A DNA stretch of 64,000 bases from Microthyrium microscopicum (lineage: Eukaryota). This document shows positions 1 to 64,000 of the stretch, piece by piece (the stretch's first letter is position 1; every line of letters begins with the position of its first letter). The notes beneath the pieces are model-generated. The model had not been told where the DNA came from. It made no database searches and saw only the letters and a list, made by a program, of their open reading frames with translations. Where the stretch lies: the NCBI GenBank assembly GCA_010405405.1, contig MU004232.1, positions 1,693,481 to 1,757,480 on the forward strand, in the 5' to 3' direction. The translations under genes and the position numbers were made by a program.

Positions 1-2964
1 GTTATGCACATCTGTCTGGAAAAGCGGGATCAAAATATCGTCGATCACACTCGCCAAATCGTGGTTTATCTCTCAAAAGCAGTTGCGCGAGGAAAGTCGA
101 AAGTTATAGAGTATCTTTTACTTCTCATCACGCCAAAAGCTATGGTTCAAGACAAAGATCAGCGACAAAGCTTCATACCAGCACCACAAGAAGCGGTTAA
201 TTTCCCTTATTTGGCTGACTTGAATCTTATATTTCCGGCTGGTCCTATGATGAGCCGCCAGCAGCGGCTTTCTCAAGGACAGCTGGCTTTGATCCTACTT
301 GTCGATCTGATTGTCACACCAACAGAGCTCGCTATGGAATATGTCCCACTTCTTTTACAAGTCGTGCTCATCTTATGGGATCACTATATTCCACGAGTAC
401 AAGAGGGCGCGCGGGAAATGTTGGTACATCTCATACACGAGCTTGTCATTTCAAAGATGGATGAAACATCCTCGAATCCTTCCAAAGAAAGCATTGAACA
501 ATTTATTGACATGATTAGACGGGAAGATGCGAAAGTCGTTTGGAGTTATGATGACTTTAACGGCAAAAAAGAGTCGTCAGACGGCAATCTTCGTGTCCCG
601 GAAAGCATGGTTTTCGTTGCGACTCAGGTCGTCGACATTTTCAGCATTCCCTATCCATCAATCAAAGAAGAGCTCGGTAAAACCACTCTGCGATGGGCTT
701 CAAACTGTCCGGTTCATCATCTGGCATGTCGTTCCTTCCAGGTCTTCCGAAGCATCTTGAGCTCCCTCGAACAACAAATGCTCGCTGATATGCTCGCTCG
801 CTTATCTAATACTATCGCCGACGAAGGTTCCGAGGTGCAAACATTCTCCATGGAAATTCTTACAACGCTCAAGACCATCATTGACGCCTTTGCGCCCATG
901 GACTTGATTCAGTATCCACAGCTTTTCTGGACAACTTGTGCATGCCTTGACACGGTGCATGAGCGCGAGTACACGGAGGCCTTGATTATGCTTGAGCGAA
1001 CGCTGGAAAAGCTTAATCTCTCTGACCCATTGATTCTTCAGCGGCTTCTTGATAGCAAGCCACCCAAGTGGGAAGGTAAATTTGAAGGACTGCTCAGTCT
1101 GGTCTACAAGGGAATAAGATCGTCCTTGTGTCTAGACAAGACCCTCAAAGTTATGGAGACTTTAGTCAAGCTGCCACCTAGTGAGCTAGTTGGCGATGAG
1201 ACTGGCTTAGTCTTTACGATATTGGCCAATTGCCCCCGATTTTTGGATGCCATGGAAGCTGGGCAACCTGATCCTGCCGTCTTTGCCACGGCAGAACGAC
1301 TGGCAGCTATTGCTGATGCTCGTAACTTTTCAGACATATCCGTGACGCTTCGAGGATTTGCCGGATCGATCTACCGCTCTGGGAGGGATTTCTTCTCCCG
1401 CTTACTGGATGCCATCAAACCTGCCTTCTTTCCACAGCTTGAGTTCAACTGCCTGGTCTTCCTTATGAGCCTGTTAACAAATCGCCTGCCCTGGTTCAAG
1501 ATTAAAGTCATGGAAATGCTGTGCTCCCTTATTCCGCAGATTGACATGAAGAAATCCGAGATCGCTAGCAAAGGTCCCGATCTCATCACGCCTCTGCTTC
1601 GTCTTTTACAGACTGAATTCTGTCCGCAGGCGCTCAACGTCCTTGACAACGTTGTCGGTATGAACGCAACGCCATTGGAGCACAAACATATCCGCATGAG
1701 CATGATCGGCGCAAATAGCAGTCGTGCAACAAGAAAGGAATACGAGAAAACCCAGAGCTTATACGGTATACCTGAGGAATCTGGCTGGGCAATCCCAATG
1801 CCAGCTATTCATATGCTGGCAACGAGAAACAATGTGCATTCTGTATTCTATACATGTGCCGCCCCGGGTATACCTGCTGCAATACCAGAGGCTACACCGA
1901 AGATTGAGCTTGTTGACGATGAGTTTAATGGCTCTTATTTCAACGACTACCGCACAGCCACTATGATGTCGGACGATACGCGAACCGATACCCACGTTGG
2001 AGATCTCATTACCCGCCTCGAAAGCCTCGACGATTTCTTCAACGACGAGGAAGACGATGAATTGGACTCACATCTAGGCCCGCTACCTAATACTGGAAAA
2101 TTCAGTGGTACGGCAGGTGATGGAAGAGAGAATCTTTATGAGGAACATATTTTTCCCATAATTCAAAAAGGACTAATGCGGAATGCTAGTGTCAGCTCTC
2201 TGCAAAACGGCTTCTCGGACGCCATACGCCTGTCGCCTTCGCGCGAAGCTGTGGTCATGACTCCTACGGCCTTCCACATGAACGAGCGCAATAAGATGAA
2301 TCTCGCCAGTGCCAGTGCCACAAACATCGCAGCCTCCTACTCCCACAATGTCCGCCCCGCTCTTCATTCCCGCTCCCAGACGTCCCCCAACACTAATGCC
2401 ATGTACGGCGAGACTATCGCCTCTCCTCCTGGCACTGCCATCTCCACTGATCACGCCATTGACGACTCGGCCTTTCTTTCAGACGATGACGGCTCTGTTC
2501 CCAGCGGTCGCCCATCCGTAGACTTACGTCCTACCGGCTGGGAAGCCAACGGCCACTATCGCTCTGCTACCGCCTCTTCCGCCTGGGACAAGGCCGGCTT
2601 CGATACTGACCTTCGTCCCTATCAGTCCCAACCACAGTACGCAAACCAACCACAGTCTAGTCAGTATCCATCTCAACATCCATATGGCTCTTATCACCAC
2701 CAACAGCAATCATCCGGCTCTTCGCAGTCTCGCACCGAATACGCCCCACAGCCTGTCCAGCCTGTCATGCAGCCTCCCCCCCTGCGCCCCGGACGTCTAC
2801 GCAACGGCTTCCGCAGCGGCATCCGTCGTCTCACAGGCGGCGGCGGCGACGCCAAGGAGAGTGCTGCGCGCCGCGAAATGATCCGTATGGACTTGGAGCG
2901 CAGTCCAATGGTGCCCAAGGTGCCTGAGATGTACCTGTCGAACCCAAAGAGCGCAGACCCATAA
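1..2964 (+). CDS. TAO3: Cell morphogenesis protein TAO3/PAG1/Mor2 (furry family), C-terminal part; 5' end lies upstream of the window
   Basis: 986-aa open frame with recognisable MOR2-PAG1 C-terminal motifs (WASNCPVHHLACRSFQVFR, MLADMLARLSNTI, PQLFWTTCACLDTVHEREY), followed by a low-complexity S/Q/P tail; stop TAA at 2962-2964. Confidence 0.92.
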   Translation, partial: VMHICLEKRDQNIVDHTRQIVVYLSKAVARGKSKVIEYLLLLITPKAMVQDKDQRQSFIPAPQEAVNFPYLADLNLIFPAGPMMSRQQRLSQGQLALILLVDLIVTPTELAMEYVPLLLQVVLILWDHYIPRVQEGAREMLVHLIHELVISKMDETSSNPSKESIEQFIDMIRREDAKVVWSYDDFNGKKESSDGNLRVPESMVFVATQVVDIFSIPYPSIKEELGKTTLRWASNCPVHHLACRSFQVFRSILSSLEQQMLADMLARLSNTIADEGSEVQTFSMEILTTLKTIIDAFAPMDLIQYPQLFWTTCACLDTVHEREYTEALIMLERTLEKLNLSDPLILQRLLDSKPPKWEGKFEGLLSLVYKGIRSSLCLDKTLKVMETLVKLPPSELVGDETGLVFTILANCPRFLDAMEAGQPDPAVFATAERLAAIADARNFSDISVTLRGFAGSIYRSGRDFFSRLLDAIKPAFFPQLEFNCLVFLMSLLTNRLPWFKIKVMEMLCSLIPQIDMKKSEIASKGPDLITPLLRLLQTEFCPQALNVLDNVVGMNATPLEHKHIRMSMIGANSSRATRKEYEKTQSLYGIPEESGWAIPMPAIHMLATRNNVHSVFYTCAAPGIPAAIPEATPKIELVDDEFNGSYFNDYRTATMMSDDTRTDTHVGDLITRLESLDDFFNDEEDDELDSHLGPLPNTGKFSGTAGDGRENLYEEHIFPIIQKGLMRNASVSSLQNGFSDAIRLSPSREAVVMTPTAFHMNERNKMNLASASATNIAASYSHNVRPALHSRSQTSPNTNAMYGETIASPPGTAISTDHAIDDSAFLSDDDGSVPSGRPSVDLRPTGWEANGHYRSATASSAWDKAGFDTDLRPYQSQPQYANQPQSSQYPSQHPYGSYHHQQQSSGSSQSRTEYAPQPVQPVMQPPPLRPGRLRNGFRSGIRRLTGGGGDAKESAARREMIRMDLERSPMVPKVPEMYLSNPKSADP

Positions 2965-5020
2965 CCGTCACACTCAATCTGCAGTAAACGGGCCGACTAC
3001 CACACGGCGGGCACCCCCCACCTCTCTGCCGGATCATTGGGATTCTTTTGCACGCGCAAACCGCATCATGTTGCCGGTTCTTGTGCCCAGTCCCGTGGCA
3101 GAGTCTGGCACATACCTGTCAGTACCAATAATTGTGCCGATGATTAGGCCGCTCAGTATTCACTTAAGCTTCGAGAAAGCTGTGCGTCGTGCAGCTGGCA
3201 ACCGCAGTGCCGCAGGGGCAAACCCACCATTCGATAGTCCCAGACTGGCAAGTTTTACGAAAAGCGAGTTTTGACAAGTAATTCTTTTTTGACATTTAAC
3301 GCGTCGCGACCAATGTCCGGCTTTCTTCAGCGCTGATGGGCATTTCCTCGGCGTTTTATTGGCTGCTTATTTCCCTGATATTTTATTTTTATTTTTTGGT
3401 CGAATCTGTATGGGGGCGATTTTTTACAAACCTGATACCTGTAACTTGCGGATATTTTTTTTCTTGTTTTGCGGATGATACACCCAACCTTATCCGCTAC
3501 CTCTTTCAGTCATCTATTGGTTGGTTTTGGCGCAAAATATCGCATCGTTTTTACTCGTTTTGCTGGAGGGTTTATATACATCCTACTTGCCTTTATTCGT
3601 AGTGTCTTGTTAAAACATATTCTCGCATGTGGTTCCTAGGCAGGTCTCCTTGGACCAGTTGGTGGCGTTAACTTTTCAATGGGCGGTTTGAGACGCAGAT
3701 CTTGTGGGATTAGGTTGTAGTTGTAGTGTTTTCTTTGTTCACGGATTGTGGACGAATGAAAGTTGATTGAATATGTCTACATTTTACTAGTCGAATGACA
3801 AAGCTTGAACTGTGTATACATCGCCACTGGTTATCGCCCTGTGCCGTAGGCCATATGTTGGTTGTGGTCATCTGCTACTTTTGTACGTACTATGTATGCA
3901 CAATGCGGTTCCTTTGACCGGTTCTACTGGGCGGATTTGGTAGGATTTGCGGGTACCTGGCGGAGATATAAATCTGAATCCTTCACGAAATGCACGGAAA
4001 GTTGTTGCTTCGCTATCGGATGGATATTGCTGGGAGGCTCGTTTAACAGGTTCAACACGGTCAATTTATAACGCTTCCATCTATTCTATCAAAATTCGCG
4101 CTCACAACGCTTCATATTTAACCTCGTCCATCAACGCTCTTAGATCATCCCATATCAGAGCCAAAGATGAATATCTTCTAGTCAAAATAGGCAAAAACAA
4201 GCCAGCCAAACAGACAAAAGTCACTAGTTACATTGTTTCTAATTGGCGATCGACTGCATGTTACTTGCTTCGCAAATGGGACCCAACTTGGAGGAGTGCA
4301 GTTGCAGAACTGTTGCAGTGTGTGTGCATTAGGTCCCTGGAAAGCGGCTGCATACATGTATGCAGTCCGCTCGAAAAACGCCCAACACGAACATTTGCTC
4401 TGACGGAAGGATTTTTTTTGAGGCGGTTGCTTGGTTGTTGTTGTTGTTGTTGGGATTTTCGTCTACGTTAATTTGTGAAATGCATTTCAACAATAGGGTT
4501 GGAGGTTGGAAAAGGACGCGGCCCGTTTGCGGTTGAATGTGTTGATACTAGGTTGGTTTTCATAGGTTGGTTTTCAATGTTGCGTTCGTGATGATGGTTT
4601 TGTGAAAGGGTTGGGTGATTGGAGATGATGCTGCTATCCTTGCGTGGTTACTACTGCGGGGAATTGTGGTCAAGTTTGGATGGGCAGTGACCGGAGGTGG
4701 TATCGTGTATGACGGAAAGTTGAGTTTATACGCGGCTCTGCTTGCCTGGGTTGGTGGTGGATTCTGTTGATTGGAGTCTGGGCGAGGTGTTTGCTGGCAC
4801 AAATGTTGGTTTCACGACATGAGGTTTTTGATATCAGGCGAGCTGTCAGCGTTAGTACTAGTCGGGATGTATGATATCAGAAGATGCTTTATTAGCAATG
4901 GCGTAGGAGAGTCAAAATTGTCTTGGTAGACCTCAGTAGTCGTGGTGGTTCAGTCGGACTGAGAAGTTTTGATTTTAGCTGGGACAACTTGGTTACCTCT
5001 ATTACTCCGCTACTACGCGT

Positions 5021-5262
5021 TGATAGCTAGATTACTAACCCATGGTCCTTAGCACTGCACGGACCCAATGGCGCGAACTACGTCTAAAGGCACAGAAATA
5101 GGCAAGATCTTAACTTACTTTAATTATTAAGATATACGTTATATAGCTAAATTAAGTACGTCTTTTATATCTAATTTATATCCTCTTATCTTCTAAATTC
5201 TATAACGTATATTTAAATATATAATAGAAGCGCTAGCCTATTTAGAGATTTATATATAATTA
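5021..5262 (+). repeat. 5' LTR (242 bp)
   Basis: tgatagctagattactaacccatggtcc...tatatataatta aligns without gaps to 20746-20987; the differences inspected are C/T or G/A transitions. Confidence 0.95.
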
Positions 5263-5265
5263 AAT

Positions 5266-5283
5266 TAGGGGCTAAATTATAGA
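5266..5283 (+). promoter_or_regulatory. Putative primer-binding site, possibly tRNA-Pro type (RIP-mutated)
   Basis: taggggct begins 3 nt after the 5' LTR and reverts to TGGGGGCT with one RIP change, matching the start of tRNA-Pro PBS sequences. The remainder is too mutated to check. Confidence 0.45.
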
Positions 5284-5999
5284 ACTTCTAAACTTTATAT
5301 AATTAAGTAATATAATTAAATAATAAATAATAAGTTTTAATAATAAATAAGCAATTTAAAAGATAACAAATTAATATAGAACGAATATTAGCTATAAGCT
5401 AATAGAAAGTAAATTTAAATAATCTAACATACTTATAGTAGCTAATATAAAATAATAAATAGCTATAGATATTATTAAACTATTAGGTATACCTAAAGCA
5501 TTAAATTTAAATTAATAAATAATAATTATTTATAAAGAATATAGTAACTATTAAAATATAATAAGAAAGTAAAAAATAACTAAGCTAGCTAAATATTAGT
5601 ACTCCTATTACTATTAGTTTAACTATATACTTTTAGAATAGTTCTTACTATATAAAATAATAGTTCCTATATACTATAAGGATATATAGCTATATACTAG
5701 TTATTTATAGTAAGTAGTATAATTTTTAATATTATAGTTAATTTTCTAGCTAGAATAGAGTTACTATTAAACTTATAAATAATACTATAATTAGATTACT
5801 AGTAAGCAAAATTTTTAAATTTACGTAAGTTTAACTATTAAGCTATTATTTTATAATTTAGGCTTACTATTATAACTTCCTTATTAAGGGCATCTTATAA
5901 ATAAGACTTCTTTAGGTTAGATTATTTATTAGCTTATACTTTTACCCTATAACTACTAGACTAAGATTAGAAGCCTTAAGGACTTCTTCTTTTCTTAAT

Positions 6000-8900
6000 C
6001 TTTATTATTTTTATCTATTATACTTTTTATATATATTATTTTATACTTATTAATTTAATTTAATACTATACTACTTTACCTTTTAAAATTAGCTTTAAGA
6101 AACTTCTTACCTCTTATTACTATTATAGCTAGCTTATTATTTTAAATAGTATAAGAATAAATAGAAAGAAAGAGTTATTTAGCTTAGATTAAAGTTATTA
6201 ACTATAGTTTAAAAACTATTAATAAAATTTATTACTTCTCTAACCTAGTACTCCTATTTAAGAAAGAGTATTATTAGCTCTATTAGACGTTAATCTCTTA
6301 ATAACTACGCCTAGAAGGCTTTTATAGATTCTATTATTATTACTAATAGAAATCTAAGGCTCTTATATATCTATTTTACTAAATATACCTAAGTTTTTAT
6401 TTTTTAACATTATAGTAATTAAGGCTACTTACTCTTTTAAAATCTTTTATAAATAATACTAATAGTATACTTTATACTACTTTAAGTAGAACTTTAGCCT
6501 ATTAGCTAAAGTTAAAGTATTAGCGTCTCCTAAAAGATCTCCTTTAGTTTCTTCTCCTAAGAAGAGGAAATAATTATCTATATTATTTATTTTAGATAGT
6601 AAATTTAATAAATAATTCTTTACTACTTCTTCTATTATAAAAGATTAAGGCAGTATCTATATTATAAGCTAATATAGTAATTTAGATTTATTAATTTATT
6701 TATTTACTAAATCTACCTTAATTAATAAATTTAATAGCCTCTATAATTAAGATATTTAGGCTTATACTAATAGTTATTATTAATTAGCTAAAATCTTACT
6801 TTATAGTAATAGTTTTAATTAAGGTTTTAATAAAGAGATTAAAGACTTAAAAAATAAGGTTACTAGAAGCTTTATAGTTACTAACCTTACCTTACCTATT
6901 TAGGAATAGAACTAAGTATATAATATTACTTAAGGCTATATATATAATAACTTTATATAAATTTTAACTATTAAGATAAATAGATAAAATTAAACGCTAA
7001 TCTCTAATACTTTAAAAAAAGCTAAGACTATAGTTAAAGAAGCTATACTTATTAATAATTATATTAATAAGTTTTATAATCTTTCTTATATTATTAAGAA
7101 ATTATATAATTAGAATATTTATTCTAATATAGTTTATAACTATAGAAAGATAACTATAGTTAACTATTACTCTAATTAAGTAAAGTACTATAATATTACT
7201 TTTAAGAAAGCTATAAAGTTTATTACTTATGTCTTTAATAAGGCTTACTTACCTAAAAAAGTTAAGATTAAAGACTAATTACGCACTAATTTATAAATCT
7301 AAGATCTAGTTAATTTATTAAGATAAGTAGTAATAATACTAACTCTAGCTTTATAACTATAGCTAAGATAAAATTATTCTTAAAATAATTAGAATATTTA
7401 AATAGATAATTTTTAGCCTCTATATAACTAGAGTAGCTAGCTTAACTAGATAAGAGGCTAGTAGGGATATATATAGCTTTAGTAATAGTATTAACTAATC
7501 TATTCTTAATAAGGACTTAGAAGCTACCCTATATAGCTAGCTAATAATAAATAATAATACTAAGAAGATCTAAATCCTTTAATATTAGCTTTACTTATAC
7601 TATAAAGAGTTAGCTAGCTAAGACTTTCTAGTAATACTTATAACTATTTAGATAATTAGAACTAATTAAGTTATTATAATTCTTATAGTATTAGTAAATA
7701 CTAACTATTAACTTACTTTAGTTATAGCGTATTAAGTATAAAAAGGAGTAACTATCTAACTTACTATTAGAAAGGACAATCTAATAGCTAATAATAATAA
7801 CCTTCTCTAAACTATTCTACTCTTATAAATCCTCTAGTAATAGTAGTAGTATAAGTATTATAGTAAGAAGTAAATAGAGTTATTAGAGATTATTACCTTA
7901 ATATTTAGAGACTTAAAATTAGGAATAGATTCTATAATACTAATAATAAAGATTAGGAAGAGCCTACTTAGCGTAAATACGTTAATAATATAAATACTTT
8001 TAGTTTAAGCTAGAGTAAGAATAAAGCTAGTAAGTTAACCTTATAGCTAGAAGGTATAGAATTTAAAAATACTACTTTAGCTAATATAGTTAAATATACT
8101 TAATATAATATTAATAATAATAAGGATAAAAATTTGCGCCTTTATAAAACCTAAGCCTAACTAGATAATTAGGACCTAAATATAAATAATAATTTTAAGT
8201 TCCTTAAAGATACTAAGATTCTAAAATTTTAACTCTTTAAAGGAATAAAAGGAAAGAGCTTTATAGATATTACTAAGATCTTACTTAGGCGTCTTATTAG
8301 CCTAAAAGATAGCATTATAATAAAAAATATTATAAATTATTCTCTTTACCTTACTTAATAACTAGGTATAGCATTATAATAAAATAAAATAATCTCTCTT
8401 ATAATTTAGTCTTATAAAGATAAGATCTAATAAGAAAATAAAGCTTAGATAAAGAAGTAAATAGTAATATATAATACCTAGCCTAAGAAAATAATTCCTA
8501 CTACTAAGGAGTATATTTAAAGCCTAATTTTCTTATAAGTAACCTTAGCTAATACTAATTATTACGTATTAATAATAAAAGAAAATTAGATAGATACTTT
8601 AAATATAGTATATAAAGTAAACTTTATAGATACTAATAAGTAATTAATAAAAGCTATTACTAAGAATACTTTATATAGTTATCTAATTCTAGATACTAAT
8701 ATATTAAGATATATTTTCTATACTTAGGTATATATTACTATACTAGTTAGAAAAGAATATATTTTATATAAAGTTTTTCTAAATAAAGACTCTACTATAA
8801 ACCTTATTAATATCTATATAGCTAAAAAGATAGGTCTTAAGAAGTAAGAATTTAAGCTAATATATATTACTTTTATTAGTAGCTTTTAATCTACTCTAAA

Positions 8901-9500
8901 TATAGAAGTAGAGATTATTCTTAATATTAGTAATACTATTTATAGTATTTAATACTATTTTATTCTAGAAATAGTTTACTATAGTATTCTTTTAAGTTTC
9001 TATTAATCTAAAAGTATAAATATACTAAAGTAAAGTAAGTATAGGCTTTCTATAATAGTTAATAAAAAGAATTATTAAGTTACCCTAGATTTTTATTATT
9101 ATAATAAAATAAAGAGAGAAGAGCCTAAAATATAGGTTACCTTAAGAAATTTACTTCTCTAAGTAGATAAACTTATTTTTTTAATTTATAAATTAGTAAA
9201 GGAAGTCCTCTTATAATTTCTATTAATAGTTTAATAGATTAGCCTAACCTTAGATACTAAATATTATACTTACTTAATAAATAATAAAGAACTAATAAGA
9301 ATTATAAATAAAGTTTATTAATAAGTCTTAATCTAAAACTTAAGTAAAGAGAATTATAAAGCTATAAAGGCACTATTAATTAACGCTTTAGAGTTAACTT
9401 AAGATATATTAATAAAGGTTATTTAATAACTTTTAAAAGTACTTTGCTAATAGATACCCTAAAGACTACTAACATACCTAAATATATAAAGCCTTATATA
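6000..9500 (+). pseudogene. gag: RIP-decayed gag-protease ORF (frame +1); ends approximate
   Basis: Frame +1 is codon-like throughout (e.g. SSPKKRK near 6550). Cys cluster at about 7711-7765. Aspartic-protease-like motif at about 8773-8808: gtt ttt cta aat aaa gac tct act ata aac ctt att, de-RIP VFLD(G)GSTVNLI. Confidence 0.65.
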
Positions 9501-12500
9501 TATACTTTATTTATAAAATATACTTTTACTATAGATATAATATATAGTATAATTATAGAATATATAAGCGTTAGTAGTCTTAAGTTTAGAAAAAAGAAGG
9601 AAATTAAGTAAAAGATTAGTTCTAAAGATTATATTAACCTTAATAATATTAACTATAAAGAAATATATAATTATAAGTCTTATTTAAAAGTAGTATACTA
9701 AGAATATTTAATAAATTTATATAACTATTATTTATACTTATCTTCTTTTTTTATAATAACTTAAGCCTACTACCCTAATAATTTAGTAATATAAGGAATT
9801 TCTAGTTATTTAATATAAATCTTCTTAGACTTTTTACTTAGCTAGAGAGTTTAATTATAATAATATTTATTATCTATACGTTTAAGTATACTAAATAAAA
9901 TAGACTTAATTAAGAGAATATATTTAAACGTAGACAAGTTATTATCTAAAGAAAAGTCTTTAATATAGCTTAGAGTATACCTAAATAAATAAAAAGAAAG
10001 AAAATTATAATATATAAGATAATAAAAAAAATTACCTATAATATATTTAATTATAAAGCTTCTAGAAAGCTTAAGTATTAACTAGCTAATAGTTATTTTT
10101 TATAATTAGGATAAATAATTAGTAAAGGAAGGCTATATATAGTTAGTTACTAAAGAACTTCTTTATAAAGTAGAATTTAGTAGTATTAATTTTAAGCCTA
10201 AGAGTGCTCCTATTCTTTTAAATATAGCTAAAAAAGATATACTTATAAAGAAGTTAAAGAAAAACTTATTATAAAATCCTTATTAAGACCTTATATATAT
10301 ACTAAAAGATTAGCCCTATATTAACTTACTAAAGGCATTACTTATAAGTTTAAGTATATTTAATCCTTTATAGAATTTAGTATATTAAGAACTTCTTATA
10401 TTAGGACTAAGTAATACGTAGTATTTATTTATTAAATAAGCATTCTTATATAAATATTACTTAGAACTTATTACTAATAGTTTAAATATACTCCCTCTAT
10501 TATTTAAAAAATTAGGAAAAAGAGGAATAGAAGATTAGTTATAAATTCTAATCTTTTCTTTAATAAAGAAAGAGTTAAATATATAAAATAGATAAATCTC
10601 TACTACTATTAGTTTAAATATACTATTTCTAAGAGTTAAGGAAAAATCTACTTAATAAAAGGATTTAATTACTTAAGCTTCTTTACTTAATTCTACTATA
10701 GATTTAGTAAAGTAATTAGAAATATTATAAAACTATAAAAGTAATATTTCTATTATAAATCATAGAAATAATTTAAGCTTATTAAATTAATAAGATCTAA
10801 TAGATGCTACTATATTAATAATATTAGGATTAACTAATAACCTTAATATAAAATATTCTACGCTTAAGGCTATTTAAACTATATAGCTTAGCTTAAAGAA
10901 CTTATAAAGAAAAGGATAGTTTCTTTCTAAAGAACTTAAAAAACTAGTATAGAACTATATATAGGTAGTAAGTATATATTATTTAAAGTATTAAAGAGGT
11001 ATAAAGATTTTAAGATCTTTAATAATTAAAGCTTTTTAAAACTTATTACTATAATATAATTTAAGTAAAGGAAAGAATATTAATCTAGAAAGCTAAACTA
11101 CGCCTATTTCTTTAATAATAACCTAAATCTTATAAAATTTTCTATAGAATTTTAAGAAGTAGGTAAGTTTTAAATTTAGACTAGATACTAACTTTAAAGA
11201 TAGAATAATACTAGTATAAAAATTAACTTAAGTAATATTAAGAAGGAATAAATCCTAGAAGGCTACTCCTATATATTTAAACTTACTTAATTTATATATT
11301 TTTTAATAGTATTAAAATAAATTAGCCTTAAGATATAAAAACCTATTACTTATATTAACCTATATTATTATTATAAACCCTAACGAAATACTTAAAGGAA
11401 AAGAGGACTATAAGAAGAAAATTAAGAGTCTAATTATACTTATTAGTTTAAATATAGCTTTAAAAATAGATTCTACTTAAGACTTAGAAGATCTATATAT
11501 AATTAACTTTATACTAAATAGGACTTACTTCTAAGGAGAAGAAAAGCCTAGCTAGAGAGAAGCTTCTTTTATTTATAGATTAACTTACGTACTAAAAAGA
11601 ATAAATTCCTAAGATCTTATTATAATAAAGTAGATTCTACTATATTAACTACTTAATAGCTTTTTAGTAAAATCCTTACTAGATAAATATTAATTAATAA
11701 TTAATATAACTAAATTATAAAGAGTAAAGGCACTATTACTAGATATAGTAGTAAACTCTATAGCTAGGAATATAATAAGAATAGGACTAAAATAGTAAAT
11801 TAAATAGCTAAAACCTCTATATCTTAGTAATATGCTATAAGGAATATAGAAATATTACTTTAATAAAATAATTAGTAGAAAAAAGTCTAAATCTATTAAT
11901 ATAGTAATAAAAGATAAAACTATAACCTTAAAAAAGATCTTATATTAAGAGAAAGAGAAGTAGCTTAATTTATTAAAAAAGCGCTATTAATATAAGAAGC
12001 TTTACTTACTTTATAAATCTCTATTAAGAGTTAATAAGGTAAAACTAATTCTCTCTACTAATTTAATACTAGTATATATATATAATAAGATATATAAATA
12101 AGTAGTACTAGGATTTTCTACTAACTACTAGCCTAAGAATTCTTATTACTTAATATTAAATACGCTTAAAGGTATAATTATAGCCTAAATCTTTACTTAA
12201 ATTAAGGCAAGCTTAGGCTTTATTAATAGTACGCTAATAACTAGTACGTAGTAGAGAAAACTTTACTACGTATTATATACTTAAAGAGATCTTTTTACTA
12301 AATTATTAAAGTATATTTAGATAATAGATCTTATTATATATTATATTCTAACTTATTTAAAAGCTATACTAAAAGTAATACTACTTAAGATTCTAATAGA
12401 GAAAGATAAAGCTTACTAAATAGTAGTTATTTTAAAGCTACTAGAAGTAATAATTATAATATACTATATCTTAAATTAGGCTATAAGAGAATAATTAGTA

Positions 12501-15500
12501 CTTAAGAAAAGATATAAGTATAAGCTTATATAGTCTATAAATAGATAGACCTATAATTTTTAACTAGTTAATATAGCAATTATTAAAAGCTACTATTTAA
12601 TAAAGTAGAGTAAGCCTATTCTTAATAAGCTTTATAAGCTTAACTATAAAATATTTTTTAAGATAGATATAGCTAATAGATACTAGTTAGTAAGTATTTA
12701 TATAAATAATATTTATAAAATAGCTTTTAATATAATATATAGTTAAATAGTCTAAACTTAGATAAAATAAAGACTAATAAATACTTATAAGACTTATTAG
12801 AAGTTAAAAGATTTTATATTTAGTCTTATACTAGCTCCTAGCTTAGAACTTTTACTTCTAAACTATTATAATAAAGTTATAGTAGTTAACTTTATAAATA
12901 ATAATATAGGAAGTATAAAAGATATAAATATAATAATTAAGTTTTTATATAAATATTACTTTCCTTATATAGCTTAGGTAAAGCTTATATTTAACTTAGA
13001 TAAATATTCTTTTACTTACCCTTTAATCTATATTTTAGGTATATAAATAGGTTAGGAAGGAATTAAACTAGATAATATTAAAATTAGAATAATTATAAAA
13101 TATCCTATACTTATAAACTAAGAATAAGTTAAGTAATTTAATTATATATTACTATTTTTATAAGATAGAATTCTTAAGTAATTAAAATTAACTTAGATTC
13201 TTAAGAGAGCTACTATAGTAATTAGAAAAAGAGTTTAGAACTTAATTATATAAAAGTATTAAATATAAAAGGAAGTTAGATTCTTTAAATAGAAAGTAGA
13301 GTAATAGGAAGTATTCTAAAGAATAAAAGACATAATTACTATAAAGACTAAGAAAGGTAAAGATCTAAATCTATAATACTACCTTAGTACTAATATATTT
13401 AAGATAGAATATAGTAGATATTTATTCTAGCTTTCTAACTACCTTCTAAGAGTTATAAGAAATAAAGTTTTTATTAAAGAATACTCTTTAATTCTATTTT
13501 ATTTAGCATAATTCTTAGATACTAAGAAAAACTATAAAACTATAAAGAAAGAAGTACTAGCCTTATTAAAAGTAGTAAAATATTTAAGTTAGCTCTTTAT
13601 TAGTACCTAATTTCTAGTAATAATCTATACTAACTACTTTACTATTATTTAAATTATTTAGAGAAATATAGTTAGTATAGCTTAAACTACTTCTTAGAAG
13701 TAATAACTACTTAAGTATAATCTAAAAATTATATATATTCCTAAAAAAGATATTACTATTATAAATAAATTATTTTAAGTTAGTAACAATCTAGCTCTAT
13801 ATAATATTAAAATATATAAAGCCCCTAAAGTTAATATAGTTACTAATAAATTTAGAACTTTTCTTAAATATTTATATTTTTAGGAATTAGAAAGTAAGAA
13901 CCTTTAGGAGAAGATAAATAAAGATTTTAAGTCTTAGAATAACTAGCTAATAAATCCTTAGTATAAAGAGAAGGTTTTCTTTCTCTTAACTAAATAAATA
14001 TAATAAATTTTAGAAATAAGTAAGAATATACTTAAATAAGTCTAATAAAAGCTAATATATTAAGTAAAGTATTTTTAACTTATCTAGAAACCTAAGCCTT
14101 ACTTAACTTATTATAAGAGAAATAAAGAGTTAGCTTATTACATTCTTAGTAATTAGCTTTATATAGTACTTAAAAGAACTTATAATATATATAGATATTA
14201 GGTAGTAGATAGAACTCTTTAGTCTATTATTAGAAGATATTATTAGTCTTTATAAATTTAGAATATTTAGTAATATACTTAGGAATATCTTACTTATTAA
14301 CTATCTAGACCTAAGTAGTATACTAAGAATCTAACCTTAATTTTATAGCTATAACCTTAAGACTATATTTCTTTTAACCTACTAAGTTTAATCTTCCTAA
14401 TATTAAAAAAGAAAAATAGATACGTTATAGTCTTTTAGGACTATACTATATAATTCCTTACTAGTAGAGCTATACTAAAATATAAAAATATTTATATCTA
14501 GAAAGTATTCTATAAGAAGGTTCTTTTATAAGCTAAATATCTACTAACTACTTTCTTAGATAATAGTGCTTAATTCTAAGATAGAAAGTTTATAAATAAG
14601 CTTAAGCTTAACGTAGTAAAGATATTCTTTAGTTCACTATATTATTCTTCTTCTACTAGTTTTATTAAAAAGCTAGTCTATATAGTTAAGGTAAGAATAG
14701 TTAAATATATTCTTAATTATTCTAAATAGCTAAAATATTAGTATAAAGTAGTAGACTAGTAGTTTAAAATACTAGCAAGTAGACTATTAAAAGTAAAAAA
14801 ATATATATCTAAAATACTATTATATAGATTTTAACCTTAAAGAATATAGGACTTTATAATTAATAAGAAACTTAGATAATTAGTAATAGATTTAAGTTTA
14901 TAAGAAGAAGTTACCTTATTAAGGCTTAATACTATAGCTTAAGTAAATTAGATAGTAAGGCTAGCCTAGCTAAATAAAATTAGGAAATACGCTATAAAAA
15001 ATTACTTTACTAAAGTAATATAATACCTTAGCAAAAATCTTCTAGTAAGTAATAATAATATAGAGCTAGGAAATCTAATACTTATAAGGAAAGTCTACCT
15101 AAATAAATAAAAGAGCTAAGCCTTTTAACTATAATAAGCTAAGCCCTATATAGTAGAGTTTCTTAATAATAATAGCTAAATAGTTATAATAAAAGGAATC
15201 TTCCTAGGTTAAACTTATAAAAATATATAATAATATCTAGATAATCTAAAGATCTATCTAAAAAAGAAGGAATCTTCTTAAATCCTAAGGGATTTAGAAA
15301 AATAGATAAAAGAATTATAAAGTAATATACCTATTTAGTAGAACGTATTAAAATAAGAGTAGCTACTAAAGTTTAAAGAGCTTAAAGATAAGGAAGTTCT
15401 TAAATAAAGATAAGAGTAGTTATAAAGATCTAAATAATCTAGCCTAAATAATAAAGAGGATAATAACTTAGAATATTAGTATTATTATAAGTTAGATTTA
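9500..15500 (+). pseudogene. pol: RIP-decayed pol ORF (frame +3): RT, RNase H, integrase; ends approximate
   Basis: De-RIP motifs in frame +3. RT: DAANGYW (12666-12686), FGPIPAP (about 12820), FMDD (12891-12902), LTFNPDKC (about 12985). RNase H: TDASKTG (about 13388), TEKEALA (about 13540), IYTDH (about 13623), HVPGKDIAIADGLSR (about 13735-13780). Integrase: HDVHGHW...YYWP...CxxC (14181-14300), FDLLGP (about 14375), DNGAQF (about 14560), PYHPSSTGFIEK (about 14635-14675). Confidence 0.88.
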
Positions 15501-16322
15501 AATAGAGCAAGTAAGAAAGTTTATAAAATAAGATTAGTATTTCTATATAATAAGCTATTAGATATATTTAGCTCCTAAGGCGTAGGTTAAATAGGAATTA
15601 TAATAAGTAAGTTACTAATAAGGGTAGCTAACTAGCAAAATATATATCTATTATTAAACTATTACTCCTATCCTATAAAGAGACTTAAATTATATAATAA
15701 CTAGACTAAAAAACTAGTTAGAAAAAAATCCTAGCTTAGTAAATTACCTATACTTATCTATTTAAAGATAGAGCTAGTAGGCTATTTTCTACTTTAATAG
15801 ATTATTAAGAAATTTCTAGACTATAGGAAGTTAAACTACTACTATTAGTTTAAATATACTATAATAAATATTAAAATATAATATCTTTCTTTTATAATAT
15901 ATAATTTAGAATATTACTTTTTAGATAGATAGCTAAAATAATACTAGGTATTATATAAAGAAGTATTTATTCTATAATACTACGCCTTATAGAAATATAG
16001 AAATACTATATATATATTTACTATAAGTTTAAATATACTTTAACGTACGCTATAATAAGATAAATCCTAAGTACCTAGAAAACATAATAGACTATACTTA
16101 TTTATTTAATAATAGGGCTATAAAGTACCTAATAAAAATAGAACCTAGGTATAAAATAATATAAATACTTTATAAAAACTTATAGAGAAGATAGAAGATT
16201 AATAGATCTTTTATAATGTAACCTAGGATAAGGTATTCTTCTATAAGACTAGATATGCCTAAAATAACTAAGAGTACTATTATTAGTTTAATAATATTTT
16301 AGTAAAGAAGATTATATTTCTA

Positions 16323-16443
16323 TAATAAAGAAAGATATTCTAAATATAATATTCTAAGAGATATATAAATATTCCTATGCTTCTAATAAAGGAAGATATT
16401 CTAAATATAATATTTTAAGAAGTATATAAATAACCCTATACTC
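16323..16443. repeat. Two-copy tandem repeat, 61-bp period, inside the retrotransposon
   Basis: taataaag(a/g)aagatattctaaatataatatt(c/t)taaga... starts at 16323 and again at 16384. Confidence 0.85.
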
Positions 16444-17249
16444 TTATTAGTTTAAATATAGTACCTTTATATTATAAATATTAATAGATTTATAATTAGC
16501 TAGGATACTATTTAATATCTATAGTTTAGCTAAACGTAGTAATAAAGATTCTTAAGAAGAGCTATAGTAATATATTTTCTTAAAAAAAGCTATATAGCTA
16601 ATTTAGGCGCTATTATACTTTTAAATATACTATTTCTAACTAGGTAAGATATATATAGAATTCTACGTAACTTAGAGAATAAAGTTAACTTTCTATATTA
16701 TCCTAGAAATCTAATAATAACCTTTATTATCTATAGGATAGCTTAGCTATAAAATCCTAATACTTTATACCCTTATCTATTTAATAATAGCTTTTTCTTT
16801 AGAGTTATATAATAAGAATTTAGATATATTAAATTAAGGAAGTTAGATTTTAATAATATACTTATAAAGGAATGTAATTAATACTAATAAGTAAATAAAA
16901 GTCTAATCTAATAACGTAAACCTTTAAAAATTTAATAACTTAGAAGCTAGCTTTAGATCTCCTACTATAGAAGATAAAGTTACTACTTCTATATATTTAA
17001 ATATAATTAAAAGCTTCTAATTTTAGAAGCTATAATTACTTCTTAAGAAGGCTAGTAAAGAGTTAATAAAATATTTAGCTTTAAAGATCTAAGGATCTAA
17101 GTATAACCTCCCTAAGTAGGTATTAATATTTAATTAAAGAAGAGATAAATTATTTACTTATTAATATATATTCTACTTCTCTAAATTAGATTACTCTATT
17201 TTCTTTATACTATACTTTATAATAAAATATTCTAAGATTATAAGAATAG

Positions 17250-20200
17250 ACACTATATAAAGATATATTAATAGATTTTAGTATTATTATTAAAAATAGT
17301 AGATTTAGTAGATACTATTAAGTAATAATAACTTATATTAAAAACTAACGTAGTACTTTAGCTAGAAAATCTCTTAAAAAACTTCCTAGAAAGCTTATTT
17401 ATTAAACTAAGTATAAATAATAAATAATTACGAAATAATTACTATAATTCTATATATAAAGCATAAAAGGTAGCTAACTTAACTTATTTATATTTAGCAT
17501 AATATATATAAACTAAAAAGTATTTCCTAATAACTAACTCTAGCTTAAATCTAATTAAAGAATATAAAGAAAAGTATTAATTAGTAAGAGAAATAGACGT
17601 AGGTAATTAAGCTTAGTAAGAGAAAGAACTAAATATTCTAAAATATAACTAGCTAAATTATAATAAGTAGGTAGCAAAACTTAATAATAAGTAGAAGCTA
17701 GAGAAGATAGTAAACTATCTTAAGGAAAAGATCTAGTAAAGACTAGCTATTCTTAGAATAATAGATAAAGAAAAGTAGGATATTTAAGATTTAGTAAATA
17801 AATTAAATAAGGTATAAAAGTATCTTAACCTACGTTTAAGAGTTCTTATCTAATATAAAATATTTATATTTCTAGTTTACTAAAGTTAAGTATAAAAGTA
17901 TATAGTTATATACGACTTAGATTCTACTAAACTCTAAGAATAAAAATATATAGATTAAGCTAATATTAAAACTATTTTTAATTAGTAGTAAGCTAATATA
18001 TATAAGTTCTTATATATCTTAAATAATATAAAAGAAGCTACTTATTATACTTAGCTCTATATAGAGAATATAATTTCTTTTAATTATTAACTTAAGATAC
18101 TTAACGCTTAGTATAGTTTATTATTATACTAGTAAGTTAATATAAAAAATAACTTAGAGTTTAAAGATAATAACTCTTCTTTTTAATAAATAGAATACGT
18201 CTTATAAGTATAAGTATATAAAGAAGATAAAAAAGAGCTAGATATTTTAATACCTTAAGGTAAAGTAGCAAATTTAAGAAGGATTAAATAACCTTAATTA
18301 TATTAAGATATAGCTAATTCCTATATAACTATTATAGAATTTTCTATTACTATAGGTAAGTAAAAAGCCTAAGTTTAGGCAAATAGATTACTAGTTAAAC
18401 TAGTAGCTAAATAAGTCTAATTTAACTTAATAGTTATTAGTAAAGAAGATAAGGTTACTTTTAGGCTAGAAACTATTACTATATTCTAAAATCTACTAGT
18501 TAGGATTAATAATCTAATATTACTATCCTTTATATAATCTTTTTTATAGAAAGAGATAGAAAGTAGAGCCTTTTTATTATATTAGAAAGTAGAGTAGATT
18601 AATAGAAATCTAATCTCTTTAGGCTTATCTAATTTAGAAGTAGGATTAAGTTTATTACTAAACTTCTTAATAGAAGATATATATATTACTATATAGGCCC
18701 TTAAAGATACCTAAATATAATAAGAATAACTAGAAAATAAGCTAAAGAAAAAGATAAAACTAAAAATAATATATAGCCTAAATTAGGATAGAGATAAGTA
18801 CTATATACTAAAAGAATAGCTATAGAATTATATAGATAGCAAAATCCTATAAATATAGCTTTATAAACTTAATTTAAAAATTAAATATCTTAAAATAGAC
18901 TTAGGAATTCTATTAGTAGTAGAATATCTCTTATAACTAAAGCTTTTCTTAGAAATTATAGCTACTATTAAAATAATTATATAATACTATATATTAAAGA
19001 AGAATAAAGATAAGATAAGCCTTTAGAAGTTAAATATCTTTATTAAGTATCTAACTTAAGTAAGAACCTAAGTTTAACTTTAATATAACTATAAGATAGC
19101 AAAAGGTTAATTAGTTTATAAGAATTAGGAATACTACTATTTTTTATAATAAGGTTAAATTATAATTAGTAAGCTTCTTTAGATATATATAAGACGCTTA
19201 GAGCTAATTAGACTATTATTAAAATTCTATAAAGTCTATATAAGTAATAGAGTAACCTAAGAACTTATATATAAGAAGAAAAATCTAAATTTTATTAATA
19301 AATTACTAGTACTACTAAATAATACTAAGTACTTTATTTAGTATAAAAAGATTATAAAGCTATTCTATAATACTAAGAGTAAATTTATAGTTACTTCCCT
19401 AGGATAAGTAGTCTAGAATATATTTATTTACTCTAGATTAAGGAGCTTTAACTCTATTAATATTATATATAATAATCTACTTTAGTATTAGTAGAATATA
19501 ATATTTATTATTAAAAATAAGAAAGTTACGTACTAAGACTTAGGACTAGACTATCTTAGAGATACTTAGAAATAGCTAATAGATATAGCTAATAAGGTAG
19601 CTATAACTAAGTTTAATTAAAACTTAATACTAAAATAAGTTTAAAAGTAGATAGCAGAATATAATAAGCAAGTTTAATAGTATATTAAGGCTCTACTATA
19701 AGAAAATAATGCTATTTAGTAGTAATATAATAAACTTATAAATTATATAATAAAGTACTTAGATTATCTATTACTAGACTACTTCCTTAATAACCTACTA
19801 GTTTAACCTACTCTATCTATAGGTAAATATAAAAATAAATAGTAGTATAATAGTAATTATTTACTATAGCTATAAGATTATATAAACATTAACTCTAATA
19901 GTAATTAGATAAATAATAATAAGAAAGATAGTAATTATAATAATTAATTTAAATTTTATACTAATAAACTACCTAAAGAAACTAAGTACTATAGTAAACT
20001 ATTAGATAGTACGCCTTAGTTAATAATAGTATCCTAAAAGAATAATATTATATTTAAAAAAGTACTAGTTAAAATATCTACTTTAATTAATAACTTTATT
20101 ATAAAGAAAGTTATAATAAATAATTAATATAGAGATTATAATAATCCTAAAGAATATAGATACTCTAATAATTTAGAGATTAAATAACTACTTAATAAAG

Positions 20201-20670
20201 TTAGGTAGTAAAATCTACCTATATAATAAGTCTATAATAGTATAATCTAATAAGAAAATATATAGCTTTATAATCTTTAGTTTATATATTATTTAATATA
20301 GTAGGAATATAATTAAATAGACTTCTTATCTTTAGAGTTAGTAATATCTTCTAATATTACGTTACTAACTATTTATAACTTACTATAATCCTTACCTACT
20401 TTATAATAAGATAAAATTAAGGACCTAAATATAAGTACTTATTATCTAATACTACGTTTAATATATATAAAGATATATAAGATTCCTTATAAAGAGAAAT
20501 AGTTTAAAAAGGAATATAACTTATTATTAACTATTTAACCTAAATAAGAACTATCTTTAGATAATATATTAGAGGATAATAAGAAGAAAAGTAAAGGCAC
20601 TAAAGAAGAGAGTAAGGAAACTAAAGGTAGTAAGTCTACTATAACTAATAAAGAAGAAATTAAGTAATAG
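17250..20670 (+). pseudogene. RIP-decayed extra ORF (about 1,100 codons, frame +1) between integrase and 3' LTR; function unknown
   Basis: Frame +1 reads as protein-like codons wherever sampled (17281, 17701, 18661, 19561, 20281, 20581), e.g. EKxVNxLKEKI(Q)(Q)RLAIL at 17701 and KKKSKGTKEESKET at 20581. The in-frame TAA/TAG stops can be explained as RIP of CAA/CAG/TGG/CGA. Start uncertain. Confidence 0.6.
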
Positions 20671-20745
20671 GAAATTTATTAGTAAAAGGTTTATTTATAT
20701 ATAAGGTTAAGATTATATCTTAACCTTTATTATTTATAAAATAGT

Positions 20746-20987
20746 TAATAGCTAGATTACTAACTTATAGTCCTTAGTACTATATAAACCTAATAGTATA
20801 GACTATATCTAAAGGTATAGAAATAGGCAAGATCTTAACTTACTTTAATTATTAAGATATATATTATATAGCTAAATTAAGTACGTCTTCTATATTTAAT
20901 TCATATCCTCTTGTCCTCTAGATTCTACGACGTATGTTTAAACGCACGGTAGAAGCGCTAGCCTGTTTAGAGGTTCATACATAATCA
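20746..20987 (+). repeat. 3' LTR (242 bp)
   Basis: taatagctagattactaac...ggttcatacataatca; same length as the 5' LTR, ends in CA, followed by the TSD copy GCGT. Confidence 0.95.
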
Positions 20988-22422
20988 GCGTCTCCTCCTT
21001 TATCCAACTACATCTATCATCCTATGTAATACTAGTATCGTCCTTTGAGTCTTGCAAAAGAAACACTGAAACCTTGATCCCCCACACTAAGCCTGTCTCA
21101 TATGTATGTATTTCGATGTACCAGAAACAGTAATCAAGGTCCTACGCACGACAGCGATACTCATCATCAGCATTGGAAACCAATGCGCTGTATGATCCAA
21201 CTTCTGATGATGATCTGGTCATTGCAAACAAGGCTACCGTATTCTATAGATGCAGAGATTGAATAATAACTATTCCCCTCGTCGTCTTGTTCTGTTGGTT
21301 TCTTGCTGCCGCATGCTTATCCCGAGACAGTCGCGTCTGCATGCATGCATGGCGGCTGGACTGGACTAGATCAACTTTGGACCTTCTTCTTCACTCTCTT
21401 CCAATTATCTTCATCCTTTCCCTGGAATATTCATCATCATGCCACTAAAATGCCCCGCCTGTAACTGATTCTTGATTCGGGCACTTTCGAAAGGCTCGCA
21501 ATACTCTCTCGGCAGATGTCATGCCTTGATACCTTACTGACGATCCCAACATCCAATCTTGGTCAGCCTGCCTCCAGTGGTCCACCACCCAGGCCTGAGC
21601 AGTGATTTTGGTTGTCCAGACTTCAGACTCGAGATACTCCATAGTCTGCATCCAGAACCAACCTGCAATAGTCTAAATTATGCGCAGGATCCCCCATACA
21701 TGGTATGCTACCAAGAAACCATCCTCGGCATGTTCCTCGAGCTCCATCCTTGTGCTGCTTGCCGTTAAGGATGCACGCCCAAACTAGCTCTCATACCTTC
21801 CTGAGAAGCTAAGCTGTTGCGGTGAAGCCTACGACTCTTAGTTCTAAGGTAGTTGTTTTCGCCCTAGCACTTCCGTTGAAATGGAAGCTCCTAAAAAGTC
21901 GACTCCACTTCCACATAAGCACCTAGAAAAACCAGAGTAATTCTTCTATTTCCCTTGCCTCGACATCTGCATACTCTTCTCTCGCATATCTACAGCTAAT
22001 CTTCTTTCCTCTTTTGCCTATTTCCGACTTCTGCCTCCCTTTCGTTGCCTTCTTCCTGCATACCCAGGGAGCTTATCTTGTATCTGTTCGCCTCGCCGCA
22101 CACGTGCTAAATCAGGGCGCAACCACGTAGCTGTAGCCTTTTTCAGCAAAGACCTCCAGTGACAACAACCAGGTGTTTGATGAGCCTGTGACTCAGTGGT
22201 CGGGTGAGCCAAAAGTTCAAATCAAGATGGCATATTCTGACCACTTCGTCAGAGACCTCCCATTCACTGGGAATTTGGATTGGGTACTATGCGCTAAACG
22301 CTTCATAACTCTGAATTACAAAGTAGTCGTTATCATTACCAACGCAGCTGGATTACAGCCAAAAACTTGTACCTTGGGAAACTAGTTTCGATTTGCAACA
22401 TATCTACGCCTTGCTTGAAGAC

Positions 22423-24049
22423 ATGGCAGGTCGTCCCGTCAATGTTACGGTGCTCGGGTAAGTGCATCATCCGAGTGCTCCCCTGCTATTATTTTGCCCT
22501 TTTGAACTCCTGCCGATTCTAGATATGTGTCGGGCACATCATAGAACATACCTGCTGTTACAGCATCAAACGCCTCTCATGTTGCCTCTCGAATTGAATT
22601 GACTGCTATTCACGAAACATGGCTGACATACAACAGGGCCGGGGTTATTGGCCTCACCACGGCTATGCTTCTTTCTCGTGACAAGCGGTTCAACATAACA
22701 ATCATCGCGAAGCATATGCCTGGTGACTATGATATCGAGTATGCATCTCCTTGGGCTGGTGCCAACTACCTTCCGTAAGTGGTCTTAATCCATCCATCAA
22801 CCTCGACCAGCAACCATATTTGAGTGTGATAAGCGCAAACATGAACTTACTCTCTATCAGTGTAGGCCAACATGGCACTCTTCTCGCCAAACTCGAGCGC
22901 GAAAGCTGGCCAGAGCTATCTCGATTAGCCAGAGAAGTCCCCGAAGCAGCTATCCACTTTCAAGGTATGTCTACATCCTGCCACCAGCACACCGACGAAA
23001 CCAACTCAAGACCACAGACACAGTAGTCTACCGCCGTGAAAAAGACTCGCAACAAACAGGCCCCGTCTCAACATGGATGAAAAGCCTCGTCGAAAACGAC
23101 CCCTGGTACGCCGGCGTAGTCCCAGATGTAAGTCCCATCCTCGCCATCATCACATACCGATCTACCAAAATCATGCCATACCACACAACTTTTCATTTGT
23201 TCTACGTTCCTGTCCTAATATCCATGATTTCTGATTCAGGGAGAGCAGTTCCGGCTCCTAAAATCACACGAACTCCCACCCGGCCACGAATCCGGCATGG
23301 CCTTCACCAGCGTCTGTATCAACACTGCGCTCTATCTGCCCTGGCTCATGGGCCAATGTCTCAAACACGGTGCCACCGTCAAACGCGGTATTGTCAAACA
23401 TGTCAGTGATGCCGCACATCTACATGCCTCGGGTAGTAAGGCAGATGTTGTGATCAATTGTACTGGTCTAAGCTCCAAGACGCTCGGCGGCGTCAAAGAT
23501 ATGGAGTTGTACCCAGGAAGAGGACAGATTATACTCGTAAGAAATGAGAGTAATCTTATGGTGACGACGAGCGGCACTGATGATGGCGATGATGAGGCTA
23601 CGTATATCATGCAGCGTGCTGCTGGTACGTACCTTGCTCCCTCGCCCTCTTATTTCCTTAGGAACTAACCTTTTTCCACAGGTGGAGGCACGATTCTCGG
23701 CGGCTGTCTGCAAGCTAACAACTCAGACTCCAATCCCGACCCAAACCTCGCCACACGGATCCTGAAGCGCAGTTTAGCCGTCTGTCCAGCCCTCATCGCC
23801 GACTCCGCACCAGGCGCTGGCGTCGAAGCAATCAGCATCGTCCGCCATGGCGTCGGTCTACGCCCGATGCGTAAAAGCGGTCCACGCGTCGACAAAGAGC
23901 GCATCGGCAAGACGTGGGTAGTCCATTCGTACGGCCACGGCGGATACGGATATCAGAGCTCGTATGGGAGCGCGTATATGGTAGCCGGCCTCGTCGATGA
24001 GATTTTGGAAGGGCGCGCTGGTGTTGGTGTCGAGAGAGCAAGGCTATAG
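22423..24049 (+). CDS. DAO1: D-amino-acid oxidase (FAD-dependent), multi-exon, peroxisomal
   Basis: Spliced reading: MAGRPVNVTVLG/AGVIGLTTA (GxGxxG), YASPWAGAN, VVINCTGL, YPGRGQ, HGVGLRP, HSYGHGGYGYQSSYG. C-terminal ARL is a PTS1 signal. GT-AG introns are visible. Confidence 0.93.
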
Positions 24050-24456
24050 AGTGATGAACAAAGCAGATTCGTAATGGGCGGGTGGTATATTGGTAGGATT
24101 AGTGGGATGGGATAGGATAGGATTCTTTGCTGCGAAGTATTATTAGACGTGTGAAAGGGAATGGGTTGCATGATGGATATCAATCTCGCGATTGAGGCAT
24201 GCGGGCGGTAGCGTTGTGGGCATTTTTCGGTCTGTAACAGTTTCGGTTCTTTCTTCTCGGGCGGTTGTTGTGTGCATTTTGCTGTACGGACATAGCTTGA
24301 TGTTGTAGGTGTACAGTGGGTGGCTTGTGTGCTGGTTTTGCTACATTTTGCATTACAGAGGGTCTCTGGGCTTTAGATAATCTCTTAGACAGAATACAGA
24401 CAGTCTTTGATATAGCTGCTTGGTTGACAGTGTTTAATGGATTGATGAAAGGCAAT

Positions 24457-26826
24457 TCAGCTCTTGACAAGCTGATCTTCCTCTCCATCATCGTCACTAT
24501 CTGTCTCTTCGCTATCTGTCTCATATTCTGCGCTCTCACTATCGCTTTCTGTCTCCCCACTGTCCTCTTCTTCATCCTCTTCCTCCCCCTCAACCTCATC
24601 TTCGTCTAGCCACTGATCCAAAGTCTTCGTCGTCCTTTCCGCCCCATTCGACTTTCCACTTCCGCCTCCCACCGGCGTGCCAGAACGCTCCACCATACTT
24701 GTTGGGCGAGATGATACCGAAGCCCCAGCCTCATCACCATTTCTCTCCGCAGCGCCAACCGCAATCGTCGTCCAGGCCGGCACGTTTTGCGCGCCGCGTA
24801 TGTCGATGCCGAGCAGCCAACTAGCCGAGCCAACTGCGGTTTTCCTATCGCTACTAGGTGCTGCCTGCTTTGCCGGATCGTCAGCGCGCGGCGACGGCTT
24901 GGCGGTGAGGAGGAGCAGTGCTGCTAGATCGGTTGATGGCACATCAAGGAGTAGATTTCGAAGGTAACGTGTGCGGTCACGGAGTTGGAAGCTATGTGCA
25001 TAGCGAGCAAGTAGAAAAGTGTGATGAAGCATTTTTACGAGCTGGCTGGTTTCGTCGTCACTATCCAATATTTCTGTGTTTGGCACATCAGTGTTGTCTT
25101 TGGCGGACTTTTCGCGCTCGCGGCGATCGTGTAGATAGACTTTCGCCGCGAGGAGTAAAATCTGACTTTGGACTTCGACAGTCTCGTCAGCAAAGCCTTG
25201 GAGCAAGATGCGCCAGACGTCGGCGGCTATTTGCACACTGCCAGGGGTAGCAGCAAATTCGCCGACAAGCCATATGATTGCGGCGCGGGCTTTTGGTGCT
25301 TTGAGGGCGTCGAGATGTTTGGCTAGACGAACAATAGTCTTGGAATGGGCGCTGGGATCGCGTTGAATGAGGACGCGTATTTCGTCAAGGCTAGCTGCTA
25401 CAAGTGTTGCGTCGGGAGAAGAGAGATGAGTGAGAAGAAGAGCGAGGCATCGACTTCGTAGTGCTGGTGTTGGAGCGGCAGATGCACAGCGCCCGATGGC
25501 AAGGACTGCTGCACGTACCAGGGTGGCATCGGAGGATGATGTGTGATGGGCCAAATCAGTCAAGATCAGGCTGCGTATCGATGTTGAGACATGTGGGAAG
25601 AGGAGTGACAGAATGGTAAGTTTAGTGGTTACGATCAAGGGTGAGTCGCTCGCGCGAAGTAGAAAGTGAGTCGTATATGGTAAGAATGAAGTCGGATGTT
25701 GACGAATGAGGTCAGCAATAGTAGGCAATGCTTGCGAGGCGATGTCTGGTCCGGCTCGTAATATGGACATCAGTGGGCCAGCGAGAAGTGATAGGTAGGT
25801 GGTCGTCCCTAGGTAGAGATAGCATCGCGCAACGGCTATGATGACAGCAGAATTGCGAGATTGAAGAAGAGGTTGAATTGATTTCAGGAGTAATTCCAAA
25901 TCCGGGTCCAGAACAGGAACCTCCACCATTTCTTCGGGTGTGGAAGTTTCTTCATCCTCATAAAAAGCCTTGTTCTTCTTCTCCTCGAGATCTCCTTTTC
26001 GCACTTTCTTGGTCCTCCTGGGAAAACACTTTCGACAATACCGGACCATAAGCTCCAATGTCGAGAGCTGACCCCACTCGTCCATATCAACCAATTTTTT
26101 CACCAATCCTCTCCAGTGTGGATGTATCAGGTCCAATCGCTCAGGACAGACTTCCAGGAAGGCATGTACCGCAGCACCAGCAACATAATACTGACGGTCA
26201 CCCAAGAGCACTCCGATCTGTTCTTCCAACAGCGCACTTTGACTCGGATCCATTCTGTAGCATTTCGGTATAGCCAAAGCCGCCGTCCGTCTGACGATTG
26301 GACTCATATCTCCCGCACCACGCTTAATACCTAGCGCAACAATTTGCGATATCACCGAAACCCGAATTGAGCTCATGGTGCGCAGAGCTAGCGCTCTAGT
26401 CCTCGCATTGGAATCTGACATTCCCTTTTGTATGGTATTAATCGCCAGTAGCGCCGTATCCGGGGCAGCTTCGGCATGCTGTATCAAGAAAGCATATACG
26501 AGCTTCTTGATCTCTGTGTTTGGCGAGGCAATGTTCTTGACCACGGCAGTGAAATAGGGTAGCGCCGATTGATTGCTGTAGAACAGCGCCATGACCCTCC
26601 GTAAGCCATCGAGAACTTCGGCTTCGCGCCTTGAGTCTAGTAATTTCTTGAGAGCGGCAGGTGGGAGAGGGCGGGAGACGGTTCGACGTGAGGCAGCGGC
26701 ATCGCGTGCTGCTTCGAGAGTGAGATCTCGAGCTGTGGGAGGAGCCGTTAGCTTTTGGAACTTGCTTCAGGAGGATCCGTAGGTACCTGTCTCTACAAGA
26801 CTCGATACACGCGACAACGAGTCCAT
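24457..26826 (-). CDS. APL6: AP-3 adaptor complex beta subunit
   Basis: Adaptin N-terminal motifs (VVKNIASPNTEIKKLVY, RALALRTMSSIRV, DMDEWGQ, LDPDLELLL, IIWLVGEF) and an acidic tail. The first exon MDSLSRVSSLVET starts at 26826 and is followed by a short intron. Confidence 0.93.
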
Positions 26827-27049
26827 AGTGAGTAGCTCGCGCGAGAATATCGCAGCGAGGTGGGGTTGGGTTGGGCAAAAGACCGACGCGATGCTGCCAG
26901 AAAGAGCCTCATCCCACTTCCTCATTGGGCTAGATTAGACAGGGATTTGGATGCGGGAACATCCAAGATCTAGATTTTGGATTACTTCACTTCACTTCTA
27001 TTCTTCATCTCAATCGTGAACGACATCTATTATTATCTATTGCTCAGCG

Positions 27050-28162
27050 CTATAGCCTGAGTGGTATCTTTCGCTGAAAAGCACTGTGGTCAAACGCAAA
27101 TGGCGTCGCCGCTTCCGCTCGTTTCCTCAGATATCCTCTCTTGAACGCCTCGATCTTCCTCAGATTCAACTCGTTTTCCAGAGCAGCGCTGTTCTGCCAG
27201 AATCGCCAGCTCCAGTGTGCTTTCCTCCAAAGCTTGTTCTGATAGTCCTTCAAATCCTCCGCCGAACGGAACAGCATGCCATAGTTCCTGTACAGACAGT
27301 CCAATTCCGTTGGACAAAACTCGGCCACCCCTCCAAGCATATACTGCCACGAATGTTCGAATATCCTTCCTGATATCCCGTCCTCCAAAGGCGTCGACAT
27401 CAACCAATCTCGATAATGGACGTATGAAGAAAGTGGTCTGGCACGAATGGCGTTGCGTGACACTGCGAGCTGTGCACAACACGACTGCCCGATGGATGCT
27501 GGTGGTGTCGCGCCCTGGTATAAATCCCGCCAGAGCTTGGATGTCAGGAATTCCTCTTCCTTTCTTTCGTACCGGTTCAACTTCTCTTCTGGCAAATCGA
27601 ATCGTAGCCAAGCTGGGCACCCTGGCACCCTTTCACATCGCGTGTTGGCATATCCGTCTCTATACACCTGCTCCAGATCCATCTGAAGGATAGTCTTGGC
27701 CGTGTCTCGGTCAAGCACGAGGTTATTGTGTGTTGCCTTTTGGTGCGGGTGAAAGAATAGCACCACGTCTGGGAGATTGTAGTAGTTGTCTATGATATAG
27801 CTGAGGTAGGGCATCGCTTCGTGGCCTTTGTTCGCTCTGGTATGAAGGGGTGCGTGGAGATCATCTACGGAGTATATTGCCGTGTTGATGTCTGGCAGCT
27901 CACGACTGATCCACGAGAGATCATCCTTACGTGTGCGGCCCATGACAAGTGTATGCGAGACATTGTGAGATCGTTTATACTGTGACAAGATTGATTCTGT
28001 CAGAGCAGTTTGCTTGAGTGTATCATTGTAGTACCACCGTATATTCTTGAGATGAACTCCAAGGATGAAAAGTAGAGGGATGAGGACGGCCGTCAAGTAA
28101 GTCAAGAGAAATCTTCGTAATTGGCGAGAACGAAATGTTCGTGACGAAGTAGCAGTCCACAT
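27050..28162 (-). CDS. DUF3431-family protein with N-terminal membrane anchor
   Basis: 370-aa ORF with hydrophobic N-terminal segment and NKGHEAMPYLSYIIDNY, CCAQLAVSR and SGRIFEHSWQY motifs typical of DUF3431. Confidence 0.85.
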   Translation of the reverse strand: MWTATSSRTFRSRQLRRFLLTYLTAVLIPLLFILGVHLKNIRWYYNDTLKQTALTESILSQYKRSHNVSHTLVMGRTRKDDLSWISRELPDINTAIYSVDDLHAPLHTRANKGHEAMPYLSYIIDNYYNLPDVVLFFHPHQKATHNNLVLDRDTAKTILQMDLEQVYRDGYANTRCERVPGCPAWLRFDLPEEKLNRYERKEEEFLTSKLWRDLYQGATPPASIGQSCCAQLAVSRNAIRARPLSSYVHYRDWLMSTPLEDGISGRIFEHSWQYMLGGVAEFCPTELDCLYRNYGMLFRSAEDLKDYQNKLWRKAHWSWRFWQNSAALENELNLRKIEAFKRGYLRKRAEAATPFAFDHSAFQRKIPLRL

Positions 28163-30753
28163 CGCTGGTGAGTTCTAGTGCCCGAAAGGCTCAACTCCAG
28201 AGTCTTATAACTCGACATTTCTTGGACACAAGAATTGTGAGCGAGGCGCACGAGAGGAACCTGGAAAGGGCTTTGTGTTATGAGGATTTAAACTTACGAG
28301 TCGACAGGATCAAAATGGGTTACAAGTGGGTAGGTGTGTCAATCGGTAGGATTTGTTTGCATCCTATCGATTTTACGCCCTGGTTGATTTATATACCACA
28401 TGTACAACTCGCTCTATTGGCATAGTATGAGGACCTGGCCAATTGCTTCGGAACCTTGACATAGCGGCGTGGGCCTGTCAAGGTATGTGTGCTAAATACG
28501 GTGCGGCCGTGTTGCTTCCTCAAGACCTGCCATGAGGCTCAAAATAGTCGGGAAGTGTTGGTGGAATCCAGGGCCCGTCACAGAAATCAGCCCCGTTAGG
28601 GGGCTCTTTTTCTATCTTGAGAGTATCTTAGCAGTGTAGTCTTGTAGTAGTTGTGTCTGATTTTGTTTAAAGGACGATATAGAGGCACTGCTTGATTTCG
28701 CTATCTTAATTATACTAGATTGAAATTTCGGCACTATAACTGAATTGATAGTCGTTAATGCCGCCGTGATATTTATGGCTGCAACATGAGTGCAACCATG
28801 CCCTACATCAGAATGATCAGATAGCCAGTAAAGATCGAGTAGTGATGTGATCCGCATGTTGGGTCTGCACGGTGCTAGTAATCAAGCCGATTTTCCAGCC
28901 TTATACTGCAAGAAGCATCTAGACCCATGCGTAGAATTCAGACGTAGTATGAAAACAAGTAGCAGCCTTGAGGACAACAAGGCAGTTAAACTTGTCCAAC
29001 CAGTAAACTGCGCCTCGATTGATGTTGACGAATCCATAGTGACACAGGAGTGAAAATCGCCGTAGGAATCTGTATGGTTAGTAGCCGGCCTTCGGTGTCG
29101 CTATCGTATGAGATGTCTCAGCCTAATGGCAGACCTCGAGAAACACTTGGCTCGGCTGAGAACCTCTACATGTCCTCCAAACTACGACTTGATTGATAGA
29201 ATCCATAGCCTAATTCCCCAAAAAGCCCCAAAGATACTTCATTACCTACCTAAATTCGACAGATACACCCATGCACCCGTCAAAAGAATACTATATTGCT
29301 ATAGTCCATGTCGAGTAAGTGAGCTTGAGTCACCGTGGCCGACGAGAGGGAATCGTGTAAATTCAGACCATTATGGTAAGTTACTCTCATTATCTACTCT
29401 AGAGCCTCTCAACTCGGTGGTGCATTCAGGAAGCTGAAGGAGGATCAATCTCTTCGTAATAAACCTCATACCAAGTCGAGTATTAATCATATCTCATGAA
29501 ATACCGCAAGCCTGGTAGTCACGTCAACTCTGTACGTAGACTTACCACTACCCATCTGCTTGTATATCATGATGATTCGAAATTTCTTGGTAAAGTGTCA
29601 AAACAATTTGATGTTCTGGCGAAGGCCGTCATACTAGAAGTCTCTACGATTTAAGCGAATACTATAATTACTAGCTGCCATCAGATTCTGTCAGTAATTG
29701 TATCTATACTGCCTGCTGGAATGGCGGACTTAGCAATAATGTGCAATGTTCTAACGAGTTCAACGCAGCTTCCACAAGTTTGATGAAGCCAAAAATTTGT
29801 GGAAATAAAGCTAGAAGTCGCGCCTTGAGTGACTGAGGCTTGACCACAAAACCCGATCCAGAAATTTTATATACCGCTCGAGGACTAGATCTATTTTCTG
29901 AGACGAAATCAATGTGCCATTAAAAAGTTCGGATTTCTCATTTGCGGTGCTCAGCCACTTCAGTGACGACGAAAATCGAGAGCCAGAATCGTGGATGGCC
30001 GCCACGAAACAATATCCCGCGTGGTACGGTAGTACTGTGGCACCACTGTTGATTATATGAGCTACGTGTTCTCGCCCTTCTCCACCCATAGCATGGGCGT
30101 GTAAATCATTGCCATGGACGGGCACCTGTACCAAGCTTCGTCTAAAGCTTCACCCAAAGCTTCGCCCGGCAGTTTCCTCGGCCTTCGGGGCAAAATAACT
30201 AATATTTTCAATTGACAAAAGCAACGATCCAGTAAGAACGCCGAGTTGACTGCTTTGAAAGCTTAAGTGGCACTTTTATATTGAGTCTTAGTGCAATAAG
30301 ACTCTCAGGGCTAGCCACAATGATAGCTATCGTATATCAATTTTTCAACACCATGTTTCAGACTTGGCATAAAGTTCGCTCTAGGCCCTACGATGAACAG
30401 TGGCTCAGTCATGACGTTGACACCCTTCATTTGTGCATGAATTTGCGCGCTAATTGAGCGAATGAGCCTCAAATCGAATTTATTCATACGAGGGATATCC
30501 TGATTCTTGTGCCCAGGTACGAGGAAAAAGGTGGTGCTCAGGAACCATCGTCACCCTAGATCGTAGATTGCGTAGGGTGTGATATCATAATCTACCAAGA
30601 ATTCCACATGCAATAATATACGAGAAACTATGGGAGAGAAAGCATAAAAGGCCAAAAGGCCTCGTAGTTAGCTACTCTAAGATATCATCACCGACCTTTT
30701 TTCACAACGTACCAATCCAATCTTCTTCTCTACAGAACAAATCATCCACAAAC

Positions 30754-31022
30754 ATGAAGTTCAACAGCATCATCCTATCTACCCTCTCACTTGTGGCATT
30801 CGCCCAGGCTATGGCTATCGCTGCTCCACATGAGCTGACTGCCCGAGCGGAGTGCCCCAAAGGCACTGCAAAGGCTGGCAAGAATCACGGCCTACACGGC
30901 GACAGTAAGTACCTGATATTTCCGTATAGTAGCCCTCGATGCTAATATTTCCATTAGACTGCCGCTTCGATCATGAGTGCTGCAGTGATTCCTGCGAGAC
31001 CGTTCGTGGCCACTGCCGTTAA
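30754..31022 (+). CDS. Small secreted cysteine-knot (knottin-like) peptide precursor, 71 aa, 2 exons
   Basis: Exons 30754-30904 and 30958-31022 (53-bp intron GTAAGT...GCTAAT...TAG) give MKFNSIILSTLSLVAFAQAMAIAAPHELTARAECPKGTAKAGKNHGLHGDNCRFDHECCSDSCETVRGHCR*. It has a signal peptide and six Cys. Confidence 0.85.
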
Positions 31023-31429
31023 ATTCCGAGCAAATATATTTTAGCATATAGCAACTTGCGGATGGTAGAGAGCGACCTGACGCGTTTTGAAGTTCGATAA
31101 GAACAAGTGGTTGAGCTTTTTTGACGAAGAGAAACCAAACTTTATAATTGAATCAAATATTCCAACCAGTCCACTAAATCCCGACCCGTCCGTCAAGCTA
31201 GACTACATGTGACGTCTGATATACCCCACCCAATCTCGCAGATGAACTCTTGCTTCGTATTACCTTCGAGCCATGTCAGTTCTTGTATAAATCTTTCATA
31301 CCTCAATGCTGAAGTATTCATAAGTCTGAGCCTCTGACCATCTTCGCCTGAGCTTTGTACTAGCCTTAACGTATCCCTGCAACTGAAGTGTTCAGTCGAG
31401 AATATAGAGACCGCTTCTCTGTCTTAACG

Positions 31430-31995
31430 ATGGGTATCACTCACATCGTCCTGTTCCAATTCAAATCCAGCACATCCCCCGATGAGATCAAAGAGGTAAG
31501 GCTGGCAGCCTCGTTGTGGCTGTCAAGAGTCACCTTCCTTCTAACTTCTACCTGGGTTATAAATGAACTTGTCTAATCTCGAGACAGATCTCGAATCAAT
31601 TTCTGTCACTGAAAGATACGTGTATACACCCAACCACGAAGACTGCGTACATCAAGACCATAACAGGTGGTCTCAACAACTCGCCAGAAACCCATGGTGC
31701 GGTAAGTTGATGACTCGAACTCCACAATCTTCAAATCTCAATCTCGGAAGTTCGCAACGGATACGAGACATCTTGATACAACGGATCCCTTTGTTTGCAA
31801 GTTAGATTTCGAAAAGCTTTTTACTGATTAGTGATTCAGCATGGCTTTACGCATGGATACGTCGTCGAGTTCAACAATGCTGATGATCGGAATCATTACG
31901 TCGACCACGATGAAGCACATGACACTTTCAAAAAATTCGTCCGGCAGCATGTGGAAAAAGTGCAAATTTTAGACTATGAGAATGGTATTTTCTAG
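31430..31995 (+). CDS. Stress-responsive A/B barrel (Dabb) protein, 3 exons
   Basis: Spliced reading MGITHIVLFQFK...GGLNNSPE...GFTHGYVVEF...DRNHYVDHDEAH...LDYENGIF*, with canonical introns. Confidence 0.88.
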
Positions 31996-32064
31996 AGCAC
32001 ACTCGCGTATTTTTTTTTTCTGGTCAGCCTTGTTCAGCCTTATCGCTGAGCTTTGTTTCTCTAA

Positions 32065-32860
32065 TCAATCAAACTTGACATAACCTTTCCCTTTCACAAA
32101 AGTGTTGATTGGTGGCCCCTGATCACTTTTCTCAGCAAGTCTGATGTATTCCTCTGCTGCTGCATCGCCATCAGGTGGGTTGGAGATTCCGCCATCCTCT
32201 TGACGTTCGTCGCAATAATAGAAGCTATTGAACGTGAGCGAAGACTTTTCAAAGTTTGTGTCTGGAAGTCTGGGTATATAACTTACCGGAAACCTTCACC
32301 ATCATATGCCTGACTTGCAGCCTTGATCAGATATGCGGTTGCATTCTTTCCCATACCGAACGTTGTGACCAGCGGCCACACTAAGACATTGAGTTTGTTG
32401 CCAGTGAAAATAAAGGTCTTCGAGGCGGAGCTAGGGAGCTGCTTGAAGCCTTTGACAGCCTCTTTCGCTACAAAGAGAGGCGTGATGGAGTTGACGGCAA
32501 ATTGACGGTTGACATCTTCTAATGTAACAGCTTCTAAGGGATCGTTTTCATCAAGTACGATCCGATCGGCACCTGTGTGGATGATTAGATATGAAGTTTT
32601 ACTCTGCCAGTTTTTTGTGTACCGTTGTAAACGACCACAGAAGGAATGCCAAGCTGCTTCGTCACTTTGGTATAAGCAGCTTGAACCTCTTCTGTCTTTG
32701 CCAAATCAAGTTTCAAACGAAGAAATCCGTCTTCCCCAACTCCTTCTTGGAAGCTTCTCGCCGCTAGAGCGACCTTGTATCCTTTGGCTGCAAATGCTTT
32801 GCCAACTGAGAGTCCAATTCCTGGACCAGCACCTAGAACAAAGATTACAGGCGCAGACAT
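32065..32860 (-). CDS. Short-chain dehydrogenase/reductase, 3 exons
   Basis: N-terminal VLGAGPGIG Rossmann motif, VVVYN, TFIFTGN, GMGKNA, FYYCDER; stop TGA at 32065-32067. Confidence 0.85.
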
Positions 32861-33574
32861 ATCGGCTCGTAAAGATGATGCTGTATAGAGATAGAGTATG
32901 AGTAGAGGTAGGAAATGTCGAATTTATCTTCATATGAGATCAGTAGCTGGCGCGCTTTTATATGCCAATGGCACCATTTTTGGCATTTGAATCGCAACTC
33001 GGCAGCGGAGAACGAACATGATCCGAGTTAGATACGCCTCTACAGAATGTCAACAAGAAAGCCAATCAAAGCACCTATAGTCGTTGTAAACCAAGCTGAT
33101 GAGAGTACATCTTTTCTGTGCAACTCGGCTGACAAACCGATACTAGAGCTTCTTAACCTCCACTACGGCCGCTTTCAACTAGACGCTGGTGTCGATCAGC
33201 GCTGTTAGCACTTGATGCAAACAAGGGCATCCTCAAATGGTGCATAGGCTTACAAATCGAAGTTTCATGACCCCGGGATTGCGTTAAGAAGCATTCAACC
33301 AACCAGGAGCTTGATGGAAGTATATTCCTACCGGGAGATCGAGATTTCCACCAGGTAGAGCAGATTTTGGATTGAGAAAGTATATTCCATGTTGCTAACG
33401 ACGCTACCAAGAGCGAAAGGCTAGGGGTATCTCAGCTAATACAAATACGAATCCAATAAATGTACAATCTCCATCAACCGTGATGCATTTTTGCCGCTCG
33501 AACAAAGCATGGGCTCGTCACATCATATCGTATCCAAGCATATTACATTTGCCATCAACTGCCAAGTATATCAT

Positions 33575-35913
33575 TCAAGAGAATCGCGGATTCATGCTCC
33601 CACCAGGAAGAGTCTCCCATGCTGTCATGTTGCTGATGCCGAATTCGTTCATCACATTATCGTTTCCAAAATCATGTGCTGATCCTACCAGGCCAGACAT
33701 GGTCGCTATCGACGATGCGTTCATTGACCATGGTTTAGTATCAATTTCGGTGGGAACATAGCCCGGTGAATACTGCGTCGTAGCAGGTGACGGATAGAAA
33801 GAGGCAGATACTCGGTGCGGTGGAGACGACGCGTCGAGGCCGGGTGTTACAGGTCCAGTCTGGGAGGAACCGCTCCAAAAGTAGGAGTCTGTCGAGCCGC
33901 GAAGTTGCGCTTGCAGACGGTTTTGCAATTGGGTTAAAAGTGGCTGTGCTTCTTGAGCCAGCTTGTCGCGCCAGGAAACTTCGCTAACGAGGCCGAAGCG
34001 ATGACCGAAAACGGAGAGAATGGCGAGAAAGGTGTTGATGGTGTCGATAGCTCGCGATGTTGGATTTGACTGGTGATCTATAATGTCAGGAGAGGCTAGT
34101 GGTGGTGGAGCCTGGGTTGGTGCGGGAGCGAGGGGATCCATTTGGGTGTCGAGCTCGGGCTTGACGTTGGTAAACGTTGAAACTCCGGAGTCCATGTGTG
34201 GTTGTAGGAGAATGTCAATATTGGCAGACAATGTGTCCAAAAAGTGTCTGGCCACTGTGTACACCCGCAGGGCGTCATAAAAGGTGAATGGAGAGAGCTT
34301 TTCGGCTGATTCTGTTTGGAGTCGTTTGACCATATTTGCATAAGCGGAAGAATTTTCTATAATAAGTCGCTGAGCATGCTCATTGGGAGATGGGCACTTT
34401 GAGCTCGGTGAAAGAATATAGACATAACTGTAGAGAAGATCCAGCTCCAAGTAGTCTCGAATAGGTTGTGGAGTTATTTGTGGTAGTGTTTTCAACCAGT
34501 GCGCCATTTCGTAGTAGATCTTCCATATATGTTGGTAAGGATCAGACCAAGGAACACGGCTGGATTGAAAGAGTTGTGTATACCAGGACGATTGGATCTG
34601 GCGCCACTTTATGAATGCGAGACTAATTTCATTGGACTTTGACCAGACATTCTCGGTTGCAGCCGTTACAGGGGATTTCGATTTGGTCGAAAATGGAAGA
34701 CCAACGTTGGCAGAATCATCCGAGAAGGAGAATGCTCGGGTCTGAACAATTGATGTGCATCTGCAAGTTGTGAGTAACGAAGCAAGAAAAAAAAACAGTG
34801 ATCTAACCTATCCAAACAGTATACACATTGGTAAATGCGTCTGCGAAGCTCAAGCTTCTGCCTTGGGGTTTTGGCTGACTTTGAGGGATCTTGATGTAGG
34901 CCCAAATCAACCATGGCACGAGAAGCAGCTCCTACAAGTGTCCAGCTATCAAGATGTGCGGGATCCAACATAGAGAACTGAATCAAGAGCAACATAGCCT
35001 GAATACTCCATATCGATCCTGGGTGTAGTACTTGGTCGGCAACCTCTAAAGCGGCACATACGTGGCCAATCGCGTCAGTATACATGGAATCTCCTCGTTG
35101 TCGGGATTGCATTGCAGACGATATGGCTAATATAAGTCGCGTAGTCCACGCATCCATCGCTGTGGCATTATTCCTGTCGTGACCAGTCATGGCGTCCAGC
35201 GCACGGTAAATCTCCCCTTCCTCCAGGACTGGGTGTAGAGTTAATAAGTTTTCCACGTATATTTTGATTAATGGTAAAGCGTCTGATCTGAGTGGAAGCT
35301 CCTTTTTCATTCCAGATGGCAAAGGTTCCTTTGAGGCTGCGGCGATGATAAGTCTTGCATATGAGATGGCGTTTGTAAAGCCATACTGATAGTCTCTGGC
35401 CGTAGCATTGACGGTTCTATCGGAAATTAGCAACCTGAAATCCGTGGTAGAGAAAATGGTAGCTTACAAGAAGCCGAAATCCGAGACTAGTTCATCAACT
35501 GTGCCCAGTTCTTTTCGAAACTTTGCCCTTCTGTCTTTTGGTCTTCCTAAAGAGTCCATGGTTGAGCTTCGTGACAAAGGCGTTATTGGAGAGCCAAAAT
35601 CGAGCATGCTGATCGATGACTGCCGCCTCCTACGTGCTTCCGCGATGCGACGCTCCAGTTTCTCCACTTTGGCCTCCAGAGTTGAGACATAACTGCGCTC
35701 TTTCCCTGGAGCGAATTGGCTGTTGCCACTTGAGCATTGCTTGGCGCGTCCTGATCTTTCGCATGCCGTACATGCAGGGAGTTTGCCATCACACTTGATC
35801 TTAGCAGCGCGGCACCGCTGACACGCAGCAATGGGCCGGCTGACCTTCAGAAGCGGTACTTCTAGTGGCATCAGGTCCTCTGCGCCAGGAAGATAAAAGT
35901 CGTCGCTGCGCAT
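33575..35913 (-). CDS. Zn(II)2Cys6 transcription factor with fungal-specific TF domain
   Basis: CQRCRAAKIKCDGKLPACTAC...C cluster in the first exon and DLGLHQDP...RRRIYQCVYCLDR middle-homology region; ORF pieces 35464-35913, 34666-35433 and 33575-34507 are joined by introns. Confidence 0.9.
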
Positions 35914-38252
35914 CTTGGTAAGTCAAAGTTCAAAACTATATAGAGGAGGTGTAAAGGATCATGCAGGAACAAGATCGCGGATTCCGAAGTTTTGGTAATC
36001 AGATCCTTCGATAGATGAAAGACGCGTGGTTTTATATGTATATATAAAGGATTGGGCTATTGAAGAGTATTTTTGGTGACGGCGATAAGCTACAGGCAAG
36101 GGGATCTAGCTTGACAGAGCACAAGAGCTTATACACGAAAAGGATGGGGACAGGGACGCATATCAAGTACCTTGGATGTGCAACCAAAGCCGGCGAACAA
36201 ACTAGGCAATGCTGAAGAACGATGTATGAAACGGATGGTCAGCTTACCGATGGGGAGGTGATAGGTCCGATAGCTCTCAGATCTCGATAGCAGATGAGCT
36301 TCAACGACAAGCCGAGGAAGAGATGTTGATGGGTGGACAGCAGATGGCACCTGAGGCGCAGTCGCAGTCGCAAATCACGAACTTGGATAAGATACAAAAG
36401 GCGGGGAGAAATGTTGGAGGTTTTGGTGGGCGCAGGGCTTCTTTGGAAACATGTGGGTCTAAGATATGGGTCGCCAAACCTCTCCCACGCGGTGCCGCGG
36501 ACATTTGGCCCAGTGAGAGGGCGACCACGGCTGCTCAGCCGCTGTGACCCGCCTGTATCTGGCCTAGATTTAGTGTGGCCCTGCCCCTGTTTGTACATTG
36601 CTGACCGCTTACCGCTTTAAACGTTGCTGCTTCAAGAAGGCTTTCTCTTCTTTAACCAAACCTTTAGAAGAGCTGGCGGCATGGAACGCGTTCCGACAAA
36701 GCAAAAATGCCCCGTAATCTATCACATGTCGATTGATCTCTGAGCCTGAGTAGTGAGGAGCCATGTAGTTGGGCATGGAGGCTGTACCACACAATTGCCC
36801 TTGTACGGATTCGCAAGTGGATAACTTGATGCTTAAGCACCACATGCAATACGAAAGGAATTGAGCAACAAAGCCGGCCTCGTGTTTGAGGATTCCTCTC
36901 CAGTTGGCATGCTCGCCAGAGTCGGTCTTGCGCGACGTATCAATGCCACTAAGAAATCAATTGAGGGATGGATTGATCTCTCGTCTCGCGTGGTCAACGT
37001 GGTCAACGTGTCTCCTATCCCTGGGTGGAGAGTATGTGGATGAACGAAAGCCAATGGTAGGCTAGGAAGCACAGTACGGAACACAAATCTTCACGTTCCT
37101 TTTCCCTAAAGGCGTTCGATAACTTCAGCTTGCTTCTCCTTACCTCGACAGCCCTATGAGCTTTGGTGGAGATCAGATCACATCAACGGTTTGCTGGAGT
37201 CCTTGGCGTGGAAGTGTTCCACTGCCACGGTTCCTCGTATCTCAAATTGGAAATTGGCCTGCACAGATATCCTATGGCTGTCGGAATGCGCAGCTTCATG
37301 CCAATACTTCATGGCATGTCCTGGCTTGTTATGGAACGAAGGCCATGGTATGGAGAAAGATTAGAGCCACATGCAAGCAGAGTATTGACCAAAAAGTCTG
37401 ATCTCGTCTCTGTACTTCGCCAAACACCTCGGTTGTGGCTTGAAGAGTGTGGCTGTTCATCGGACCCTTTCGAATAACATGCATAGAAAGCAAAGCTATT
37501 ACGCAGGATGATGAGATAGTATGTGGTAAAAGAGTACTCGTGCATAAAAGATGCGGTGCTGCAAGCTGCAGCCAGCCTCCACTCATCAAATTGTAGCCAA
37601 GCGACCAATGTAAATGCCCTGTCACGAATGACGATTTGGTCCATTATGCCCACCGCCTCATTGGGATCTTTCTGCTCCCAATCTTCAATCGCTTCACCAG
37701 CGCCACCGGTGAGGAAGTAGACAGCCCTGTGGAACACAGGCTTGGATGGCCGCTTCGTGTCGCTCTATCCGACGCGATGGCCGCGGCTCCACGATTCAGG
37801 ATTTCTTCCTTCATCATCCCATAATTCCCTTGGCTCCTTGGTGACAAAGTCTTGAGGCAGTTTTCATTGTTCTGCGCTGGGCGACCAGGCCCGGACAGTA
37901 ATAGACGTCTCGGCATGCATTCCCAAAGAGCTCCAGACTAAAGCTTTCGGTCCTAAAGGAGTGGCTAGTAGTGGAGTGGTGGTGGCTTCAGGATCTTCCC
38001 GTCCATATCGCGGCTAGTCTGACCAATTGCCGTGCTACTTTGGGCTGTCTCTATTCATCCCCATGCCCCTGCCTGCGCATCCGCTCAAATGGTCGGGACA
38101 TGACCGACACTCGTGAATGAACGTCTTCGCGATGTCCGATATTATCATTGACACTTGACCTTGCCATGCGCCTCCTTGCTCTTATGTATATGACCACGCA
38201 AAATGCTCTTTTCTGTCTCTAGATTGCAGTTAGTCAACGAGCACACGAAACA

Positions 38253-40859
38253 ATGACTGAAATCCGAACCCCTTCTCCCTCCCGCACTCCACCGCGTGGA
38301 GTTAAGGATAAGGCAAATGGCCTATCCCGTGAACCAACATCACCGCGCATTGCTCATACACTGACTGCATGCTGCCGATGCCGCCATGTAAGTTGCGACT
38401 TGCGATCAGGTTGATCACGTAGCGCTAAAAGTTGGGCTAGCGGAAGCAAAGATGCGACACAGGACTTCCCAGATGCGGACCTTGCGAACGAACGAACTCA
38501 CATTGCGAATATTTTGATCAAGCCAAGGGCGTAAAGATTCCCCGTCATTATGTTGTGCATTTGCAACACAAAGTTCGTGACTTGGAGAGACAACTAGAGG
38601 CGCTGGAGAGTGAAGACTTGGAACCCGATCCAGAAAGTCTCGTTCGCGACGGCGCCGCAGTACGCATTCAGGAGCACGACGAATCGAAATTCCTAGGACC
38701 AAGTAGTGGTATTGCGATAACTAGATTGGTGATGCATCTGGCCAAACGATTTACGCAGTCGGAAAGCATCAACGACATTGTCACACAAGACAAAGCCCAG
38801 GAAATAAAAGAGACATTTGAAGAAGAGGAGAAGAAGCCAACCTCCAAAGTCTATCCTCAAATAAGCGATGTTGCAGCCCCGGACCTGCCAGATCGGGGTC
38901 TTGCTAATGTATTGGTCAATCTGTTTCATGCCAAAGGTAAGCTCGACGGGTCGTGGTCGTGCCTTCCAAATAGAGACTTATCATCATTCCAGTCACTGCC
39001 ATGTACCCATTCCTCCACGAGCCCACATTCTGGCAAGAAGTAGACGAGCTTTACGCTGGATCAACCGACCCTTATCAAAATTTCGCTGTACGAATGGTCT
39101 TCGCAATCAGTTTGCAACGAACCTCTACGGAATACGCCGGGCTGGCTGATAGTTTTTACCTTGCCGCCTTAAAGTATCTAGAAAAAGCTGTGGAGCCTAT
39201 GAACGTCAGGACGATCCAATGCTTTTGCCTTATTGGAGCATATTCGCTACTGACACCCACAAGAACTGCGGTTTATTATGTGATCGGCTTGTCATGCCGC
39301 CTCGCGCAAGCACTCGGCCTATGCGATGAGAAAACGATTGCAATATCTCCCAATGGGAAGCCTGCTAATGTCCTCGAAATTGATATGCGACGGCGTCTAT
39401 TTTGGTGCGTGATGAACATGGAGTATGCTCTGGCTTACAGCATGGGAAGAGCCAGTAGCTTTGCTACTTCATTAGACCACTTAGATGTTCAATGGTATCG
39501 AGTCGTGGATGACGAATACATTACAAAAGATGGTGTAAATCCAAACGCTCCCATGTCGCTCAAGAAGTGGGTATCGATACATTTCATGAAGATGCGTCTA
39601 CTTCAAGTTGAGATTCGACGAAAACTATACCAGAAGAAACGACCAACGCCAAGAGACCATAACGATCCCTGGTTCAAGGAGATGGAGGACAAGCTGATTG
39701 ACTGGAGAGATGCAACACCAACCACTGACGGCAAATCCGCGTCCGGTTTTGATAAAGCTTGGTAAGTCTGTTGGCTGCCCAGTGGACTTCTACTAACAGA
39801 GATATCTACAGGTTCGTTGGACGTTACAACATTATGCTCGTTCACATGTTTCGTCCATCACCTCAGTGTCCCACGCCAGCAATCGAAGCTGCGAGGAGAT
39901 GCTTTCCAGCATGCACTTCAAACATCTACATGCATCGTGACCAGATTGAACACGGCAATGTAGACATGACTTGGATTTTTACTCAAGCCATGTTCATGAC
40001 TATCAATACAATTCTCTGGAGTTTGTCCTTTGAAGAAATCAGACAAGAACATGCACGAGAGGATGTGCAACGTGACCTCAACGTGGCATTAGATTGCATC
40101 AAGAAAGCAAGTGAACGCTGGCCAGGAGTGGAATCTGCTTTGGAGCTTTACAAAACTCTAATCATTGCCTGTATGCGGATATATGACCAAACGGGAAATG
40201 TTGAAATATCAGCAGCATCACCATCAGATACTACTGGTCGCTCGAGAACAGCCAGTCCAGTGACTGGAATACCAGATCCATTTCCACTACCCTCCTTAAA
40301 CCGCGCATCGGCCCCAGAGGCATCGCGGTCACACCTGTCACCCTCACCATTTGGTCAGATGGGACCCCTTTCATTCTCTGGTCAACCTTCAGTGTCACAG
40401 CACAACGGTTTTGCATCCCAAGATTCAAGCCGACCTTCAAGCTATCTATCAACAATCCTAGGAGACCCGGATGCTTCGCTCCAGCAGTATGATGCTGTAT
40501 CCCAAATCCCGTTACCAGCCACCTACAACGACATGGTATCATGGAATCCAGACTTTGACTTTTCCACTTCAGCGCCATCAACTACTGTTCCAGCGCTATC
40601 TCCTTATGAACCCGCACCACCGCTTGGTGCAGACATGAATGGCAATGCGCCAATGTTTGACATGAGTTCACCTTCAAACGTACCTTGGACAGACTATCTC
40701 TACCCACCATCTTACGAAGGCATTGAACGCTCAGCAGGTCTAAATCAACAGCAACAAATGGAACTCATGAAATCGCTGCAAACCACTGGAATTGGGAGAA
40801 TCCAGCATACCATTGACGCAACCAACGCTGTCTTCAACCCTCCGAGCCGTCAGCAATGA
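38253..40859 (+). CDS. Zn(II)2Cys6 transcription factor (Ppr1/UaY-like architecture)
   Basis: ATG at 38253; RIAHTLTACCRCRH/intron/RKQRCDTGLPRCGPCERTNSHC; FLGPSSG; ALGLCDE...RRRLFW fungal TF domain; stop at 40859. Confidence 0.9.
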
Positions 40860-43800
40860 GATATGATTGGCATGAAGGAAAGAATTAAGCCTCAATGACC
40901 AGCATAAAAGCTCAAATCCAATCGCTGGTCGTACATGGTTTTATTGGATATTCTTCGTAAACATATGCATTAGGTCGGTTTCGATTTTTCAAGGCGGATC
41001 GTCCGTGGATACCCTCACTCTAGCATTACAGGCGAAGGATACTCTTTTTGGTTCGGGACATCCTATATTGATATGACACATTTGTAGAGCATTGAGGCCA
41101 GTAGCTAATTTACGCAAGTAACAGCCTTCATGATTGATGATCAGTTTAGTTACGATAAGCGGTGATATACAACGAACCATATGCAATAAAGTGGGCGAAG
41201 CCACACGTACTCGAAGAATCAGAAATCGTGGCAACTATCAAATCTGGGTAGTTAAACTTTGAACTCAAAGAGGAACGGATAACGACCGGATCAACCTTAA
41301 CTATTCCAATCTCAGAATAGAACGTGGTATATGCACATGTCATGAGTTCTATGATCCATATGATTTTCTTGATCAACATAGCAGAACTATTTGTTCCCAC
41401 GGAGCTCCATAGTTTACAATAGAATTTTTCCTCCACGGCCCGGGTTCTTCACGTCGACAACTAGCAGGCAGATTATATTGACGTTTCCCCATCTTTTGCG
41501 GCGAACACTCTCAACTAATATGCGGCTTCATCATCCGACCAAAGTAAAGTCACAATTCCATCACAAATGAATACGTTCCATGAATAGCTTCCCCCACTTC
41601 ATAAGCGCCTGTAGTATCAACATGCATAAAATCTGCGCCTCCCATTCTGATTCCTTTCGCAATATGATTTTGATATCATAGCCAAGAGATATGCGCCTAG
41701 CGCCGCGCTGGGCCGCTTCACCATGCAGCAGCATCTTTCGGGAGCAATCTGCTTCTAACAGAGCCGCTTGTGATAAGCACCGTAAGCGGTAAAAAAGCCA
41801 ACAGATCGGGCAAAGATTGGCGCAAAAGAACAATCCGAGTTGTGTGCATGGAAAAGTGTAAATCAATTCTCCTTTTGACGTGGTAAAACAGCCGGACCTG
41901 TCTCTAGCAAAACCTTATTGTAATTTGGTTTGAATCGCGTTCTTTTTAAGTTTTTAGCTCAGACACTCCCAGAGTCAGCCTTACACTTTACAGATTTGGC
42001 ATCTGCGCGCCGTAGAATTTTAGTGTTAGCACATGTATGATGATGCCAATAACGCCTTGATCTAGGGAGACGTTTCCTGATGCTTCGCGACGCGCTCGTG
42101 TCGTTGAAAATTTGCAACGTGTGCGCTCTGTGATTGTAGGGCGGCGCTCAAAATGCATGCATGTCTCAATATCACAATTTTCCCGAGTTCAGCTCTCTTC
42201 GCTAACAAACAAGCCAGAAAAGAAAAGAAAAGAAAAGAAAAAGTATCCGCCGGCTCTTTATTACCATATTCGGTATGGCCATTCACCCAAAATCTTCATT
42301 CCGAAAAGGCAAAACTCCAAGCTGAAGAACGACCTTGGAAAACGAAGCCACCTAGAATTGTTTGTTGAATTTTTTTTACAAAGGCGTCAATCACGATATC
42401 ACAAAACTGAATGATGTATTTTGTGCCTACTACAGCGTTTTACGAATCGATAACCTAACCGCTAAAATAATGAATTGTGAGTATGCCGCGTCTACACTCA
42501 GAAAACATTCGACAAATTCAGGGGCAAGATAGAGCCGCCGCCAATGAGGGAAGACAAACAACAACGCCCTTTTCACACGAGAGGCGCCTACCACGAGTCC
42601 AATCGTGGCTATACAGATAACAGGCATTAGCGCCGCAAGGCTAGAATATTAGAAGCGGCGCATTGAACATTTTCCAAATGAGGCTGGGGAGGCAGTGGGA
42701 ATAACAATTTGATAGATCAAAGCGTCAAGTGTGCAAGGGATGAACTGTGCTCAATTGAGCATAATTAACTTCCTCCTTCATATCACGCTGTAATAAGATA
42801 GATCCTAATTTTTCACATGTGCGAAGTTAAAAAAGGTGAATAGACATGAAACAGGACAGGTTTGCTTAGAGCTCCGAACGATTCTCTCTCTAGCATGGAC
42901 TTTCCGATCCTGCCCCTGACTTGTACGGTTGTACCTGAAAAACGTCAAGCTAGAATTGAAATTACATCGCGAGATCTAAGGATAAAATGTCTTTCATGGT
43001 GTGGTTTTCGCGATGATCCAATTACTTTGCTCAATGCCGCGCTAGATGCATAAGGTGCCACATCGAGTCGCCGAGTCGGCATGCATACATGCATGAGAGA
43101 GAGAGAGCTAGAGAGAAGTAGTGAGAGTACATCACACTGCGTTGTGCTAAAGTCTTATTAACCTATCGATTATTAAAAGCTCAAGCCTTACGTGAACGTC
43201 ATCCCGTGGAAGGGAACCAAAAACAACGAAATAGCGCTGTTTTCATCCGAAATTCAATTGTTTCATTAAGGTGCTCCATATAGCTGAGCACGTAAGAACA
43301 TACGACAGTTGGTACTTGTCCGAAGTTCAAGAGAATGGTACGAAGAATATCACCTTCCGTACACTGCAGATTGAGATTACATGTTACAGCATGATTCGAG
43401 TGAGGTTGAACAACCTAGCAGCTGGGCATTCCTTAATCCCAAGATCTCTGACGTCAAAACCCATTCCCTTAATCTTATCAAGACCAACATCGGATTACCC
43501 GTATGACAAAGTCTACGACTTCTAGGCATGCAGTTTGGGCTGTCTTGGGAAAGCCGAGGCGGGATCCTGATATTAGCAGGCTTTGCTGGGGTTTTTCAGG
43601 AAGATAGGAACACAAAATGAATTGGATTGCCTGTACACTGGTACAGACGATTCCATGTATTTCTGGGATACGATCCGCTGCGAAAATCCCGCAAAATTGC
43701 AGCAAAATAATCACAAATGCCTGGAAATCATAAATTCTGTTAATATCCGCAAGGTCTGACCTCAACGAGGGTTGGACGAAATACCTACCAATGGGAATCT

Positions 43801-46800
43801 CAAGAAAAGCGGAATAGTACTAGGATTTTATATAAGCTTATGGGCAAATAACAAGACTGGGATCCCAGCAGAGAGTCCAGCTTATTATTGCCCATATCCG
43901 CTGTTCGGTAGCAGGTCTGTTCCTGGAAGAGTTTATATTAACTAGACAGCCGCATCGCGGCGCAAGTTGGGATAGGGATCTCGATCTCCTTGCTGTCGAT
44001 GATAAAGGTACGAGGGAAGTGCTCCCTACAATAGGAATGGTTGAAACCACGGATCCGTCCCGCATTAATCTACTTGAGGGGTGTATCCAGGCTGTTGTGT
44101 AAGTGCCTGGCATATTGAAACATGATGATCGACAGCTTGCTCTCTCTGCTCACCCCTGATGAGCAAGCCTAGGATGTGCGCTGCGGACCCTGGAGGTTTA
44201 GCTAAGCATGTAGTGGAGCAGAAGAATTGAGAGTAGGTTTCTAGAAAAGAGAATATGGGAATATCTGGTCGTGTTATATCGGCCGTGCGACTGTTTGGAA
44301 TGATGATATGTTCAGCAAAGCTAAGAAACAGAACCACGTGTGTGTCGAAACATATGGAACACACGGCATATTAAACCAAACTTGCTCCATGTTTTGCGCA
44401 AGGTCCCAGCGGAAGATAAAGCCTAGCGGCCCTTCAGGGTAAAGAAAAATGGAAAAGTGGCAGGCATCCATAGTAATCCATGGACTTGGAAAAGATGGGG
44501 ACGATTGCCTGAGTCGCATGTTCAAGTCATGCTGGTCTTGGAGGGTGACATTGTACTCCATCCTGTGGAGGCTAAGCAATTGAGTTCGTCATTAGGTAAG
44601 GAGGTGTAAATGAAAGATTTTGATAAGTGGTACGCCAGACGTTGTGCTAGAAAAGTATCGGAAGATATGCCACGCACGTGCCATCGCGATTTCCCGATGG
44701 AGTAAGGCAACGTGAAGTTACTCCTTTAACGCGCTACGAGTTCTCCATCATTTCCTCTCCGAATAGTCGCCGAGATATCGAGATCTCAATGAAAAGATCA
44801 ACCCCAAGATGACCTAACAGCTCGATCAGCAGTCAAATTTCAATACTCAAAAGTCAATCATGTCATGGAAATCCAACAATGGGAAAGTCTCTGTCGCTCA
44901 GGAGTTTCTTGGATGTCAGGAGAATACATGTCTTGATAGTACACGATAGTCGCCATGAGGACTTCTACCCCCTATAATCCTCAGCATAACCAGACCAATT
45001 ATATCTCCTGGACGGTAACGACTCTAAAAATCAAAGTCAATATAATTGTGATCGGTTGGTTCTTTCATCCAGTGTTTGTGGATCAAAGATAAATGCAGCT
45101 CTTCGGTCCTTAGGCTCTATTTTCAAAAATGGTCAATCAGGCTGATGCAGAAGAGCCAGTCATATCGACAAGATCGATTCTGAATATTCGTGAATTCCTT
45201 GTTTCGTGGCTGATATTATTCGGATGTCAACCTTCAATTGTTTCTCGTCTGCTCGTTTACAGTAACTGCTTAGCTCTCGCGAGAGTTTTTCTTCTTAAGC
45301 GACAACATCCAGGAGAAATAGTGTCGATGAGAGTCACGAGGTCCAATCATCGAGTATGGCTTTGCGGTTTTGACAATTCTCAGTTTTGGCTGGGCTTCCA
45401 GTGCGTCCACAGAACACAAAATGTTCCTAGCGCGAATCGATACGAAGTCGGGCCCACGCATATCTAGCAGCTTTTATGGTTCTCTAGGATCATTCCACAA
45501 AGCTGAACTTTCGGAACCCGTTGTCTCCAGAATGGCAGAAGTCCAGAAAATGGGCTCCGAACCTGTTTCCGAAAGCGCGGGACAGCGGCTCGTTCCAGTC
45601 TTCATCGATAGTGTCGTTCTTAGCCCAGCACGTTTTACGGACGCACGCTTGCACTGCAATGACATGAGCCAGAATCAGAACCTCGCGTTTGTTTTGCGCG
45701 ACGTGCTAGAGACCAATTGATTGATCAATTGACAGCAAGCAAGGCATTTTTTGGAATCCACGATGGCTTGATGTCTCCTTATTATTCAATTCTAGGTCAA
45801 TGTTTGGGTGGAGCACTTGTCGAGTTACGCCAGCCAGGGCCGTGGCGCGCCAACGCCAGATATCGTTGTGGTACCAGTAAGATTCGTTGATTTTTGTATT
45901 TTTAGGTCTAGCCCTGTTGTTCCTGTCAAGACTCAAGCGAGTGTGCGCCCCCCAGACAAGTCGGATTCTGTTCTCCATCCAAGGATTCGTCAGATCTGGA
46001 CAAGGAGATCGTCCGAACGCCACTGCTACTTTTTAAACTCTCCGCTCCACAAACTCAAAATGGATATTATCGAATTCCGCATTCAAGATAAATCTACGGG
46101 GTGAGGCTGGAGCCGGCGCAAGCTTGGCCAGTCTTTCTGGGAGGTGCAATTGTCCAATTGACAGGCACAGCAAGTGCATAACATTGCACTGGGTACTGCA
46201 GGATATCCCTGATTGGGGCAATTTGATTCGAGCTGATGCATTGTGTACTATCGAAAATAGAAGTGGGGGACAGCAGCAAAAATGCTAGACTCAGCAGCTC
46301 GCAACTCCAATCGGACTTGTAGATACACGAAGCAGCCCAGCACAGAGAGGCGATTACAATTATACGATGGCGTTTTGTGTTCCCAAGAAAGAGGCTGTTG
46401 GCCATGGACATTTTACGTAGAACAAAATATGGATTGTCAGAAGCCCCGTAGGGTTTTTTGACAATTGACAGGTTACGGTTGATAGCACGCACTGCAGTTG
46501 CAAGCTTGCAACGTCTGGTGAAGCTACTGCCAACTGGCGCCGGACAGGACCAAAAACTCAGGAGGGCGTTGAAAGTGGCACGCTATGGACATGTAGGGAG
46601 TAACATGGCAGCAGCTTGGACATTGGACATTGGATTAGAGCGCGAGGGGAAAGTGAGAGAATCACAGCGCCTTTTTTGCGTTTGGAAACGAAACAAGATG
46701 CTGAGCACTTGTTTCGAGAGAGACAGTTCACAGCTAACAGCGGCAGCCAAGAGCGTTTCGCGGCCCGAGCAACGTTCTCTTTTGGGCGATAGCTTACATT

Positions 46801-48064
46801 AAAAGAGGAGAGAGTAGCTCAAAGTTTAGATGCGCCGAGGAGGTAAAGGAGGTGGTGTTGCGTAGTTTGGTGGTATCAATCAAGGTTTGGTGTCTTTCTG
46901 GAGAAGATCAGTGCTTGTGAATTGATGATTATTACAAGTTGCAACTGTCAATCTGAAAATTGAATGACCAGTGATCACTGACCATCAGATTGAATGCTGG
47001 GCAGGACCGCCGGATGGTCCTTGACAGTCTTGTTGTGGACAAGAGCTGCTTGAGAGCAAGGACTTGATCACGGAAGGGACTCATTGCATCCTTGTCCAAG
47101 GGGTGTTTCAGATGCAGACCCCTGTCAGTCCGAAAGTACGCTAGGACTAGGATGGCTAGCGGTGCAAGGTGAGCGCGCAAGACGAGACGGAAGGACTCAA
47201 GGCCTGCTTCTTTCTCTTTTCCAGTCTCCCAATTCGAGAACCTGTTGCAATTTGCAAGCACACAGCACACAAGCAAGCCTTTCCAGTGCTCCTGTAAGCC
47301 AAGTTACTGGTGGTCTGCGGCCCTGCGCGCTTCGTGAGTCTCTCTGATACTGGCCTGACTGACTGGGCTGAAAGCCTTGCACCCAATTGCCAACCCGCTG
47401 CTGCTGCTGCTCGCTCCTGATCACATCTCCTGTATGATAGCCCCCCCAATAATCTCAACCTCTGTGGTCAGTATGGATTTGTGAAGCCGCCATTGCCTGT
47501 ACGGACTTTCTACGGAGCAAGTTATCGGTGTCTGGGCGCAGACTACTTTGTACTCAACCCCCCCAATTGCCCAAAATCCCCAAGAGGCTCCGTGCGAGTG
47601 CTGGCCTGCCTTGGGTGCGTAGAGACTTGGGTGGGCGACCTCCAATCGAAACCAAAGAGAGTGCCAGAGTGGGTCGACTTGGTCAAGGCCCGCGCTGACC
47701 CGCTACTTGTATCCACGAAACCCGCCCCAGCTTTCTCTTGATCCTCCTCTCTCCCTTTCGCCTATTCTCCCTCGTGCTCCCCTCGTTTTCAAGTCTCATC
47801 TTCCTCTGCGCCGTCCCACTACCTGCTGCCTTTGTCTCTGCGCTTCAGGAGAATCTATCGTCCTCACCACCCGCTGGTTTGTCGATTCTCTCCGTCCACT
47901 CGTTTCTTCCCGACTACTGGTTTGCTGTCGAGCACAAGTGCTGCCACTGCAACAATCGATATCAACTTCCTCCTCTCTAAGTCCCGTCTTGCCCAACTTG
48001 AGTCCCGTGCATACAATCAACCCAACCTGATATTAAAACACCACAACCGTTTGAAGCCTCGTCC

Positions 48065-49857
48065 ATGAGCGCGGCAACCACTATGACTATGAACGGAGTC
48101 TTCGGTCCTCCTCCCGGCCAATCCCCCAACAATCAGGCCCCAAAGCGCTCCAACTCGGGTCGAGAGATTGTCTATATCCAGCAGAACCGACTACTAGGCT
48201 CCGGCCAACCTGTCCAGGACACTTTTATTACTCACCAACAACAGATGCCCATTTCTGCTTCAGTTATTCCACCAGATGTCGCTGACGTCTTCAACTCCGT
48301 TCTTCGGAGATATTCATACCGCGATTTGCACCATTGGCTCAAGTTAGATCGTCAGGCTGGTGCGTAGTGTTTTAACTTTAAACAGTCTGGTTGTTTGCTT
48401 TGATTCTAACTTTGTTTCTAGAGCTCGGCCGCCAATCAATGCAATTCGGTCAAGGAGAACAAGTACCCAGTCACATGCATCGACCATCAATGGCCTCATC
48501 TGCCCGTACATCAAGAACATCAAGTGTTTTCTCCATGGGTCAAGGTTATGAACGCAACTCGTTTGCATCATCTCGTACCTCATACAGCATGATCTCAGAG
48601 AATGGAGAACCAGATGGAATGATGTCTCCTAATCCATTGATGGGCCAAGCCATCGGTCTAGACGGAAATCCCATGATAAACCGAAACAGCACCGCAAGCC
48701 GAAGTAGCACAATATCCAATAGCAAGCAAGCCGCTCGTCAAAGAGAAAATGACTTGGAAGTCAAAAAGAGATATTTCTGCACTGCTTGCAACAAAGGCTT
48801 TGCACGCAAGTACGACTGGAAGGTCCATGAGCAACGTTACCATGAACAACAATTTCAATACCCTTGCCCGGATTGCAACCAGATCCTATATGCCGAGACT
48901 CATTTCCGTTCTCATCACCGAGATGCCCATGGCTGCCAACAATGCACTCACGCTAAAGAAGTCACCAAAGAAGTCGATCCACGTCGCCGAAGAACAGCAT
49001 GGGGCTGTGGATTCTGCGGTAGTCTTCTTGAGGATTGGGAGAAGCGATGTGATCACATCTCTCAGCATTATGACGAAGGTATGAAACGAACTGAATGGGA
49101 GCATTCCAAGGTCATAGTTGGTCTGCTACGTCAAGAAGGCATCGATGCCGCCTGGCAAAACCTTCTCATTTCAAGACACGGGCACCATCCCAATCCACCT
49201 CTCTGCCTGAAGTTCAGCAAGGATACGACTGCTCGTTCACATGGCGATAACATGCAGCTACAAGATTTGCTGGAACTTGGTGCTATTGACCGAAGCATTG
49301 ATACTATTGTTCAATTGGCTTATGACAACGGTGTTCGCAATGGCCCCCAAGACATCAAGCTCGACACTGTTAAGGAGGAACCTGACAGCGGCTCAAGCAG
49401 CATTTCTCCTCCAGATCAGCCACAGGACTCTGTCATGGGTTCACCTTCCATGGAAAATGCCTCTCTTCCCAGTGCAGCATCAAACCAGCAATTCTTCGTC
49501 TCCAGCCCAATGGAATTCACCTCGCAATCACAACCAGATTTAACGCAATCGCCTATGCTTATGGAAAATAGCCAAATGCAGAACCTCTTCAGCTTCCAAA
49601 CCAACGGCTTCAACGATAGCATGTACTCCAACGCCAACTTCATGTCCAGTGCTCCACAAATGTCATCATATCCTACCGAAAAGGCCCTACCACCAATTCC
49701 ACAAGAAAACGATGTGACAATGCTTCAGAATCAAAACGCAAACGAACCGCAGGCGGCACAGTTTGACCAATGGTCTATGCTTACCGGATCCACATTTGCT
49801 GATGACGGAACTCATTTGGTGATTCCTACAACTTTCGATCCCAGAAATCAATTTTAA
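48065..49857 (+). CDS. C2H2 zinc-finger transcription factor, 2 exons
   Basis: Exon 1 is 48065-48359; intron GTGCGT...CTAAC...TAG is 48360-48421 and phase-compatible. YFCTACNKGFARKYDWKVHEQRYH and YPCPDC...HHRDAH fingers, AWGCGFC motif, S/Q/P-rich tail. Confidence 0.88.
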
Positions 49858-52206
49858 ATACGTGGCACAAGATTACACGGATATTTCCTAAATGGACAAA
49901 AATGGGCACACCATATCTCCACAGAAAGTTCCAGCGCTCCTTATTCCGAGGCATCAGCCCAGAACAGGACCTCGACAACCTCATGATGTACACACGTTAA
50001 CGGCAGCTGAAATGCATCAAATATACCGACATAACTTGATTCTCACTTGGTCCACAGTGTGAACTAAGCTGGGGACATTTATACGACTACACCATCTGAT
50101 GACCAAACCTCCTTCTCGGCTTTTGCGAGGACTTTTGTCCTTTCGCTAATAATACCAGCCAGCTATATCGGGACACTGGCATTGTCCCGATAGCCGCGCT
50201 CAAACCTCCCGCCGAATTGCTTCCTGTTTTCTTGCTGTTCAAATTTCCTTTTGTACAATAGGATACCCAAATGGGTCTTTGCGGTGTTACAATGATCTGA
50301 GAATTTTTTCTCAAAGCTTTTTTTCTTGCTTCATGTTTCTTATGTCAAATTGGCGGCATCTTTTTTTATGCTCTGATTTTTTTACCATATGCGAACTTTT
50401 GGTCTTCTGACTTGGCTCAATATCTCAAAGCATCTCTGGACAATGCCAGTTACTGCTCAGATAGAAGCGAGTCTTGATGTATGATGGATGGACAATGGAA
50501 AACGTTACATTGCAGCTCTCTTTTTCGTTGGTTTCGCGCTCCCATGTTTCCTGTTTGCGTATGAACAGTGTTCTTTTTCTGTGCTTCTTACATGGGCCGC
50601 GGGTCACACGGGACAGAACGTGAAGAACAGTTTACTCTCACATATCAAAGCACACTTTTGATGAGAAAGGGATGAAGAAGAACGTCCCAAATATCGGGAA
50701 CATTGGCGTTGTGAATTTTTTCTCAAAGGGGAAAAACAACGAACCCGTAGGTATACTTTTTTTTCCTAGACAGCCTTTTTTTGCTGTGAGCGAGAAACAT
50801 GAAATGAATAAAACCCTTTTCAAGTCATTGAAATTACCAATTTGTAGCTTCGCTTACTCCTGTCTTTTTGTGTGACAATTTTCTTTTGTGCTACGTGGAT
50901 TTTGTATGACATTTTTTTGTGTGTGTGTTTTGTCCTACGCTGCTTGGATGTTACTTTGCTTGTGTATCATGAGCTAAATACGAAGGTGTCGTTGCTAATT
51001 CTGGAGATCTTGCCAATAAGTTCGGCTAGACACTGTCGTTACACGCCCTAGACGATCCACTTCCTGTGGTACAAAATTCACGGCTATGGAGCCTCGGAGG
51101 TTCTTTGCCTCCAGGAACGGGCTTTCCGTTGCTAATAGTTGCTCGAGCTCTGTGCGAAAATAAGATGATGTGTGTATCTTGTTCGAATTATACCAGGTAT
51201 GACACCTTGATCAGCGCATAGGAATGCCCTTGTTAGGTGGTGGACTCAATGTGCTCTGGTCTTAATTTGGTAGTCGGGCCTGTAGTGCCGATGGGAAGAA
51301 TGTAATCAATGGGATTCAATTGTTCTATCATCTTCCTAGTGCCTTTTACTTCCTAGTGCACTTGGTTCATGGTGGTAAATGCTATTATTGCTTTAAGGGA
51401 GATGCTGGTCTGCGCTGCGCTGGTTTGTTGATAAGCAGTGTTCCTGGATGCTTGTTTCATCTTGATATAGGATCTTGGATGAGCCGGATTCCGGAATCTT
51501 TACTAAGAAATAGGGCGATTGCGCGCCTTCTCATTTTACGGTAATGAACGGCTGTGAGGCTCGCGTGGCTCGAGGCGAATTGAAACTTGCTGGGTATACT
51601 TTTGGGTAAGGCTGTAGCTGGGACTTGTGGTAAGATTGGCGGCTCGTTTTGGGTTTCTGTTTGGAGATGGATTTCGGGGAAACTCCTTGCATAGACTGGA
51701 GATCTTGGAGCCGCTTATCCAGGACTAGATTGGCGATTGGGGCCGTAACCTGGAAATGAGACTTGGAGAATAGGCCGAGGACCATTTTCGGCGGTGCGAT
51801 GTTTGCTATGTCCTTCATTGAGTGGACGAAATTGATCACTGTTGTTAGTGAGATTCAGATGAAGGCGATATATTCAGGTAGCAGCTAAATTCCAATCACG
51901 TCAATTTGGTATCAACTAGCTCATTGTTTGCCCAGGTAGATCGGAGATATCATGCTCACGATTCTACAGTGCATGCTAATTGAAGCATTATGGTGATGTG
52001 AGAAACAACCTCGCCTCAGATTTAGAGCGATCAGTTGAATTCCAAGGGAGTACGGATTTAGCGACCGGATCATCGCTGGTATAGGAACGTAGATTTTAGT
52101 ACTTCGAAACCATAATTGACATAGACCGTGTCTGGCAACGATTCCTTCTTTGCACTAATAGTTTGTTTTGATCTGCGAGAGGAAACATGACATCTAGGTA
52201 TTAGAG

Positions 52207-53619
52207 CTATTCTAATAGTATGGACGGGAGAGCCTCACGTTCCTCCTGCCATTCACGTTCGCTTTGGACAAACTCTTCAGCTGACCCATAGAATATCTCG
52301 ACTGGCTCTTCTTCCTCCGCAGCTTCCTCTTCCTCCGTTGGCCAAGGAGGCATGATCGTAAAGTCCCGGAAGTATACCAGTTCATCAGCCACATCGAGTC
52401 CTGAGATCCTACTTAACTCTTCCAGCGTCTCCGGTGATGGCTCAGCACCGTACAGACCATTAGTGAGGGCGGCAACAAAATTGGAGTAATCCAGATCTGA
52501 CAGCTTAGAGGCATATTGCGTGTCTGACACTTGATATAATTGAGTGACAACAGCGTCACAAAAGACTTGCTCTAGACTTTTGTCATAGTCCGCGCTGATG
52601 CTGTCTTTTGCAAGTCCTAATAATGCATAAACGCGATCTCTTGGGTCGGCGCACTCTTGCTGTTTCCATATTTGTATGAGCTGGCTTAGCTGCCATGTTT
52701 GCGATAGGCGTTTTGAGTCGTCTCCATCCTTCAATATGAAAAAAGCACGACTGGCACCTGTTTGAGCTTGCAAGTCCTTGAACTTCCATCTGGAAACCGG
52801 GTTCGGGGAAGCATTTTTAACTCGTAGGCCGTTTGGTCGCAGAAACTGGCCCAAATAATCCAGCTCGGATGCTATAGACACCAGGAGGGACCATTCACAG
52901 ACCTCGTCTCCGCAGAGTATGCTTAGTTTTCTTGCGAGTAGGACTTCCTGAACAATCCACATTCTCTTCCAGTAGTCTCGATGGAATAAGGCTAGAAATG
53001 CCTCGTTCAGCTCTTTCTCAAACAGCTCTTGAAACATGTCCTCAATAGTGAATTCGGGTTTTGGAATGACGAATTTGAGATCGCCGTACTCGCGTTTGTG
53101 CGGTAAACGTGCCAGTTTGGGTGCAGTTTGGAGGTCTTGTCCTGGTTCCCAGACGAGCGAAGGCATGGCTTTGAGATACTGTAGAATACTAGAACTGTTG
53201 TCCTGCTCTGGTCCAAGCCATATCAGCACGGTATCCGCGCGAGAGAATATTTCACCCATCATGTTGACTTGGTGACTGCGCTCAAGTGTGTCTTCTTGAT
53301 TGATACTTATGGCGTCAATCCAAAGAAGTCCTTGAAATGACCCATCGTTCACCTTGTTTCTATAAGATGAAAGCGCCAAGATAAGATTTTCTCGCACCGA
53401 CAAATTCTGGTCATCAACAACAATTGCGGTCGTTGGTTCTGGTGGTCCCCATGTGTAGGAAAGAGCTGTGAATGGAGGACAAGTCGCATCGGGGCCGAGT
53501 TCGTGAGCGTGAAGTTTACATGCTATCTCTTGACTTTGACCAGGTAATATCTCTATCAGCCTGATGGATTGTGTGGAACGGTCAAGGGGGTTGTATGAAT
53601 ATGGTGTTGCTGAAGGCAT
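52207..53619 (-). CDS. HET (heterokaryon incompatibility) domain protein
   Basis: IRLIEILPG, FTALSYTWG, LWIDAISINQ, ERSHQVNMMGEIFSRA, YWKRMWIVQEV and DPRDRVYALLGL are the canonical HET motifs; single exon of 470 aa. Confidence 0.93.
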   Translation of the reverse strand: MPSATPYSYNPLDRSTQSIRLIEILPGQSQEIACKLHAHELGPDATCPPFTALSYTWGPPEPTTAIVVDDQNLSVRENLILALSSYRNKVNDGSFQGLLWIDAISINQEDTLERSHQVNMMGEIFSRADTVLIWLGPEQDNSSSILQYLKAMPSLVWEPGQDLQTAPKLARLPHKREYGDLKFVIPKPEFTIEDMFQELFEKELNEAFLALFHRDYWKRMWIVQEVLLARKLSILCGDEVCEWSLLVSIASELDYLGQFLRPNGLRVKNASPNPVSRWKFKDLQAQTGASRAFFILKDGDDSKRLSQTWQLSQLIQIWKQQECADPRDRVYALLGLAKDSISADYDKSLEQVFCDAVVTQLYQVSDTQYASKLSDLDYSNFVAALTNGLYGAEPSPETLEELSRISGLDVADELVYFRDFTIMPPWPTEEEEAAEEEEPVEIFYGSAEEFVQSEREWQEEREALPSILLE

Positions 53620-54128
53620 TTTTGACTAAGATGAAGATATTTTGCAGTCTTTGCTAATCGGTTGTATCAGATGATGAGGAAGAGATCTGAAGGAAGCGGT
53701 CATATTCTCTTCCTCAAAGGTTGGGTAGTCGTCTTTTATCATGGGAGGAAGGCTGTGTTTTCTGCAATTGATAGGGGCTAAGCGGCGTCTGCCTTGTCCT
53801 GGACTCATAGTCGCGACGATACAATAATTAATTCGATGGAATTAGCGCTATGTCGAGAGATCTCTTTTGAGCATTCCATCACCAATTAAAGCTAGTTATT
53901 TTGCCGACTTTTGGCTACATTAAATGTTGAAAAGGGGCTGAGGTTGAGGAGGCAGCCTTGTTTAGTCAGCAGCCTCATTATTCATAGACTGCCAAGACTT
54001 GACGCGCTATCACGTGAAATCAAGGGTCCTCAAGCTCCAGCCAGGCAGAGCTTGTTTGAAACTCTCCTCATTCTATCATCACCCACACCTCCATCTCCAC
54101 CCCTCAGAGCAATCTTGCCATAATAAGC

Positions 54129-55739
54129 ATGCCGGGGGACGACGACACTCTTACCGATGTTGAGCAGCACGAGCAGCAGCCCGACCAGCTTCAGGATATC
54201 AATGACCTGGACTCCGGGGCTGTCCTTGAGGCCTCTGCTGATGCTCTTCTAAACTCCTCCTCATCCAACTCCAAGGAACCCTTTTCCGTCCTCACTCGCA
54301 TCCCCGATGATGTCCAAGAGTATCGCGAAAAGGTCTATCTCTTAGAGGAGCCTGCTACCTTTACCGCAGAGACCTGGGCAAAATACTGGCCGTAAATCTC
54401 TCTACCCTTCACCACCTTTCATGATTTGTGCTGATTACTTCGCAGTTTCATCGACAATGTCTGGTGCTTGCACAATCGCCTCGATGCGCCTATGGGGCTA
54501 GCTCGCGGCCATACTGAAAAGTTCTGGGGCGGATGTCGTCTGCAGCGCAAATGGGACCATACCTCGTCCAACCCTCCAGCCAAAGGCATTCGGAACCGAG
54601 TCCGACGACCTACTGGCACATGTACAGCCAAGTTCAAGCTCACTGTGTTGCCCGATGGGAGTCGTATATTGGAACGCTCTACAAAAGAAGGACATAGCCA
54701 TGATCTTGATCATATCGATTCTATCAAGCGCAATTCAGGAGTACGGTCACTGGTGCTTGATCCATTCTTCAACTCCTGGGAGCCAGCTACGATCATGGCA
54801 TACCTTCGTGACCCAGACCATTTCGTCAACGGCCGAGACATGCTTACTGAAGCTGGTGGAAAATATTTGGAGCGTCGCGAGATTATGAATATTTTCTCAC
54901 AACATTTGCGCAAGCTCTATCCTGGGATTGATGTTAGCTCTATCAAGAAGGAACAAGACAAGTACAAGGCTATGAAGACTTGCAATTTCAAAGGGTGCAA
55001 TCGCTCTTTTCCAGATGGCAAGGCTCTTATGGCGCATCGCAAGGTTGACCATCCTGCTTCTGAAGGCCGACAACATGATCACTCTCATCGCAAATACACT
55101 TGCCCTCAAAAAGGTTGCCACCGCAAGAAAAAGTCCAAGGGGTTTCCTAGCCTGTTGGCTCTTCATGAGCATCAAATCAAGATGGAGCATTGGGGCAGTG
55201 GTAGTCATCATACTGAGGAAGGCCCCGTGCCTTGTCCACCTATAATCGAAGGCGAGACCTATGGTGATATGCAAGCTATGGCTGGTGCCGCCGAAGACGA
55301 AGATACAACTATGATGGACTCTCAATCACAAGTTGACAACTCAGGACTTGCTGATACTCCATCACAGTCCCACCTATCTGTCCCTCAGCAACCACTTCCA
55401 GGCACCGACAATTCACTTCTTCCTCTGCTAGCTGCGCATGGTGTGCAGTCAATGGTATCACAGTCTAACATGATGCCGATTGATCCAGCTATGCATTCGC
55501 AGCCACTGCCAGCCCGCAGCCCACGACCACGCGCAATTGCTCCAAAGCCAGCGAACCCACAAACCAGTGTTTCTCCTAGCATGCCATCCAACATACAGCC
55601 AGATCTCCCTGCCTCCAACCAGGCTAGCAACTCTGCTGGGCAAAGCCTTACTGATGCCGAGAAGGCAATCATGATGGAGCGGTACTGGGCGATGCAGGCT
55701 GAGATGGATCGAATGAAACAGCAAGGGCTTTTCGAGTAG
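54129..55739 (+). CDS. Putative DNA-binding protein: FAR1/WRKY-GCM1-like zinc domain plus two C2H2-like fingers, 2 exons
   Basis: Intron 54392-54445 joins YWP/FIDNVW in frame. C(RLQRK)...CTAKFKLTV...HSHDL motif, then CNFKGC...HRKVDH and CPQKGC...HQIKMEH; low-complexity tail. Confidence 0.75.
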
Positions 55740-56179
55740 GGACCGGAGTTCATGCTTTATAATTCTTGATCTTTCTAGCACGGAGTCCGGGGCTGATTTT
55801 GCAGTTCTATCGAGTGGAATTTATCTCCATATCATTCTCATGTACACCTTGACAGAGCTAGTCTTGATGGTGCTGCTGTTTGTACTTGTTACTACCGACT
55901 TGTTACTGTCCACAGGTCTTCGGCATATGGAGAGACGTTGCAGTGTATTTACTTCAGCAATTTCCAGAGAGGCGCAAAGGTCAAAGGGATTCCTTAAAGC
56001 TGCATGTAAAGGTGTATAATTTCAGGATGAAATTGTAATCTTGGGTATGGGTAAATTCAAGTATCAAATCGAGCCAATATCATTCAAGTCGTAAGAGTCA
56101 ATAACATCAGCGACAGTTCGGTCTTTTCCCGCACATCCTCCATAAGAAAATGATAGTTGGTCCAATATTCGTCATCCAA

Positions 56180-57381
56180 TCACTTTGCCAGCGCCTTTAC
56201 AGCGTTAACTTCCTCATCCAGTGGCAGGATATCCGGCAATGGCCCAACTGGCGTGATGGCCTGTGGGTGAGTTAGTCTCTTGCTCCAATGAATCAGGTCA
56301 GTACTTACATGGGGATTGATTTGCGCATGACTCTTTGTATAATGCTTCTTGATATGCTCAAATTGAGTCGTCTCCTTAAACCCACCCACATTCCAGTACA
56401 AGTTCCTGACCCATTTATGAAGAGCAGGATATCCAGATCTGATATCGCGGATATTGCACTTGAAATGCTGCACATACACCACATCAAATCGAATGATTGT
56501 TGTAAACAAGCGAATATCAACCTCAGTCAATCGCTCACCGAACCAGAACGGGCCATCTTTCTGGCTGCTCAAATGTCCCTCGATACGGTCTAGCGAGCTA
56601 AACAGAGTGGTCACCGCTTTCTCGTACGCTTCTTGCGTAGTCGCAAAGCCAGACTTGTAAACGCCATTGTTCACGTCGTCATAGATCCATGAGTTTGCCT
56701 CATCGATCGCGCTTTCCAGGTCTTTTGGCAGCAAATCAATCGCGGCAGCCTTGTCAGGTAAGACGCTGTCGAATGAGTGATACAGGATGCGAATGATGTC
56801 GGCACTCTCATTGTTGACGATACGCTTGCTGTGTGTATCGTATAGCACTGGGACAGTATAGCGGCCGCTGTAGTCCGGATCACTTTCAAAGTATATCTGC
56901 CTGATATGCGTAAATGCTTCGTCATGCAGTGGGTCTGGAGTCACGTTTGAGCCGGCCACTTTTTCATTTTTCTCGGCGAAGCGCCAGCCCTTGTCGCCTA
57001 GATGCCAGTGCACGGAAGTGTAAGGAATGATGTCTTCGAGACCTTTTAGAGAGCGCACGAGTAGTGTTCGGTGGGCCCAAGGACAGGCGTAGCTGACGTA
57101 GAGATGATACCGGTCTTTGGCGGGTGGAAACTCCGCGCCTGGATCGCTGGAGATTTTGGAGCGGAAGGATGAGACTTGGCGTTTGAACTCGCCGGATTTG
57201 TCTTTTGGGTCGACCCAATTGAGGATGTCGGGCTTGGAGGACTGGGACAGGTTAGAAAATCTGGTTATGAAGAACTGAGAGGGTGAGATACCATGTTGGA
57301 AAGAGCTCGTGAGGTTATATGAATTGGTTTTGGAGATAAATGGGTTGCTATAGCTCGAGTTCGTGTGAGAATGCTGAACAT
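56180..57381 (-). CDS. ECM4: Glutathionyl-hydroquinone reductase / omega-like glutathione S-transferase (ECM4/YqjG type)
   Basis: SGEFKRQVSSFR, YHLYVSYACPWAHRTL (CPWA active site), YTVPVLYD, IVNNESADIIR, VNNGVYKSGFA, HIKKHYTKSH; introns at about 57242-57291 and near 56260-56310. Alternative in-frame ATG at 57294. Confidence 0.93.
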
Positions 57382-57925
57382 TCGTTGTGGGATATCTTTG
57401 ATTCTAAGCCTTTTATGTTCGCTTGACTATGAAAAGGTTGAGATTTATAATGGCATGGGCATTTCCAATACGATTGCGAAATATTTCAGGAAGTTCTAGA
57501 ATGCTGATTTCTCAAAGGAATTGATTTACGATATACGTTGCTTAGATGTAGTTGTCATGCTCCTTGGGGTAATCGTAGAGGTCGAGTCCCAGCTCCCCTG
57601 TCGACATTAGCATCATAGAGCGGAACTCAATCGCGATGGACGGAATGAAGCCGCATGTCATATTCAAATCTTTTTCGCTTCAGTTTCTCTCCCTGACTTT
57701 ACATGCCAAATCTCGACAAGCGGATTGATATCTGTTATGTCGATTGCTCTACACATGAATGTTATAATCTAGCCTTTTCTAGAATTTTGCAATGGTTTCA
57801 TGGGCTTGTAAGTTGATTCATACTAATTCAAGCATAATCTCGTCATCAAAGATGGTTGGGACAGGTCACAGAACAAGGTATTCATTGATTTCTACAGACA
57901 TCTATTTTCACCTCAAAGGTTTTTA

Positions 57926-59000
57926 CTACAGCGGTGGGGTGTCGCCGAACGCCCTACCCGTCATATTTTGCACTCGCTCGCCGGCGACCTGGCCGGACAG
58001 TTTGCGGATCGTCTCATCTTCCTTGGGTGAGATACTGAAGTCAAGACTGGCCAGATCCTCTTTCAAGCGATCGAGGCTCTTGGTTCCAGGAATCGCAAAG
58101 ATGTCGTCGCCCTGAGCCATGAGCCAGGCCAAAGCAAGCTGCGGTGTAGTCGCTCCTTTGGACGCAGCCAATTCTGTCAGTTTGTCAACGATGCCCAAGT
58201 TGGTCTGTAGATTCTCGTCCTTGAGCCAGGGCATGTGGTGACGCAGGTCGCCAGGCTTGGAGAAATCTTCACTTTTGCGGAGGCTGCCTGTAAGGATGCC
58301 ATTTCCTAGCGGGCTGTATGCCACGATAGCTACGCCGAGCTCACGCGCGGTTTTGAGAAGGTTAAACTCAGGCGATTCAATGGCCAGGCAGAAAGCGCTA
58401 TATTCGACCTGAACGCAGGTGATTGGATGCACGGCGTGTGCCCGCCGCAAAGAGTCGGCACTGCACTCGCTGAGGCCAATATACTTGATCTTCCCGGCAT
58501 CTTTGAGCTCGACCATAGCCTCTATCGTCTTTTCGATGGGCGTCTTGCCGTCAAGCCGGTGGACGTAGTAGAGGTCCACAAAAGGTAGTCCAAGTCGCTT
58601 CAGGGACTTGTCCAGGGCCTGCTTGCAGTATTCAGGCGATGAGTTGACGGGAACACCGGCAGGGTTGTGGAAATCAGATATGATGCCGAACTTGGTCGCC
58701 AAAAAGATATCTTCACGTTTTTCAGGATTTGCCGCGAACCACTTTCCAATGACGTCTTCTGAATCGTTGTACTCATCGGCTAGCCTTGTTAGACCAGTCA
58801 GATGGTAAGTCTAAGGGTCTCATACCTGTGTCCCAGAAAGTCTCCCCGATGCTGTATGCTCCATCCAAAAAGGCGAGCCGAGCAGCATCTGACGCTGGCA
58901 GGCCGTAAACCCCACTAGCTCCCATCAAACCGACACCCAGGCGTGGTAGTATGGGGCCATTTTTACCAAGCTGGCGGAGAGGGATATTTGAAGCAGCCAT
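57926..59000 (-). CDS. Aldo-keto reductase (yakc-like), 2 exons
   Basis: LGVGLMG, TFWDT/ADEY, IFLATKFG, SLKRLGLPFVDLYYVHR, GKIKYIGLSE, AYSPLG, QLALAW, IPGT. Confidence 0.92.
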
Positions 59001-59522
59001 AGAGACTCGTAGCGTAACAATTGCTGTTGAAGAAGCTCGTGTTGGATGTAGCGAATACTGTAGAGAAACTTGAATTGCATTTACCCGTCAGCGTTCGACA
59101 CGTCCATTTTTATATGCTTCACCAGTAGATACCTACAGTACCACCGCCGAGTCTAGTACTCAACTCAGTCTAAGCAACAAGTATGTATAAGGCTGAACCA
59201 AGAACCTAGGGATCTGACTGGTTGACAGTCTCCCGCATCTTTAAATCCGCCGGTAACTCCGCCGAAATGGCTTTGGCTTACCTCCTATTCTAGGGTACGG
59301 TAGCTTTGAGGCTTTACTCCATTCTACGACCGCGGCTGCACAGCACTGAGCTGTAGAGGACGTAAGAACAAATGCAAATCTCTTCCGAGCTGTTGACGGC
59401 TTCCGGTAAGCTTCATCACCCCCGTTGATCCAAATTGTCCCAGTCACCTGGATCTGAAGAGCTGAACGCAACTTCCTGCTGCTCAAGTGACCCAGGTTTA
59501 TGCAAGAAAGGAAGAGCGGCGC

Positions 59523-61586
59523 ATGTCGTCCTCGCTACCTACTTCACGTACACCATCTCGAAATGCAGTGGTCAAGCGTCAAAAGATCCGGAAAGGCACC
59601 TTCAGTTGTTGGGAGTGCAAGCACCGCAAAATCCGCTGTGTACCAAATCCTGCATCCAGCGTCGTGTGTACCTCCTGCCATTCACGAGGCCTCGTCTGCA
59701 TAGGCCAGGAGTTCCCTGATCCTGATAATGTCCGCAACGATGCGGAGACACGCATTGATCACTTGGAGTCTATGGTCACTGAGGTCATCCAGCAAAGGAC
59801 GATAAGCGGAGCTCGACCGCAAGACTGTTGGCCTGCATCAAAACGTTCAATTGGGGAGGGCAGATGGCCATCACAACAGCTATTGGCAATCCCTCTCTAC
59901 ACGGAATCTTCAATGGCTGGACTGAGCGGTCATCTACACTCAATTTTCCCGAGGCTTTCCACTATCGATCAGATCATACGATATTCTGGCCCCCTCAAAC
60001 TGGCCGTCCATGTGCTTTACTTGACGAAGAAGCAGTACAGTGCTTCAAATAACAAGTCCTCAGATCGAGAGGAGCAGACCATAACACTTTCGTCACCCAC
60101 TGACCATCCAATCAAGTTCGCCCGTAAGCTCATTCAGCTGGCCCTCTGCTTACAGCAGCTAAATGCTGCCAGTGTGGCAGAGCTTTCAAGGCTTCAGCTA
60201 GGTGGGCCGGTGCACGATATAATGCGCCATTACGCCAACGCTGTGTCTCGCTACGTGACATCCCAGGACGATTTAGTAAACTGCCTCGAAGGCCTAGAAG
60301 TTCTGATGCTGGAAGCGTTGTTCAAGCTGAACGAAGGCAGCACACGCGCCGCGTGGCTGCTGTTTCGTCGTTGCATCGCTATCGCGCAGATGCTCGGCTA
60401 CCCCAACTCGCGCAGTCTTCCCGAGCAGCGGCTGTGGTTCTGTTTCATCTTGGCCGACCGCACTCTCTCTTTGATGTTGGGTCTCCCCTTTGTCGTTGTA
60501 GACGACGAGTTTGTCAACGAACGCCTCATCGTCGTCTCTTCGCCCGCCCAGAAACTGGATTGCTGGCACGTCCTTATCATGGGACGTATCATCGCACGGA
60601 ACCTACGCATACAGCGCCGCCGCCGTAGCCCACAGAATCAAGGTGGCCAGACTAATGGGATCGAAGAATACCAGGAGACCCAAAGTATTGATGCGGAGCT
60701 TAAAAAAGTTGCCCGGCTAGTGCCGTCGAGCTGGTGGAATTACAAAGATCTGGACAACTCATTATCAGAGGTAGAGATGGCAGAAAGAACTGCAATTATC
60801 CTTGCACAGATGCACCACCATTTTCTTGTAGTCATTCTTCATCAGACTTACCTTTTGTGGGATGCTGCTACCTACAACGAAACATACTGTAAGTCTGCGG
60901 TTCTGTATGCCAGTCGCGAGATGCTGTCTCGATTCTTGGCCTTACGCAAGTTCCACGTCGGCCCAACATACCGAGGGCTCGATAACAAGGCTCTCATCTC
61001 ATCCATAACTCTCCTTGTGGTTCATCTCCAAGGTCACGAATTCGGCGCTGCTAACATGTTTGAACACCAGCGACCGCGAGACCTGGCTCTCATAGATCAG
61101 ATCATAAAGTCCTTGGAGAAGATCTCCGTGTTGTACAATGACAAATCGAGCAAATCATACGCGCAGATGCTGAAGGAGTTGATGAAGGTTGAAGACGACG
61201 CGGCACACGGCGCCAACTATTCAATTACCATTGAAGACGACAATCACGAAATGGCAAAAGAAGAGGGCCGCATGGCTCTGCCAATTGCCTACTTTGGGAC
61301 CATAAGCGTTACGCATGTAAGCCTAGCAAGCACTCGACTTGCTAACCGGATACCCGAGTACTATGAGAATGAGAATCACTTTAGTGGCCAATCAACCTTA
61401 ACGTCTGGGTCAGATCCTTTCCAATATCTCCTTGAAAGCTCTGGCGATAGTGACTTTACAGCTGCTGGAGCTCATGAGGCGTTGAATCTCTCTCCGTTGA
61501 TTGATTTTGGCATGCCGGAACTCAACGAAGTAGAAGATATGAGCGAATTCAACTCATCGTCGAATATCTTTCAGTTCTCCTCTTAG
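59523..61586 (+). CDS. Zn(II)2Cys6 transcription factor, intronless
   Basis: KIRKGTFSCWECKHRKIRC...CTSCHSRGLVC cluster; AQMLG...LW...DRTLSLMLGLP region. First in-frame ATG at 59523. Confidence 0.92.
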   Translation: MSSSLPTSRTPSRNAVVKRQKIRKGTFSCWECKHRKIRCVPNPASSVVCTSCHSRGLVCIGQEFPDPDNVRNDAETRIDHLESMVTEVIQQRTISGARPQDCWPASKRSIGEGRWPSQQLLAIPLYTESSMAGLSGHLHSIFPRLSTIDQIIRYSGPLKLAVHVLYLTKKQYSASNNKSSDREEQTITLSSPTDHPIKFARKLIQLALCLQQLNAASVAELSRLQLGGPVHDIMRHYANAVSRYVTSQDDLVNCLEGLEVLMLEALFKLNEGSTRAAWLLFRRCIAIAQMLGYPNSRSLPEQRLWFCFILADRTLSLMLGLPFVVVDDEFVNERLIVVSSPAQKLDCWHVLIMGRIIARNLRIQRRRRSPQNQGGQTNGIEEYQETQSIDAELKKVARLVPSSWWNYKDLDNSLSEVEMAERTAIILAQMHHHFLVVILHQTYLLWDAATYNETYCKSAVLYASREMLSRFLALRKFHVGPTYRGLDNKALISSITLLVVHLQGHEFGAANMFEHQRPRDLALIDQIIKSLEKISVLYNDKSSKSYAQMLKELMKVEDDAAHGANYSITIEDDNHEMAKEEGRMALPIAYFGTISVTHVSLASTRLANRIPEYYENENHFSGQSTLTSGSDPFQYLLESSGDSDFTAAGAHEALNLSPLIDFGMPELNEVEDMSEFNSSSNIFQFSS

Positions 61587-62048
61587 TTGCTGATATCTTA
61601 AAACTATGTATGATAAATCTTACATTCCAGCTCTATGGTACATGGGGTTTCAGTTTAAGTAAACTTCTCCATGCGTAAACAAATCATACTCTGCGAGACC
61701 TTTCGTTTAGAAGACTACATTCTCTAGCTACGTGATTGCAACGACTTGATACATTAGCAAAGCTATTCTCAATTGAACAAACATCCTTCGAACAGAAGGC
61801 AATACTCTGAACCCATAGCCTATATCAGGCCACTTAGTGCTCACCCACAATACGAGCTGTAATATCCTGCTTACCAGAAATACTATCAACACTGGCAGTT
61901 AATATAACTTCCTTGGACCTATATGACATATCTTCTCTCCTACAAATACACTTTAACGTTACAAAAGTACTGCTATACCTTACAATGACATAACAACCAC
62001 CCTCCATATAAATTCCCATAACCTTCAACAACATTCTTCACAAACACC

Positions 62049-62739
62049 ATGCACACCACCTCCTCCATACTTTTATCCCTCCCTCTCCTCAACCACGCAA
62101 CCGCCCTCTGCAACACCAACATCTTCATGACCGGCATCTCCGCCTACCACCCCACGACAAAGTCCCAAGGATTCAATCCCGCCATAATAGACACCGCCAT
62201 CCGCGCTGACGCCATCGCAATGCGCAAAGCTGGCTACAATGTTCGCCGTACATATATCCCCCCTTATTCCACTCCCAGTATCCTAGTATTCCTCATTCCC
62301 AGTACTAACGACCCCCCAGTAGTCCTAATAGGTCCCGAACAACCCCTCACCCTCCTCGAATCCCAACTCGCCGACATAGAATGGGCAGGCACAGGAGTAG
62401 GATTCGGCGTACGGGGGAGTAAGAGCCAGGAACTTACGACCCGCTTTGAAGGTTTGACGACATCCCTTCCAAAGCGAAGAAGGGAAGCTAATGGTGTGAT
62501 GGTGTGTAGATATAATACAAACATATCGGAAATACGCGCCTAGTGCACCGATGGTATTTAATGCGGGACCGCAGAGCGTGGTGGGCGGATTGCAGCGGTT
62601 GGTCCCGCTGGCGGATGGATGTGTGAATGGGACGGGGAGGGATTTGGTATGTATTGGGGAGATGGTGGACTGGACTGGGCTGGGTTGGGCTAATGGATTA
62701 TAGGGGATAAGGACGTTTTGTGAGATATGTGGGTCGTGA
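62049..62739 (+). CDS. Small secreted hypothetical protein, 4 exons
   Basis: Signal-peptide-like N-terminus; three GT...CTAAY...AG introns give ...WAGTGVGFGVRG...FE/DIIQTYRKYAPSAPMVFNAGP...DGCVNGTGRDL/GIRTFCEICGS*. Confidence 0.72.
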
Positions 62740-63137
62740 GAGCGGGTGCTTAGGGTGGGCAATCAGATACTGATAGGGGTTGGGACAGATCAGCAGTAGA
62801 TATCAGGAGAATAGATGGAGTACTTCGGAATATTATAGCATTCAACCACATGTACACATCGCTCGCTAAATAATCATACAACAACCCCCAAGATTAATCG
62901 CCGTCATCTTCATCACCCGCTCGCCCTGTTTAAAAGTAAAGAATTATAATAACAGAAAAGAAAGTGGAACAAAGTGTCCTACAGCCATACATCTCAAAGC
63001 AAGAAAAACAACTACCAATGGTATCTCAATGCAAAAGAATCCCACAAAACGCCCGCTTCTAGAACACAATGGATATCTAGCAAATTCCGGTTCCGCCCTG
63101 TATTACGATTATTCGAGTTTCTCGCATGAATTCATTA

Positions 63138-64000
63138 TTAAGGATGAGACGGTGTCGGTGTTCGATCAAAATCGCCTGTTGGCGTGCTCACAGCTGGCAC
63201 GATAGTTACGGTTGACGATTGTGTTGTTGCCATTGGAAGTGTTGCTGAAGTGGTATTTTCGGCACTGAGATGGGAGGTGTCGACGGCTTTGGCTTCTACT
63301 GGTGTCTTGCTATCTACTTCGTCGAGCCAGCGCCGTATGCCATCACGCAACGTGCTTTCCGTGTCTGCAAGGCGCTCCCGCGTGTGGGGTGTTGTGTCGT
63401 TCTTAGTGCGTCCACGGGCTTCAGCGGCGACAATGGCTTCGAGGGAGCCGAGAATTAGGCGCTTGCAGTCGCGCAGGTCATCACCCCTGGATTCGTCGCC
63501 GGTGGGCCGGCCGCGGCACGAGGAGGATCGAGAGGAGGATGAGGAGGCATGAGATTTATCGGGAGAGGGTGTGGAGAGGCCGATGACACGCTCGACGACC
63601 TCAATGAAGTCACGGTCCGTGTCGGCAACGCGCTCCTCAGGGAAGGTTTCGTCCAGCGTGAGCTCAGTCACGGCGGCAGCGGCGGAGCCAGTAGGACCGA
63701 CTAGGGCGGGTTGTTGATAGGGGTTGCCGTATTGAGAGCGAAGGGGCAGGCCAGCGAAGGAAGGTGTAGGAGGGGCTTGAGTCGCGCCGCGGACGAAGCG
63801 GACGAGACGTCTAAGTTTAATGCGCTTGACGGTGAAAGAGTCGGTGTCGACGATGAGAGTGGTGCAGACATCGAGCCATCTGTCCATGGTAGCGGCAGTG
63901 TCAGGAAAAGGCTCGAGAAGAGGTGGATTGGGTTCGGCAGACATGGCGGCCTTGATGTCTTTGAGGTTAAGAACGTCAGGGTATGGTTTGACGGCTTGGA
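63138..64000 (-). CDS. Hypothetical protein, C-terminal part; truncated by the window edge
   Basis: The frame stays open from the window end (QAVKPYPDVLNLKDIKAAMSAEP...) to the stop at 63138, with coding-like composition; family not recognised. Confidence 0.7.
   Translation of the reverse strand, partial: QAVKPYPDVLNLKDIKAAMSAEPNPPLLEPFPDTAATMDRWLDVCTTLIVDTDSFTVKRIKLRRLVRFVRGATQAPPTPSFAGLPLRSQYGNPYQQPALVGPTGSAAAAVTELTLDETFPEERVADTDRDFIEVVERVIGLSTPSPDKSHASSSSSRSSSCRGRPTGDESRGDDLRDCKRLILGSLEAIVAAEARGRTKNDTTPHTRERLADTESTLRDGIRRWLDEVDSKTPVEAKAVDTSHLSAENTTSATLPMATTQSSTVTIVPAVSTPTGDFDRTPTPSHP

Follow-up and report, generated by a model that had tools for sequence, protein, structure and literature searches.

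Does the long tract between pol and the 3' LTR of a retrotransposon in the leaf-litter fungus Microthyrium microscopicum hold the remains of a true third gene, and what kind of gene would it have been? The element lies in a 64,000-nt stretch of DNA, which we refer to as the window and whose positions are used throughout. A first-pass annotation of the window had described a decayed ORF in the env position of this element. LTR elements are reported to be able to capture ORFs downstream of pol (PMC6431247), those of rotifers are described as carrying varied types of ORF3 (PMC5408684), and the extra ORFs of plant Tat elements are presented as being of unknown function (PMC4408406). An extra ORF downstream of pol is known in plants, insects and rotifers; we found none described for ascomycete fungi. 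We searched the literature for LTR elements that have a third ORF, an env-like ORF or a length near 16 kb and found no such case in fungi; under the host species name, the matches listed included nothing on transposons by title. The phrase "16 kb" is absent from the main text of PMC4210507 and denotes a supercontig in PMC3158057, and neither bears on the element.

Results

Structure and RIP state of the host element

The extra ORF, hereafter ORF3, lies inside one LTR element that spans 15,967 bp and is delimited by the following features.

5017..5020, no strand: left copy of the target-site duplication (4 bp, GCGT), read directly; GCGT recurs directly after the 3' LTR
5021..5262, + strand: 5' LTR, 242 bp, starting with TG and ending with TA, an 83%-identity direct repeat found by alignment
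20746..20987, + strand: 3' LTR, 242 bp, ending with CA, the direct repeat found by alignment
20988..20991, no strand: right copy of the target-site duplication (GCGT), read directly

The TA at the end of the 5' LTR is read as a RIPed CA, and the hallmarks of an LTR element, a TG..CA LTR pair and a short target-site duplication, are present. Contigs from sister copies part from the window at 5018/5021 on the 5' side and enter other flanks at 20984/20988 on the 3' side. The GC content is 0.18-0.22 across 5001-21000 versus 0.43-0.56 in the flanks; at this level of RIP (GC 0.20) the text of the element retains C almost only before T. No Rfam families or tRNAs were found in the element, and the coding phase over its whole length amounts to about 4,100 codons' worth. 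Upstream of ORF3 this phase falls into two blocks.

6802..9201, + strand: coding-phase block in gag-like position, frame +1, bounds approximate, from codon score and periodicity
9201..15750, + strand: gag-pol-like coding block, window frame +3, bounds approximate, from an unbroken positive codon score

The upstream block scored +37.5 bits with a codon model trained on pol and +34.2 bits with one trained on ORF3, all remaining frames being negative, and its periodicity signal-to-noise was 14.8. It has no Pfam match, and the + frames of 5263-8100 gave 0 families. In the pol block, we read YINN at 12699-12710 by eye as a RIPed form of the RT motif YxDD. About 260 codons downstream of it, at approximately 13482-13622, Pfam RT_RNaseH matched below threshold (E 0.0028, 18.2 bits versus a cut-off of 24.8), and the coding phase runs about 2 kb past RNase H. 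The Pfam scan of this RIPed text detected neither RVT_1 at E up to 1 nor any integrase match. The YINN motif read by eye and the sub-threshold Pfam match suggest that the host element is Ty3/Gypsy-like. The end of integrase had been placed near 15.5 kb in the first-pass annotation; the codon signal in the pol frame flattens near 15.75 kb, and the integrase itself did not come up as a match.

Coding phase of ORF3

The remainder of the element, up to the 3' LTR, divides into a spacer and ORF3.

15751..17235, no strand: non-coding spacer between pol and ORF3, periodicity 1.3, no frame above 4.7 bits
16323-16439: tandem repeat in the spacer, 61 nt x1.9
16537-16594: tandem repeat in the spacer, 28 nt x2.1
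17236..20667, + strand: ORF3, decayed ORF of about 1,143 codons plus stop, window frame +1, from codon score, periodicity and RIP-type stops

We trained a codon log-odds model on pol (9603-15401) and scored it over 17251-20667. The ORF3 frame (window frame +1, that is, positions 1, 4, 7...) reached +113.2 bits, the other five frames lay between -18.8 and -169.9, and none of 500 dinucleotide shuffles matched the score (largest 57.0). In the reverse test, a model trained on ORF3 scored pol at +70.7 when read in its true frame, the remaining frames falling between -177 and -388. The 3-periodicity signal-to-noise was 8.2 for ORF3 and 7.9 for pol, with 1.3 for the spacer (15751-17200), 0.0 for the leader and a maximum of 4.07 in 300 shuffles. 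Every 450-nt segment from 17001 to 20301 showed the same single phase, and the cumulative codon score bottoms out at 17233 and peaks at 20662. The earlier statement that codon structure is kept over about 3.4 kb in frame +1 is borne out by these values. The frame closes with TAA TAG at 20665-20670 and 75 nt then lead to the LTR at 20746, in agreement with the end proposed about 75 bp before the LTR. The proposed start at 17250 needs correction: a translation begun exactly there is out of frame. The true start is uncertain by about 100 nt, and the present text contains no detectable start codon.

The damage to ORF3 matches that to pol, as the first-pass annotation had proposed. The TA/AT index is 1.60 over 17250-20670 and 1.60-1.63 in pol, and the (CA+TG)/(AC+GT) index is 0.049 and 0.044-0.078, respectively. 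The 1,143 codons of ORF3 (17236-20664) contain 126 stops, all TAA or TAG; counted over 17251-20670, there are 128 (80 TAA, 48 TAG and 0 TGA). Q, W, C and M are all close to zero in the present text. Because RIP has removed every ATG, TGG and CAR codon, ORF3 has no function now. With regard to the E/K/Q-rich stretches described earlier, richness in Q is read back from the stops, Q itself being near zero today, and richness in K and N is common to ORF3 and pol.

It is most improbable that no gene was ever present, with the phase signal arising either from RIP acting on non-coding DNA or from pol continued after a frameshift. The 126 stops, the want of a start codon and the failure to find a homologue are what one would expect in that case. 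However, none of the 500 dinucleotide-preserving shuffles reached the codon score of ORF3, and the spacer and leader, RIPed alike, have no periodicity. Pol and ORF3 are also parted by 1.45 kb without phase. RIP yields transitions, not frameshifts, and indels among the copies are few (12 listed and 66 more). It is codon statistics that argue for ORF3 having been a gene, no homologue having been found by any method.

Homology searches and the pol control

For the homology searches with ORF3, stops were read as X. Pfam on all six frames of 15501-20750 returned 0 families at E up to 1, a word-indexed protein search returned nothing at E up to 0.01, and phmmer against 1.84 billion representative proteins returned 0 matches at E up to 0.001. 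The search of PDB sequences (E up to 10) returned 11 chance matches, among them ribosomal eL30 (E 0.48) and monoamine oxidase B (E 2.6). Metagenome contigs gave 591 pattern matches and viral contigs 96, with 0 confirmed in either set. BLASTP of ORF3 against pol and against the 5' block gave nothing better than E 1.8, and we rejected the idea that ORF3 is paralogous to either.

The same approaches were applied to pol as a control. Pfam gave the sub-threshold RNase H match only, the word-indexed search gave nothing, and PDB gave 0 matches at E up to 1 and, at E up to 10, only 2 chance matches to "fusion glycoprotein". AlphaFold2 on the RT-RNase H stretch produced an all-helical model without the RT fold (mean pLDDT 44.6). 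Because nearly all of these methods failed on pol, the negatives for ORF3 are uninformative at this level of RIP, and the movement, anti-silencing and cargo roles suggested earlier are all compatible with them. In practice, claims of "no homologue" for regions RIPed to this degree carry no weight, since even a reverse transcriptase escapes nearly all of Pfam, phmmer, PDB search and AlphaFold.

ORF3 in sister copies

We placed contigs from two public runs, X1 and X2, on 5001-21000 at a minimum likeness of 80%. This yielded 1014 contig pieces for X1 and 986 for X2, of which about 340 are at least 99% alike and about 645-675 less alike. All 30 bins of 5001-21000 are covered, those of ORF3 included. 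In X1 the summed depth, which is not copy number, was 499-987 over 17283-20486 and 513-1013 over pol; contigs with zero mismatches, among those listed, reach a depth of about 100-120. The differences in X2 are almost entirely transitions (A>G 662, T>C 643, C>T 549, G>A 629), each transversion class numbering at most 15. No junction skipping from 16741 to 20745 was present among the 15 joints listed of 17. One run that we guessed to be RNA covered the LTR edges only.

Contigs from many transition-diverged copies thus span the full 16 kb, which places ORF3 in a repeated family killed by RIP. The similar summed depth and the transition-diverged contigs over both regions support the earlier suggestion that ORF3 was repeated in the genome as pol is. 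ORF3 lies inside the LTR pair and has propagated with the element, as read from summed contig cover and not from single-copy co-linearity; an unrelated repeat family of like abundance could yield the same picture of contig depth. A match to gag or transposase of a nested element, together with absence from sister copies, had been named in advance as an outcome that would speak against the first-pass reading. ORF3 is present in them, and its presence there is also compatible with an ancestral nested element.

A duplicated 24-mer brackets ORF3

Two copies of a 24-mer flank the region of ORF3.

16718..16741, + strand: internal copy, central-PPT-like or the left scar of a module, 21/24 bases identical
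20721..20744, + strand: 3' copy, a T-rich box with a purine-rich end, 1 nt before the 3' LTR, the expected place of the polypurine tract

The copies are identical at 21 of 24 positions and all 3 differences are transitions. The internal copy is the only match with at most 4 mismatches in 5263-20720, and 0 of 100 Markov simulations gave a 24-mer match with at most 3 mismatches. The pair brackets a module of 3,979 nt (16742-20720) that contains ORF3. Similarity does not extend beyond the repeats: upstream of the internal copy, 1821 of 1935 random segments score as high, and a looser local alignment beyond it scored below random chunks. We also considered an LTR remnant after the internal copy and rejected it, the similarity of the flanks being at null level (332/1927, 623/1924 and 1064/1909 random segments as high). 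From its sequence, the pair is ambiguous and may represent a central polypurine tract, a recombination scar or an insertion scar. Central polypurine tracts are known from lentiviruses and from yeast Ty1. The Microthyrium element resembles these in that the sequence preceding its 3' LTR has a second copy several kilobases upstream, inside the element. Unlike theirs, its tract is not purely purine in the present RIPed form, and a role in priming would be putative.

The main rival to reading ORF3 as an accessory or cargo gene takes the 24-mers to be a target-site duplication. A non-LTR retrotransposon with ORF3 as its ORF2 (endonuclease plus reverse transcriptase), or some other transposon with ORF3 as its gene, would then have inserted just upstream of the 3' LTR in the ancestor of the family and hitch-hiked since. 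We regard this as unlikely. The repeats, with their transition-only differences, do flank the module exactly, and a flanking duplication of 24 nt is also expected from target-primed insertion; nevertheless, 24 nt is long for a target-site duplication. The module has a single ORF, whose end lies 53 nt short of the downstream 24-mer and whose length, about 1,140 codons, fits that of a LINE ORF2 protein. However, the approximately 490 nt at the 5' end of the module have no coding phase and so leave no remainder of an ORF1, and 20700-20720 contains no A-run or simple-repeat tail; nor is there an A-run anywhere in 20668-20720, and RIP does not remove A. Over ORF3 the depth in X1 climbs in the 3' direction, from 499 to 987, as 5'-truncated LINE copies would give, whereas X2 has no such 3' gradient. 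No terminal inverted repeats were found at the ends of the module, which argues against a nested transposon, and there is no RT or endonuclease signal, although the searches are blind at this level of RIP.

Hydrophobicity of ORF3

The position of ORF3, downstream of pol and on the same strand, is that of env, and an env-like or otherwise secreted or membrane protein giving virus-like spread from cell to cell had to be considered. One further feature bears on it.

17149..17205, + strand: in-frame hydrophobic 19-mer, Kyte-Doolittle mean 2.38, a weak lead for a signal peptide

This stretch comes right before the onset of the coding signal. However, the six frames of the element together average 1.68 Kyte-Doolittle peaks of at least 2.3 in every 1000 residues, and the stretch lies within chance (an expectation of about 10%, estimated from this rate). 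The two stretches called coiled-coil-like in the first-pass annotation show a helix-type hydrophobic periodicity that is modestly above shuffles (21/500 and 2/500 reach the observed value), which is as far as that description holds and would also suit env. On the other hand, coiled coils and transmembrane helices are treated in PMC4408406 as not enough for an env call. ORF3 contains no transmembrane-like segment, in its C-terminal part or elsewhere. Its 1,138 residues include 1 hydrophobic 19-mer of at least 2.0 (best 2.05, with E and K), a rate as in pol, and each of its 8 top-ranking 19-mers by hydrophobicity includes a charged residue (D, E, K or R). From the genetic code, C>T and G>A changes should leave most hydrophobic residues hydrophobic. 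Impressions of env are also cheap in such text, as the chance fusion-glycoprotein matches of RIPed pol (E 0.42) illustrate. Because no membrane anchor is visible in ORF3, with no uncharged hydrophobic 19-mer inside it and none near its C-terminus, the env identity offered earlier is disfavoured, and we consider it improbable.

Discussion

A separate, long, formerly coding ORF is present between pol and the 3' LTR, on the strand of pol and inside one element with a single LTR pair and target-site duplication, as the first-pass annotation had maintained. The codon statistics and the sister copies make it somewhat probable that ORF3 was once a real gene of about 1,140 codons, since killed by RIP, and an integral and co-mobilised third gene of a Ty3/Gypsy-like LTR family. 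It is best read as an accessory or cargo ORF that moved with the element, comparable to the extra ORFs of the plant Tat/Ogre group. The protein it encoded was most likely soluble and for the most part helical, with an accessory or cargo role, and not a membrane-anchored envelope glycoprotein.

The likeness to the extra ORFs of Tat/Ogre elements and to the env-like ORF of Athila lies in a stand-alone ORF placed after pol and ahead of the 3' LTR, present family-wide in an oversized Gypsy-type element, as these are described in PMC4408406 and PMC6431247. It is a likeness of layout. The Microthyrium element differs in having an ascomycete host, short LTRs (242 bp) and a copy that is RIP-dead. In addition, Ogre owes its size largely to long LTRs, unlike the Microthyrium element. 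The captured ORF3s of bdelloid rotifers (Rodriguez, Kenefick and Arkhipova 2017, PMC5408684) are likewise reported as a modular third ORF downstream of pol that is not necessarily env (GDSL lipase, DEDDy exonuclease); they are described there with recognisable domains and from intact copies, whereas the domains of the Microthyrium ORF3 are unreadable. With the env of errantiviruses (Drosophila gypsy, ZAM) and retroviruses ORF3 shares position and strand, but it has no detectable C-terminal membrane anchor or homology. Finally, Muszewska et al. (2011, PMC3248453) describe fungal "complex transposons", Ty1/Ty3 elements with extra domains, which are explained there by multiple insertions in one locus. 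In contrast to such a single-locus pile-up, the Microthyrium extra ORF has propagated with its element, as indicated by one target-site duplication and an even cover by the sister copies.

If ORF3 is a co-mobilised accessory or cargo gene, the module may have been gained where the polypurine tract meets U3, for instance through a template switch in the course of reverse transcription, and the duplicated 24-mer would be the footprint of this event. Alternatively, the internal 24-mer may have served as a second plus-strand primer site of a very long element. ORF3 would have been copied along with the genomic RNA at every retrotransposition and, because 1.45 kb of non-coding spacer part it from pol, would have been translated from its own subgenomic or spliced message. 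A bolder version, in which a giant Gypsy lineage of Dothideomycetes has long carried ORF3 family-wide as its third gene, acquired together with a central polypurine tract, is possible and we hold it to be rather doubtful. If true, a retrovirus-like plan with gag-pol, an accessory gene and two plus-strand primer sites would be new for the LTR elements of ascomycetes, and intact relatives would show a new class of retroelement accessory protein. A fungal element that reaches 16 kb with LTRs this short would enlarge the coding capacity known for retrotransposons of fungi, and the Microthyrium element, with its duplicated sequence adjoining the polypurine tract, lends itself to the study of gene acquisition by such elements.

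Structure and limits of the element

The window contains a single AT-rich block, at 5001–21000, in which the GC content is 0.18–0.22, against 0.43–0.56 in the flanks. The block is bounded by a 242-nt direct repeat, and the tetranucleotide GCGT lies directly outside both LTR ends. From the LTR pair and the GCGT on both sides, we conclude that the block is one insertion of 15,967 bp.

Features of the element and its flank
5021–5262, 5′ LTR, starts TG and ends TA (alignment of both copies)
6802–9201, plus strand, upstream coding-phase block, window frame +1, 5′ of the pol frame
16323–16439, tandem repeat in the non-coding pol–ORF3 spacer, unit 61 nt, 1.9 copies, 89% matches
16537–16594, tandem repeat of 28 nt, 2.1 copies, in the same spacer
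20746–20987, 3′ LTR, starts TA and ends CA (alignment of both copies)
24460–26766, minus strand, AP-3 complex beta subunit (beta adaptin; Adaptin_N), host gene flanking the element

The flanking beta adaptin matches the NCBI-named Microthyrium microscopicum protein at 100% identity across 99% of its length, and its next relatives are from other Dothideomycetes, at no more than 70% identity.

The pol-type frame (window frame +3) extends from ~9.2 to ~15.75 kb. It carries YINN at 12699–12710, which we read as a RIPed YxDD motif; some 260 codons downstream of YINN, Pfam RT_RNaseH is matched below threshold (E 0.0028; 18.2 bits against a cut-off of 24.8). The first-pass annotation placed the end of integrase near 15.5 kb; the pol-frame score does flatten there, but no integrase domain was detected. 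The upstream block at 6802–9201 has the strongest 3-periodicity of the element (14.8) and gave no match in Pfam; it is preceded by a leader of ~1.2–1.5 kb. Together with pol and ORF3, the third ORF, it brings the total coding phase to roughly 4,100 codons. The 15-mer TAGTTTAAATATACT has 10 matches at no more than 2 mismatches between 8595 and 17515, all within the element, of which those at 10478, 10610 and 15846 are exact; the chance figure of 0.63, obtained from whole-window shuffles, is too low for an AT-rich block.

RIP damage

The RIP indices of the block are ~1.6 for TA/AT and ~0.05 for (CA+TG)/(AC+GT), compared with 0.67–0.71 and 1.29–1.30 in the flanks. The remaining C is nearly always followed by T (461/566 in pol and 246/302 in ORF3, 81%), and the remaining G nearly always follows A (551/640 and 318/366, 86–87%). 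CpA, CpG and CpC are all nearly absent from 5001–21000; the RIP context in the element is wider than CpA alone. The ORF3 frame holds 126 stops in 1,143 codons (80 TAA, 48 TAG and no TGA in 17251–20670), and M, W, C and Q are close to zero in its translation, exactly as in pol. The stops and the missing residues are the effect of saturating RIP on CAR, TGG and ATG codons.

ORF3 is a former coding region

The first-pass annotation described a long decayed ORF in frame +1, and its observation was confirmed: three mutually independent statistics point to past coding in window frame +1. First, position-specific GC keeps a single phase from 16.5 to 20 kb. Second, a codon log-odds model trained on pol was positive for the ORF3 frame in all 450-nt windows of 17001–20301 and gave +113.2 bits over 17251–20667, the five remaining frames scoring −18.8 to −169.9; none of 500 dinucleotide-preserving shuffles matched this score, the largest reaching 57.0. 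Third, the reciprocal model, trained on ORF3, recovered the true frame of pol (+70.7 versus −177 to −388). Period-3 base periodicity was 8.2 for ORF3 and 7.9 for pol, 1.3 for the spacer (15751–17200) and 0.0 for the leader (5263–6500), with a shuffle maximum of 4.07 (n=300). The limits proposed at first pass were accurate, as the cumulative codon score is lowest at 17233 and highest at 20662, and the frame ends in TAA TAG at 20665–20670, with the 3′ LTR 75 nt further. That ORF3 is no gene at all is highly improbable.

ORF3 is repeated in the genome

We placed public contigs from the two best runs of one sample on 5001–21000 at a minimum likeness of 80%. Runs X2 and X1 yielded 986 and 1014 placed pieces, respectively, of which ~340 each had at least 99% likeness; the less similar pieces numbered 182 and 211 (95–99%), 299 and 298 (90–95%), and 164 and 165 (<90%). 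Contigs covered 30/30 bins. In X1, the summed depth was 499–987 over ORF3 and 513–1013 over pol, and zero-mismatch contigs, among those listed, reached a depth of ~100–120. Summed contig depth is not copy number, and we therefore read these values as ORF3 being repeated about as much as pol rather than as a count. The contigs are short, and no single sister contig was seen to carry both pol and ORF3. Differences in X2 were nearly all transitions (A>G 662, T>C 643, C>T 549, G>A 629), with no more than 15 transversions per class. Such transition-diverged contigs cover ORF3 about as they cover pol, which bears out the earlier proposal that the region was genomically repeated. Other copies enter different flanks at 5018/5021 and 20984/20988, and no direct joint of spacer to LTR was found among 15 of 17 joints.

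A duplicated 24-mer frames the ORF3 module

The 24 nt at 20721–20744, separated from the 3′ LTR by 1 nt, recur once internally, at 16718–16741, just downstream of the spacer tandem repeats. The two copies are identical at 21/24 positions, the three differences being transitions, and 100 Markov simulations produced no match at three or fewer mismatches. Downstream of the 24-mer, 332 of 1927 random segments equalled the match to the next 53 nt of the LTR; upstream, 1821 of 1935 equalled the match over 60 nt. Similarity thus stops at 24 nt on both sides, and the internal copy was therefore rejected as an LTR remnant. A weaker third copy of the 24-mer start (16/20 bases), which may be chance, lies inside ORF3 at 19804–19823. 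The module between the 24-mers measures 3,979 nt and consists of ~490 nt lacking coding phase, ORF3 and 53 nt; no inverted repeats were found at its ends.

The pair can be read in three ways. The internal copy may be a second plus-strand primer site, that is, a central polypurine tract, as occurs in lentiviruses and Ty1. The 24-mers are also readable as the target-site duplication of a non-LTR element, as if a LINE or some other element had nested there and become fixed in an ancestor; we regard this origin of the module as rather unlikely. Finally, the pair may be an acquisition footprint: the module holding ORF3 would have been gained at the polypurine tract/U3 junction, leaving the 24-mer duplication. 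We lean toward this last account, in which ORF3, an accessory or cargo gene, would have entered as a module at that junction and been an integral part of the element, moving together with it.

Comparison with known elements

Excerpts from the literature describe elements above ~10 kb as traditionally termed giant (PMC6431247), extra ORFs whose function is unknown in plant Tat elements (PMC4408406), and several ORF3 types in rotifer elements (PMC5408684). An excerpt of a fungal survey attributes extra domains to "complex transposons" arising from multiple insertions (PMC3248453); the four in its Figure S1 may bear on the comparison. In our literature search, no description of a third ORF in an ascomycete LTR element came up, and none of the titles listed for the host species concerned transposons.

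Nature of the ORF3 product

Searches with ORF3 were run with stops read as X. Six-frame Pfam, a word-indexed protein search, phmmer against 1.84 billion proteins, and searches of metagenome and viral contigs were all empty, and the PDB gave chance matches (E 0.48 or worse). Nearly all of these routes also failed on the pol control, a region that would have encoded reverse transcriptase, so the ORF3 negatives are uninformative; AlphaFold2 likewise returned an all-helical non-fold for the RT-RNase H stretch of pol (mean pLDDT 44.6). Comparison with pol and with the 5′ coding block led us to reject ORF3 as a paralogue of either.

The two coiled-coil-like stretches noted at first pass show helix-type periodicity of 3.45–3.55 residues (equalled by 21/500 and 2/500 shuffles). 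Overall, the periodicity of ORF3 does not exceed that of pol. An excerpt of PMC4408406 states explicitly that coiled coils and transmembrane helices do not suffice to call env.

A single hydrophobic 19-mer in ORF3 reaches a Kyte-Doolittle mean of at least 2.0; it includes E and K, and the rate of such 19-mers equals that of pol. Charged residues occur in each of the eight most hydrophobic windows of ORF3, and no such window is close to the C-terminus. From the genetic code, C>T and G>A changes should mostly leave hydrophobic codons hydrophobic, so a membrane anchor should still show; that no uncharged hydrophobic segment, C-terminal or internal, is seen speaks against an Env of the retroviral type. 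Just ahead of the onset of the coding signal, a hydrophobic in-frame stretch at 17149–17205 (Kyte-Doolittle 2.38) is a weak lead to a candidate signal peptide and would suit an env-like product; peaks of at least 2.3 occur at 1.68 per 1000 residues over all frames, and we therefore estimate the chance of one so near at roughly 10%. Given the lack of a visible anchor, we consider an env-like ORF3 improbable. Of the first-pass interpretation, an extra coding ORF repeated about as much as pol stands, while env is disfavored.

The read-through pol (12303–15701, plus strand) also bears on this reading. Its PDB search returned neither a reverse transcriptase nor an integrase; it did match paramyxovirus fusion glycoproteins (1ztm_A and 8tqk_A), by chance, at E 0.42–0.43. 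RIPed text can mimic env-like proteins, and these chance matches of pol caution against reading env here.
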